Source: Candidatus Nomurabacteria bacterium | GTDB lineage: Bacteria; Patescibacteriota; Minisyncoccia; Phycocordibacterales; UBA9973 | Direction: 5' to 3' | Length of the DNA stretch: 51,756 bases | Assembly: GCA_943359475.1 (NCBI GenBank) | Contig: CALRHK010000003.1 | Coordinates: 1 to 51,756, forward strand | Shown here: positions 1 to 51,756 of the stretch, one piece after another | Layout: each line of letters opens with the position of its first letter | Numbering within the stretch: the first letter of the stretch is position 1 | Notes under the pieces: generated by a model | Told to the model about the DNA's origin: nothing | The model's database searches: none | The model's input: only the letters and a program-made list of their open reading frames with translations | Translations under genes and position numbers: made by a program

Positions 1-51
1 TTTCAAGAATTTTTCGAACATCATCCCAAGTTCGGAGCCAAATGGAAATAG
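1..51 (+). CDS. 3' end of a gene entering the window (partial, hypothetical)
   Basis: Frame 1 reads FQEFFEHHPKFGAKWK-TAG and is followed immediately by a hairpin/T-tract. Confidence 0.5.
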   Translation, partial: FQEFFEHHPKFGAKWK

Positions 52-76
52 TCCACCAAAATCTGGTGGGCTTTTT
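51..76 (+). terminator. Rho-independent terminator
   Basis: GTCCACCA-aaatc-TGGTGGGC followed by TTTTT. Confidence 0.7.
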
Positions 77-99
77 CATTTCTGTTTAAGGAGAAGTAT

Positions 100-195
100 G
101 GTGAGAACCGGAGGCGCGCATTTTTAACAAACGCAGTGAGTATAAAAATGCAGCGTTTCGACTGAAAGGAGAAGCGGTCCCTACCTCCCGAGCAT
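100..195 (+). repeat. Possible orphan copy of the tRNA-associated structured element
   Basis: Hairpin CGCATTTTTA..ACGCAGTGAG..TAAAAATGCAGCG; the ends GGTGAGAACCG and CGGTCCCTACC pair imperfectly; ends in tRNA-3'-like CCTCCCGAGCA. Confidence 0.4.
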
Positions 196-199
196 CAAC

Positions 200-308
200 T
201 TGACTTTAATTAGATATATGCTATTATAGTAATAGTTTTTTGTGCTTTGAAATAAAGGTTTTATTGGCTCCCAGAGGCGGTACTGCCGCTTGTGGAAACC
301 AATAAAAC
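200..308 (+). promoter_or_regulatory. Sigma70 promoter plus leader hairpin (copy 1)
   Basis: TTGACT(200)-16-TATTAT(222) with TG extension; hairpin GTTTTATTGG(258)...CCAATAAAAC(308). Confidence 0.65.
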
Positions 309-374
309 TCACATAAAAAATACAAAATGAAAATAAAAACCAATCTAATTCACGAAAAAGAAGGTGGATATACT

Positions 375-728
375 ATGGCTTTATTCGGCAAACCGAGAGT
401 TAACCTACAAACTGTTGCAGGTAGCCGTGTATATGTACACTGTCATCTTATTGCTGCCACGCAAGTGCGAACGGTAACATATAAATTCGAGTATGTGTAT
501 GCTGATTTGCCAAAAGGCACGATTAAAAGAATGCAGGCTTATGCTAAAAAATTGGCACAAGATCATGTTGCTAAAAAAGGCTGGAAAATAAAAAAGACTG
601 AAAAGATGTTTAGTGATGAGCCATATGTTGTTTGTGGCAACTGGTGCGGTTTTCATTTCGGGGTGAATGAAGAAAAAAGAAAAAATAAAAAAGGAGGACA
701 AAATGTTTTGGGACGACGAAAACGATAG
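375..728 (+). CDS. hypothetical protein
   Basis: ORF 327..728; ATG 375 is preceded by SD-like AAGGTGG, so the start is placed there. Confidence 0.6.
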   Translation: MALFGKPRVNLQTVAGSRVYVHCHLIAATQVRTVTYKFEYVYADLPKGTIKRMQAYAKKLAQDHVAKKGWKIKKTEKMFSDEPYVVCGNWCGFHFGVNEEKRKNKKGGQNVLGRRKR

Positions 729-873
729 TAATACCAATCAAAAATTCAAGAATTTTTTATTCCTGAAATTTTGGGGGACTAATAAAGAACGTGATGAAAC
801 TTTTCCTATATTCGGAATAATATTAGGAATTGTAGCTATCTTCGGATTAATTTTTCTCGCGTTCCATAAGTAA
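703..873 (+). CDS. small membrane protein (C-terminal TM helix)
   Basis: AAGGAGG at 691-697 before ATG 703; hydrophobic C-terminus; terminator follows. Confidence 0.65.
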   Translation: MFWDDENDSNTNQKFKNFLFLKFWGTNKERDETFPIFGIILGIVAIFGLIFLAFHK

Positions 874-882
874 ACCCAAAGA

Positions 883-914
883 AAAAGGCTGAACACTTCT
901 GTGTTCAGCCTTTT
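883..914 (+). terminator. Rho-independent terminator
   Basis: AAAAGGCTGAACAC-ttct-GTGTTCAGCCTTTT. Confidence 0.8.
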
Positions 915-1001
915 ATTATTGCCATCCGAACCACGACTACGCTATCGCTTCGCTGGACTGCGGTTTTAAAATAAAAAAGTCCACCTAGTTGGTGGACGGT
1001 A

Positions 1002-1754
1002 TTATTTTGCAATATTTGTTCGTTCAATTATGGTCAAAATAGCACCACTAAATTCTTCGTATGACGTCTGACCATTCAGTTTAATATAGTAGATTTCATA
1101 ATGTAAAAAGTCTTTGCGGAAGTGCATGAAATCTCCGGCTTTGATCTGTAGTCTGATTTCTCTGCTACCGTAACTGAAAAAGCAATCGGTTTTTTCCTGG
1201 TGGTCTTCATACTCTGTGGCAGCTCGTGCATCGTCGATGAGATTTTCATTGACCATCTTTTGTAAAAATTTTAACGCAAGAACCTCCGAGAAGATTCCTC
1301 TCAGTAGCCCCGCATTCTGTTTTGCCTGCCGCAGCCTCTGTAAAATTGGTTGTGGGAGATCATCTGAATCGATCTGCGAGCTGTACCTTGTGATAGTGAG
1401 TGCCCGCATCGCCTCTGAAAGCTCGTTGCAGATGTCCTTGAGTAGGGAGTAGTACTCTTGTGGTGAATGACTTATAGATAGCCATATTGCAGAATCCTCA
1501 GCTACTCGAAAATCGCTACTCGATTTTTCAAACTGGATGTTGATAATCTTCGGAACATTAATAATCCGAAGCTCCAAGGTAGCGCTCTCATAGTATTGCT
1601 CGTTGGTCACTTCTTCGCAGGGAGCAATTTTTTGTTTGAATTTGTAGTTAATGAGCAGTCGATCTCTTTTTAAGAGCAACTTGAGTTTGGGGGTCAGTTG
1701 TTTTTTGAGCTTAGTAAACTCGTTTCGTCCAATAAGCTGTGGACCTATTTCCAT
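1002..1754 (-). CDS. hypothetical protein with possible C-terminal PD-(D/E)XK nuclease-like domain
   Basis: ORF; motif E...ED.QEKTDCFF...LQIK; promoter TTGACG-16-TATAAT overlaps the track ATG 1778, favouring ATG 1754. Confidence 0.55.
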   Translation of the reverse strand: MEIGPQLIGRNEFTKLKKQLTPKLKLLLKRDRLLINYKFKQKIAPCEEVTNEQYYESATLELRIINVPKIINIQFEKSSSDFRVAEDSAIWLSISHSPQEYYSLLKDICNELSEAMRALTITRYSSQIDSDDLPQPILQRLRQAKQNAGLLRGIFSEVLALKFLQKMVNENLIDDARAATEYEDHQEKTDCFFSYGSREIRLQIKAGDFMHFRKDFLHYEIYYIKLNGQTSYEEFSGAILTIIERTNIAK

Positions 1755-1816
1755 GTTTATTTTTTTACCATTATACATTAAAAAAACATAACGTCAACAA
1801 GATAGAAAACAGTAAT

Positions 1817-1917
1817 TTGACTAAATATATTTTTTATGCTATTATATTACCAAACGTAGTTCTTGGTATTTTATTGGTTTCCAAAGAGGCCTCTGGCTTT
1901 TGTGGAAACCAATAAAA
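1817..1917 (+). promoter_or_regulatory. Sigma70 promoter plus leader hairpin (copy 2)
   Basis: TTGACT(1817)-17-TATTAT(1840) with TG extension; perfect 15 bp stem TTTTATTGGTTTCCA(1869)/TGGAAACCAATAAAA(1917). Confidence 0.7.
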
Positions 1918-1926
1918 ACCGAATAA

Positions 1927-2472
1927 ATGAATATTCTCAAAACCCTAATAGTGCTTACTGGTGTTGCACCTTACGTACTTCTTTCTGTCTCTATTCTTAA
2001 GGGAACAGTTAAACAAAGTTTTGCCACATGGATACTTTGGTTTGGTCTTGATGTAATTATGTTAGTAAGTCTTACTCTCAAAGGAGGGAACACTTTATTG
2101 TTTGCAGTATTTACTATTGGAACATTAGCTGTGACTATCTTTCTGGCACGGGCTAGACAGTTTCACTGGGGAAAGTTTGAATGGCTCATTACCTTTCTGG
2201 TCTTGATTTGCACAACAGTTTTCCTTGTCGGTGGTCCATATCTTTCAATTATTTCAGTAACGCTTGCCCTCAATATAGCTGGTATTCCGCAACTCATTAG
2301 TACGTACAAGGATCCTTCTTCAACGCCAAGAATTGCTTATTTACTATTTACAACCTCAAGTATGCTTTCTGTGATTAGTGCAGCAGCTTGGACAGTAGAA
2401 GAAAGACTACCATATCTATCTTCGACACTATTTTGTGCAATAATTGTCCTTCTGTCATTTAGACAAAAATAA
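1927..2472 (+). CDS. multi-pass membrane protein, PQ-loop/SWEET-like
   Basis: About 7 TM helices, PY..S....G..K.S..TW and GIPQL...YKDP motifs; paralogous to 5859..6419. Confidence 0.7.
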   Translation: MNILKTLIVLTGVAPYVLLSVSILKGTVKQSFATWILWFGLDVIMLVSLTLKGGNTLLFAVFTIGTLAVTIFLARARQFHWGKFEWLITFLVLICTTVFLVGGPYLSIISVTLALNIAGIPQLISTYKDPSSTPRIAYLLFTTSSMLSVISAAAWTVEERLPYLSSTLFCAIIVLLSFRQK

Positions 2473-2628
2473 CTGCAAAACTTGCGAAATTAAACCGCTG
2501 GTGGTAAACCAACGGTTTTTTTATTTTTAAATAGTCACCTGAATCACAACTTTACTAACGTTTTCTCTGAAGCAGTTTCAGAGAAGTCTTTGATTTGAAG
2601 GTATCTTTTTTATTGTTATACTAAACCT

Positions 2629-2838
2629 ATGCAAAAAACAGCTACACGAATTTTTATATACGCTTCAATACTTTTTGGAATTATAGGTATGTTGCTTGTT
2701 ATTACTGCAGGTGGTCCAAATACACCAGATACGCCAACGACTGAATTACTCATCAAGCTCCTGTTTGGAACGGTGTTTATTATACTGCCGTCGTTTGCAC
2801 TCAGTCTTGCAGGGAAGTATTTAAACGGCAAGTTTTAG
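2629..2838 (+). CDS. small two-TM membrane protein
   Basis: ORF with two hydrophobic helices; TGtTATACT 6 nt before ATG. Confidence 0.75.
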   Translation: MQKTATRIFIYASILFGIIGMLLVITAGGPNTPDTPTTELLIKLLFGTVFIILPSFALSLAGKYLNGKF

Positions 2839-2957
2839 TACTTACAGAGTATTTGTCCTCAATATAATCCGAGAGATATGCTCGGCTTGATTTATTTTTG
2901 GTTTTATTGTATAGTCTCGGAAACCTGTGTAAGTTCGCACATAAAAAAACGAGAAAT

Positions 2958-3305
2958 ATGGATACCCCGATTCGCAAATGCCTTGCAATTTCGTTCAAAA
3001 ATGATGCACGAGATGAGATTACTACCGAGATCGAAAACTATTTTAAAAAAATTGCGCACACCAAGCGCTACGAAAAACTTTTCCTGAGCACCGAAAAACG
3101 TGACGATGAGATTACTAGTCAGTTGTATATCCTAAGACCTGTAAACGAGGATTTCAGTGAACGATATTCTCACGAAGGCCTGCAGATTGAAGCTGGATTC
3201 CTTTATTTTGTTGAACGGAAAAAAGCTGAAGGTAAGATTGTTGATTTTGTAGCAGTCGAAAGCGAGATGGTGGCCCACCTCTTGGCATATGGGCTTTCGG
3301 AGTAA
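2958..3305 (+). CDS. hypothetical protein
   Basis: ORF 2898..3305, first ATG at 2958; bidirectional terminator follows. Confidence 0.65.
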   Translation: MDTPIRKCLAISFKNDARDEITTEIENYFKKIAHTKRYEKLFLSTEKRDDEITSQLYILRPVNEDFSERYSHEGLQIEAGFLYFVERKKAEGKIVDFVAVESEMVAHLLAYGLSE

Positions 3306-3342
3306 GAAATTAAAAAAAGGCGATAATCTCGCCTTTTTCTTT

Positions 3343-3597
3343 TTATTTTCGATGGGTACAGCCCGCCCAGCAACACGGCCGACGCATTCCATCTTTGAGT
3401 TTTGAGATTGCTTTCTTGATACGGATGTTTCGTGTCTCTGCTTTTTTTCCAGAAATTACCCAACATATCCATTCGTTACGAGCCAGGGGAGTGATACTTT
3501 CCCACGTTTGTTGTGCTCCTCGGGTTGCTATGAGCGCTTGGCGTAAATCATCTGGGGTCTTATGGATTGTTTCATGAACGATCTTCAACTGTTCCAT
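3343..3597 (-). CDS. YdeI/OmpD-associated family protein
   Basis: PDDLRQAL...TPLARNEWICWV..AKK.ETR..RI signature; ends RRPCCWAGC. Confidence 0.85.
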   Translation of the reverse strand: MEQLKIVHETIHKTPDDLRQALIATRGAQQTWESITPLARNEWICWVISGKKAETRNIRIKKAISKLKDGMRRPCCWAGCTHRK

Positions 3598-3667
3598 GGT
3601 AGTACTATAGCAGAATATTTTTAAAACTATCTTTAAAAAAGAAAACCGCCCGAGGGCGGTTTTTTAT

Positions 3668-4693
3668 TTATAACGATTTTTCAAGCTCGATCAGCTTTTT
3701 CACACCATCATAGAGTTGCTGAAAGATTTCTTTCTCAGTAATACCAAGACGGCGCTTATTTGAGATATCGTAAATACCATCAGATGATTCAGAATGTTCT
3801 CCGTGAACACCACGGATTGACAATCCAAGTGTTGCACAGACATCTTTGAAGTTTTTGCTTGCAGAAAGCTTTGGAATCTTTATGTGTACAGAAGCACGCA
3901 TTGCGGTCCCAAGATTAGTAGGACATGTCGTGTGATAGCCACGAATATCATCAAATGCAAAATTGAGGTGTGCATTTATTGTAGCAAGTGCCGTCGCGAG
4001 ACGAGTAAACACTTCTGCAATGTCAGCACCACTTTGCATGCTGATAATACGCATACTATCTTCTTCTGAAACCCATACCAAAAACTTTTTATCGTGTGAG
4101 AAGAATATTCCACGGTTCTTTGGCCAGTCACGGTTTACGCCAACACTTTCAAGAAAGCGGTCACCTTGCTTAAACAGAAAATGATCCGCAACCATTTGTT
4201 GTCTGACATCTTCGGTCATGCCATCGAGTGGGAAATAGTCTCCGGCAAGAGCGCCTGGAAGTTTTTGCAATGCCTCCACAATCTCTGATTCCATCTTGGC
4301 GCGATCTTCTGAAGATATTGCTGAAGGGAATGCATACTTAGCAAAGTTTCTTCCTACACGGATACGTGTTGATAGTACATATGCACCGGTCGGGTCAAGA
4401 TTTTCTGTAGAGATACCTTCGAGTGAGAAATCACTTTTATGACCACTCATGTCGTAATTGTGGTATTCACGAATGACTGGATCAAACAAGGGCGCAAGCA
4501 TTGTGTATGATTCGGGGTCACCTGCATACACACCAATACTTGAGTCAGGGTTGTCTATTCCTGATTGAATAGCTTTTTCTACTGTCCACCCATGAGGAGT
4601 GATGACTCCTGAAAGTTTGGTAATTACTTCTTCAGTACAATGCTTTTTCATAAGCATGTCTGGGTTTGTTTTTATTTCTGTCATAAGGAGCAT
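3668..4693 (-). CDS. arginine kinase (ATP:guanido phosphotransferase, eukaryote-type phosphagen kinase)
   Basis: N-domain SGIDNPDSSIGVYAGDPESY; STRIRVGRN, GDRFL, EED, TCPTNLGT, RGVHGEH and YDISNKRRLG motifs. Confidence 0.92.
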   Translation of the reverse strand: MLLMTEIKTNPDMLMKKHCTEEVITKLSGVITPHGWTVEKAIQSGIDNPDSSIGVYAGDPESYTMLAPLFDPVIREYHNYDMSGHKSDFSLEGISTENLDPTGAYVLSTRIRVGRNFAKYAFPSAISSEDRAKMESEIVEALQKLPGALAGDYFPLDGMTEDVRQQMVADHFLFKQGDRFLESVGVNRDWPKNRGIFFSHDKKFLVWVSEEDSMRIISMQSGADIAEVFTRLATALATINAHLNFAFDDIRGYHTTCPTNLGTAMRASVHIKIPKLSASKNFKDVCATLGLSIRGVHGEHSESSDGIYDISNKRRLGITEKEIFQQLYDGVKKLIELEKSL

Positions 4694-4844
4694 ATTTTAA
4701 TATATATTTTGCAATAATACTATCTTTTAAGGGTAATTTGTCAATGGTGTAATAATGTCTCAGGTAGTACTCGTTGACATTTTACATCACCATGCTATTG
4801 TCATATTCATAACTGTTATTTTCACAACCAAAAACATATGAACT

Positions 4845-5164
4845 ATGATCAACGATCAGGATGGTATCTATACCAGAACCCAGGCATTCAACTTTTTGAA
4901 GGGACTTCTCGAAGTTCCCAAAAGTGTATTAATTAATGAGCAGTTTTTTTACCTCTTTTTTCTAACGCCGATGGCGGTATGTATCTCATAAAAACGCGAG
5001 AAGAATTCATCCGACAGATTTTTAAAGAAAAGGGTATTGCTGAACTCAACAGGCAATACTACTACCACAAAAATGAAAAAACGACGCAAGGTAGTATGCA
5101 AACAAGGAAAATTTTTGAAGAAGTGAAGGTGCGTGTACAAACCTCACTCGCACAAGCAGCTTAA
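4845..5164 (+). pseudogene. hypothetical gene apparently frameshifted at a T7 homopolymer
   Basis: Promoter TTGACA(4774)-16-TATTGT; the ATG 4845 frame joins the 4979..5164 ORF if the T-run at 4944-4950 had 8 T; terminator at 5178-5205. Confidence 0.5.
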
Positions 5165-5241
5165 ACAACAGGTACACAAAAAGACACTCAAAGGTGTCTT
5201 TTTTTATATATAACCATTGCATTTTCTGTTACAATTGTTCT

Positions 5242-5610
5242 ATGAAGAAACTCTACTGGGAAATACTCGGAAGTATTATCTTTGTTGCTTTTTGCACGAT
5301 GCTTGTCTATATGCGTCTTTCGGGTGTTCATCTATTTTGGAATACACAAGTTATTTGGAGTATAGTGCTTGTGGTTGGTTGGATGGTTGTTGCGTTCGGA
5401 TATTATCATCAAGGTTGGACTATCTATAAAAATAAAAGTTCAAAGAATGTTTCAAGGACATTGCCGATTGCAGTTTTTATAGTTCAATGTGTTCTTTTTG
5501 TAAAAGGAATTTTCTACAGTGATTGGTCACTTATTACTGGAGCGCTCTTGGTTAATGCGGGAGTTGTCTTTAATCTGTATCAAATAGCACGTTCCAGAAA
5601 TAAAAATTAG
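5242..5610 (+). CDS. PQ-loop/SemiSWEET-like membrane protein
   Basis: YHQGWTIYKNKSSKNVS motif with about 4 TM helices; TGtTACAAT 6 nt before ATG 5242. Confidence 0.7.
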   Translation: MKKLYWEILGSIIFVAFCTMLVYMRLSGVHLFWNTQVIWSIVLVVGWMVVAFGYYHQGWTIYKNKSSKNVSRTLPIAVFIVQCVLFVKGIFYSDWSLITGALLVNAGVVFNLYQIARSRNKN

Positions 5611-5667
5611 GTTAAATGATTCATCTGTGGTACTGTTACAGTCTTACTCACTAATCAAACAAATACT

Positions 5668-5805
5668 ATGGATACTCCAACAACTACGTCAAACCCAACC
5701 GACGTTGAAGAAGTGGTAACTCCTGCGACACCAGCAGAAGAAACCGCAACTCCAGCTGAGGAAACACCTGCAACAGAAGGCGCAACAGAAGAACACGTTG
5801 CGTAA
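5668..5805 (+). CDS. small acidic Thr/Pro/Glu-rich protein (45 aa; not in ORF track)
   Basis: MDTPTTTSNPTDVEEVVTPATPAEETATPAEETPATEGATEEHVA; A-rich leader; own terminator at 5808-5833. Confidence 0.7.
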   Translation: MDTPTTTSNPTDVEEVVTPATPAEETATPAEETPATEGATEEHVA

Positions 5806-5858
5806 CTAAAAACTCCCCTTATGGGGAGTTTTTAGTTACTGGGTGTTAGAATACTTAT

Positions 5859-6419
5859 ATGAAAGAGACTCTTGCAATACTAGGCGCATTTGTTGCGATT
5901 ATTGGCAATGTGCCGTATTTGCGAGATGTAATACGTCGACGGGTACAGCCACACCCATATACATGGCTTGTGTGGACACTTGTTTCAGCAATTACTTTTT
6001 TTGGACAACTTGCGAAAGGGGCGGGGATCGGCGCACTCCCAACAGGAGCAGCAGAGATTTTTACAGTGATTATTTTCTTTTTTTCATTGCGATATGGTTT
6101 CCGAAATATTGTAAAAACCGACACGTATTTTCTTGTTGCGGCATTACTCGGACTCATTCCGTGGATTATTACAAAAGACCCGACCATTTCTGTGATAATC
6201 GTGGTCTCAATTGATCTTATTGCTTTTATTCCAACTTTACGCAAAACATGGCATCATCCAGACACAGAAACACCGTTACTTTTTAGTATGAATGTAGTCC
6301 GTCATGGACTGACACTTGCGTCACTTGGAGCGTACAATATTGCAACGATGTTACATTCCATTGTCATGATTGTGGTCAATACGATTATGACTATGATGAT
6401 AGTATTTAAGAAAAAATAA
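5859..6419 (+). CDS. multi-pass membrane protein, PQ-loop-like
   Basis: PYLRDV....QPHPYTW and FIPTLRKTW..P.TE motifs; about 7 TM helices. Confidence 0.8.
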   Translation: MKETLAILGAFVAIIGNVPYLRDVIRRRVQPHPYTWLVWTLVSAITFFGQLAKGAGIGALPTGAAEIFTVIIFFFSLRYGFRNIVKTDTYFLVAALLGLIPWIITKDPTISVIIVVSIDLIAFIPTLRKTWHHPDTETPLLFSMNVVRHGLTLASLGAYNIATMLHSIVMIVVNTIMTMMIVFKKK

Positions 6420-6460
6420 AAAACCACCGAGAGGTGGTTTTTTATAGTAAAAAGACGAGA

Positions 6461-6685
6461 TTACATGTTCTGCATTGGAGCAGTGGTTGCGCATGCTTTG
6501 CAGTTGCCTTTGTGGCCGAAGATTTCGTAGAGTGCTGAAACACCAACGAGGATGTAAATAATGCGAGGAATAAGTTCACCTTGTCCTCCAAAGAGTGCAC
6601 CAACGTCCCAACCAATAGCACCAACCAAAAGCCAATTCAAACCTCCGATAACGAGTAACAAAAATGTAATTTTGTGTAACTTCAT
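6461..6685 (-). CDS. DUF378 family membrane protein
   Basis: LLVIGGLNWLLVG...IIYILVGVSA signature. Confidence 0.9.
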   Translation of the reverse strand: MKLHKITFLLLVIGGLNWLLVGAIGWDVGALFGGQGELIPRIIYILVGVSALYEIFGHKGNCKACATTAPMQNM

Positions 6686-6795
6686 AATGAGTTAATTAAA
6701 CTACTAATAAAATACAAAGTTAAGTATACCATGTCCATAAAGATTAAAAGAAGGGGTGTGGAATAGGTAAAAACCACCATGCTATACTAAACATC

Positions 6796-7689
6796 ATGCA
6801 ACAGAACAAATCTAGTACAAGGGTCCTCGTAAGCTCGTTCGGCATACTAGCGATACTCCTTGCTGGACTTATTGTTTTTGTTGAGTATCGATACAGATCA
6901 CTCAGAAACCAAGCGACAACACTTACACAAAATATTGCACAGCTACGTACTCAATTGTCCGAAACTGACAAAGCAGTACAGACACTTCAAAACTTAAACG
7001 GTGATCTCACTGACCAAATACATATCACCGAAAAACAGGCATCCTCACTCCTTGATGAATTCAATCGAATTTCTGGAACAGTGGGTACTCTAGAAAAATT
7101 AAGTAAAATTGACTCACGATTATTACAAAAGTATTCAAAAGTATATTTTCTAAATGAAAATTTTGTTCCTGATAGATTAAGCACTGTTGACCAGAGGTAT
7201 ACACTTGAAAAAAACCGCATCTATCAATTTCATGCCGATGCATATTCTTATCTCGTACGTCTACTTGATGCTGCAAAGACTGAAGGGTTCGAAATGCAAA
7301 TTGCTTCTGCGTATCGTTCGTTTAAAGAGCAGACTGCACTGAAATCACAATATACGGTGGTGTATGGTTCTGGGGCAAATAAATTTTCTGCTGACCAGGG
7401 ATATTCTGAACATCAACTTGGCACGACGGTTGACCTCACCACAACAAAAGTTGGTGGTACCTTATCTCGTTTTGAAACAGATCCAGCATATGGGTGGCTT
7501 GAAGCGAATGCGTATAAATATGGATTCATTCTCTCGTATCCAAAAGGAAACAGTTACTACATTTTTGAACCATGGCATTGGCGTTTTGTGGGTGTTGATC
7601 TTGCCGGCAAGCTCCATCGCGACAATCTTCATTTTTACGACATGGATCAACACGAAATTGATAAGTATTTAATTACGCTGTTTGATTAG
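6796..7689 (+). CDS. D-alanyl-D-alanine carboxypeptidase, M15B/VanY family, with N-terminal TM and coiled coil
   Basis: SAYRS..EQ, SA..GYSEHQLGTTVD and EPWHWRFVG motifs. Confidence 0.9.
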   Translation: MQQNKSSTRVLVSSFGILAILLAGLIVFVEYRYRSLRNQATTLTQNIAQLRTQLSETDKAVQTLQNLNGDLTDQIHITEKQASSLLDEFNRISGTVGTLEKLSKIDSRLLQKYSKVYFLNENFVPDRLSTVDQRYTLEKNRIYQFHADAYSYLVRLLDAAKTEGFEMQIASAYRSFKEQTALKSQYTVVYGSGANKFSADQGYSEHQLGTTVDLTTTKVGGTLSRFETDPAYGWLEANAYKYGFILSYPKGNSYYIFEPWHWRFVGVDLAGKLHRDNLHFYDMDQHEIDKYLITLFD

Positions 7690-7806
7690 GTTGATTCTTT
7701 TCCAGAGTGTGTTCTTATGTATCGATGTTGTCACAAAAAGTGCTTGAAAACGTTATACTATTGTGTGAATGGTCTGTAATTTATTCGTTTAATCTTTAAT
7801 TTAAAT

Positions 7807-8745
7807 ATGTCATTTAAGAAATATGCAGTGGGTATGCTCGCAGTAATGCTCATACTCGGAATGGGTTTTGCGCACGGCGTCCTGGCAGATAATGAAAATG
7901 GTAATGGTCATAATGACCAAAATCGAGAAGCACGCACTGTTGGCACAACGCTTGAAATCCATGTCACAGATAATGGTAAAGTTTTGGTTCGTGGGGCAAA
8001 AGTGACAGGTATCTCAGGTTCAGTTGTCACCGCAACAACTTCGTGGGGAACTGCGCTCGCTTCGTGGACAATCAATACTTCAAGCACAACCGAACTTGTT
8101 CGTCGCTACGGAGGTGCTATGACTTCACTTTCAGAAATAACGGTAGGTGATTTTGTAAGCTTCTCAGGCACCATTGCTTCAGGTGCAACATCACCATTTG
8201 TTGTTGATGCGAAAATACTTAAAGACTGGTCAATACAAAAGAAGAACGCAACATTCGAAGGTACTGTAGGCACTGTTAATAGCGCAGGAAATAGTTTTGT
8301 CCTTGTAAGTAATAATCGTGGAAACATTACAATAAATGTTGCTACAGGTACTACAATCAAGAAAGACAATACAACAGGTGTGTTTGCAGATATTGTGACT
8401 GGTTTGAAAGTAACAGCAACTGGCCTTTATAACAATCTCACAAGTGTTCTTGATGCAAGTACTGTAAAAGTACGCACGAACACTCCAACACCTGAATCTC
8501 GCACTACAGTAGAAGGAAGCCTCTCGTCTATCGCAGGCACTACGGCACCAACGACATTTGTTGTGAATTCACACGGTGTAGACTATACAGTCTCAGTTGC
8601 TACTACAACTTCTGTACTCAATAAAAATTGGCTGACCGCAACACTTTCCCAATTTGTAGTTGGAAATACCGTGCGCGTGTATGGCGTAGTACACGCTGAT
8701 CATACGATTGATGCAACAGTGATACGCAATACGAGTCTTAATTAA
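7807..8745 (+). CDS. secreted DUF5666-type OB-repeat protein
   Basis: Signal peptide; three repeats ending in V.D.V.V.G...A..I. Confidence 0.75.
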   Translation: MSFKKYAVGMLAVMLILGMGFAHGVLADNENGNGHNDQNREARTVGTTLEIHVTDNGKVLVRGAKVTGISGSVVTATTSWGTALASWTINTSSTTELVRRYGGAMTSLSEITVGDFVSFSGTIASGATSPFVVDAKILKDWSIQKKNATFEGTVGTVNSAGNSFVLVSNNRGNITINVATGTTIKKDNTTGVFADIVTGLKVTATGLYNNLTSVLDASTVKVRTNTPTPESRTTVEGSLSSIAGTTAPTTFVVNSHGVDYTVSVATTTSVLNKNWLTATLSQFVVGNTVRVYGVVHADHTIDATVIRNTSLN

Positions 8746-8816
8746 TAATTTAATATGTGTCGAACAAAAAACCGCCTCCTATCAGCGGTTTTTTGTTTTT
8801 ATGCTAGAGTACTGGT

Positions 8817-9590
8817 ATGACATTTTTGCATAGTATTATCTTAGGTATTGTTGAAGGTGTGACTGAATTTTTACCAATTTCTTCAACAGGACATCTTATT
8901 ATTACTTCAAATCTTCTACATGTACCACAATCAGAATTTACTAAAAGTTATGAAATAATTATTCAACTTGGTGCAATTTTGGCTGTTGCAAGTCTCTATT
9001 TTCGTAAACTAGTACACGATAAGAAGCTCTGGAAAAAAATACTTGCGGGATTTATCCCGACCGCGCTCATTGGCTATTTTTTGTATGCATTTATCAAAAC
9101 GTACTTACTAAGTAATCTCGTTGTTGTTGGGTGGGCGCTTTTGCTCGGCGGAATAGGCATTGTTGTTTTTGAGTATTGGTATAAAGCTCAAAGTGCATTT
9201 ACTACAAATAATGAAATAACGTATCGTCAGGCATTCATCGTTGGAATTGCGCAGGCACTTGCGGTAATTCCCGGTGTTTCTCGATCTGGAGCTACGATTA
9301 TTGGCGGACTTTTACAAGGCCTTTCACGTTCTGTGATTGTTGAATTTTCTTTTTTATTAGCACTTCCTACTATGGCAGCTGCTACAGGGCTTGATTTGCT
9401 CAAAACTCAACTTCATTTTTCAAGTAAGGAGTTTCTGTTACTTGGCGTGGGTTTGATAATTTCGTTTGTAACAGCGCGTAGTATTATGAAGTGGTTTTTG
9501 CGCTATATACAAAAAAATACATTTACCTCTTTTGGTATTTATCGAATTATTCTAGGCACCATACTACTTGTGGGTCTTTACCTACTGTAG
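8817..9590 (+). CDS. uppP: undecaprenyl-diphosphate phosphatase
   Basis: EGVTEFLPISSTGHL and PGVSRSGATI motifs. Confidence 0.97.
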   Translation: MTFLHSIILGIVEGVTEFLPISSTGHLIITSNLLHVPQSEFTKSYEIIIQLGAILAVASLYFRKLVHDKKLWKKILAGFIPTALIGYFLYAFIKTYLLSNLVVVGWALLLGGIGIVVFEYWYKAQSAFTTNNEITYRQAFIVGIAQALAVIPGVSRSGATIIGGLLQGLSRSVIVEFSFLLALPTMAAATGLDLLKTQLHFSSKEFLLLGVGLIISFVTARSIMKWFLRYIQKNTFTSFGIYRIILGTILLVGLYLL

Positions 9591-10238
9591 AATAAATTCT
9601 CCAACGGACATTCTTCTTAAGTTTTGCAATGTGGCTACGGTGCCAAGTTTTTCTCCGAGTGCTTCCGCCAGTGACCTGATGTAGGTACCACTTCCAACTG
9701 ACCACTCTATAGTGAGAATAGTGTCAGTTCTATCACAAAGGCGACCCCGGACGACATGCATCAAGCGTTCTTTTGGTGCAAGCTCTTTTCCTTGTCGTGC
9801 GTATTTATAGAGTGAAATACCTGCGTGTTTGACCGCGGAATATTGGGGTACTGGAAGGAGCAGGTCTCCCGCGAGCTTATTGAGATGTTGTTTGATTGTA
9901 GTATCAGAAAGGGGAGGAACAGTTTGCAATACAGTAAAAGTACCTGTTGTATCCCCAGTATCTGTTTTTGCGCCAAGTAGTATCTCGGCTACGTATGTTT
10001 TTGGTAATTTTGAAAAGGCGGTGAGCTGTTTTGTTGCAGGGCCTACTGCGACGATCAAAAGACCTGTTGCGTTTGGATCAAGTGTCCCAGCATGACCAAT
10101 TTTTCGAGTCCCAAGCTTTCTTTGAAAAATCCGAATAACATCAAATGAGCTGATACCTTTTGGCTTATCGACAATAAAAATATTCGGTGTGTGTTCTCGA
10201 AACACGAGGTCTATTTCGTTGAGATTTTTTCTGTACAT
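9582..10238 (-). CDS. truB: tRNA pseudouridine(55) synthase
   Basis: DKPKG, GHAGTLDP and GTYIRSL motifs; lacks C-terminal PUA domain. Confidence 0.95.
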   Translation of the reverse strand: MYRKNLNEIDLVFREHTPNIFIVDKPKGISSFDVIRIFQRKLGTRKIGHAGTLDPNATGLLIVAVGPATKQLTAFSKLPKTYVAEILLGAKTDTGDTTGTFTVLQTVPPLSDTTIKQHLNKLAGDLLLPVPQYSAVKHAGISLYKYARQGKELAPKERLMHVVRGRLCDRTDTILTIEWSVGSGTYIRSLAEALGEKLGTVATLQNLRRMSVGEFILQ

Positions 10239-10627
10239 TTTTCACATTTACACCCTTTTGGTTTAATGTATTCCTTCCAGAATTCTTTGCCGTAATCGTA
10301 GGTAATTTCTTCGCCAGGTTTAATGGCACGTTTCGCTGTGATAAATACTTGGTGACCTTTGACTTCAGCTTCTGCGTTTGGACGACAGGAATGATTGATA
10401 TAGCGGGCTGTGTGCTGGCGACCGCGACCATCGAGTGTCCAGCGGTTGTTTAATTCAAAGAGGTATTGGCCACCTCGTTCATCAGCTTGTGCTGCTGTAA
10501 GTTTCTCGCCTGTATAAGTAATAATAAATGCATTTTTCTTAATCGCTTCACCAGCATAGAGTCCGAGACCAGTTTTTGACTTTTTGCGAACGAGTTTCGG
10601 CGATGGCGGTACGGGATATGTTTTCAT
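10211..10627 (-). CDS. SET-domain protein-lysine methyltransferase
   Basis: GLGLYA, ARYINHSC.PN, EEITYDY and post-SET CKC.KC motifs. Confidence 0.93.
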   Translation of the reverse strand: MKTYPVPPSPKLVRKKSKTGLGLYAGEAIKKNAFIITYTGEKLTAAQADERGGQYLFELNNRWTLDGRGRQHTARYINHSCRPNAEAEVKGHQVFITAKRAIKPGEEITYDYGKEFWKEYIKPKGCKCEKCTEKISTK

Positions 10628-10707
10628 AAAGCACTATCGTACCATAATTTTATTGAAAATAAAAAACTCCCCTTTGTGCTCAGGGGAGTTTACTTTCGTT
10701 AGTCGTG

Positions 10708-11043
10708 TTATCCACGACCAATACTGCGATTACGGCTCTTGTTGTCATTGCGACGAGCCATTGCGTTCTTCTTACGACGAAAATCCTTGTTGCTGTATTC
10801 GTAATTCAGGGGAGAAAATGATTGCGAAACATTCTTGTTTCGATTTGGCTTCCGTACTTTTGCAAGAAGTTCGGTCTTTGGTACGGCTCCGTTGGTAGGG
10901 GTTTCTTGGTGCTCCCCGTACACAAAATTTTTAAATCGTTCTCCCTCGTACTCATGAAGGCTGATTTTTTCTCCTGATGCCATTGAGAGGTGCATTAAAC
11001 CACTTGCTGAAAAGGTAATCGCTGCAATTGTTAAGTTGTTCAT
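10708..11043 (-). CDS. hypothetical protein with basic C-terminus
   Basis: ORF with upstream TTGACA/TGcTATAAT promoter and downstream hairpin at 10662-10691. Confidence 0.6.
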   Translation of the reverse strand: MNNLTIAAITFSASGLMHLSMASGEKISLHEYEGERFKNFVYGEHQETPTNGAVPKTELLAKVRKPNRNKNVSQSFSPLNYEYSNKDFRRKKNAMARRNDNKSRNRSIGRG

Positions 11044-11138
11044 AGGATCTGTTTTTGGTTAATTATATTATAGCATATATAATGCCATATTGTCAAGTGG
11101 TACTATCTCAAAAAAGCCTTGTTTGCTATACTGTTTTT

Positions 11139-11756
11139 GTGGAAAATCTCACAAAGACAGAGAAAAGGCTTTTTGAAAAACTCTTAACTCCTCAAAAAAT
11201 ACAAGACTATCTCGACAGGTTACCAATGAATCATGAGTATAAAGGTGAGACATTAATGTCCCCACGGAGGGTTATTCGTGAACAAAAGGCACATTGTATT
11301 GAAGCTGCTCTCTTTGCTGCTGCGGTACTCGCATACCATGGGCACAAGCCACTCCTTTTTGACTTAAAAACAATTGGATTACCGCATGACTACGACCATG
11401 TAGTAGCACTTTTTAAGGTAGGCAAGCATTGGGGAGCAATTTCAAAAACAAACCATGTTGTATTGCGTTACCGTGATCCAATTTATCGATCTCTCCGCGA
11501 ACTCGCAATGTCATATTTTCATGAATATTTTATTGCTAATGGAAAAAAGACTCTCCGTAGCTACTCGAAGCCTTTTCGCTTATCGACAAAATATGAATGG
11601 ATTACTACCGAGGAAGATTTGTGGGGGATTGAAACAGCGCTTGATAGAAGTTCTCACGTAGAAATGGTCTCAACGTTTCAAATTTCAAAATTGCGTAAGG
11701 CGAGTCGCTTTGAGCGTGTCATTGCAGGTAAGGAAGAGTGGATATGTAGAAATTAA
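11139..11756 (+). CDS. conserved hypothetical protein (transglutaminase-like Cys/His motifs)
   Basis: AHCIEAALFAAA, DHVVALF, WGAISK.N motifs; GTG 11139 lies 6 nt after TGcTATACT. Confidence 0.75.
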   Translation: MENLTKTEKRLFEKLLTPQKIQDYLDRLPMNHEYKGETLMSPRRVIREQKAHCIEAALFAAAVLAYHGHKPLLFDLKTIGLPHDYDHVVALFKVGKHWGAISKTNHVVLRYRDPIYRSLRELAMSYFHEYFIANGKKTLRSYSKPFRLSTKYEWITTEEDLWGIETALDRSSHVEMVSTFQISKLRKASRFERVIAGKEEWICRN

Positions 11757-11757
11757 T

Positions 11758-11988
11758 ATGTATATACGAGTACGGGTTACTGCTGGTGCAAAAAAAGAAG
11801 TGCTTACTCCAAAAGCAGGAGGTTTTCTCGTTTCAGTAAAGGAGCCTGCAACCCAAAACCTTGCAAATAAAAGGGTCATTGAACTTGTCGCGCTACACTA
11901 TGCTATTTCACCTAAAAAAGTGCGTATTGTAAATGGTCATCATGCACCCTCGAAAATACTTTCAGTCGATATGGAAAAGGAAAAATGA
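11758..11988 (+). CDS. DUF167 (YggU/UPF0235) family protein
   Basis: VRV..GAKKE, VKEPA..NLAN and IV.GH....K motifs. Confidence 0.88.
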   Translation: MYIRVRVTAGAKKEVLTPKAGGFLVSVKEPATQNLANKRVIELVALHYAISPKKVRIVNGHHAPSKILSVDMEKEK

Positions 11989-12024
11989 TATACTAAGTGT
12001 ATTAGTAGTTAACCAACAAAATCT

Positions 12025-12414
12025 ATGCAAATCGATATAAAAGCAATTGGAATAGAACTTACGAGTGCGATTGAGGACTATGTACACAAGCGTCTTGGTG
12101 GTTTAGAAAAATTTACCAAAGGAGAACTTACTCCACCACGTATCGAAGTAGAAGTTGGTAAAACTACCGAACACCATAAAAAGGGAGATTTCTTTAGCGC
12201 TCAAGCGAAAATTTACTGTGTTAATGGACCATTCCATGCAACAAAAGAAGAAGCAGATCTCTATGCCGCAGTCGATGCAATTCGTGAAGATCTTGAACGA
12301 CAACTTGTTGCAAAAAAAGATCGTGGCACAACCCTCTTCCGACGTGGTGCGCGTAGCGTGAAAAAAATGCTCAAAGGACTTTCAAAAAGAAACCCGTTTA
12401 CTTCAAAATATTAA
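12025..12414 (+). CDS. raiA: ribosome-associated translation inhibitor RaiA / hibernation factor HPF
   Basis: IELTSAIEDYV.KRL..LEKF and DLYAAVD...LERQL motifs. Confidence 0.9.
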   Translation: MQIDIKAIGIELTSAIEDYVHKRLGGLEKFTKGELTPPRIEVEVGKTTEHHKKGDFFSAQAKIYCVNGPFHATKEEADLYAAVDAIREDLERQLVAKKDRGTTLFRRGARSVKKMLKGLSKRNPFTSKY

Positions 12415-12439
12415 ACTAAAAACACCCCTTGGGGTGTTT

Positions 12440-13291
12440 TTAGTTTGCATATCCTTTTTGAAATGCATCGTAGGACATCTCTCTTTTTCCTTCAGGGATT
12501 ACTTTTTTTATGATAAAGACACCATTTACCATTTCAGCGTCAGTAATTTTTACTCTACCAGCTTTTGGGTGAATAAAATATGAACCAGGCCATCCATAAT
12601 AGGCACAAAAGTGTCGGTATTTTGCTTCTTCATTGTGTATTGTTGAAATATCACCGTTGTGTTTACTTATTTTTTTTGTATACGTAGCACGTGTGTCATC
12701 TTGGGGTGTTGCAGAGCACTCATTGTGAATCCAAAGCGCGAGCATTTTTGCGAGTAGTACACCTCCGTGGTGTGCGAGCACTGTTTCAAGTTCTGGCGCC
12801 TTGCTATTTGGTGTAATTGCTACTTCTTCTTGTGCGAGGATGGGTCCATGATCCATACGCGAATCAAGAAGCATAATGCTAACACCAGTAGTAGTATCAC
12901 CAGCAATGAGAGCAGCTTCGACCGGAGAAGATCCGCGGTACTTGGGCAAAAGTGATGGATGTACATTGAGAATACCTTTTGGAAAGAGATCAAGTAGTGG
13001 TTCAGGAAGAATTTTACCGTAGGCGGCAACTATACCAACAAGCGGGGATTCTTTTTTAATTGCCTCAATTACTTCATCGGTAATTGTTTCTGGTTGGAGT
13101 ACTTTTATGTTGTGCGAAAGTGCCCATACTTTTACAGGGGAGGGAGTGAGCTGAAGTGTACGACCCTGTGGTTTGTCTGGTGTCGTAATAATGCACGAAG
13201 GTAGAAAACCTTTCGCCTGTAATTCGTCAAGAATAACAGTCGCAAACGTGGGGGTACCAAAGAATATGAATGGAATATTATTTTGAGGCAT
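12440..13291 (-). CDS. fmt: methionyl-tRNA formyltransferase
   Basis: FFGTP.FA, NVHPSLLPKYRG and MDHGPIL motifs. Confidence 0.96.
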   Translation of the reverse strand: MPQNNIPFIFFGTPTFATVILDELQAKGFLPSCIITTPDKPQGRTLQLTPSPVKVWALSHNIKVLQPETITDEVIEAIKKESPLVGIVAAYGKILPEPLLDLFPKGILNVHPSLLPKYRGSSPVEAALIAGDTTTGVSIMLLDSRMDHGPILAQEEVAITPNSKAPELETVLAHHGGVLLAKMLALWIHNECSATPQDDTRATYTKKISKHNGDISTIHNEEAKYRHFCAYYGWPGSYFIHPKAGRVKITDAEMVNGVFIIKKVIPEGKREMSYDAFQKGYAN

Positions 13292-13823
13292 GGCGGTGTG
13301 TTGTCGGGAGGACTTCTTCTAAATTGCGCGCTTTATCAATAAAGAGGATACCCTCAAGATGGTCAATTTCGTGTTGAAAAATTTGTGCCAGTAATCCGCT
13401 TGCCCCTCTTGTAAAAAGTTCACCACGTTCATTGTAAGCTTTTACTGTTGCCTGGGTAGAACGTTCAACATCACCATAGAGCCAGCGCACGGATAAACAA
13501 CCCTCAGGTAGGAGTGTTTTCTTTTTTGATAGTTTTACAAATTCTGGATTTATAAACACAAGGTCTTCATAGCGGGAAAGGTTTTTCCCTGTGTAGTTTT
13601 CTTCTCCAAATTCTGGGTCAAATATTTTCCCCGATACGACAAAAATTCTATAAGAGCTTCCGATTTGTGGTGCTGCTATTGCGACGCCATCATCTTGTGA
13701 TGCGAGTGCTTTTTTCATGTCGGTAATAAGTTCTTGAATTTTAGGTGAAGTGATCTGTTTAATCGGCACCGGCAATGCTTTATAGCGGAGTACTTTATTT
13801 TCTTTTTGTAGAATAGGCACCAT
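13278..13823 (-). CDS. def: peptide deformylase
   Basis: GVAIAAPQIG, EGCLS and QHEIDHLEG motifs. Confidence 0.97.
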   Translation of the reverse strand: MVPILQKENKVLRYKALPVPIKQITSPKIQELITDMKKALASQDDGVAIAAPQIGSSYRIFVVSGKIFDPEFGEENYTGKNLSRYEDLVFINPEFVKLSKKKTLLPEGCLSVRWLYGDVERSTQATVKAYNERGELFTRGASGLLAQIFQHEIDHLEGILFIDKARNLEEVLPTTHRHASK

Positions 13824-13829
13824 GATGTT

Positions 13830-15128
13830 TTACAATGATTTCAAATATTCAAGAAGTTTTTTGATGGGGACAGTTTCCTGGGAGCGTGTTTGCATATCGC
13901 GAACGATTACGGAATCTTCCAGAGCTTCTTTTTGACCAAAAATAATTGTGTAGGGGATATTCATTTTTTCAGCAATTGCGAGTTGTTGTGAAAGTGAATC
14001 TTTTGAAAGCGCCTGAGCTATTGGGATGTGGGCCTTGCGAAGAATCTCTATCACATTAAGACTTTTGAGTTTTGCTTCAAACCCGAGCTGGATAAAATAC
14101 ATCTTAGGTTTCTTTAAGATACGTGGAGAAAGTTTTTTATACCAAGGCATTTCAATAATTCTATCAACACCAAATGAAACGCCAACGGCTGGAATATCTT
14201 TCTTGGAACCAATTTGCTTTCCAAGATAATCGTAACGCCCACCGCCAGCAATTGTGATTGGACCACCACCTTCACCAGAAGTTTCTTCAATAATTTCAAA
14301 TACGGTGCGTGTGTAATACGAAAGTCCCCGCACGAGACATTTGTTGAGACGATATGGGATACCCATTTGTTCGAGATATTCGAGCACTTCTTTGAAGTGA
14401 CGCTTACATCCAGAACAGAGTGATGCGATTGCTTCTGGTGCACCTTCGTTTATCTCTTTTGTTTTTTGGTCTTTTGAATCAAGAATACGGAGTGGGTTGT
14501 TCTTGAGACGCTCTTTATCAATTGCGCCAAGTTCGTCGATATGTTTTTTATAATAGTTGGTAAGTTCTCGAATATAACTCGCACGACACTCCTTGTCACC
14601 AATCGAGTTTATATCGACAGAAAGATTCTCTGCACCAGCTTCTTGAAGTATGGTCATTGCACCACGGATAACGAGCGCATCAAGAATGCTCTTCTCGCTA
14701 CCAAGCGCGTCCATATCAAATTGATAAAATTGTCGGTAACGGCCCTTTTGTGGATTGTCATGACGAAAGACTGGTCCGTATGAGTAAAGGAGCACGGGTT
14801 GTGGGAGGTTTTGCATACCATGTTCAATATATGCACGCATTGTGCCAGCGGTGTGTTCTGGGCGTAGTGCAAGGTGGTCGCCACCTTTTGTACGCAAGGT
14901 GTACATTTCTTTATCAACGATGTCAGTACCTACACCTACAGAAGTAGTAAAGAGTTCCTCGTGTTCTAAAATTGGAGTTTCTATTGGTTGAAAACCATAA
15001 TAAATAGCAACTTCCTGTGCTTTTTCAAAGAAACCTTGGAAAAGGTAGTACTCCTCGTTTCGTATATCGCGCAAACCTTTCGGTGTAGTAAATGTTTCTT
15101 TGCGTTGCGGTTTTTGGGTTTTAGACAT
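13830..15128 (-). CDS. hisS: histidine--tRNA ligase
   Basis: LRPEHT, FRHDNPQKGRYRQFYQ, LVRGLSYY and GGGRYD motifs. Confidence 0.97.
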   Translation of the reverse strand: MSKTQKPQRKETFTTPKGLRDIRNEEYYLFQGFFEKAQEVAIYYGFQPIETPILEHEELFTTSVGVGTDIVDKEMYTLRTKGGDHLALRPEHTAGTMRAYIEHGMQNLPQPVLLYSYGPVFRHDNPQKGRYRQFYQFDMDALGSEKSILDALVIRGAMTILQEAGAENLSVDINSIGDKECRASYIRELTNYYKKHIDELGAIDKERLKNNPLRILDSKDQKTKEINEGAPEAIASLCSGCKRHFKEVLEYLEQMGIPYRLNKCLVRGLSYYTRTVFEIIEETSGEGGGPITIAGGGRYDYLGKQIGSKKDIPAVGVSFGVDRIIEMPWYKKLSPRILKKPKMYFIQLGFEAKLKSLNVIEILRKAHIPIAQALSKDSLSQQLAIAEKMNIPYTIIFGQKEALEDSVIVRDMQTRSQETVPIKKLLEYLKSL

Positions 15129-15146
15129 TAAATAAAATTGCTTATT

Positions 15147-15737
15147 TTAGTAATTGTTGAACTTTCCGGGGAGTACTGAAATATCTCCCACTGGGAAAAG
15201 TCGCACAAGTGCGCGGCCAACCATCAGTGAACGAGGAAGTGTGCCCCAAGCGCGTGAATCAGAACTTCCACTTCTATTATCTCCCATTACAAAATATTGA
15301 CCTGCCGGCAAAGTAATTTCCATGGTGTCTTCTGATTTGTTTTTTACATACGGCTCTGCGAGCATAAAGCCGTCCGGGTTATCTTTATTTTTAATGACGA
15401 TAGTACTTCCGGTAATTTTTACAGTTTCTCCTGGTAGTCCAATGACTCGTTTAATGAAATATTTCGTAGTATCTTTCGGCCACTTGAATACAACTACATC
15501 GCCACGACTTGGCTCTCCTACACGATATGAGAGTTCATCTACAATCAAATAATCGCTATTGTGAAATGTGGGCACCATTGAACTTCCAGAAACAATAAAT
15601 GGTTGTGCAATAAAGGTACGAATTGGCACAACAATCAGGAGTGCGAGAATTGCAAACTTTACTAAATCCCAAAAGCCTTCTTTTTTTGGGGGCGATGGAA
15701 TAGTTGGACTCAGAGAACCATTTTCTTCGCTTGTCAT
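15147..15737 (-). CDS. lepB: signal peptidase I
   Basis: GSSMVPT, FIKRVIGLPGE and GDNR..SSDSR motifs. Confidence 0.96.
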   Translation of the reverse strand: MTSEENGSLSPTIPSPPKKEGFWDLVKFAILALLIVVPIRTFIAQPFIVSGSSMVPTFHNSDYLIVDELSYRVGEPSRGDVVVFKWPKDTTKYFIKRVIGLPGETVKITGSTIVIKNKDNPDGFMLAEPYVKNKSEDTMEITLPAGQYFVMGDNRSGSSDSRAWGTLPRSLMVGRALVRLFPVGDISVLPGKFNNY

Positions 15738-15852
15738 TGGCAGATTATACTACACAAGCGATTTGACAGCAAAGTAAGAGTGGTGTTGTGTTGCGAAAAT
15801 TGAGTTTGCTATGATTTTGGTCTTTCGAATTTCTCAATTATACTGCACTCAT

Positions 15853-16443
15853 ATGTTATACGTTATTGGTTTGGGCAATCCAGGAGCAGAATATGTAGCA
15901 ACTCGTCATAATACGGGGCGTATAGTACTGGAAATGCTTGCAAAGAAAAATTTTACCGAGTGGAAAAATGACATGAAGCTCCAAGCGCGGGTTTCCAAAG
16001 GAGAACTTGAGGGTGAAAAAATGATATTTGTTTGCCCAGAAACATTTATGAATAACTCAGGTAAGAGCGTAAAGCCACTTATCACTTCAAAAAAAGATCT
16101 TGCAAAAATTGTTGTAGTCTATGATGATCTTGATTTACCCCTTGGTCGCATTAAAGTTTCTTTTAATCGCAGCGCGGGTGGACACAATGGTCTAGGATCA
16201 ATTATTAAAGCCGTAAAGAGTGAAGAGTTTGTTCGCATTCGGGTCGGAGTATCACCAGCTACACCATCAGGTAAAATCAAAAAGCCATCTGGTGAAGATG
16301 CGGTGCAGAAGTTTTTGCTGGGAAATTTTAAGGAAAAAGAGCTTCTTGAGTTGAAGAAAATTTCTAAAACAGTCAAAGAAATTCTCGTCTGCATTTCTGC
16401 AGAATCAAAAGACAAAGCAATGAGTCTCTACAATCAAAACTAA
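15853..16443 (+). CDS. pth: aminoacyl-tRNA hydrolase
   Basis: GLGNPG..Y..TRHN, TFMN.SG and GGHNGL motifs; first ATG at 15853. Confidence 0.96.
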   Translation: MLYVIGLGNPGAEYVATRHNTGRIVLEMLAKKNFTEWKNDMKLQARVSKGELEGEKMIFVCPETFMNNSGKSVKPLITSKKDLAKIVVVYDDLDLPLGRIKVSFNRSAGGHNGLGSIIKAVKSEEFVRIRVGVSPATPSGKIKKPSGEDAVQKFLLGNFKEKELLELKKISKTVKEILVCISAESKDKAMSLYNQN

Positions 16444-16955
16444 AACGAAGCAGAAACGATACACGCAAGTTTTGTGACAGGATCACTCCCGCATCCATGT
16501 GCAATCGCACCCCCAAGTCCGCCGATTATAGTTATGACAACAAGTGATAGAAGTGCAAGAATTACTCGAAGGGTAGGATGAGTCAATGCATTTTTAATAG
16601 TGGCAATTTTTGGAATTCGTAATAGAAACTTTGTATATTTAGGATTTACAAGTGGCGCCATCTCAAGTGCATATCCACAAAGCGCAATGATAAAGACAAA
16701 AAGCAGTACACCAGAAAGTGTTGAATGAAATTCAAGGAGTGTTCGTTGGAGTGGTTCCCAGCGTGCAATATGCTCGACTTGTTCACCTGTAGCCCGAGCA
16801 ATCATAATTGCAAGTGTTCCAATAAGTGACACCCACCAAAGTGTAAAACGCAGATACTGTGTTTTCTTCCAGAGAGTATGGATAAGTTCTAAAATACCAT
16901 AGGCAACAGCGAGTACGACAGGGAAGTGAACTACCACAATGTGAAAGTTGTTCAT
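16440..16955 (-). CDS. DUF2231-like membrane protein
   Basis: H..VVHFP N-terminal motif, TG, conserved His, GG..AHG; 4 TM helices. Confidence 0.75.
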   Translation of the reverse strand: MNNFHIVVVHFPVVLAVAYGILELIHTLWKKTQYLRFTLWWVSLIGTLAIMIARATGEQVEHIARWEPLQRTLLEFHSTLSGVLLFVFIIALCGYALEMAPLVNPKYTKFLLRIPKIATIKNALTHPTLRVILALLSLVVITIIGGLGGAIAHGCGSDPVTKLACIVSASF

Positions 16956-17018
16956 AGTGTTAAGTATAACAGTACAATAATAAAAAGCACCAGATGACTG
17001 GTGCTTTTTATTAGAAAA

Positions 17019-18113
17019 TTATTTCTTTTCATCAAGGAAGGCAAGTGTCATACGTTGTTCCTTTGGTTCAAAGAGGGTAATTTGAAAGTTGTATGTTTTA
17101 CCGAGTTCAAGTTTCTCGCGGAGTTTTACTTCACCACCAACGGTTGAGTTGTGAACGAGTCCCGCAACGCCTTCTTTGATTGAAACAAGTGCGCCGTGTT
17201 TATTGTACTTAATCACAACACCTTTAATAATGTCACCTTTTTTGAGAGTACCATCGAACTCTTTCCAAGGATTTTCTTTGAGTGCTTTAATTGAAAGAGA
17301 AATTTTTCCATCTTTAATTTCAATTACTTTTGCATTTACCTTGTCACCCAATTTAAACATGGTGCGTGGATCTTCAATAAGACCCCAGTCAATTTCGGAA
17401 ATGTGAACGAGTCCCTCGAGACCTTCTTCAATCTTCAAGAAGACACCGAAATCAACAAGCCCTGCAACTTCACAGGCAACTTCATCACCAACTGCGTATT
17501 TACCAATGATTTCTTGGCGCTCAGCAGGATTGTTATCTTTTTCTGAGAAGATAAGCTTACCTTCTTTTGGTAATGCTGAGAGAATAATAACTGAAAGTTT
17601 TTTACCAACAAGTTTTTTGAGTTCTTTTAAGATCTTATCTTTATCAGAGTCCTCAACACGTGGGTAGTGTTCTGGTTTAAGTTGTGATGCAGGAAGGAAG
17701 CCCTGAATTCCTTGCCACTCAAGGATAAGTCCACCCTTGTTTGCTTCTTTGACAGGGATTTCAAGTACTGTTTTTGCTTTGATCGCTTTCTCGGCTTCGC
17801 TCCAAATGAGTGCTTGCTTTGCTTCTTTAAGTGAAAGCTCTACATAGCCATCTTCGTTTTCAGTATCAACAACTTTTGCCTTCACTGCGTCCCCGATATT
17901 CACTTTTTTTAGAATATCGCGTGCATTAATGAATTCGCGTCCGTAAATAATGCCCGTACCATAAGGAGTAAGGTCAATAAAGACTGAAGATTTTTTAATT
18001 GCAATGACAGGTCCTTCGACGAGAGTGTCGAGCGCTGGACGTGTCGCTGATTTTTCGATTACTGCAAGTGTTCCAGTAAACTCACTCACAGGTTTTGTTT
18101 CTGTAGTATCCAT
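17019..18113 (-). CDS. rpsA: 30S ribosomal protein S1 (short form, about 4 S1 domains)
   Basis: NKGGL, GFLPASQL, FGVF..I..GLEGLVHISEI and ISLSIKAL motifs. Confidence 0.9.
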   Translation of the reverse strand: MDTTETKPVSEFTGTLAVIEKSATRPALDTLVEGPVIAIKKSSVFIDLTPYGTGIIYGREFINARDILKKVNIGDAVKAKVVDTENEDGYVELSLKEAKQALIWSEAEKAIKAKTVLEIPVKEANKGGLILEWQGIQGFLPASQLKPEHYPRVEDSDKDKILKELKKLVGKKLSVIILSALPKEGKLIFSEKDNNPAERQEIIGKYAVGDEVACEVAGLVDFGVFLKIEEGLEGLVHISEIDWGLIEDPRTMFKLGDKVNAKVIEIKDGKISLSIKALKENPWKEFDGTLKKGDIIKGVVIKYNKHGALVSIKEGVAGLVHNSTVGGEVKLREKLELGKTYNFQITLFEPKEQRMTLAFLDEKK

Positions 18114-18243
18114 ATTATAAAATAAAAATCCGCACGAAGGCGGAAAATTCCTTTGCCTTCAGGTTCTCTCCGGATGTATTCCCGAAAAGTGTTATCCTAA
18201 ACGCGGGCCAAAGCCCTGCTAATAAAGTGATAACATAATAGCA
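18114..18243 (-). promoter_or_regulatory. rpsA promoter and structured 5' leader
   Basis: Minus-strand TGcTATTAT (about 18235-18243) followed by three predicted hairpins before the ATG. Confidence 0.5.
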
Positions 18244-18421
18244 CAACCGACATTGGCTGTCTAGGCGTAAAGTTACGCACATATCAATTTGGTATTTTCC
18301 CAAACACATCCTAGAATAAAAGGGAATGTGTTTCATGTGGTTAAGTTTTAAGTTTAAGTGAGGACAGTTGGCAATGCCGCTGTCCTCTTTTTTATTGCGA
18401 AAATTTTGATATACTTTAAGT

Positions 18422-19051
18422 ATGATTCTCACATATCACGGAAAGCAGTTCTGGAAAATTCAGCAGGGCGATCTTGTCATTGCATTTAATCCAATTAGTA
18501 AAGATTCAAAATATAGCGGGAAAATTTCTCGTTTCGGTGCAGCGATTGCGCTCTCAACACTCAATCATCCAGACTATAATGGTGTCGAGACGGTGACCTA
18601 CGGTGAGACAGCACCTTTTGCGATTACCGGACCAGGTGATTACGAAGTCGGTGGCATTTTTATCAAAGGAATTCCAAGTGAGGCGGCTATTGGTGGTAAA
18701 AAATATATCAATACTATTTATACACTTACAGTAGATGAGATATCGATTTGTTTTCTTGGCGCTCTTACAAATCCAACTCTTTCAAACGAAGCAATTGAAG
18801 CAATAGACAGTGCTGACATTCTCTTCGTACCGGTAGGTGACGGAATTGACTCTCTTGCACCAAAAGATGCGTACAAGCTCGCAGTTGCAATTGAACCTCG
18901 TCTTATTGTGCCAATGGATTTTGCTGATGAGGATATTCGTACTTTTCTCAAAGAAGCTGGGCAAGATAAAACTGCACCAATTGAAAAGTTGACACTGAAG
19001 CGTAAAGATCTTGATGGTAAGGCTGGTGAAGTGGTGGTATTTAGTTCATAA
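18422..19051 (+). CDS. MBL-fold metallo-hydrolase (Lactamase_B_3-like, degenerate metal motif)
   Basis: ITGPGDYEVGG, ADILFVPVG and EPRLIVPM motifs. Confidence 0.8.
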   Translation: MILTYHGKQFWKIQQGDLVIAFNPISKDSKYSGKISRFGAAIALSTLNHPDYNGVETVTYGETAPFAITGPGDYEVGGIFIKGIPSEAAIGGKKYINTIYTLTVDEISICFLGALTNPTLSNEAIEAIDSADILFVPVGDGIDSLAPKDAYKLAVAIEPRLIVPMDFADEDIRTFLKEAGQDKTAPIEKLTLKRKDLDGKAGEVVVFSS

Positions 19052-19059
19052 TAATTACT

Positions 19060-19371
19060 ATGAGAAAAATTATTCATACTATTAGACAAAAACCAGAATC
19101 AGTACGAAGATTTGTTGCAACCTCTTCGGCGTTAGTGATTACTTTGGCGATTGCATTTGTGTGGATTTCTACACTCGGTGTGCAAAACAAAATAACCGCA
19201 TCGAAGAAACAGGGAACAAATCCTTTTGCCTTGATTAAGAAGAGTTTTGAGAATGCATTCACAAAAACAGGTGGTAAAAATCAAGCAAACGCTCTTAGTG
19301 CAGTGCAGTCTGAAGAGAGTGATGTAACCGCGGTTACACTCACGCCCGATAGCGGTACAACCGGCCAATAG
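19060..19371 (+). CDS. hypothetical single-TM protein
   Basis: IRQKPESVR followed by a TM helix; in an operon with the upstream gene. Confidence 0.7.
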   Translation: MRKIIHTIRQKPESVRRFVATSSALVITLAIAFVWISTLGVQNKITASKKQGTNPFALIKKSFENAFTKTGGKNQANALSAVQSEESDVTAVTLTPDSGTTGQ

Positions 19372-19456
19372 CCTTACGTACTAAGTCTCTTTTCCCACAA
19401 AAAAGCACCTTTGGTGCTTTTTTTAGTGATCAATTTATGCTATAATGGGTGTATAT

Positions 19457-21916
19457 ATGGCAAAACCCGAGCGCGAAGATAAACCCGAAATACCAGTCTC
19501 TGGCATACGTCCTGTTGGTATCGTGAGCGAAATGAAGGAGTCCTACATTAGCTATGCAATGTCGGTTATCACTTCGCGTGCACTTCCTGACATTCGCGAT
19601 GGTTTGAAGCCTGTTCACCGTCGTATTTTATTTTCTATGCATGAAATGGGTCTTACTGCAGGTGGGCGTTTTAGAAAATCTGCTGCAGTAGTGGGTGAGG
19701 TGCTCGGTAAATACCATCCACATGGTGATTCTGCTGTGTATGATTCTATGGTGGGTATGGCGCAGGAATTTACACTTCGCTATCCACTTATACTCGGTCA
19801 AGGTAACTTTGGCTCGATTGACGGTGATGCAGCAGCAGCCATGCGTTATACCGAAGCAAAGATGTCAAAAATTGCAGCGGAAGTTTTGAAAGACCTTGAA
19901 AAAGAAACTGTTGATTTTAGACCAAACTACGACGGAACTCGAAAAGAACCATCAGTGCTCCCAGCAGCAATCCCGACACTCCTTTTAAATGGAACACTTG
20001 GTATTGCGGTTGGTATGGCTACTAATATCCCTCCACACAATCTTACTGAAGTAATCGATGCAACCATTCACCTCATAGAAAACCCCGATGCAACAACTGA
20101 AGATCTCGCTGAATTTATCAAAGGACCAGATTTTCCAACTGGTGGCGTGGTCTACGGAACAAAGGATCTTTTGCACGCATATGCAACAGGTCGTGGTGGC
20201 GTAGTGACTCGTGGCGAAGCTGAAATTGTTGAGCTTAAGTCTGGTCAGTCACAAATAATTATTACTTCGCTTCCATATCGAGTAAACAAAGCTGATCTCA
20301 TTGTCTCTATTGTTGATCAAATCCGAGATAAAAAACTTGATGGTATTAAAGATATTCGGGATGAATCAACTCGTGATATTCGCGTAGTTATTGATCTTAA
20401 AAATGGTGCGCATCCCCAAAAAGTGCTCAACTACCTCTATCGCCATACGCAACTTGAGACTAATTTCAATTTTAATATGGTAGCACTCGTTGATGGCGTA
20501 CCTCAAACACTCTCGCTCAAATTGATGCTTGGTGAATTTATCGGACATAGACAAACAGTTGTCCGTCGTCGTGGGGAATATGACCTTCGTAAAGCAAAAG
20601 AACGAGAACATATCCTCCTTGGTCTTAAAAAAGCTCTCGATCACATTGATCGCGTCATTTCTGTAATTCGTGCCTCAAAAGATACTGCAACAGCGAAGTT
20701 TAATTTGATGAAGGAGTTCAAATTTTCTGATCTGCAAGCACAAGCAATCCTTGAAATGCGTTTGCAAAAACTCGCTGGTCTCGAGCGTAAGAACGTTGAG
20801 CTTGAATTGAAAGAAAAACAAGAACTTATTAAAGAACTTGAGACACTGCTTGCAAACCAAAAGAAAATGCTCAAAGTTATCTCAGAAGAACTTGGTGAAA
20901 TTAAAGAAAAGTATGGTGATGTACGACGCACTCGCGTTATTAAGTCTGGCGTCAAAGAAATTTCAGACGAAGATCTCATCCCCGAAAAGGAATCAGTGCT
21001 TGTCTTTACTGAGGGTGGATATGTAAAGCGTACCGATCCTTCTGAATACCGCAGTCAAAAGCGTGGCGGTGTTGGTGTTGTTGACCTCGAAACAAAAGAA
21101 GAAGATTTTGTAACGATTTTGCTCAATACCAATACACACAGTGATCTCCTCTTCTTTACCAATCTTGGTAAGGCATACCAAATAAAAATGTACGATATAC
21201 CAGAAGGACGTCGCGCAACAAAAGGCAAGTCAATCATGAACTTCCTCTCACTCACTGGTGATGAGAAGGTAACTTCAATTCTTGCAATTCCTAAAGCTGA
21301 GAAAGGGAAAATGGCATCATTATTGCTTGTCACCAAAGATGGCACTGCAAAAAAAGTTTCGTACGAACAGTTTAAAGATGTACGCCGCTCAGGTATTATT
21401 GCAATTCGTCTTGATAAAGGTGACGAACTCAAGTCAGCACATCTTGTAGAAAAAGGAGACACGGTCTCTCTCGTGACTGCAAAAGGTCAATCAATTCGAT
21501 TTAAAGAGTCAGATATTCGAGAAATGGGACGTACTGCAGGTGGTGTGCGTGCAATTAAGCTTGGCAAAGGTGATATTCTTGTTGGTGTTGATATTCTTCA
21601 TAAAGACAAAGAAAGCGAATCATATGTGCTCGTAATGAGTGCAAACGGTCTCGGTAAAAAAACCGCACTGAAGGAATATAAAATTCAAAAACGTGGTGGT
21701 TCTGGTATTAAAACTGCTAAAATTACCCCGAAAACAGGTGATCTCATTGTTGCAAAAGTTATTTCGAATGAAGAAGAGCTCATTGTTATGTCAAAGAAAG
21801 GGCAAGTCATTCGTGTTGCACTCGCGCAAGTTCCATCACTTGGACGACAAACACAAGGTGTGACAATTATGAAAATGCGACCAGGTGATGGTATTGCATC
21901 GCTCACCTGTCTCTAG
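19457..21916 (+). CDS. gyrA: DNA gyrase subunit A
   Basis: [22 protein letters not shown] and GyrA-box QKRGGVG motifs; the -10 overlaps ATG 19445, so the start is placed at 19457. Confidence 0.98.
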
Positions 21917-21986
21917 TCTTCCACAGCTGTAAAATAAAAAAGTGTTATACTCAAAGAGTGGCAATAACCACTCTTTCTGTATTGTA

Positions 21987-22517
21987 ATGTTTAGTGATCC
22001 TGTAAAAATTATTTCGCAACTCGAAATCCACGACACTATGTCCGTGGCGGATTTAGGTGCCGGTTCTGGCGCCTATACTTTTGCAATTGCCGAGAGACTC
22101 AAAAACAAAGAAGGGAAAGTGTATGCACTTGAAGTGCAAAAAGACCTCGTTGGACGAATTAAAACTGAGGCAAGCACACGTCATCTTACCAATATTGAAA
22201 TACTGTGGGCCGATATCGAACAACCTGGTGGTACAAAATTGAGGGATCAATCAATAGATTTGGCGATTGTAGCAAATGTATTGTTTCAAGTCGAAGATAA
22301 AATTGGCTTTATTGAAGAAGTTCGACGTATTATAAAACCAGGTGCGCGAGTACTCGTGGTAGATTGGACTGACTCACATTCCAATATGGGGCCTCACAAA
22401 GAAATGGTTGTTACAGAACAAAACGCAAAAGAACTTTTCATGAAAAAAGGTTTTGTTTTTGAAAAAAATATCTTAGCAGGAAGCCATCATTATGGATTAG
22501 TATTTACAAAAGCATAA
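21987..22517 (+). CDS. class I SAM-dependent methyltransferase
   Basis: VADLGAGSG and R..KPG..V.VVDW motifs; first ATG at 21987. Confidence 0.9.
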   Translation: MFSDPVKIISQLEIHDTMSVADLGAGSGAYTFAIAERLKNKEGKVYALEVQKDLVGRIKTEASTRHLTNIEILWADIEQPGGTKLRDQSIDLAIVANVLFQVEDKIGFIEEVRRIIKPGARVLVVDWTDSHSNMGPHKEMVVTEQNAKELFMKKGFVFEKNILAGSHHYGLVFTKA

Positions 22518-22519
22518 CT

Positions 22520-23845
22520 ATGAAAGGCTCATCTACATTCCAAGTGGTAATTATGATTGTTATGATAATCGGTATTGTTTTTGCTGTTGCAGTCTTTTCA
22601 GGATTTATAAAATTTGGATCAAAATCGAGCACCGCAGTGACAGGATCAGTGTCAGTCTGGGGAGAACTTCCACGGCAAGTTGTTGCAGAATATTTCACAA
22701 CGTTAAATACACAAAACCAGGATTTGAAGATTACGTATACAGAAGTGCCAAGCGAAAATTTTGACCAGACGGTCCTCGAGGCGCTTGCATCTGGCAAGGG
22801 TCCTGATGTAGTACTTATTACCGAGGATATGCTTTTGAAATACAAGGATAAGGCATTTATGATCCCGTTTACGAGTTATAGCGAGGGTCAAATTAAAACG
22901 AATTTTATTCGTGAAGCGGAACTTTTGATTACAAAAGATGGGCTCTTGGGGTTTCCAGTTACTGTTGATCCTCTCGTATTGTATTACAACCGCGACCTCT
23001 TTGATAAAGCTGGAATTGCAGTCCCACCAAAGAATTGGGATGAGATTAAAAATCTAGTACCACTTCTTACAACGATAGACAAAGGAAACTTTTCTGTAAA
23101 ACAAAGCGCACTTCCATTTGGTGATTTTGATAATATTTCCCACGCAAAAGAAATTATTACTGCACTTTTATTGCAAACAGGAAACCCTCTCTATAAAAAG
23201 GATATTTCTGATTACTTCATACCAACTTTTAAAGAAACCTATAATCCAAAACATACATCAATAAACGTACTTGATTTCTATACTTCATTTGCAAGTCCTA
23301 CAAATGAACTCTATACATGGAATCGCGGACTCCCAAATTCAGAACAACAGTTTCTTGTAGGCAAATCAGCTATGTATATAGGCTATGCAAGCGAGCTTTT
23401 TGCATTGCAACAAAAAAATCCAAATTTCAATTTTGACGTAGTCTCATTTCCGCAAATTGCAGATGCAACAAGCGCAGTAACGTATGGCAAAATGCTTTCA
23501 GCAGTAGTAATCAAGAGTACAAAAAATGTTGCAGCTGCATATTACACTGCAGCACTTCTCTCTGGTGTTGATGCGCAAAAATATCTTTCTGAAAAACTCT
23601 CAGTACCACCAGTACGTCGTGATTTGCTCGCGATTCGACCTTCGCAAACGTATGCACAGGTTTTTTATAATGGCGCGCTGACAGCACGGTCATGGATTGA
23701 TCCAAATACCGTAATGAGTGCTAAAATCTTTCGTGATATGATTACTACAATTAACTCAGGAAGCAATTCTTCCGAGGCAGCACTCAGTAATGTCGATGCG
23801 GCACTCGGTCAACTCTTTATGGCAGTAGCAGCAACACAACAATAA
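22520..23845 (+). CDS. extracellular solute-binding protein (SBP_bac_1/8-like) with N-terminal TM anchor
   Basis: LASGKGPDV, LYYNRDLF.KAGI..PP.NW.E and F..GK.AM motifs. Confidence 0.88.
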   Translation: MKGSSTFQVVIMIVMIIGIVFAVAVFSGFIKFGSKSSTAVTGSVSVWGELPRQVVAEYFTTLNTQNQDLKITYTEVPSENFDQTVLEALASGKGPDVVLITEDMLLKYKDKAFMIPFTSYSEGQIKTNFIREAELLITKDGLLGFPVTVDPLVLYYNRDLFDKAGIAVPPKNWDEIKNLVPLLTTIDKGNFSVKQSALPFGDFDNISHAKEIITALLLQTGNPLYKKDISDYFIPTFKETYNPKHTSINVLDFYTSFASPTNELYTWNRGLPNSEQQFLVGKSAMYIGYASELFALQQKNPNFNFDVVSFPQIADATSAVTYGKMLSAVVIKSTKNVAAAYYTAALLSGVDAQKYLSEKLSVPPVRRDLLAIRPSQTYAQVFYNGALTARSWIDPNTVMSAKIFRDMITTINSGSNSSEAALSNVDAALGQLFMAVAATQQ

Positions 23846-23848
23846 AAT

Positions 23849-24238
23849 ATGAGTATTCAAAGATACAAAAGAAGAATTGTAAAAGGGGTTGCAGTAGTTA
23901 TTTTCTACTCCCTCGCACTTTCGCGTGTACATGCAGCAGGATTGGTACCTTGTGGTGGAAGTGGAGAGCCAGACTGTGACTTTAATCAACTGATGGTGCT
24001 TATCGATAAAATTATAAAGTTCATGCTCTTTGATCTTTCGATACCACTTGCTGCAGTCTTGTTTGCATACGCTGGATATTTGTTAATGACGAGTGGAGAT
24101 AACAGCGGCAAACGCACTCGTGCAAAAGGTTTATTTATGAGTGTAGGTATCGGACTCGTGATAGCACTCGCAGCATGGCTCATAATTGAAACCATTTTAT
24201 CAACACTCGGCTACGATGGGAGCTGGATTGGTTTTTAG
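23849..24238 (+). CDS. TrbC/VirB2-like pilin 1
   Basis: Signal peptide, GLVPCG...DC, two TM helices flanking TSGD..K...AK. Confidence 0.8.
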   Translation: MSIQRYKRRIVKGVAVVIFYSLALSRVHAAGLVPCGGSGEPDCDFNQLMVLIDKIIKFMLFDLSIPLAAVLFAYAGYLLMTSGDNSGKRTRAKGLFMSVGIGLVIALAAWLIIETILSTLGYDGSWIGF

Positions 24239-24258
24239 GATAACGTATACTTAACTAT

Positions 24259-24711
24259 ATGCTTCGTAAAATAAAAACGATTTTCATCTTGTATCCGCTT
24301 CTTTTGGTAACACTCTTTGCACCTGCAGGGATTCTACTTGCGCAATTTCAAGGTGGTACGGGAACAGGTAATGGAACAGGTACTGGCACCGGAACAGGTA
24401 CTGGTACGGGAACGGGTAGTGGAACAGGTGTGAGTGGTCTTAATGTGACGTTACAAAATCCTATCACTGCAAATAATTTTCAAGAATTTGTACAAAAAAT
24501 ACTCGATATTGTGCTTGCAGTAGGTATTCCAATTGTTGCACTCTTTATCATCTATTCTGGTTTTCTTTTTGTTCAGGCGCAGGGTAATCCCGACAAACTT
24601 AAAGTTGCAAAAAGTACTTTTATTTGGACGTGTGTTGGTGCAGCAGTATTACTCGGGTGTTGGGTAATCGCCAATGCGATTGGGGGTACTATTAATGAAC
24701 TACGAAACTAA
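24259..24711 (+). CDS. TrbC/VirB2-like pilin 2 with Gly-Thr repeat
   Basis: LQNPI, IIYSGF.FV.AQGNPDKL..AK motif and two TM helices. Confidence 0.85.
   Translation: MLRKIKTIFILYPLLLVTLFAPAGILLAQFQGGTGTGNGTGTGTGTGTGTGTGSGTGVSGLNVTLQNPITANNFQEFVQKILDIVLAVGIPIVALFIIYSGFLFVQAQGNPDKLKVAKSTFIWTCVGAAVLLGCWVIANAIGGTINELRN
24352..24429 (+). repeat. (Gly-Thr)n low-complexity coding repeat
   Basis: Encodes GGTGTGNGTGTGTGTGTGTGTGSGTG with varied synonymous codons. Confidence 0.85.
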
Positions 24712-24712
24712 T

Positions 24713-25093
24713 ATGAAAAAAAATATACTTAGACTTGTGTCTCTTGTATTCACATCACTACCACTCGGAGCACTCGCTGCACAAACAACGACAGCATCTG
24801 CGTCATGTTCATCATCGTTGAATTCTGTTGCAGATTTTTTCAATTTTATTACATGTCTCATAAGTCGCTCAGTCATCCCGCTTTTGTTTACTGTGGCAAT
24901 AATGATCTTTGTGTATGGCGTAATGAAATATATTGCCAACGGCGCCGATGAAGCAAAGCGTGAAGAGGGAAGAAAATTCATGCTGTGGGGAATCATTGCA
25001 TTTTTTGTCATGATTTCAGTATGGGGACTTGTCGGTATCTTGCGGGATACCTTTGGCGTGCATAACGTTATACCACAACTGCCTCAGCAGTAG
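24713..25093 (+). CDS. TrbC/VirB2-like pilin 3
   Basis: GVMKYI....EAKREEGRKFMLWGII.FFVM.SVWGLV motif; first ATG at 24713. Confidence 0.82.
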   Translation: MKKNILRLVSLVFTSLPLGALAAQTTTASASCSSSLNSVADFFNFITCLISRSVIPLLFTVAIMIFVYGVMKYIANGADEAKREEGRKFMLWGIIAFFVMISVWGLVGILRDTFGVHNVIPQLPQQ

Positions 25094-25203
25094 CCCTCTC
25101 CACAGAGGGGCTTGCGGTTAGTGTGGTAGTTGATAAAATAGACATATACGCAAATTAGTTCGTACCGCGTGCATTATTAATAATTACTAGTAATCATTTA
25201 TAT

Positions 25204-25548
25204 ATGAAGAATTTCGTAAAAAATGTGCTCACGTTTGGCGTGCTCCTTATGCCAACTTTTGCGTTTGCAACACCACTTGAAGATTTGGTGATTCGAACAA
25301 AGTCATTGGTAAACCTTATTATTCCACTCTTGGTTTCTGTCGCAATTGCATACTTTATCTTTTCTGTTATTAAGTATGTTGGTGCAAAAGATGAAGAGAC
25401 TCGTGCTGATGGACGCAAGATGATGATTAATGCAATTATTGCACTTTTCGTTGTTCTTACTCTCTGGGGTTTGGTACGCTTTATTCAACAGAGTCTTGGT
25501 GTATCAAGTGGACAAATAAACTCAAGCGAACTTCCAAACGTAAACTAA
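25204..25548 (+). CDS. TrbC/VirB2-like pilin 4 (own promoter; possible major subunit)
   Basis: Signal ending AFA; KYV.A.DEE.R..GR.MMI..II.LFV..LWGLV; upstream TGaTAAAAT. Confidence 0.82.
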   Translation: MKNFVKNVLTFGVLLMPTFAFATPLEDLVIRTKSLVNLIIPLLVSVAIAYFIFSVIKYVGAKDEETRADGRKMMINAIIALFVVLTLWGLVRFIQQSLGVSSGQINSSELPNVN

Positions 25549-25558
25549 TTTGTTTGTT

Positions 25559-25852
25559 ATGCTTGCACTCTTTGCGAATCAAGCGTATGCCGATATTGGC
25601 TCGCTCATGAAAAAGGTAAATAAGGTTCTTATAAACCCGTTTATTGTTTTTCTGTTCGCACTCGCACTTGTGTATTTCTTGTACGGTCTTGTAGCGTTTA
25701 TTGCAAGTCCTGAAAATGCTGAGAAACGAGAAGAAGGGAAGCAACACATGATCTGGGGTGTCATTGGGATGTTTATCATGATGGCGGTATTCACTATCAT
25801 GCAAATACTTGCCAATACTCTCGGTTCCACTATTACCATTCCACACAATTAA
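25559..25852 (+). CDS. TrbC/VirB2-like pilin 5
   Basis: INP.I..LFALA..YF.YG and KREEGKQHMIWG.IG motifs; terminator at 25851-25876. Confidence 0.8.
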   Translation: MLALFANQAYADIGSLMKKVNKVLINPFIVFLFALALVYFLYGLVAFIASPENAEKREEGKQHMIWGVIGMFIMMAVFTIMQILANTLGSTITIPHN

Positions 25853-25926
25853 AAAACCGCCTTCGGGCGGTTTTTTGTTATATAAAAAAGGATTCCTTTT
25901 GGGAATCCTTTTGAAACGAACGTTTA

Positions 25927-26991
25927 CTACTTTCTCTTTTCGGCGTTATCGATCGCCTTGTTGATTTGTGCACCGGTGACTACACCCTTTGTGATTGGAC
26001 TTGACGGGTCAGATCCACCTGTTGCACCAAGAGGAGGGCGCCCCTCATCCCAGGAAATGAATACCTCGGATGTTGATTTGGAAGGAGCAATATTATTGCG
26101 ATTGCGTTGTTGCATATCTGCGGCTTCGCGAATTGCTTTGTTGCTTGTTCCAATCGGTTTTTCGGGGTTTGCATCTTTACCAAGCGCAAGACGGTTTGCA
26201 TTAACCAGGAGGGTCTCGGTATCAATTTTTTCTGCCTCACGCTCGACGAGCTCTCGTGCAGGCGCTTGGGCTGTTTTCATCATTACAGAATCTGTTGCAA
26301 TTATCCCAGTAATTTTGATTGAGATAATCTCGATACCCCAGCGTTTGATTGCCATTGAATCTCGTGGTTCTTCGTTACGAAACTCGTCACGAAGTGCATT
26401 TTCGAGTTCTTGGTTGGCGTTGAGAAATGCTCTCCAGTCTCCGATACTTGCTTGTCCAGAGCCAGAATATTTTTTTGCCTGTTTTCTCAAAAAGCTTTTC
26501 ACAAAATTCTTCAGCTGGCTATCGCGGGTAGCATCATCGATTTCTAAACTTTGTTTCGTGTCGATGATTTTAAAACCAACTGCGCAGTCAACTTTCATTT
26601 GAACCGAATCGCCTGTGATAATTTCATTATCTGAAATACAGGCTTCGACCTCCTCCTTTATTTCGCGAATCATAATTCGCTCGATGTGGGGGAGTGTAAA
26701 TGCAACTCCTTCGTCCGAGTACTCATCAGTACGCTTACCGAAACGTAAGTAGGTGCCACGGTGTACAACAGGTATGTTGTTATAGCTCTCAGCAAATAAA
26801 TAAATGATGAGGCATACTAACGTTGACCATAGAGCAATTGTTGCAAGGGTGGTAGAGTTAGTCGCAAATTTAACAAATACAGAGACCAATAACGATATAA
26901 CTATACTTGCCGCAAAGATTGCGATGGAGACAAAGATAAGACTGGTAACCCAGTCTCTTTTTGTACCAGGTGTTGTTACTTTATTTTCCAT
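25927..26991 (-). CDS. SPFH/Band7/prohibitin-domain membrane protein
   Basis: Two N-terminal TM helices, RFGK....EG..F..P.IE, IITGDSV...VD and RWGIEI..I.I motifs. Confidence 0.8.
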   Translation of the reverse strand: MENKVTTPGTKRDWVTSLIFVSIAIFAASIVISLLVSVFVKFATNSTTLATIALWSTLVCLIIYLFAESYNNIPVVHRGTYLRFGKRTDEYSDEGVAFTLPHIERIMIREIKEEVEACISDNEIITGDSVQMKVDCAVGFKIIDTKQSLEIDDATRDSQLKNFVKSFLRKQAKKYSGSGQASIGDWRAFLNANQELENALRDEFRNEEPRDSMAIKRWGIEIISIKITGIIATDSVMMKTAQAPARELVEREAEKIDTETLLVNANRLALGKDANPEKPIGTSNKAIREAADMQQRNRNNIAPSKSTSEVFISWDEGRPPLGATGGSDPSSPITKGVVTGAQINKAIDNAEKRK

Positions 26992-27077
26992 GTGAATGAT
27001 CTTTTTAGATATTATACACCAGAAAATAAAAAAAGTCAAGCAAAGCGCTTGACTTTTACCCTTATAAATAAAGGGAA

Positions 27078-27551
27078 TCACTTGTAAATGATGTTGTAAA
27101 TTGAGATATTTCCACTAGAACCTTTATAAACCTTAAACCAAAGTTTTCGGTTTAGTTCAGTATCAGGTATCGGATCAACACCATCGGGGCCACATTTGTA
27201 CTCATTTCCAGCCGCATCGCGAATCATCACATAGTCTCCAGTGTCATACAGGAAGTGGAGTCCTCTGACTTCATTCCACTGTGGTGCGCTTGGGTACTCA
27301 GAAGTTAATGCAAAGCTTCTCGGTTGTAAATGAGGATCTTCGGTAGCTGAAACTGTTGTTCTGTTGTCTGTCGTCGAGTCATTCTTGTTTGAGATATATC
27401 TCACAGACAGCCAGATTATTGCGATTCCCAGAATACCACCGAGAATCCATTTCAACCACTTTTTTATTGTGGTTGTGTCCACTTTCTCAACTTGTTTTTC
27501 TGTTCTTTCGTTGACGTTGTCTTTTCCAGTATCTTTTTTTACTGTTGCCAT
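27078..27551 (-). CDS. hypothetical single-TM protein
   Basis: ORF with TM helix; TTGACT-17-TATAAT promoter upstream. Confidence 0.7.
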   Translation of the reverse strand: MATVKKDTGKDNVNERTEKQVEKVDTTTIKKWLKWILGGILGIAIIWLSVRYISNKNDSTTDNRTTVSATEDPHLQPRSFALTSEYPSAPQWNEVRGLHFLYDTGDYVMIRDAAGNEYKCGPDGVDPIPDTELNRKLWFKVYKGSSGNISIYNIIYK

Positions 27552-27713
27552 TTTATATAAGGTTTTGGTGTACGATTGATTAACTTCATTATATCACTAA
27601 TATATATAAAAGTCAATAGGTTGGAGGGTTATAAAAGAGTGTAAATACTGGATTATTTGCCCTTATTATGTATAATTGTTGGTGCGTACTCGCTTTCTAA
27701 ATAAGCAACTTAT

Positions 27714-27786
27714 GCGCCCGTAGCTCAGTCGGTAGAGCAGTTGCCTCTTAAGCAAACGGTCGGAGGTTCGAATCCTCCCGGGCGCA
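27714..27786 (+). tRNA. tRNA-Lys(CTT)
   Basis: Cloverleaf GCGCCCG..CGGGCGC-A; anticodon loop CT-CTT-AA; GGTTCGAATCC. Confidence 0.95.
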
Positions 27787-27815
27787 CATAGGTATCTGTT
27801 GTGGATACAAGAAAT

Positions 27816-27899
27816 GCCGGGGTGGCGAAATTGGCAGACGCACTTGCCTTAGGAGCAAGCGGAAGTAATTCCATGGAGGTTCAAGTCCTCTCCCCGGCA
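27816..27899 (+). tRNA. tRNA-Leu(TAG)
   Basis: GCCGGGG..CCCCGGC-A; CT-TAG-GA; long variable arm. Confidence 0.95.
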
Positions 27900-28070
27900 C
27901 ACGCACTGTGTGTGCGAGACTTGAAAGGCGGAGCGATGTCGAGCCAGCAGGCGAGACCGCGAGCCGGGGTCGAGAAAGTATACGAGCGTCGGCGAGTATA
28001 CTATTCGTGACCAAGTCCTCTCCCCGGCACACGCACTGTGTGTGCGAGACTTGAAAGGCGGAGCGATGTC
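27882..28070 (+). repeat. 59 bp direct repeat of tRNA-Leu(TAG) 3' end plus flank, period 130 bp
   Basis: 27882-27940 is identical to 28012-28070. Confidence 0.92.
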
Positions 28071-28095
28071 TTTCGTTGTGTTGGTGGAAATGAAT

Positions 28096-28167
28096 GGCCT
28101 AGTCGTCAAGTGGTAAGACAAGAGTCTGCAAAACTCTTATACGGCGGTTCGATTCCGCCCTAGGCCT
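28096..28167 (+). tRNA. tRNA-Cys(GCA)
   Basis: GGCCTAG..CTAGGCC-T; CT-GCA-AA. Confidence 0.95.
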
Positions 28168-28312
28168 CAAAGGAAAAGCTAAGCTTTTTCTTGCGGGATC
28201 GAACGACCGGAGCGGGGCACCCATCGAGTACGATGGGTCGCGAGGTGGGGTAGCGAAATTTTACGAGCGACGGCGAGTAAAATATTCGTGACTCGATTCC
28301 GCCCTAGGCCTC
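28149..28312 (+). repeat. 20 bp direct repeat of tRNA-Cys 3' end, period 144 bp
   Basis: TCGATTCCGCCCTAGGCCTC at 28149-28168 and 28293-28312. Confidence 0.9.
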
Positions 28313-28326
28313 CCACATTTAAATAT

Positions 28327-28414
28327 GCCCGGGTGATGGAATTGGTAGACATAGGGGACTTAAAATCCCCAGGCACAAAATGCCGTGCGGGTTCGATTCC
28401 CGCCCTGGGCACCA
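28327..28414 (+). tRNA. tRNA-Leu(TAA)
   Basis: GCCCGGG..CCTGGGC-A-CCA; CT-TAA-AA; long variable arm. Confidence 0.95.
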
Positions 28415-28617
28415 ATTACTTTTCTAATTTACAGGGAGCAGGCAAACTACTTTGCCTGCGTCGGGAATCGAAAGACTTTTCTATACGAGCGTAGCGAGGC
28501 AGAAAAGTACCTGCTGATGTAGTCAGAGATTCCCGCCCTGGGCACCAATTACTTTTCTAATTTACAGGGAGCAGGCAAACTACTTTGCCTGCGTCGGGAA
28601 TCGAAAGACTTTTCTAT
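28395..28617 (+). repeat. 90 bp direct repeat of tRNA-Leu(TAA) 3' end plus flank, period 133 bp
   Basis: 28395-28484 is identical to 28528-28617. Confidence 0.92.
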
Positions 28618-28652
28618 GTTAGGTATAAAAATAAAACACTCGTTAGAGTGTT

Positions 28653-28979
28653 TTATTTTTGATTAAGGAGTTCCTCAACATGTTGACGATTTTTTTCGCC
28701 GTAATCAATTTGAATATCAAAAAATGGTATTACTCGAGTGCGAAGATGCTTCTTTACATACTCACGCAATTCACCTGCTTTTCTTTTTGCGAAATCAAGT
28801 GCTGCCGCTTCTTTTGTAACTGGAAGTACGGTCATAAATACTGTTGCTCGTTTCATATCGCTTGAGACACTACAGTGGGTGATAGTCATCAGTGATTGCC
28901 CGTTACCTTCACGCTCAAAGAAAGTCGCAGCGTGCCTACGTAATTCTTCGGTAAGTTTTAGTGTGCGGTCTATAGCCAT
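28653..28979 (-). CDS. rbfA: ribosome-binding factor A
   Basis: TIT...VSSD.K.A.VF and LR.R.IP motifs; directly downstream of infB. Confidence 0.9.
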   Translation of the reverse strand: MAIDRTLKLTEELRRHAATFFEREGNGQSLMTITHCSVSSDMKRATVFMTVLPVTKEAAALDFAKRKAGELREYVKKHLRTRVIPFFDIQIDYGEKNRQHVEELLNQK

Positions 28980-28980
28980 A

Positions 28981-30486
28981 TTATTTGGTTACCATAATAA
29001 ACGATTCAATAATGTCCCCAGGTGCGAGTTCTGTTTTTGTTTCAACCATTACTCCACATTCGTTTCCTTCGGCAACTTCTTTAGATTTTATTTTTCCAAT
29101 TTGCAGTTCAATAATTTTCCCTGTACCAATCTCATTTTCGCGACGAATAATTCGCACAGTATTACCAACTGCAACGGTACCAGTGATTACCTTGCCACCA
29201 ACTACCTGTTTTTCCTTTGTTGCGCTAAAATATTTGAGAATTTTCGCTGAGCCGGTAGTTTCTGGTACTTCGTGTCGTGGTCGACGTGTTTCCGCAAGCT
29301 CTTTCATGTAGTCGATAAGTTTATAGATGACATCGAACGTTTGAATATTTACCCCAAGACTTTCATTGATATCCCGTGCACTCGAGTCAATTTTTACGTT
29401 AAATCCAACCACAACACTTTCTTTGTCAGATGATGCAAGCTTAAGATCACCTTCGGATATAGCACCGACGCCTTGCCCGATAATTTTATAGCCAATTGAA
29501 TCGTTCTCAATTTTTGCAATTTCTTTTTTAATTGCCTCGCTTGTGCCCATTACATCAGTTTTGATTATGACGGGGATACGTTTTTTTGCGTCAAAAACGA
29601 CAGGAATATTTTGAAGTACAGCACTGTTGTTTTGCAAGTGTTCAACCGCATACTGCTCAGCTTCTTTTTTTGTGGTAAATGCTACGAACGGGCTTCCGAT
29701 TTGTGGTAGTTTAGAAAAACCAGTAATACGTACGGGTGATGAAAATGTTGCTTCTTTGATTGGGTGTCCCATAAAATCTTCAAGAATACGAGTACTTGCA
29801 ATCGCATCATCTGCAACTACATACATACCACTTTTAAGGATACCGTCTTTAATAAGCAAACTTGCTGATACGCCACGCTTTACATCAAGGTGTGCTTCGA
29901 TTACTGCACCCGTTGCAGGTATCGTTGGGTTACCAGTAAACTCTTTCATTTCTGCAACAAGGAGAATTACATCAAGGAGCTCTGAAATACCAGTGCCTTC
30001 TTTCGCAGATATCGGAACGAAGGGAATATCACCACCATATCCTTCGAGATAGATACCGTTTTCAGTAAGGTCATTTTTTGTTTTTTCAACGTTTGCACCA
30101 GGTCGATCGATTTTATTAATTGCAACAATTGGTGCAATACCACTTGCGGCAATTGTCTTCCATGCCTCGAGTGTCTGTGGCTTAACAGAGTCTTCTGCTG
30201 AGACAACTAAGATGGCAATATCTGCTGCTTGCGCACCACGTTCCCGCATTGCAGAAAATGCTTCATGTCCTGGAGTATCAAGAAAGGTTATACGTTTAAT
30301 TGCACCCTTTTCGTTTGGGTGTGCAATTTCATACGCAGAAAGGTGTTGGGTAATACCACCAGCTTCTTTTGCTACAATGTTACTTTTTCGAATGAAATCG
30401 AGAAGGGTTGATTTACCATGGTCAATGTGTCCCATTACCACCACGACAGGAGAGCGTTCTATTTTATTGTTGGTGGCTGTGTTCAT
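28981..30486 (-). CDS. infB: translation initiation factor IF-2 (no N-terminal extension)
   Basis: MGHIDHGKST, EAGGITQH, DTPGHEAF and NKID motifs. Confidence 0.97.
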   Translation of the reverse strand: MNTATNNKIERSPVVVVMGHIDHGKSTLLDFIRKSNIVAKEAGGITQHLSAYEIAHPNEKGAIKRITFLDTPGHEAFSAMRERGAQAADIAILVVSAEDSVKPQTLEAWKTIAASGIAPIVAINKIDRPGANVEKTKNDLTENGIYLEGYGGDIPFVPISAKEGTGISELLDVILLVAEMKEFTGNPTIPATGAVIEAHLDVKRGVSASLLIKDGILKSGMYVVADDAIASTRILEDFMGHPIKEATFSSPVRITGFSKLPQIGSPFVAFTTKKEAEQYAVEHLQNNSAVLQNIPVVFDAKKRIPVIIKTDVMGTSEAIKKEIAKIENDSIGYKIIGQGVGAISEGDLKLASSDKESVVVGFNVKIDSSARDINESLGVNIQTFDVIYKLIDYMKELAETRRPRHEVPETTGSAKILKYFSATKEKQVVGGKVITGTVAVGNTVRIIRRENEIGTGKIIELQIGKIKSKEVAEGNECGVMVETKTELAPGDIIESFIMVTK

Positions 30487-30491
30487 AATTA

Positions 30492-30947
30492 TTATTTTAC
30501 TTTTGCTTTTGCAATGACCTCTTTTTCTTCGTCTGAAAGTTCGTGAGGCGAAGAAAGTTGTTTGACTGGCTTTGCAAAGACACTCATTCGTTCGCGAGAG
30601 TAAAGACTCGAGAGTACAACACCGTTGCCATCTTCATTGAGAAGTGCAACTGCAAAGCTTTGATTGCTACCTGCATCTTCGAATGGATTAAATCGAATCA
30701 GCTCAACTCCTCGAATGCTTGTTTTTACACGACCATCGATATCTTCAAGCATGGCAACAATATCATCCTGTCTCTTGTGGAGCTCTGTGGCCGCGTTTAC
30801 AAGGTCGCGAATTGTTACTTCGAGGCTTTGTCCGCTTTTACCCATAAGGAGTTTGCGTATGCGAAGCTCAGTTCGAATGTTCCAGCCAATAAGGATTATG
30901 ACGAGGCCTGCGAGTGCATAAATACCATAGATTAGATACGGGCTCAT
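30492..30947 (-). CDS. DUF4446 family protein
   Basis: N-terminal TM; RFNPFED.GS.QSF..ALL...G.GVV.SS, R.FAKP and LS.EE motifs. Confidence 0.85.
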   Translation of the reverse strand: MSPYLIYGIYALAGLVIILIGWNIRTELRIRKLLMGKSGQSLEVTIRDLVNAATELHKRQDDIVAMLEDIDGRVKTSIRGVELIRFNPFEDAGSNQSFAVALLNEDGNGVVLSSLYSRERMSVFAKPVKQLSSPHELSDEEKEVIAKAKVK

Positions 30948-31014
30948 ACAGAAGCCTATTATACTAAAAAAGCCTGATTTTGCAATTTATTTGAGAGTGT
31001 GCACAATAAGGAAT

Positions 31015-32247
31015 ATGAGCAAGAAACGTATAGGGGTTAGGCGTACTAAAAAGCGCATTTATCTCGATCATGCTGCGGCAACACCACTCGATAGTGTGAT
31101 TGCAGGCGAAATACAAAAAAGAGAAAAAAATACCTACGGGAATCCAAGTGCACTTCACAAAGAAGGGCTTTTAGCACGTGAACTTATCGAGCAAAGCAGG
31201 GCACTACTTGCTGACGGTCTCGGTATTTCACCTAAGGAAGTTATTTTTACAAGTGGCGCAACAGAAAGCAATGTTTTAGCCATTTGTGGGGTAGTAGATA
31301 CTGCATTGAAACAAAAAGTTACACGCGACAATAAACCTCATGTGATTGTTTCTGCGATTGAACACGCATCGATCCTAGAGACGTGTAGAAAACTTGTTGA
31401 AGAAAATAAAATAGAAATTACCTACGTACCAGTACTATCAAATGGTATTGTTGATCTGAAGGTACTCAAAGATTCGCTCAAGAAAGAAACCGTGCTTGTT
31501 TCAATTCAGTATGTGAATAATGAAATTGGTGTTATTCAACCGTTGAAAGAAATTGCAAAGTTGATCCGTCACCATAAGAAGAGTATGGATAGTAAAGTAT
31601 TTCCATACTTTCATACTGATGCAGTACAGGCGGTAAACTACTGTGATGTACATGTCTCACGACTTGGTGTTGATCTCATGACTATAAATAGTGGCAAAAT
31701 ATATGGTCCGAAGGGGATTGGTGCTCTGGTTATACGACGAGGTAATACAGTAGTTCCACAACAAACTGGTGGTGGGCAAGAATTTGGTATTCGTTCAGGT
31801 ACAGAAAATACGATGGGTATTTTTGGCTTTAGTAGTGCGTTTAAAAAAGCACAACAACTCCGCGAGAAAGAGTCGACACGTCTTAGGATGTTGCGTGATT
31901 GGTATGTAGGTGAGTTACGAAAACATTTTCCAAATATTCGTTTCAATGGTGATCTAAACGCACGTGTACCAAATAATATTAATATTACGTTACCCGGACA
32001 TGAAAGCGAAGAACTTGTGCTACGTCTTGATGCTCGTGGTATCGCAGTGTCAGCAAAAAGTGCATGTGATAGTACTTCGGGTGAAGTGTCACATGTAATA
32101 CGAGCGCTTTATCCAGATGCAGATATGCAAAGTAGTGAAGGAAGTTTGAGAATATCAATGGGAAGAAACACTACACGCGAAGAATTAAAAAAAAGTTTAC
32201 AAGCACTTGTTGAAGCAAGTAAGATAATGCTAGATACACACGTGTAG
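31015..32247 (+). CDS. iscS: cysteine desulfurase (IscS/NifS family)
   Basis: YLDHAAATP, GNPS..H, FTSGATE, HTDAVQ, KIYGPKG, RSGTEN and SAC motifs. Confidence 0.9.
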   Translation: MSKKRIGVRRTKKRIYLDHAAATPLDSVIAGEIQKREKNTYGNPSALHKEGLLARELIEQSRALLADGLGISPKEVIFTSGATESNVLAICGVVDTALKQKVTRDNKPHVIVSAIEHASILETCRKLVEENKIEITYVPVLSNGIVDLKVLKDSLKKETVLVSIQYVNNEIGVIQPLKEIAKLIRHHKKSMDSKVFPYFHTDAVQAVNYCDVHVSRLGVDLMTINSGKIYGPKGIGALVIRRGNTVVPQQTGGGQEFGIRSGTENTMGIFGFSSAFKKAQQLREKESTRLRMLRDWYVGELRKHFPNIRFNGDLNARVPNNINITLPGHESEELVLRLDARGIAVSAKSACDSTSGEVSHVIRALYPDADMQSSEGSLRISMGRNTTREELKKSLQALVEASKIMLDTHV

Positions 32248-32380
32248 GGCTTGCCCACTGTGCTACACTAAATAGAGAGTTGTGAGAATCGATCAACTCA
32301 GCAAAGGACGTACGAGCTATGGAAAACCTTGACTAAATTACATTAAGTTGTAGAATATATCTACAATAACTTTCAAATAT

Positions 32381-35080
32381 ATGCCACCAAATATAAACAA
32401 TTTTACAACTAAAGCAAAAGAAGCAATTAAAAAGGCCCATGAGCTTGCTATTGAACGTGGTCAAAACCATGTGAGTAGCGTGCATCTTTTAACGTCACTC
32501 ATTATTCAAGAAGAATCAATGGTAATTTCAATTCTTGAACGTCTCGAAGTCGATACGGTTCTTTTGTCGGATTCGCTCATTGAAGCAATCGAAGGACCAG
32601 AAGCGCGAGCAACTGTATCGCCTTCGTATCAGATATTTTTAACGCCAGATTTTGCACAAGTACTTGAACACTCTGTACGTATTGCGAGCAGTCTTAAAGA
32701 TGAGTTTGTTTCAACCGAGCATCTTCTTGTTGCGATACTTGAGGTTCCATCAGAAGCACGTGAGGTCATCAATCGTTTTCGTGTGAGCAAAGAGGCGGTG
32801 CTTAAAATTATTCAAGAATTCCGAAATCAAAATATTGCAGAGACGTCAGCACCAAAAAAAATGCGCATGTTAACAAAGTACACGCGCAATCTCACAAAGC
32901 TTGCAAAGGAAGATAAGCTCGATCCAGTTATTGGACGTGATACTGAAATTATGCGCATTATGCAGATACTTTCGCGTCGTACCAAAAATAACCCAATCCT
33001 GATTGGCGAACCTGGTACAGGTAAGACTGCTGTTGTCGAAGGTCTCGCGCAACGTATTGCGCGTGGTGATGTGACAGAATCACTCAAGGATAAAGAGCTC
33101 GTTTCGTTGGACTTGGGCTCACTAATCGCTGGTACAAAATACCGTGGTGAATTTGAAGAGCGACTCAAGGCAATCATGAAAGAAATTGAACGTGCCGATG
33201 GTAAAATCATTCTCTTTATCGATGAAATTCATACCATCGTTGGCGCAGGTGCATCAGAAGGTGCGATGGATGCTGCAAATCTCCTCAAGCCAGCTCTTTC
33301 GCGTGGTGAATTGCGCGCGATAGGTGCTACAACACTCAAAGAATATCAAAAACATATTGAAAAAGATCCAGCCCTTGCTCGTCGATTTCAGCCAGTCTAT
33401 ATCGATGAGCCTTCGACTGAGGACGCAATTACAATTCTCCGTGGTCTTAAAGAAAAATATGAACTCTATCATGGTGTCCGAATTACTGACGATGCAATTA
33501 TTGCCGCAGTAAATTTGTCGGCACGCTATATCACAAATCGTTTCTTGCCAGATAAAGCAGTCGATCTTATCGATGAGGCCGCATCTGCACTTCGAATTGC
33601 GCTCGAAAATAAACCACCAATTCTTGACGATGCACACCGTCGCATCAAGCGTTTTGAAATTGAAAAAGAGGCACTAAAAAAAGAAATTGAAACTCACCCA
33701 GAAGATGCAAAAGAAACTCGTGTACGTATTAAGACAATTGATACAGAGATTGCAAATCTTCGTGAAAAAACACGCGAACTTGAGCTCAAATGGCAAAACG
33801 AAAAAACCACGGTAATTGAAATTCGTGCAATTAAAAAAGAACTCGAAACGCTTCGTCTTGAAGCAGAAAATGCAGAACTTCGTTCTGATCTTGGTAAGGC
33901 CGCTGAGATTCGTTATGGCAAGATCCCTTCACTTCAGAAAGAACTTGATACAAAACTTGCGCGTTTGAAAAAGTTACAAAAATCACGTCGCATATTGAAA
34001 GAGGAGATTACTGAAGAAGAGATTGCAGAAGTAGTAGCACGATGGACTGGTATCCCACTCGTTAAAATGCTTGAGGAAGAGCGAGAAAAGCTTGCTCGGA
34101 TGGAAGATGAGCTCCGACGTCGTATTGTTGGCCAAGATGACGCAATTCACAAAATTGCTGATGTTGTTCGTCGTTCTCGTGCAGGTATTGCAGACCCAAA
34201 CCGACCAATGGGATCATTCATGTTTCTTGGTCCAACGGGTGTTGGTAAAACTGAGCTTACAAAAGCACTTGCACAATTTATGTTTAATGATGACAGAGCA
34301 CTCATACGTGTTGATATGTCTGAATACATGGAACGTCATAGTGTTTCAAAGCTCGTGGGTTCGCCACCAGGTTACGTTGGCTATGACGAAGCAGGGCAAT
34401 TGACTGAGGCAGTTCGTCACCGACCGTACTCGGTCGTGCTCTTTGATGAAATTGAAAAGGCACATCCGGAAGTCTTTAATTTACTCCTACAGGTACTTGA
34501 TGAAGGTCGCCTCACTGACAACAAAGGACGTGCTGTTAATTTCAAGAACACGATTATTATCATGACTTCAAACATTGGTTCTCATCTTATTGATAAAATG
34601 GAATCAATCGGATTCTCGAATCGTGATGCAGCACAGGACTATATGGCGACAAAAGATAAGGTGATGAACTCGCTCAAAGATCATTTCCGACCTGAATTCC
34701 TCAATCGTATTGATGAGATAATTCTTTTTGATGTACTCTCACCAGAGGCAATTAAGGAGATTGTGAAGCTTCGTACAGAAATTGTACGCGAGCGCTTACT
34801 GACAAAAGATATTTATCTCGAAATATCAGAGGAAGCATATGCACTACTTGCAAAAGAGGGCTATGATCCACACTACGGCGCACGTCCCCTTAATCGTATT
34901 ATTCAATCAAAGATTCTCAATCCAGTTGCGTCACACATAATTGGTAGTAGTGTGAGTGCGGGAGATACAGTCTATGTTGATGTGAAAAATAATGAACTCT
35001 CAATTGAAACAAAGAAGGCTCGAAAGACAAAAGTACGCAGCACGATGCGCACCTCAAAGAATTCAAAATCAGTGGCATAA
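32381..35080 (+). CDS. clpB: ATP-dependent chaperone ClpB
   Basis: Two AAA+ modules ([16 protein letters not shown]), long middle coiled coil with AAEIRYG, and PPGYVGY. Confidence 0.93.
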
Positions 35081-35195
35081 CAAAAAAGCACCTCAAGGTG
35101 CTTTTTTGTTATAGCAGGCAAAGTGGTTTACCTACACCATTTTCAATAAATATAAAATTTGCGTACTCAAATAAATAATGAAGAAAAAATAGTAG

Positions 35196-35266
35196 CGGGC
35201 GATGAGGGAATCGAACCCCCACCAAAGGTTTTGGAGACCTTCGTTCTACCATTAAACTAATCGCCC
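35196..35266 (-). tRNA. tRNA-Trp(CCA)
   Basis: Reverse complement GGGCGAT..ATCGCCC-G; CT-CCA-AA. Confidence 0.95.
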
Positions 35267-35465
35267 TTCTCCGCTCGTGCTCGCACAAGGCGAGGGAAGC
35301 GGAAACGCAAGGTGATGCACTAATAAAGGTGCGCCTTACTTGATTATAGCAAGATGCTATAACCCGATAAAAACGGAAAGAACAAAACAAAAAAGAAAAG
35401 TAAACTTTTCTTTTTTGTGCATTCAGTATAGCAAAAGAGGCCAACGCTGTGAAATTGAGACAATT

Positions 35466-35630
35466 TTAGCCAGTCATTTTTGCTTCCTTGTGCTTTGTTG
35501 TCTTTTTACACTTCTTGCAAAACTTATTAAGTTCAAGTTTTCGTTGAACAAGTTTCTTGTTTTTGCTGGTGTAATAATTTGCCTCTTTGCAGACGGCGCA
35601 TCTAAGCCTTAAAAGTCGGTCTTGTGACAT
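35466..35630 (-). CDS. rpmG: 50S ribosomal protein L33 (Zn-ribbon form; not in ORF track)
   Basis: MSQDRLLRLRCAVCKEANYYTSKNKKLVQRKLELNKFCKKCKKTTKHKEAKMTG. Confidence 0.95.
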   Translation of the reverse strand: MSQDRLLRLRCAVCKEANYYTSKNKKLVQRKLELNKFCKKCKKTTKHKEAKMTG

Positions 35631-35733
35631 AGTGATTTGAGATTACTATATATTGTCGAAAAAGGCAAGATTTTGACCCAAGAAGGGGTTTCTATTGAAA
35701 AGCTTAATAAAATATGTATACTTATGGTTACTT

Positions 35734-35817
35734 GCGTCGGTGGCGGAGTGGTCAATCGCACTTGACTGTAAATCAAGCGACCTTAGGTCTACGAAGGTTC
35801 GAATCCTTCCCGACGCA
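35734..35817 (+). tRNA. tRNA-Tyr(GTA)
   Basis: GCGTCGG..CCGACGC-A; CT-GTA-AA; long variable arm. Confidence 0.95.
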
Positions 35818-35963
35818 CAGGTAAAAGATACGAGCATCAGCTCGTATTTTTTTATGTTGAGAGTAAGCAACTACCGTGCTCCTACCAGAAGTGAAATTTC
35901 TTCCAACACATTTACTAGTACAATAATTACAAACAGAAAGTGTGAATGTGCTAGTATTATTCT

Positions 35964-36254
35964 ATGGATCAATTAAAGGGAAATATTATTCGGAGGACAC
36001 TCTACGCAATTTCATTTATTTTTGTATGCCTTGAGGTTTATTTTTTTCTTCCTTTTTTAAACTGGGCCGAGGGCCCCAAAGATGAAATGTATTATCAACT
36101 TGCGTATGTGAGTATTTTTTCACTTCTATTTCTGATTTTTTCAATAATAAAAACGAAACCTCTTGCGGGAGTTAGGATCCTACTTTATTTATTTTTACTC
36201 CCCACAATTATTGCGGTGGTTATTTCTTGGAAATTCGTAATTATTGCTTGGTAG
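35964..36254 (+). CDS. small 3-TM hypothetical membrane protein
   Basis: AT-rich hydrophobic ORF downstream of tRNA-Tyr. Confidence 0.6.
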   Translation: MDQLKGNIIRRTLYAISFIFVCLEVYFFLPFLNWAEGPKDEMYYQLAYVSIFSLLFLIFSIIKTKPLAGVRILLYLFLLPTIIAVVISWKFVIIAW

Positions 36255-37103
36255 TTATGCAACTCGTATCCAAATAATCTCTTTGTCACGTTTAAACCAC
36301 GTTTTCTGTCTTTTTGCATATTTCCAAATTTCATTCTCGAGTTGTTGTAGCATTTGATTATGAGTAATTTTTCCTTGCAGGTGTCGTGCCATATAGCGAT
36401 ACTCGAGCCCAAGTTCTTCCATACGTCGCCAGGAAAGCCCGTCTCTATGTAGGCGGGTAGCTTCACGAAGCATCCCCTGTGTAAGACGATCAAGGAGTCT
36501 TGTATGGATCCGTTCTTTGAGAACTTCATCTGGCAACATGATGCCAATTTTGATAACAGGGTATTTATTTGTAGTTATTACCCTTGGCACATGTCCGAGC
36601 GCTTTCGCAATTTCGATTGCTCGAATGAGACGTACTGGATTTTTTGTATCAATTGTTTGTGCACGCAAAGGGTCAATCTTTTTGAGCATTGCAAAGAGTC
36701 TTTCGGTAGAAAGCTTGGCAAGTTTTTTTCGTAGGGTGGCGTTAGGCGGGACTTCTGGGAGTTTTGTGTCGTGAATAACTGCGTCAATATAAAAACCTGT
36801 GCCACCTACCAAAATAGGAATTTTATTTTTTTTATGAATTTTCTCAATCGCTTTTTTGGTGAGTTCTTGGTAGTTTGCAACAGAAAATTGTTGCGATGGA
36901 TTTGCCACATCGAGCAGATGGTGGGGGATACCACCCATTTCTTTTTTTGTCACTTTACCAGTTCCTAGATTGAGACCTTTATATACTTGCCGTGAATCTG
37001 CAGAAATAATCTCGGCGTTTATTTCTTGTGCAAGTGCCACCGCATACGCACTTTTGCCCGTGGCAGTCTGGCCAAGGATAACAATAAGAGGAAGTGTATT
37101 CAT
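36255..37103 (-). CDS. miaA: tRNA dimethylallyltransferase
   Basis: G.TATGKS, ISADSRQVY, VGGTGFY and YAKRQ.TWF motifs. Confidence 0.97.
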   Translation of the reverse strand: MNTLPLIVILGQTATGKSAYAVALAQEINAEIISADSRQVYKGLNLGTGKVTKKEMGGIPHHLLDVANPSQQFSVANYQELTKKAIEKIHKKNKIPILVGGTGFYIDAVIHDTKLPEVPPNATLRKKLAKLSTERLFAMLKKIDPLRAQTIDTKNPVRLIRAIEIAKALGHVPRVITTNKYPVIKIGIMLPDEVLKERIHTRLLDRLTQGMLREATRLHRDGLSWRRMEELGLEYRYMARHLQGKITHNQMLQQLENEIWKYAKRQKTWFKRDKEIIWIRVA

Positions 37104-37107
37104 ATTG

Positions 37108-37190
37108 TGCCGGAGGAGGGACTCGAACCCTCACAGTGTTGCCACTACTCGATTTTGAGTCGAGCGCGTCTGCCATTCCGCCACTCCGGC
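37108..37190 (-). tRNA. tRNA-Leu(CAA)
   Basis: Reverse complement GCCGGAG..CTCCGGC-A; CT-CAA-AA. Confidence 0.95.
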
Positions 37191-37266
37191 ATAGAGTAAG
37201 CTCAGTATACAAAAATAGGGCGTAAAATCAATTTTGTGCCAGAAAAAAATATGCTAAAATTGCCAC

Positions 37267-38292
37267 ATGGCACAACTCTACTCAAATTCAATCTTCTTTA
37301 TTGAAGTCGATAAAATACACCCAAATCCCTATCAACCGCGTCGCGAATTTGAAGAAGTAAAACTTAGAGATCTTTCTGAGTCAATTCGTCAGTATGGTGT
37401 GTTGCAGCCACTTGTTGTTTCTCGTGTTGAAAAACAAAAAGAAGACGGTGGCTTGGTAACAGAGTATGAACTCATTGCCGGAGAACGTCGTTTGCGTGCA
37501 TCAAAACTCGCTGGATTACGTGAGGTGCCCGCTATCGTACGTGTCGGTGATGATTCCATGATGAAGCTCGAACTCGCCATTATTGAAAATCTACAACGTG
37601 AGGATCTCAATCCAGTTGAGCGCGCGCGTGCATTTCAGAAACTTGCTGAAGAGTTCAAATTTACACATGTGCAGATTGGACAAAAAGTTGGTAAAAGCCG
37701 CGAATATGTTTCAAATACATTACGTCTGTTGACGTTATCAGACGAAATCCTCAACGCACTCTCAGAAGGAAAACTAACCGAAGGGCACACACGTCCACTT
37801 ATGATGCTCTCTGACCGTCCTGAGGAGCAGATGACGCTGTTTAAGGAAATCGTAGTAAAGAAAATTAGCGTACGCGAAGCTGAGCGTATTGGCCGTCGTA
37901 TTGCGATTGATAAGGTTCGCAAAAAGGAACTTTTGCCAGATCCAGAAATTATGGAAATTGAAGAACAGCTCCAGGAAAGTTTGGGTACACGAGTGCATAT
38001 TGAGCGGAGGGAAAATGGTGGTCAAATTATGATTGATTTCTTCACGAATGATGACCTCCACACGATCTCGGAATTATTGAAGTCAACCGGAGAAAAGAAT
38101 CCTAATTCAATGCTTGATAATTTCCTCGCACAAAATACGACGTTAATGCCTGAGAAAAAAGAAATAATCAACGGAGTAGAGAATGAAACAGATCAAGATC
38201 GTGCAGAATATGCCGACGATCGTTCGAAAGAAGAGATTAAGCAAGCAGAGGAGGAAGCGGATTTATATAATATAAAAAATTTCTCGCTCTAA
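37267..38292 (+). CDS. parB: ParB/Spo0J partition protein with acidic C-terminal tail
   Basis: PNPYQPRR.F, GERRLRAS, ENLQREDL and KSREYVSNTLRLL motifs. Confidence 0.93.
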   Translation: MAQLYSNSIFFIEVDKIHPNPYQPRREFEEVKLRDLSESIRQYGVLQPLVVSRVEKQKEDGGLVTEYELIAGERRLRASKLAGLREVPAIVRVGDDSMMKLELAIIENLQREDLNPVERARAFQKLAEEFKFTHVQIGQKVGKSREYVSNTLRLLTLSDEILNALSEGKLTEGHTRPLMMLSDRPEEQMTLFKEIVVKKISVREAERIGRRIAIDKVRKKELLPDPEIMEIEEQLQESLGTRVHIERRENGGQIMIDFFTNDDLHTISELLKSTGEKNPNSMLDNFLAQNTTLMPEKKEIINGVENETDQDRAEYADDRSKEEIKQAEEEADLYNIKNFSL

Positions 38293-38321
38293 ATAAAAAA
38301 ATCCCGTAAGGGATTTTTTGT

Positions 38322-38825
38322 TTACCATGTTGTACAGATGGTAAGAACGCGGTTCCAAGTATGAACCTCTTCTGTCGCACGTTTCCGAGCTTCATCAAGA
38401 TGGAGTGAATCAGGGCGTGGCTTGAAAAGGAACGTATGTGGAACATACTCATTCATTATCAGTATATTAAGGGGTTCGTTATCGAAATACGCATCAAGTT
38501 GAAAATGGTGTGCGGCAAGCGCTTTTTCTTTTCCAGTCCTTACAAAATGTATATTTGTTTGCAAGATTCCAGTGCGACCATAAAATTTTTTTGCCAGTAA
38601 CCATTGCAGGGTTAGCATTTCGGCCCGGTGGTTTACTTTCGAAATAATAAAAATTGAGTTACTACCTTTGGTTCGTGCAATCTCTCTGAGTGCTTCTTCT
38701 GCCCCCGGCATAAATGGTATGGTGCCAATATAATCGGGATTACGAAGCAATTCACGTTTATCAATTTTTGATAGATCGGTAATGGTATCGCCTAAATCGA
38801 AACCTATTCTGTTTAAGGTGCGCAT
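38322..38825 (-). CDS. HAD-superfamily-like hypothetical protein
   Basis: IGFDLGDT and YFDNE motifs; TTGACT-17-CATACT promoter; first ATG at 38825. Confidence 0.6.
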   Translation of the reverse strand: MRTLNRIGFDLGDTITDLSKIDKRELLRNPDYIGTIPFMPGAEEALREIARTKGSNSIFIISKVNHRAEMLTLQWLLAKKFYGRTGILQTNIHFVRTGKEKALAAHHFQLDAYFDNEPLNILIMNEYVPHTFLFKPRPDSLHLDEARKRATEEVHTWNRVLTICTTW

Positions 38826-38871
38826 AGTGTTCTTTTTTATCAACAGTATGCGAAGTTTGTTAAAGAGTCAA

Positions 38872-40386
38872 CTATTTAAAGCGCTTCATGATGGTATCAA
38901 GTAATCCACCATGCTCATCAATATATTGACGGATGTGTTTACGTGCGACGGTTGTTTTTGTAAAATCGAGCCACGAAGCAGAGGGGTGTGCATTTTTATT
39001 TGGGATAATTTCCACAATATCACCCATTTTTAATTTGGTACTGAGCTTTGTTGCTTTACCATTTACTTTTGCTTGGGAGACCGTGTTGCCGATATCAGAG
39101 TGAATTGCATATGCAAAATCTACCGGTGAAGAATCTTCTGGCAGGTCAATTACGTCACCTTGTGGTGTGAAAACGAAAATACGGTCTTTGAAAAAGTCTC
39201 TTTTTAAAATTTGGAAGAATTTATCAGGCGAATTTGCCTCAGTGAGTTCGTTGAGTGTTGTAACATCTTCAATCCATGGAAATTTAACTGTGTCAGGTTT
39301 TTTTGAATTGAGAGGTGATTCTTTGTAGTGGTAATGTGCAGCAATACCATACTCTGCTTGCGCATGCATTTCACGAGTGCGAATTTGTATCTCTGCGAGG
39401 TAGCCATTACCGGTAAAAATAGTCGTATGGAGTGATTGATAGCCATTTGGCTTAGGGAGTGCAATATAATCTTTGATTCGAGCAGGAAGTGGTTTCCATG
39501 TGCTGTGTACGAGACCAAGCGCGTGATAGCAGTTTTCTATCGTTGGTACAATGACACGGAGCGCAACAATATCATAAATTTTTTCAATATCCATTTCATT
39601 TCGTTGTAGTTTACGCCAGAGACTGTATTTATGTTTCATTCGCGCAGAAATTTTTACTACAGGTATGCCTTCCTTTTTTAAGATTTCTTCAAGTTCTTTT
39701 CGTACGATTTCGAGTTGTTCAAGCATTCCACCTACGCGACTTTTCAGGAGGTCGTTTACTTTTTGATACTCTTTTGGGTATGCAAAAGGGAATGCAGCAT
39801 CTTCGAGTTCACCTTTGAGTTTACCAATACCAAGGCGATTTGCGAGCGGTGCGTAGACCTCGATAGCTTCCAATGCAATACGCTTTTGTTTTTCTGGGCG
39901 AATATGTCTAAGGGTGTGCAGGTTGTGTAGTCGATCAGCGAGTTTAATCATAAGCACTCGGAAATCATCAGCAAGTGCAACAAAAAATTTTCGTAGACTT
40001 TCTACATGACGTTCACGTCCTTGGTACTTTACTTTACCGAGCTTAGTGACTCCATTTACGAGAAAGACGATCTCGTCACCAAATTTTTCTTTGAGTTGTT
40101 CTTCTGTAATGTGGGTGTCCTCGATAACATCATGCAAGAGGCCTGCAGCGATTGTCACTGGATCCATGCCGTAGCGTGCGAGATTTTGTGCCGTTGCAAC
40201 AAGGTGGTTGAAGTACGGTTCACCGGAGGCACGTTTCTGTTCTTTGTGGGCTTCCTTTGCAAATAGGTAGGCACGGGAAATCAGCTCACGTGCATCACTA
40301 TTGGGATTAGTATCCATAAGCGAAAGGATAGTTTGAATGTCATCATCAAAGAGGTTTTCATTTGTTGTATCTTGAGTAGGTTCCAT
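38872..40386 (-). CDS. relA: RelA/SpoT family (p)ppGpp synthetase/hydrolase (HD-SYNTH-TGS, no C-terminal ZFD/ACT)
   Basis: R.SGEPY..H, LHDVIED, KLADRLHN, KDYI..PKPNGYQSLHT, EIQIRT and DFAYAIHS motifs; TACAAT 6 nt before ATG 40386. Confidence 0.93.
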   Translation of the reverse strand: MEPTQDTTNENLFDDDIQTILSLMDTNPNSDARELISRAYLFAKEAHKEQKRASGEPYFNHLVATAQNLARYGMDPVTIAAGLLHDVIEDTHITEEQLKEKFGDEIVFLVNGVTKLGKVKYQGRERHVESLRKFFVALADDFRVLMIKLADRLHNLHTLRHIRPEKQKRIALEAIEVYAPLANRLGIGKLKGELEDAAFPFAYPKEYQKVNDLLKSRVGGMLEQLEIVRKELEEILKKEGIPVVKISARMKHKYSLWRKLQRNEMDIEKIYDIVALRVIVPTIENCYHALGLVHSTWKPLPARIKDYIALPKPNGYQSLHTTIFTGNGYLAEIQIRTREMHAQAEYGIAAHYHYKESPLNSKKPDTVKFPWIEDVTTLNELTEANSPDKFFQILKRDFFKDRIFVFTPQGDVIDLPEDSSPVDFAYAIHSDIGNTVSQAKVNGKATKLSTKLKMGDIVEIIPNKNAHPSASWLDFTKTTVARKHIRQYIDEHGGLLDTIMKRFK

Positions 40387-40466
40387 AGTTTGATTGTAGA
40401 GAATAGATGCCAAAATCACAAGCCTGTTGGGTTGCACCCATAAGAGTGTTTGTGTATACTTTGCGC

Positions 40467-40635
40467 AGTTGATACACCTGTTTTTTTGGTTAAACGGGCG
40501 TGCGTACACTTGGCTGGAATAATCCTTCATTTTGATGGCCGTCAGAAGATCTTCTTCGGGCCACGGAACCTCCCAAATTTTTCAGTTTTTGCATACGCAC
40601 ATACTCGGCCTTTTCATAGGAGGCCGAGTTTTTTT
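40467..40635 (+). ncRNA. candidate 6S-like RNA
   Basis: TTGCAC-17-TATACT promoter; rod-shaped fold with symmetric 16/16 nt central bubble; strong terminator at 40603-40635; no sensible ORF. Confidence 0.55.
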
Positions 40636-40713
40636 ATTAATATAAATATTTTAAATACATTGACAAAATAATAATTATGTGTATAATGTTGCTAGAACTT
40701 AAACCCAAAGTAA

Positions 40714-41187
40714 ATGGCAAAAAAGAAAAGAAAATCCACGAAGCCACAGCTTCTTGGTAATAAGGTACTTTTGCGAGACGCGATTAAAGCGTCCGGAAAA
40801 AAGCAAAACCTGATTGCGAAAGAGTCTGGAATTAAGGAATTCCGACTCTCAAACTTGAAAAACTGCGTTGGCGCAGTAATTTCCGACGAGGAGGCCACAT
40901 CACTCAGAAGAGTGCTCGGGCTTTCGAAACTCGAAATTGAAAAGTTTCAAAAGGCGACCCGCATTTCAAAAAAACGCCAAAAAACGGCAAAAAAATCAAA
41001 GAACCGTCGCCGGAGTCGGTCAAAGAAGTCCACACCTACAGCAAAGGAGATGCTCCACAATTTGCTGATCGGTAACAAAATTACCGCAAAAGCACTCCGG
41101 GAGTATGGAGAAAAAGGGAAGATTTGGTTCAGAGAAGGTGTCTCTGACCAAAGAGCACTGTTAATTTTGATTGAATTGTCAAAATAA
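40714..41187 (+). CDS. Lys/Arg-rich hypothetical protein, possible XRE-type HTH
   Basis: Perfect TTGACA-17-TATAAT promoter; QNLIAKESGI...LSNL HTH-like segment; basic linker. Confidence 0.65.
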   Translation: MAKKKRKSTKPQLLGNKVLLRDAIKASGKKQNLIAKESGIKEFRLSNLKNCVGAVISDEEATSLRRVLGLSKLEIEKFQKATRISKKRQKTAKKSKNRRRSRSKKSTPTAKEMLHNLLIGNKITAKALREYGEKGKIWFREGVSDQRALLILIELSK

Positions 41188-41235
41188 TTGGCATCAGTCA
41201 AAAAAACCCGCACACGCGGGTTTTTTTTATTGCGT

Positions 41236-43431
41236 CTATTTTTTCTTGAGTTTGTCTGGTCGATGATTTGGACACTTCGTATTGCTACAGCGTTCTGGAA
41301 TCGTCTTAGTGCCTTCCATCATCAGTGAGCCACACATATCACAGATTCGGCCAGTTGGGCGAGCTTTGATCGCATTTTTGCATTCAGGATAATTTGAACA
41401 TGAGTAGAAAATACCAAAACGACCACGACGCTCCATCATTTCACCTTTTTTACACACAGGACACTGTACACCGGTCATCTTCTTTTTCTTTTCCTCCTCA
41501 TCCTCTTTGATGAATTTACATTTAGGATAGCGTGAACAAGAAATAAAACTTCCATATTTACCCTCACGAATCACGAGCTTACCTCCATGCTTTTCGCCAC
41601 ATTCTGGACAAGGTTCGCCGATTTCTTTTGGGCCTTCCATAATTTTGCCATCGATTGTACGCGCACCAGCACAGTCGGGGTAGCGTGAGCATGAAAGGAA
41701 TTTTCCTGAACGACCAAGTTTGATAATCATTGGTGCACCACATGTTGGACAAGGAAACTCTTTTGGTCCATCACCTAGGGTAGTAATTTTATCAATCTTA
41801 TCTTTTGATTTAATCTCTTTTGAAAATGGTCCGTAAAAATCTTTGAGTGTTTTTACATACTCACGTTTTCCTTCGGCAATCTCGTCGAGCTCGTCTTCCA
41901 TTTCTGCAGTGAACGTATCTGAAATATATTGCGCAAAGTTATTTTCGAGAAAAGTTGAAACAACATCACCAGTATCAGTAGGGAAAAGTGTGCGACCTTC
42001 TTTAGTCACGTATCCACGCTCTTCAATTGTGCGCATGATTGAAGCAAAGGTTGATGGACGACCAATACCTCTCGACTCGAGTTCTTTCACAAGGCCTGCT
42101 TCAGTATAACGACCAGGTGGTTGTGTTTCTTTTTGTTCACTCTCAAGTTCGATAAGTGTGAGTAGTTCTCCTTTTTCGATTTTTGGAAGTGTGACGTCTT
42201 CGCCTCGCGCATCGGTGTCGACAGCTAGCCAACCTGGGAAAAGTACGCGTGAGCCATTTGCAGCAAACGCAGGGAGGTCACTGTGATTAATAATTTCAGC
42301 AGTTACTTTTGTTTTGATAAGTTTTGCATCAACCATTTGTGATGACACCGTTCTTTCCCAGATAAGTTTATACAGTTTCTTCTGTTCTTCTGTAGTTCCA
42401 GAAGTCAGGAGCTCTACGTGTGTTGGACGAATTGCCTCGTGTGCTTCTTGAGCATTTTTTGATTTTGTTTTGTATACATTCGCTTGTGCGTATTCTTTGC
42501 CATACTTTTTTATTACAAGCGCGAGGATTTGCTCTTGGGCTTGCTTTGAGAGGTTTGTACTATCTGTACGCATGTAGGTTATATGACCAGCTTCGTAGAG
42601 TTTTTGTGCGACCTGCATAGTGCGCGCTGGCGAAAAACCCAAACGAGAACTCGCTGTTTGTTGGAGAGTTGAAGTTGTAAATGGCGCGCGGGCAGAACGT
42701 TTTTGTTCTGATTCCTTTACATCAACGACATGCCATTTGCCTGCACGGCCTGTTTCAAGTATTTTCTTTACGAGTTTTTCGTCGCGTGGTTCGTCGACAC
42801 AAGTGAGTGTTATCTTGTCGTTACTCTTAGTTTTGAAGTGACCAGAAAGTACCCAGTATTGTTCTGGGATAAATGCACGAATCTCACGTTCACGTTCCAT
42901 AATAATGCGGAGAGCAGGTGATTGTACGCGACCAGCAGAAAGTCCATAACGAACTTTTTTCCAAATAAGTCCAGAAAGATCGTACCCAACAAGGCGATCA
43001 AGAACACGACGTGCTTCCTGTGCTTGTACGAGTTGCTCATCAATATCTCGAGGTTCTTTGAGTGCTTCGGTCACAGCCTCTTTTGTGATTTCGTTAAACG
43101 TGACTCGTTTTATTGGCGCTTTAACTTTTTTATCTGCATCAAGAATTGCTTTAAGGTGCCATGAAATTGCTTCACCTTCACGGTCCGGGTCAGTCGCAAG
43201 AATAATTTCTTTTGCTTTCTCTGCAAGACCTTGGAGTTCATCAACAACTTTTTCTTTCCCTTTGGAAATTTCGTAGTGGGGGACAAAGCCAGCTGGAATA
43301 TCGATGGCTTTTTTATTTGATTTTGGGAGGTCGCGAATGTGGCCGACTGATGCGCGCACGGTATAAGCCCCATCGAGATATTTCTCGATTGTTTTTGCTT
43401 TTGATGGTGACTCAACGATTAATAATTTCAT
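41236..43431 (-). CDS. topA: DNA topoisomerase I
   Basis: IVESPSK, ATDPDREGE, SAGRVQS, ITYMRTDS motifs and C-terminal C4 Zn ribbons. Confidence 0.98.
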   Translation of the reverse strand: MKLLIVESPSKAKTIEKYLDGAYTVRASVGHIRDLPKSNKKAIDIPAGFVPHYEISKGKEKVVDELQGLAEKAKEIILATDPDREGEAISWHLKAILDADKKVKAPIKRVTFNEITKEAVTEALKEPRDIDEQLVQAQEARRVLDRLVGYDLSGLIWKKVRYGLSAGRVQSPALRIIMEREREIRAFIPEQYWVLSGHFKTKSNDKITLTCVDEPRDEKLVKKILETGRAGKWHVVDVKESEQKRSARAPFTTSTLQQTASSRLGFSPARTMQVAQKLYEAGHITYMRTDSTNLSKQAQEQILALVIKKYGKEYAQANVYKTKSKNAQEAHEAIRPTHVELLTSGTTEEQKKLYKLIWERTVSSQMVDAKLIKTKVTAEIINHSDLPAFAANGSRVLFPGWLAVDTDARGEDVTLPKIEKGELLTLIELESEQKETQPPGRYTEAGLVKELESRGIGRPSTFASIMRTIEERGYVTKEGRTLFPTDTGDVVSTFLENNFAQYISDTFTAEMEDELDEIAEGKREYVKTLKDFYGPFSKEIKSKDKIDKITTLGDGPKEFPCPTCGAPMIIKLGRSGKFLSCSRYPDCAGARTIDGKIMEGPKEIGEPCPECGEKHGGKLVIREGKYGSFISCSRYPKCKFIKEDEEEKKKKMTGVQCPVCKKGEMMERRGRFGIFYSCSNYPECKNAIKARPTGRICDMCGSLMMEGTKTIPERCSNTKCPNHRPDKLKKK

Positions 43432-43552
43432 ATTGCTAGTATTACATATACTATATGTATCGCATAATTGATACTACACATTATCTTATTTTGCAAATTG
43501 TAAAATAAAAAAAGCGAGATTTTTAATCTCGCTTTAAATGTTGTCCACAAAC

Positions 43553-43885
43553 TTATTCCTGCGCTTCAACACCCGCAATTTCGTCGTGGTGTTTGTTCAT
43601 GCATTTTTCCGAGAGACAGTACTTCTTATTTACACCCGGGAGTTTTCTTTTTACTGCAGTTTTGATTTTTTTCTGCAGAGCTTCGTCGGTGACCGGCGCG
43701 TTGTCGATAGTCATGTCTCCAAACTCAAGCGTATCCTGGTGCAACACTTTGCGGTGCCTGTTGCAGTAGTCACACGTTTCGTCTTGTTTTGATGCAGTGG
43801 GGACGCCAGCTGACACATTGTAGTACGCAGTAACTTCTTTTTTGTTACTCTCACTGTCTTTGACAGCTAAATTAAGTTTATTCAT
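43553..43885 (-). CDS. hypothetical protein with CxxC...C....C putative Zn site
   Basis: ORF with its own promoter and terminator. Confidence 0.65.
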   Translation of the reverse strand: MNKLNLAVKDSESNKKEVTAYYNVSAGVPTASKQDETCDYCNRHRKVLHQDTLEFGDMTIDNAPVTDEALQKKIKTAVKRKLPGVNKKYCLSEKCMNKHHDEIAGVEAQE

Positions 43886-43998
43886 TTGTATAGGAACGGT
43901 TTGGTTTATTACCGTAAATGCAATTATTCATTTATTTGATAAATTGTCAAACAAAAACCCGCACAGAAGTGCGGGTGGGAATATCAAATGAGGTTACA

Positions 43999-44247
43999 TT
44001 AAACCTCCTCAATCAGATATACCGATGTCATAGTACTCACCAAAAAACGGTTGTCTTTGGTTGGGGTAATCTTCGTCACCAGTGATGAATAAGATCCAGT
44101 AGTGAGTACAAAACCTTGGCCTACTACAAGATTGTTTTTCAAGTTACCGATGTACGATGATCCTACAGATACATCTGATGTTGCGTTGCCTTTGAGAGCA
44201 ACTTTCAGGGTGCGTACGCGTGCACCCTTAACGAGTTGTTTTGACAT
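43999..44247 (-). CDS. small hypothetical protein
   Basis: TTGACA-17-TACAAT promoter; ATG 44247 (MSKQLVKG...). Confidence 0.65.
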   Translation of the reverse strand: MSKQLVKGARVRTLKVALKGNATSDVSVGSSYIGNLKNNLVVGQGFVLTTGSYSSLVTKITPTKDNRFLVSTMTSVYLIEEV

Positions 44248-44336
44248 GAGCTTTGGGTTTAAGTCTGTATCAATTGTATCACGAATATACATATTTGTCA
44301 AGAAAAAAAGAGCCGTAAGGCTCTTTTGGTGATGTG

Positions 44337-44744
44337 CTACAGGAAGATAAATTGCGCGGCCATATTTGGTCCAGGAAGGCGCGCTTGGCGAATTCTTCGG
44401 TTATTGAAAAGTGCAGAACTATTTTTTACAAAGTTTACGAATTCGGCAAGGGTTTCATCATTTGCAACGTTTACAAGGAAATGGTATTGACCTTGCTTCT
44501 TTTCACTCGTGCCTGAGAAAACGCCTTTCGATTCAATAAGGAGATGGTGTGGTGGCACTTCGATTGATTCAAAGGTTTCTCCTGGGTGTGCACGTATAGC
44601 GATACGTTTGTTACGAAGGCATGCTGGTAGAAATACAATCATGTCATTTCCCTCACAGCCACCGGTGTTTGTTATCATTAATTCAGTAATTTTTTGCTGA
44701 GCATCTTTTTTGATAGTGCATTCGAGTACAAATTGTATTTCCAT
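44337..44744 (-). CDS. hypothetical protein
   Basis: ORF between dprA and the terminator at 44303-44327. Confidence 0.6.
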   Translation of the reverse strand: MEIQFVLECTIKKDAQQKITELMITNTGGCEGNDMIVFLPACLRNKRIAIRAHPGETFESIEVPPHHLLIESKGVFSGTSEKKQGQYHFLVNVANDETLAEFVNFVKNSSALFNNRRIRQARLPGPNMAAQFIFL

Positions 44745-44784
44745 GACCGTTTTTTATAAACGGTACTCGCATCTAATCAGTATG

Positions 44785-45663
44785 TCAATTGCGATGAATT
44801 TCTCCCATAAACTCACGAATGAGTCCTTTGATTTCCATGACTGAGAGGAGCGCGGTGATTTGAGTGATTGGCATGCCCGATTTATAGATAAGTAAATCGC
44901 GTGCGATTGGTTCTGCAATGAGATCAAAAATTTTTTGTTCGTCATCTGTAAGTGGTATGTGTGGTTTGGTGCTACTTTTTATTTCATGATGTTTATTTAA
45001 GGTACTTTCAATGCCAAGTGCTTCTAAGATATCTTCACTTGAAGTGATGGGGGTTGCGCCGAGTCGAATGAGCATATGGGTGCCTTTTGAATTTTCAGAA
45101 AAAATTGAGCCAGGTACTGCAAAGACATCACGATTGTAGTCTGTCGCAAGTCGTGAAGTGATAAGTGTGCCGGATTTTTCTTCGGCTTCAATCACAAGAA
45201 CAGCGTGTGCTATGCCGGCCATAATACGATTGCGTTGAGGGAAGCTCCAGATGGTTGCACGAAAATCTGGTGCAAATTCAGACAACAGACACCCACCATG
45301 AGAAAGTATTTCACGTGCAAGGCCGTGGTTGCTTGCCGGATAAAGTACTTTTTCATTAAGTCCTGAACCTGGTATTGCGATTGTTGGTAGGCCAGCTTTG
45401 AGTGCTGCCTTGTGCGCAAGTGTATCAAGGCCAAGTGCGAGTCCTGAGATAATACAGATGGGGTAGCCTGCCAAATCGGCAATAAGTTTTTCGCAAACCT
45501 CCTTGCCATAGTTTGTGTATTTACGTGAACCGACGACCACTAAACGGAAGTAGTTTTCCGGAGGGAGAGTTCCTGCAACCCACATTTCTTTGGGTGGGTG
45601 TGGTATTTCTAGGAGCTCCTCAGGGAACTCATGGGTAGCGAGTTTTCGCACCTCGTACGACAT
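44785..45663 (-). CDS. dprA: DNA-processing protein DprA
   Basis: VVGSR..T.YG, ISGLALGLD, FPQRNRI.AG, SGTLIT and VPGSI motifs. Confidence 0.97.
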   Translation of the reverse strand: MSYEVRKLATHEFPEELLEIPHPPKEMWVAGTLPPENYFRLVVVGSRKYTNYGKEVCEKLIADLAGYPICIISGLALGLDTLAHKAALKAGLPTIAIPGSGLNEKVLYPASNHGLAREILSHGGCLLSEFAPDFRATIWSFPQRNRIMAGIAHAVLVIEAEEKSGTLITSRLATDYNRDVFAVPGSIFSENSKGTHMLIRLGATPITSSEDILEALGIESTLNKHHEIKSSTKPHIPLTDDEQKIFDLIAEPIARDLLIYKSGMPITQITALLSVMEIKGLIREFMGEIHRN

Positions 45664-45776
45664 ATGTATATTGTATGATGCAAAAAATAAAATGCATTAG
45701 GAGATATGTTTATATTTTGCGAAAAGTGTTGCTTTTGCTACTATAGGTTTATTGCTAGACGCATACATATATTTAT

Positions 45777-47042
45777 ATGCTCGATATTAAATTTATTCGC
45801 GAAAACAAAGAACTCATACAAGAAGGTGCCCGAAAGAAGCACATCAACTTTGACGTAGAAAAACTGATCGAAACAGACGATAAGCGCCTCAAGCTTTTGA
45901 AGGCAGTTGAAGACATGCGCGCAGAACAGAATCGCACCAGTCTTATGATTGGCAACAATCTTGAGCCCGCACAACGCACCCAGCTATTAAATGAAATGAA
46001 AATCCTCAAGGAGGATATGAAAAATCAGGAAGACGAGCTGAAGAGTGTTATGCATGAATGGCAACTCTCTATGCTCCAAGTGCCTAATATACCTGATATT
46101 TCTGTGCCAGAAGGAGAGAGTGATGAGCAAAACATGGAAGTCCGTGTTGTTGGTGAAAAGCCCGTATTCTCATTCACCCCGAAGTCGCATCTCGAACTTA
46201 TGGAGATGCACGATCTTGCTGATTTTGAACGTGGTTCGAAAGTCTCAGGATTCCGTGGCTATTTTTTGAAAAATGATGGTGCGCGTCTTGAAATGGCTCT
46301 CTGGAATTATTTTATGGATTCACTTGTGCAAAAAGGATATCGCGCAATGATTGTGCCGTCACTTGTAAATCGTGAGACACTCTTTGGCACAGGCTACTTG
46401 CCACAAGGTGAAGAAGATCTCTATAAAACGCAAGATGGTGACTATCTTGCAGGTACTGGTGAAGTTGCGACAATGGCGTATTACTCAGGTGAAGTACTCG
46501 AGAAAGAAAAATTGCCACTCAAGTTCGCTTCATTTTCACCATGTTTCCGGCGTGAAGCAGGTGCACACGGCAAAGATGTCAAAGGGCTCTACCGCGTACA
46601 TGAATTCTTTAAGCTCGAACAAGTTGTACTTTGTGAAGCTTCGCACGAGGAAAGCGTGAAGTATCATGAAGAAGTTACTAAAAATGTTGAAGACCTTCTC
46701 ACTGAACTCGGATTGCCATATCATGTCGTGATTAACTGTGGCGGTGATCTTGGACTCGGACAGGTAAAGAAGTATGACATTGAAGTTTGGGTTCCATCAC
46801 AAGAGAAATATCGCGAAACACACTCTGCTTCATATTTCCATGATTTTCAAACACGACGCCTCAATATTCGCTACAAAGACACAGAAGGTAAAATGCGCTA
46901 TGTGCATTCACTCAACAATACTGCAGTAGCAACACCACGTATTCTCATTTCGATACTTGAAAACAATCAACAGGCTGATGGCACCATCAAGATACCCGCA
47001 CCACTCGTAAAATACATGGGCAAAGAGTATATCGGAAAATAG
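45777..47042 (+). CDS. serS: serine--tRNA ligase
   Basis: MLDIKFIREN, CFRREAG, RVHEF.KLE and HSLNNT motifs. Confidence 0.97.
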   Translation: MLDIKFIRENKELIQEGARKKHINFDVEKLIETDDKRLKLLKAVEDMRAEQNRTSLMIGNNLEPAQRTQLLNEMKILKEDMKNQEDELKSVMHEWQLSMLQVPNIPDISVPEGESDEQNMEVRVVGEKPVFSFTPKSHLELMEMHDLADFERGSKVSGFRGYFLKNDGARLEMALWNYFMDSLVQKGYRAMIVPSLVNRETLFGTGYLPQGEEDLYKTQDGDYLAGTGEVATMAYYSGEVLEKEKLPLKFASFSPCFRREAGAHGKDVKGLYRVHEFFKLEQVVLCEASHEESVKYHEEVTKNVEDLLTELGLPYHVVINCGGDLGLGQVKKYDIEVWVPSQEKYRETHSASYFHDFQTRRLNIRYKDTEGKMRYVHSLNNTAVATPRILISILENNQQADGTIKIPAPLVKYMGKEYIGK

Positions 47043-47068
47043 TATTACTAGTTTTTTTCACAACACTA

Positions 47069-47974
47069 ATGGCACAACGCCGAGATACGCTTGAGTCTCC
47101 TCGTGTGAGAGAGCTCAAACGACAGCGAATACAAAGCAAAAAGAAGAAAATTCTTTTGTGGACCGTCGGTAGTATTATGCTACTGACTGGTTTAGCATTT
47201 GCGTCGCACCTTCGCGTTATGCGCATTGAGCACGTCACTATTTCTGGTAATACAGTTGTTCATTCGGAAGCAATTCTTGAAAAAGTGCAGGAGGAACTTT
47301 TCGGAAGATACCTCTTTGCATTTTCAAAACAAAACTTTCTTTTGTATCCAAAAAATGCAATCGAAAAGCACCTCCTCGTCACACTCAAGCGTCTCGAAAC
47401 AGTAAAGGTAACACTCACTGATACTCATACGCTCGCAGTAGCTGTGACCGAACGCGAGGGGCGTTTTCTGTGGTGTGGCCACAGCTTTAAAGAAGAAGTG
47501 GGGGATATTCCTAACGACGATTGTTACTATATGGATATGAGTGGCTATATTTTTTCAAAGTCACCGTATTTTACGGGTAATGTGTACATAAAATTTTTTG
47601 GTACAGGATTGTTTGGTCCTTCTATTGATCCTGTCGGGAGGCAGTTTTTGCCAATTGAACAATTTGCGAATATAGAATCATTTCTTGCTGGATTACCAGC
47701 GCTTGGTATCGAACCATATGCGCTCCGTGTTGCTGATGGTGGTGATTATGATTTGTTTATCGCCTCACTTGAGCCCGGACGCAGTGTCTATACTAAAATA
47801 CTTTTTAATGAGCACTCCGATCCAAAAAAGTTGCTAGAGAATCTCTCTGCCGCACTCAAAGCAGAACAATTCAAAAATGATTTTATAATGCGGTTCAATG
47901 ACTTGCTCTATATCGATTTGCGATTCGCAAGTAAGGTCTATTATAAGTTTCGACCAACAACACCAGAGTTTTAG
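47069..47974 (+). CDS. ftsQ: cell division protein FtsQ/DivIB-like
   Basis: Basic N-terminus, TM, POTRA-like I..V.I.GN, V.ER and C-terminal YIDLRF..KVY motifs. Confidence 0.75.
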   Translation: MAQRRDTLESPRVRELKRQRIQSKKKKILLWTVGSIMLLTGLAFASHLRVMRIEHVTISGNTVVHSEAILEKVQEELFGRYLFAFSKQNFLLYPKNAIEKHLLVTLKRLETVKVTLTDTHTLAVAVTEREGRFLWCGHSFKEEVGDIPNDDCYYMDMSGYIFSKSPYFTGNVYIKFFGTGLFGPSIDPVGRQFLPIEQFANIESFLAGLPALGIEPYALRVADGGDYDLFIASLEPGRSVYTKILFNEHSDPKKLLENLSAALKAEQFKNDFIMRFNDLLYIDLRFASKVYYKFRPTTPEF

Positions 47975-48009
47975 TTGCACTTGCGCAACACCTCTGGTAC
48001 GCTCCGTGC

Positions 48010-49083
48010 ATGGAACTCGGTTTTTGGAAACAATTAAAGAAACCATTTTTTGCATTGGCACCGATGGCAGATGTAACTGATCCTGCATTTCGACGCATTA
48101 TCGCAAAATATGGAAAACCTGATGTCACTTGGACAGAATTTGTTTCTGCGGATGGACTCATGCTCGGTGGACGTGAGGCACTCATGAAAGATCTTGCCTA
48201 TACAGAAGCTGAGCGACCGATTGTTGCTCAGCTTTTCGGATCAAACCCTGTCACGATGCATGATGCAGTCAAGCTTTGTGCAGAGCTTGGTTTTGACGGT
48301 ATTGATATTAATATGGGTTGTCCCGACAAATCGATAGAGAAACAAGGTGCTGGCGCTGCCATGATAAAAACTCCAGATCGCGCGGTTGCAGTTATTCGTG
48401 CCGCAAAAGCGGGAATACTTGATGCTGGAAAAAATATTCCGCTTTCAGTCAAGACACGCATCGGATATGCAAAAAATGAAATTGCAACATGGATACCGCT
48501 CCTTCTTGCAGAAGATATTGCCGTACTCACACTACATTGCCGTACACGCAAGGAGCTCTCTCTTGTACCCGCGCGCTGGGAGCATGTGCGTGAAGTTGTC
48601 GCATTGCGTGATGCGATGGGCAAGGAAACACGAATCATTGGTAATGGCGATGTGCGTGACCTCAGTGATGGCTATGCAAAAGCGCGCGCGAGTGGTGCAG
48701 ATGGTGTGATGATTGGCCGTGCAGTATTTGGCAATCCGTGGCTTTTTGCGCAGAGCACAAAAAGCCACACAAACACTCTCTTAACAAAAATAAAAGATTT
48801 TTATTTCATAGTTCTTCAAAAACTTGGTTTCAAAAATAGATATTGGCTTCGTGCACAAACAACCATTACCAAAGAAGAACATCTCCGTGTGCTTGTTGAG
48901 CACTGTTTGCTTTTTGAAAAGCTTCTCGGTGACGTAAAGTCGTTTGCTGTAATGAAAAAGCATTTTAAAGCGTATGTTCATGGCTGGCCAGGTGCAAAAG
49001 AACTCCGTATGGAACTCATGCAAACACAGAATGCGACCGAAGTAGAAAAGAGTGTTGCTACCTATTTGACGTATCGCGCCTAA
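48010..49083 (+). CDS. dus: tRNA-dihydrouridine synthase
   Basis: LAPMADVTD, IDINMGCP, SVKTRIG, GNGD and MIGR..GNPW motifs. Confidence 0.95.
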   Translation: MELGFWKQLKKPFFALAPMADVTDPAFRRIIAKYGKPDVTWTEFVSADGLMLGGREALMKDLAYTEAERPIVAQLFGSNPVTMHDAVKLCAELGFDGIDINMGCPDKSIEKQGAGAAMIKTPDRAVAVIRAAKAGILDAGKNIPLSVKTRIGYAKNEIATWIPLLLAEDIAVLTLHCRTRKELSLVPARWEHVREVVALRDAMGKETRIIGNGDVRDLSDGYAKARASGADGVMIGRAVFGNPWLFAQSTKSHTNTLLTKIKDFYFIVLQKLGFKNRYWLRAQTTITKEEHLRVLVEHCLLFEKLLGDVKSFAVMKKHFKAYVHGWPGAKELRMELMQTQNATEVEKSVATYLTYRA

Positions 49084-49126
49084 CAGTGTACGCTTACAAA
49101 AAAATATTCACCAAATAACTACTGCC

Positions 49127-49510
49127 ATGGCTGCTCTTACTTGTCAGGTGCCACACAATTATCGAGAATTGTGGACGTACAAACGTCTACAGGACAAGCT
49201 CGATAGTGTGCTCGCCGAAAAATTTAAAAATGCTAAATTTGGAACTTTCCGTGGATTGAAATGGGGTCCGGAACCCTCAACAGCTCGATTTGATGTTGAG
49301 ATAAAGCTTCAAAATGGAGATTTGTGTATTGTGCGATTAAAGCTCACAACCACCAAACAGTGTATACGAGTATCACCCGATGATTCTGATGAAATGTTAC
49401 AAAAAATTCTTACCATTTCCTCCGATCCGAAGTTTCGACAGTGGCAACAGTTATTGTACTCTGGCAACTATTTATATCAGGTTGTCGAAGACGTACTGAA
49501 GGGGGAATAA
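49127..49510 (+). CDS. hypothetical protein
   Basis: ORF after dus, followed by a hairpin/T-tract. Confidence 0.6.
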   Translation: MAALTCQVPHNYRELWTYKRLQDKLDSVLAEKFKNAKFGTFRGLKWGPEPSTARFDVEIKLQNGDLCIVRLKLTTTKQCIRVSPDDSDEMLQKILTISSDPKFRQWQQLLYSGNYLYQVVEDVLKGE

Positions 49511-49609
49511 GTTCATTTCTGTGTGTGTGGGGTCATGCCGATATGGTGTGGCCCTTTTTTTGTTTTGACACCATAAGTCTCCGAGCGTATGATGGCGAAA
49601 ACTGTTCAT

Positions 49610-50152
49610 ATGAAAAACTTGCCAAAACTTACCTCTTCGCTTGCAATATTCCTCGAAGTCATTTCTACGTTTTCGACACCTCTGCAATCAAAGGGTGGAA
49701 ATTATTTTTCGATTGAACGCTATTGTGATTCAAATAAAGATCGGTATCGTTTTCCTGAAAATGGCTTGCAAGACAGCGTATTTTGTCGAAGCCATTTTGC
49801 ACGAGGAATTTCTGTCACCCTCGTATTGATGCGCTCAAAAGTTCTACTCAATACACAGACGACAATCAATATGCTGATTGATGAAGGTTTTGTCTGTGTT
49901 GGGTTTAATGGACTTGCGCATATCGTCAATTACCATATAGACGAATTCCCAAATGATAAATGGATTTTGGCTCCACACTGTAAGTTGACGCACGTACACG
50001 ATATTTTTTGTCACCCTGCAGTTGGTATCCCGTATCTAAGCAAGCAAGGTAAGCGATTGCCTCATCCTGAAATAATGTTCTCGTATTCAATACAATCACT
50101 CGATTCGATCAAAAAAGATTCGTACGTGCTCTTTGGTAAGATTGCTCCATAG
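49610..50152 (+). CDS. hypothetical protein, tandem paralog 1
   Basis: TTGACA(49565)-17-TATGAT(49588) overlaps the track ATG, so the start is placed at MKNLP 49610. Confidence 0.75.
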   Translation: MKNLPKLTSSLAIFLEVISTFSTPLQSKGGNYFSIERYCDSNKDRYRFPENGLQDSVFCRSHFARGISVTLVLMRSKVLLNTQTTINMLIDEGFVCVGFNGLAHIVNYHIDEFPNDKWILAPHCKLTHVHDIFCHPAVGIPYLSKQGKRLPHPEIMFSYSIQSLDSIKKDSYVLFGKIAP

Positions 50153-50240
50153 TTCTATTTCCGCCCCTCGCACCACGTGCTCGGGGCGGTTTCTTTTGAC
50201 ACTATAAGCCTCCGAGCGTATGATGGCAAAAACTGTTCAT

Positions 50241-50795
50241 ATGAAAAACCTACCTGTACTTTCACCCTCCTTGAGGATATTCCTTGATATGGTAAAGGAA
50301 TTTCCTACCAAAATGATCACCAGTAGTACCCACGAGCGCTTTTCGATCGAACGCTACAGCAAAGATCACGAGCAGACTATCAGATTGCCTGATACAGGGC
50401 TCAGCGATGCTCTCTTTTGTGTAGAGACAATCCCTACCGATGTATCTATCGGACTGTATCTCTTGAGAGTCAATGCGGACATAAATGCACAAACAACAAT
50501 CAAAATACTGCTCGATGAAGGCTTTCTGTGTGTAGGATTTCAAGGTCTTGCACACATTATTGATCACGATTTGAATCAATGGCATTTTGAAAAATGGATT
50601 TTGGCACCGCACTGCAAATTGGAAGGTGTGCACGATGTATTTCACCACCCGGCAAAAGGTATACCGTATTTTTCAAAAGCTGTTGGTTATCCATCAAGTA
50701 CCCGCAAATACGTGGGAAGGTTATCGTACTCATCGCATGCACTCGATACGATTCCCAAAGATCGCTACCTCCTCTTTGGTAAGATTGCTCCATAG
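50241..50795 (+). CDS. hypothetical protein, tandem paralog 2
   Basis: TTGACA(50196)-17-TATGAT(50219); shares FSIERY, DEGF.CVGF.GLAHI, KWILAPHCKL and LFGKIAP with paralog 1. Confidence 0.75.
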   Translation: MKNLPVLSPSLRIFLDMVKEFPTKMITSSTHERFSIERYSKDHEQTIRLPDTGLSDALFCVETIPTDVSIGLYLLRVNADINAQTTIKILLDEGFLCVGFQGLAHIIDHDLNQWHFEKWILAPHCKLEGVHDVFHHPAKGIPYFSKAVGYPSSTRKYVGRLSYSSHALDTIPKDRYLLFGKIAP

Positions 50796-50872
50796 TTCTA
50801 TTTCCGCCCCTCGCACGACACGTGCTCGGGGCGGTTTTTTATTTTCTCCCACAAGTCTGTTATACTTTCGGC

Positions 50873-51756
50873 ATGTCAGAACTCGCACTGTATCGAAAAT
50901 ATCGCCCAGAAACCTTTGCCGAGGTCATTGGTCAAGAGCATATTGTCAGCGTGATCGAGAGCTCGCTCAAGTCGGGCAAGATTGCGCATGCCTACCTCCT
51001 CACCGGCTCACGTGGTACTGGTAAGACGACGATTGCGCGTATTATCGCGCGCGAGCTCGGTACATCGGTCAACGATATCTATGAAATGGATGCTGCGTCA
51101 AACCGCGGTATCGATGACATCCGTGAACTCCGCGACAATGTCCGCACGATGCCGTTTGATTCGAAGTATAAAGTCTACATCATCGACGAAGTCCACATGC
51201 TCACCAAAGAAGCTTTCAACGCGCTCCTCAAAACACTCGAAGAGCCACCAGCACATGTCATCTTCATCTTAGCGACGACTGAGCTTGAAAAAGTGCCCGA
51301 CACGATCGTCTCGCGTTGTCAGACGTTTGCATTCAAGAAACCAAATGAAGCTGTCTTAAAAACTATTGTGGAGAAGACTGCTCAGAAAGAAGGTGTCTCA
51401 CTCGAGAGTGGTGCGAGCGAGCTCGTGGCACTCCTCGGTGATGGTTCGTTTCGTGACACGCTTTCGATTTTGCAAAAAGTGATTTCGTATTCGAGTGATA
51501 CGAAAATTACACGTGCTGAAGTCGAGAAGATCACCGGCGCGCCAACACTCTCACTCGTGGACGACTTTCTCTCGGCACTCACACACAAAGAAATCGCAAA
51601 AGGTCTCGCTGTTATCAAAACCGCAAGTAATCAGAACACCGATATGCGTGTCTTTCTCAAATTGGTCATTGTCCACTTGCGTGCGATCCTCCTCTTGCGT
51701 TACGCACCAGAAATGAAAGATGTATTGGTAGACACGATGGGGGAGACTGAACTCGC
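50873..51756 (+). CDS. dnaX: DNA polymerase III subunit gamma/tau (partial, runs off window; not in ORF track)
   Basis: MSELALYRKYRPETFAEVIGQ, GSRGTGKT, DAASNRGID, IDEVHML and SRC motifs. Confidence 0.96.
   Translation, partial: MSELALYRKYRPETFAEVIGQEHIVSVIESSLKSGKIAHAYLLTGSRGTGKTTIARIIARELGTSVNDIYEMDAASNRGIDDIRELRDNVRTMPFDSKYKVYIIDEVHMLTKEAFNALLKTLEEPPAHVIFILATTELEKVPDTIVSRCQTFAFKKPNEAVLKTIVEKTAQKEGVSLESGASELVALLGDGSFRDTLSILQKVISYSSDTKITRAEVEKITGAPTLSLVDDFLSALTHKEIAKGLAVIKTASNQNTDMRVFLKLVIVHLRAILLLRYAPEMKDVLVDTMGETEL

Follow-up and report, generated by a model that had tools for sequence, protein, structure and literature searches.

A class-wide family of structured elements behind tRNA and tmRNA genes in Patescibacteria

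Three of the four tRNA genes clustered on a 51,756-nucleotide stretch of DNA from a Candidatus Nomurabacteria bacterium (hereafter, the window) are followed by units of a class-wide element family, which is unannotated in Rfam and whose members directly follow tRNA and tmRNA genes, on the strand of the gene. The element is apparently undescribed, and its combination of a stretch antisense to the host tRNA with a duplicate of part of that tRNA hints at protein-free targeting or control of tRNA genes. The reading we prefer, to which we assign a probability of about 0.4, is that of a repeat element without a protein of its own, dependent on its structure and docking at the 3′ ends of tRNAs; its main rival is a cis switch acting on the precursor of the tRNA or tmRNA. 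The initial annotation of the window had suggested either a mobile element or a trailer RNA switch, and both alternatives survive the tests described here, neither being singled out. A second antisense arm, a hairpin designated P0, a class of units that docks on the tRNA 3′ end, tmRNA as a host and the class-wide spread were not part of that annotation.

Three tRNA genes in the window carry a trailing unit

ARAGORN and Rfam agree on a plus-strand cluster of tRNA genes for Lys, Leu(TAG), Cys and Leu(TAA), which contains the units and the following landmarks:

27714–27787, plus strand: tRNA-Lys (ARAGORN, Rfam)
27816–27900, plus strand: host tRNA-Leu(TAG) (ARAGORN, Rfam); 27882–27900, from nucleotide 56 to the 3′ end, is repeat copy 1
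28096–28168, plus strand: host tRNA-Cys(GCA) (ARAGORN, Rfam); repeat copy 1 is 28149–28168
28327–28414, plus strand: host tRNA-Leu(TAA) (ARAGORN, Rfam); repeat copy 1 begins at 28395
28627–28660, plus strand: perfect 15-bp palindrome between an A-run and a T-run (inverted-repeat search)

Judged from its sequence, the palindrome is likely a bidirectional terminator that closes the cluster; between tRNA and unit no terminator was called. Units of 130, 144 and 133 bp, each ending in a copy of the tRNA from the T-loop on, had been noticed previously, and a repeat search recovers three exact direct repeats with those periods, all of which start in the T-loop: 27882–27940 equals 28012–28070 behind Leu-TAG (59 nt, period 130), 28149–28168 equals 28293–28312 behind Cys (20 nt, period 144) and 28395–28484 equals 28528–28617 behind Leu-TAA (90 nt, period 133). 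At the two Leu loci the repeat also takes in, after the copied tRNA part, a second unit that is truncated (28031–28070 and 28548–28617). The units have two related core types, A (Leu-TAG and Cys) and B (Leu-TAA). The proposed alignment of the Leu-TAG and Cys units holds, the cores being 83% identical over 54 aligned nucleotides with the quoted compensatory stem changes present, and the related hairpin attributed to the Leu-TAA unit is found at 28484–28498, a motif with one occurrence against 0.03 expected.

Chance and assembly artefact were ruled out as sources of these duplications on the strength of the exact repeats, the motif expectation and independent contigs. The initial annotation had named assembly artefact as a possible refutation; the duplications are not artefacts of this kind, because contigs from two studies, neither of which is the best holder, cross two of the junctions, 28011|28012 being bridged by a contig of run X8 (covering 27908–28055) and 28292|28293 by one of run X3 (covering 28255–28372). 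At the third junction, 28527|28528, contigs from runs X1 and X3 extend 30 letters past, the criterion being 31 letters. Relatives of the neighbouring IF-2 gene bear names that fit Patescibacteria.

The units fold as a covarying three-way junction

The element is some 95–190 nt long, and its plus strand, the one that matches the tRNA, folds as a three-way junction of helices P1, P2 and P3. The 5′ strand of P1, which we term the guide, is antisense to nucleotides 54–64 of the tRNA just upstream, and the 3′ strand is a duplicate of that tRNA from nucleotide 56 on (copy 2). In the full form a second arm, antisense to nucleotides 66–73, is set 5′ of the guide at a distance of exactly one P0 hairpin. 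The parts of the window units are as follows:

27903–27915, plus strand: P0 hairpin of the Leu-TAG unit, preceding the guide; a short, diverged version of the P0 in other genomes, placed from the P0 consensus
27916–27925, plus strand: guide (anti-T arm) of the Leu-TAG unit, complementary to the tRNA at 8/11 positions
27927–27965, plus strand: P2 of the type A core, Leu-TAG unit; 3-bp base, 1-nt bulge with tandem G·A, 3-bp stem, 2-nt bulge, capped stem
27969–28011, plus strand: P3 of the type A core, Leu-TAG unit; terminal GTGAC stacks directly on P1; unit junction 28011|28012
28012–28030, plus strand: copy 2 of tRNA-Leu(TAG), nucleotide 56 to 3′ end; 28012–28019 is the P1 3′ strand
28031–28070, plus strand: truncated second unit after Leu-TAG, with P0, guide and first core letters; 100% identity to 27901–27940
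28173–28190, plus strand: P0 hairpin of the Cys unit, read from the sequence
28193–28204, plus strand: guide of the Cys unit, antisense to G53–C64 of tRNA-Cys with one G·T
28206–28292, plus strand: type A core of the Cys unit; P2 28206–28246, P3 28249–28292, junction 28292|28293
28293–28312, plus strand: copy 2 of tRNA-Cys, nucleotide 55 to 3′ end, an exact repeat
28438–28459, plus strand: P0 hairpin of the Leu-TAA unit, near the family consensus
28462–28472, plus strand: guide of the Leu-TAA unit, antisense to the T-loop and 3′ T-stem strand
28476–28526, plus strand: type B core of the Leu-TAA unit; P2′ 28476–28507 (hairpin tipped by tandem G·A), P3′ 28514–28526
28528–28617, plus strand: copy 2 of tRNA-Leu(TAA), nucleotide 57 through CCA (28528–28547), then a truncated second unit; 100% identity to 28395–28484

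The antisense segments described earlier at 27918–27925, 28193–28204 and 28462–28472 are all present. Within the Leu-TAG guide, 27916–27923 form the P1 5′ strand and 27924–27925 (AA) lie opposite T54 and T55 of the real tRNA; the Cys guide is polymorphic at 28194 and 28197 (runs X3 and X8). The type A covariance model (R1) matches the Cys unit at 28192–28311 with 86.4 bits, and model R2 matches the Leu-TAA unit at 28436–28540 with 127.5 bits and gives a weak match at 28569–28680, over the truncated second Leu-TAA unit. RNA fold z-scores of the three window units are −3.5, −4.7 and −4.0 on the plus strand and −1.5, −2.6 and −3.6 on the opposite strand.

The covariation claimed from the window holds in larger alignments. 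Among 122 aligned type A copies, taken from about 320 type A matches in 61 genomes, 94.4% of cells are paired and double changes occur in 35/35 pairs; the 1080 double-change cells compare with 305.9 ± 16.6 in shuffles and 103–175 in slid alignments. The 24 aligned type B copies are 98.5% paired, with 157 double-change cells versus 40.1 ± 5.1. The overall counts are 50 G·U against 16 A·C, and within P2 and P3 they are 29 against 4. While the stems covary, junction letters are at least 90% conserved. The GTGAC at the end of P3 abuts the duplicated nucleotide 56 without any unpaired base between them, and the letters at −1 and +1 of the unit junction are paired and covary. Tandem G·A motifs recur in P2 and in hairpin tips.

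This architecture resembles that of type I hammerheads and retrozyme-like tandem repeats in its three-way junction, open P1, two capped arms and a unit boundary that coincides exactly with the P3/P1 junction. A small ribozyme whose cleavage or ligation site is GAC|C56, the genomic units being retrozyme-like DNA copies of monomers or circles, would suit this topology, given that a one-unit circle would close every helix and that partial tandem multimers of 1.45–1.7 units are present in the genome. However, the letters flanking the junction are base-paired and covarying rather than conserved and unpaired, RF00163 and related hammerhead models as well as all other known ribozyme families give no match at E values up to 10, and a reverse transcriptase is absent from the genome, with no relation between its presence and copy number in relatives. 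The known hammerhead core motifs are missing from the consensus junction strands. We regard such a ribozyme as improbable.

Antisense arms match the tRNA just upstream

A same-strand tRNA lies within 450 nt upstream in 101/128 matches and within 100 nt in 79 of them. tmRNA precedes 7/12 scanned loci, which were mostly matches without an upstream tRNA call, and in distant genomes 14/14 fetched matches follow a tRNA at a distance of 15–68 nt. Docking classes were defined by at least 8/11 guide matches at set offsets; 15/101 units with an upstream tRNA fall in neither class and are excluded from the class counts. Alongside the T-loop class (n = 60) there is a sister class with the same docking on the last tRNA nucleotides and the trailer, its junction lying at approximately 71|72.

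As had been proposed, the antisense segment tracks the host tRNA. Within the T-loop class the guide is complementary at 11/11 positions in 30 units and at 10/11 in a further 19, and the four T-stem letters are perfect in 35/60 cognate pairs compared with 7.6% of non-cognate pairs. The anti-acceptor arm matches at 7/8 positions or better in 20/51 units as against 3.5% for non-cognate tRNAs, and in 17 of these 20 well-matched cases it sits 34 nt before the guide; several units, the window Leu-TAG unit among them, have no such arm. Where stem positions of the tRNA are not Watson–Crick paired, the arms match the complement of the 3′ strand over the 5′ strand (16 vs. 5 in the T-stem and 6 vs. 0 in the acceptor stem). 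Pairing of the arms continues beyond the discriminator into the trailer, and the guide covers T54 and T55, which are dispensable for P1.

Copy 2 is decayed, differing from the tRNA in 28/60 units of the T-loop class. Co-adaptation, part of the original proposal, is seen between guide and real tRNA and not between guide and downstream copy, for which mutual compensation occurs at 3/60 differing positions. From 55 versus 3 positions we had at first concluded that selection makes the guide track the real tRNA and not the copy; this is withdrawn, and the figures are read as a lack of compensation, because the mismatch rates of guide (46/660 positions) and copy 2 (60/540 positions) to the tRNA are similar, as independent decay would give. 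The suggestion that every copy 2 begins a decayed second unit was rejected as a general rule, and tandem duplication is not a general origin, since the trailers behind copy 1 and copy 2 are alike in only 5/50 loci, a comparison that left out units whose trailer is shorter than 20 nt, Leu-TAG among them. The length of the duplicated stretch varies between 8 and 158 nt, and guide and copy 2, which form the inverted ends, are different at each locus, their sequences varying with the host tRNA.

The arms bear directly on the main rival, a cis switch in which they would invade the tRNA 3′ strand of the pre-tRNA or pre-tmRNA and block folding or 3′ processing, unless the junction, perhaps with a ligand, an ion or a protein, locks the guide on the decoy. 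The logic would be that of a 1:2 versus 2:3 attenuator applied to a tRNA, acting in read-through or polycistronic transcripts. A guide that spans T54 and T55 without P1 needing them, a second arm on the acceptor strand and a junction of highly conserved letters between covarying stems are all in keeping with it, as are the constant orientation with the tRNA and the placement of the window units inside a tRNA cluster with no terminator called between. Nearest-neighbour folding of 46 complete precursors gave minimum-energy structures in which the guide binds the real tRNA 39 times and the decoy 4 times. The decoy state is the less stable of the two by 5.7 kcal/mol on average (median 4.6), a difference small enough that binding at the junction might make it up; these energy models leave out tRNA tertiary structure, modification and co-transcriptional folding. 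The element shares with attenuators and T-box leaders a row of three mutually exclusive partners (tRNA strand, antisense arm and decoy), and differs from them in that the regulated object would be the tRNA itself and in behaving as a multi-copy repeat. Functional tRNA 3′ external transcribed spacers (3′ETS) are likewise placed in the tRNA trailer. Taken with the distribution described below, the cis switch is in our judgement possible, with the odds against it.

The arms might alternatively belong to a stable small RNA with tRNA-like ends, in which anti-acceptor arm, P0, guide and copy 2 mimic an acceptor/T-stem minihelix and the junction replaces the T-loop; RNase P and RNase Z would excise it, and its function would lie in trans, perhaps in protein binding. 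In full-form units the arms do take the places that tRNA positions 1–7 and 49–53 would have, with P0 replacing 8–48, the recurrent tandem G·A motifs would be in accord, and RNA-library contigs cover the P2 part of a related unit, which is no proof of transcription, depth and uncovered parts of such contigs being taken as evidence neither for nor against expression. This proposal is unlikely, as the acceptor part of copy 2 is decayed in many units, the anti-acceptor arm is missing from several, a tRNA mimic would not need pairing past the discriminator, and the arms complement the 3′ strand instead of reproducing the 5′ strand.

Units are numerous, unevenly distributed and mosaic

The initial annotation spoke of a family of structured elements, and the type A covariance model does match across order, class and phylum samples. 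In this genome R1 matches 7 places and R2 adds 2 full units, so that 9/38 tRNAs bear a unit. The type A model is positive in 53/61 genomes of the order, with 1–19 matches each, in 61/151 genomes of the class sample and in 8/151 of the phylum sample; within the one order the matches per genome range from 0 to 19 for type A and from 0 to 12 for type B. Tandem and truncated units are present, and the cores of this genome are mosaic, one having a broken P3. For 38/122 cores the nearest neighbour is in the same genome (4.7 ± 2.4 expected), and for only 2/122 does it occupy the same tRNA of a different genome. Even near-identical cores have arms, P0 and trailer specific to their locus, and a simple model in which the same element moved fails for this reason.

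The search for empty sites gave a mixed outcome. Genome G003, of the same family, and one RNA-library contig (run X17) have no unit at the orthologous sites, and their spacers are too diverged to give base-exact ends of the insert; for G001, of the same genus, no empty-site comparison is available because its contigs break at the unit-bearing tRNAs. Neither a fresh insertion nor an excised or circular form was seen.

These patterns weigh against the cis switch. Genomes from different genera of a single family have anything between zero and more than 20 copies, with only 2 units in the closed genome G007, tandem, truncated and broken copies are common, and there is no orthology by tRNA between genomes. 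Many units, moreover, are preceded by a strong terminator hairpin and would therefore be missing from most transcripts.

Known families and mobility enzymes do not account for the element

Against Rfam 15, only tRNAs reach the gathering score in the window; at E values up to 10 over 27780–28660 all non-tRNA matches score at most 18.3 bits, compared with gathering scores of 39–66, and at 12 related loci only tmRNA and tRNA match. A search for a co-occurring recombinase, HUH or reverse transcriptase gene had been suggested; no such gene goes with the element, as none of the mobility domains searched (RVT_1, Phage_integrase, Y1_Tnp, TnpB zinc-ribbon and IS110 DEDD) tracks it. RVT_1, PF01797 (Y1/HUH transposase) and PF01548 (IS110 DEDD) are absent from this genome. 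RVT_1 is present in 26/61 relatives without relation to copy number, occurring in 4/8 motif-free genomes and missing from the high-copy genomes G021, G024 and G041, and TnpB exceeds the cut-off in 1/61. A Xer-like tyrosine recombinase, about one per genome, is found in 57/61 relatives including 8/8 without the motif. The statement that the window contains no integrase proved correct: the only PF00589 match in the genome is on another contig (C1).

Several candidates were rejected on these grounds: a miniature element derived from IS200/IS605 or a REP/RAYT system (no Y1 transposase in the genome, end sequences not constant), an IS110-type bridge-RNA system (no DEDD recombinase in the genome), a retroelement such as a group II intron, retron or retrozyme (RVT_1 absent here and not tracking copy number in relatives) and a MITE (ends different at every locus, duplicated stretch of no fixed length). 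A phage or viral origin was likewise rejected. The Leu-TAG unit had no blastn match among 50,697 phage records, and the 25 IMG/VR contigs that matched a 17-base core pattern are chance matches, since the covariance model finds the motif in none of them.

The hallmark of integrative elements, the tRNA 3′ segment directly repeated at either side, is present, whereas no cognate integrase was found within or beside the element. Like tRNA- and tmRNA-integrating islands and prophages, the units have a flanking direct repeat of the tRNA 3′ part from the T-loop or near the 3′ end, leave the tRNA intact and form tandem arrays; unlike them, they measure 95–190 nt rather than kilobases, have no integrase inside or co-varying, and possess a conserved single-strand fold with arms antisense to the target. 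Scars of integrase-mediated islands or prophages, the interior deleted and attL and attR left close together, would account for direct repeats at these positions in both tRNA and tmRNA genes. The T-loop and the region near the 3′ end are reportedly the classical integration sublocations in such genes, a view said to go back to Williams in 2002. Scars would not be expected to have a covarying fold common to a whole class or arms antisense to each local tRNA, and up to 19 of them would have to occur in a genome of 0.6–0.9 Mb with a single recombinase; we consider this explanation very improbable indeed. The tRNA fragments described in one report flank elements of 9–23 kb (PMC9897764).

In the portions of the full-text literature covered, 2026 preprints included, no such element was found described; supplementary files, outside this search, could hold unnamed motifs.

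A possible route to new units

A protein-less docking repeat would persist through docking on tRNA 3′ ends, with new or extra units born by recombination or polymerase template-switching where the fold sets the element's own 3′ end by tRNA nucleotide 56. The tRNA would be left whole and the displaced 3′ copy would stay, like the attL/attR of integrative elements. We propose that the fold is conserved because it builds that nucleotide-56 junction, while cores would be shuffled between loci by gene conversion. The RNA arms could pair with the real tRNA or the decoy copy and read-through transcripts may therefore toggle between the two, which is the least certain step of the proposal. Long-term covariation and class-wide presence would also fit a host function.

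A bolder version has the element as a self-guided, protein-free inserter. Its folded strand, equipped with programmable antisense arms, would settle on the 3′ portion of any tRNA or tmRNA, as gene or as transcript, set its own 3′ end against nucleotide 56 and insert itself, by RNA catalysis or a forced template switch of the host polymerase at the three-way junction, with the tRNA regenerated. If true this would be a minimal guided mobile element without a gene of its own; we hold it to be speculative and on balance rather unlikely. Among the analogies are group I introns (IGS, P1/P10) and group II introns (EBS/IBS), in which an internal segment likewise pairs across the insertion point (here 2 nt on one side and at least 9 on the other) and the element's own 3′ end is held beside the first downstream nucleotide. 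In contrast to these introns, the element has no catalytic core matched by Rfam, measures about 100 nt and has no linked reverse transcriptase, and the tRNA needs no splicing because copy 1 completes it. As in IS110 bridge RNA, TnpB/IscB omega RNA, integron attC and CTX/Xer systems, a structured strand recognises its target by pairing and aligns the element end, yet the enzymes of the IS110 and TnpB guides are lacking here and rare among the relatives, respectively, and in contrast to CTX/Xer the target is not dif-like, the only recombinase in this genome being Xer-like. A further comparison is with the E. coli tyrT-linked repeats, units behind a tRNA gene that each end in a copy of the tRNA 3′ terminal segment, for which we know of no antisense arm, covarying junction or family spread over many tRNAs.

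If the units are mobile, they would represent a guided element that encodes no protein, with a bearing on minimal mobile elements and programmable targeting of tRNA genes. If they are a switch, they would form a cis device in which an invading antisense strand and a decoy together gate tRNA maturation; we are aware of no example of such a layer of regulation. On either reading the 122 and 24 aligned copies offer a large, well-covarying RNA structure for biochemistry. In some genomes of 0.6–0.9 Mb, type A or B elements stand behind a large share of the tRNA genes, and it is because of these elements that assemblies break at tRNA genes and show partial tRNA copies there.

A tRNA- and tmRNA-linked element in the window

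The units behind tRNA genes in the window belong to a class-wide, covarying, strand-specific three-way-junction element, which is antisense-tied to the 3' ends of tRNAs and tmRNAs and has a duplicate of the 3' part of the tRNA behind it. Each unit comprises a hairpin (P0), a guide that forms the antisense 5' strand of stem P1, a core with junction arms P2 and P3 (type A in the Leu-TAG and Cys units, type B in the Leu-TAA unit) and the downstream duplicate or decoy, here termed copy 2. Four tRNA genes form a head-to-tail cluster, and a repeat search of the window found exact direct repeats behind three of them, each from the T-loop onward:

27714-27787, + strand, tRNA-Lys
27816-27900, + strand, tRNA-Leu(TAG)
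+ strand, exact direct repeat behind tRNA-Leu(TAG), 59 nt, period 130
28096-28168, + strand, tRNA-Cys
+ strand, exact direct repeat behind tRNA-Cys, 20 nt, period 144
28327-28414, + strand, tRNA-Leu(TAA)
+ strand, exact direct repeat behind tRNA-Leu(TAA), 90 nt, period 133

The extension of the repeat after both Leu-TAG and Leu-TAA is a truncated second unit, and the Leu-TAG and Cys cores share 83% identity across 54 nt. All three segments that the initial annotation had described as antisense to their host T-arms were recovered, at 27918-27925, 28193-28204 and 28462-28472. An assembly artefact is excluded as the source of this structure, since contigs from sequencing runs of other studies span two junctions (28011/28012 in run X8 and 28292/28293 in run X3); at the third, contigs extend just 30 letters past. 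In the X3 and X8 contigs the Cys-unit guide has T and A at 28194 and 28197 in place of C and G, one variant improving T-loop pairing and the other dropping to a wobble. Convergent with the cluster is an IF-2 gene (28981-30486, - strand, 501 aa), whose closest database protein is 94% identical; sources name the relatives of this protein as Paceibacterota, Parcubacteria or Patescibacteria.

Distribution of units

The source genome (647,947 bases, 30 contigs) contains 38 tRNA genes; a script found the tRNA 3' end repeated downstream of nine, of which the Gln case is of another nature. R1, a covariance model made from four type A units, has seven matches, one of them behind tRNA-Glu(TTC) where a contig ends, and the type B model (R2, of Leu-TAA and Gly-TCC type) matches two full units plus the truncated one, so that 9/38 tRNAs carry a unit. 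The cores are mosaic: the Met unit combines a Leu-TAG-type P2 with a Cys-type P3, and the Gly-CCC unit is a chimera within P3 that breaks the stem, its tRNA copy carrying a one-base deletion. At the exceptional tRNA-Gln(CTG) locus (C2:25956-26320), a 13-nt copy of the 3' acceptor strand lies 278 nt later, with an intervening small ORF that has a KOW-type look by eye only; as this locus lacks the three-way-junction motif, it may represent another kind of insertion or chance.

In the order of the source genome, R1 matches 53 of 61 genomes (1-19 matches each); it also matches 61 of 151 class-sampled genomes and 8 of 151 phylum-sampled genomes, the last figure including the source genome and one other of its order. 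R2 matches 39 of the 61 order genomes, its weaker matches overlapping type A units because both types share P0 and the guide. No family in Rfam 15 matches the units, even at E values up to 10.

Fold and covariation

On the + strand, the fold of a single unit is a three-way junction (z -3.5 to -4.7), and the opposite strand folds more weakly. Across 122 type A copies, in an alignment that was fitted to the model and is therefore biased towards structure, standard pairs occupy 94.4% of cells, changes on both sides occur at 35/35 pairs, and double-change cells number 1080 against 305.9 ± 16.6 after shuffling and 103-175 with partners slid. The 24 type B copies pair in 98.5% of cells, and 157 cells show double changes against 40.1 ± 5.1. 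Several junction letters are constant in at least 90% of copies, whereas the stems vary; P3 ends 3' in GTGAC, of which covarying variants exist, and no unpaired base lies between it and P1. G.U exceeds A.C (50 versus 16 overall, 29 versus 4 within P2 and P3), the pattern expected if the tRNA-matching strand folds. It is unlikely that the units are processed into a small RNA whose ends resemble those of a tRNA.

Antisense arms and their hosts

Among 128 matches with flanks, a tRNA on the same strand lies no more than 450 nt upstream in 101, and no more than 100 nt upstream in 79 of these. All 14 matches retrieved from distant genomes lie 15-68 nt behind a tRNA, and 20 of 24 type B copies likewise follow one. 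At 12 further-scanned loci, mostly matches without an upstream tRNA call, a tmRNA gene precedes seven. In seven genomes (loci L030, L036, L038, L050, L085, L103 and L012) the unit lies directly behind the tmRNA gene, and its arms are antisense to both the T-arm and the acceptor strand of the tmRNA.

Units fall into a T-loop class (n = 60) and a 3'-end class (n = 26), with fifteen in neither. In the former, the 5' strand of P1 and the next two letters form an 11-letter complement of the upstream tRNA's T54-C64 (11/11 matched in 30 units, 10/11 in 19), and copy 2 starts from nucleotide 56, in a few cases 55 or 57. In the latter, the guide pairs with the last tRNA letters and the trailer; here copy 2 begins some two letters ahead of the discriminator. 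tRNA genes without an encoded CCA typically have CA or CAA immediately after the discriminator (many loci, for example L018, L022, L037 and L060), and it is exactly this stretch with which 3'-end-class guides pair.

The proposal that the antisense segment tracks its host tRNA holds: four T-stem letters are perfectly matched in 35/60 cognate but 7.6% of non-cognate pairs. A second arm is complementary to nucleotides 66-73 at 7/8 or better in 20/51 units against 3.5% of non-cognate tRNAs, and in 17 of these 20 lies 34 nt 5' of the guide, exactly one P0 hairpin. These full forms contain one long near-perfect palindrome that runs from the acceptor strand through an A-tract, a GC hairpin and a T-tract to the anti-acceptor arm. 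Where tRNA stem positions are not Watson-Crick paired, the arms complement the 3' strand (16 versus 5 in the T-stem, 6 versus 0 in the acceptor) and are therefore antisense, not copies of the tRNA 5' half.

At L031 (two matches), L105 and L035, guides fit an upstream RNA whose 3' end resembles a T-arm and acceptor but for which ARAGORN and Rfam gave no call; candidates are a tRNA that is unusual or bears an intron, or a small RNA of another kind. At L068 (genome G022), a 3'-end-class unit lies 33 nt behind an ARAGORN tRNA call with anticodon TTA; such a tRNA would read the stop codon UAA, making it a candidate suppressor or a miscall.

Copy 2 and competing pairings

In 28/60 units copy 2 is not identical to the tRNA. 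Of the 60 positions that differ, 3 still form Watson-Crick pairs with the guide, 22 form G.U and 35 no longer pair; by our tally, the guide diverges from the tRNA at a rate similar to that of copy 2, almost without compensation, and copy 2 is frequently decayed past P1. The scant compensation and this decay make copy 2 look like a by-product, kept only over the length that P1 requires. In nearest-neighbour minimum-energy folds of 46 whole precursors (tRNA through copy 2), a model that omits tRNA tertiary structure, modification and folding order, the guide is predicted on the real tRNA in 39 and on the decoy in 4, the decoy state being on average 5.7 kcal/mol (median 4.6) less stable. A cis switch, in which the arms would invade the tRNA except when the junction holds them to the decoy, is possible though doubtful; the predicted folds show only that the two pairings compete.

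Behaviour as a repeat

We tentatively favour, at a probability of roughly 0.4, a protein-less repeat element, a reading compatible with the cis switch. As the fold would set the element's own 3' end against tRNA nucleotide 56, recombination or polymerase template switching there could add a unit and leave the tRNA whole. Our guess is that arms are fitted to a new tRNA by templated correction of imperfect palindromes during replication.

Copy number per genome within the order ranges over 0-19 for type A and 0-12 for type B, a closed genome having just 2 type A matches. Some units are truncated and some stand two or three in tandem, and unit repeats appear to break short-read assemblies of the group. 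Units are absent from the corresponding places in two relatives: in G003, a genome of the same family, Cys and Leu(TAA) lie 38 nt apart with no units, and an RNA-library contig joins 28171 to 28320, indicating a relative without the Cys unit. In the same-genus genome G001, contigs end inside the orthologous tRNA-Lys (C50:3-57) and tRNA-Cys (C29:1-28).

The nearest core lies within the same genome for 38/122 copies (4.7 ± 2.4 expected) and at the same tRNA species for 9/122 (2.8 ± 1.8 expected), only two of the nine in a different genome. Mean core identity is 0.57 within genomes, barely above the 0.53 between them. These figures point to several diverged lineages per genome, common to genomes, with local gene conversion mixing cores.

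Known systems and mobility enzymes

The element resembles integrase-borne islands in its tRNA 3'-part repeat, its T-loop and 3'-end sublocations and its use of tmRNA. Such sublocations were reportedly described by Williams in 2002 for integration at tRNA and tmRNA genes. The element's small size, lack of an integrase, fold and antisense arms set it apart, and it is very improbable that the units are scars of classical islands. In one account, fragments flank elements of 9-23 kb (PMC9897764). Like intron guide sequences, the guide pairs across the insertion point, and the topology resembles that of a type I hammerhead; no defining feature of introns or hammerheads was found, and a small ribozyme active at the junction is quite unlikely. 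We would rank a repeat element first, then a cis switch, a small RNA, a ribozyme and island scars. The portions of full-text literature and recent preprints covered by our search hold no description of such an element, whose function is putative.

Of the recombinase, HUH and RT genes that the initial annotation proposed to look for, none tracks the element in the genomes searched. A search of the source genome detected no RVT_1, Y1_Tnp or IS110 DEDD domains; its one tyrosine recombinase lies on a different contig. No copy of the element turned up in searches of phage records and viral contigs. Tyrosine recombinases occur at about one per genome in 57/61 relatives, including all eight motif-free ones, RVT_1 occurs in 26/61 with no relation to unit copy number, and a TnpB domain exceeds the cut-off in 1/61. 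Several relatives (G025, G041, G054 and G057) have their only Xer-like recombinase gene at a distance of 3-8 kb from a unit, which may reflect conserved synteny with tRNA genes, or chance.
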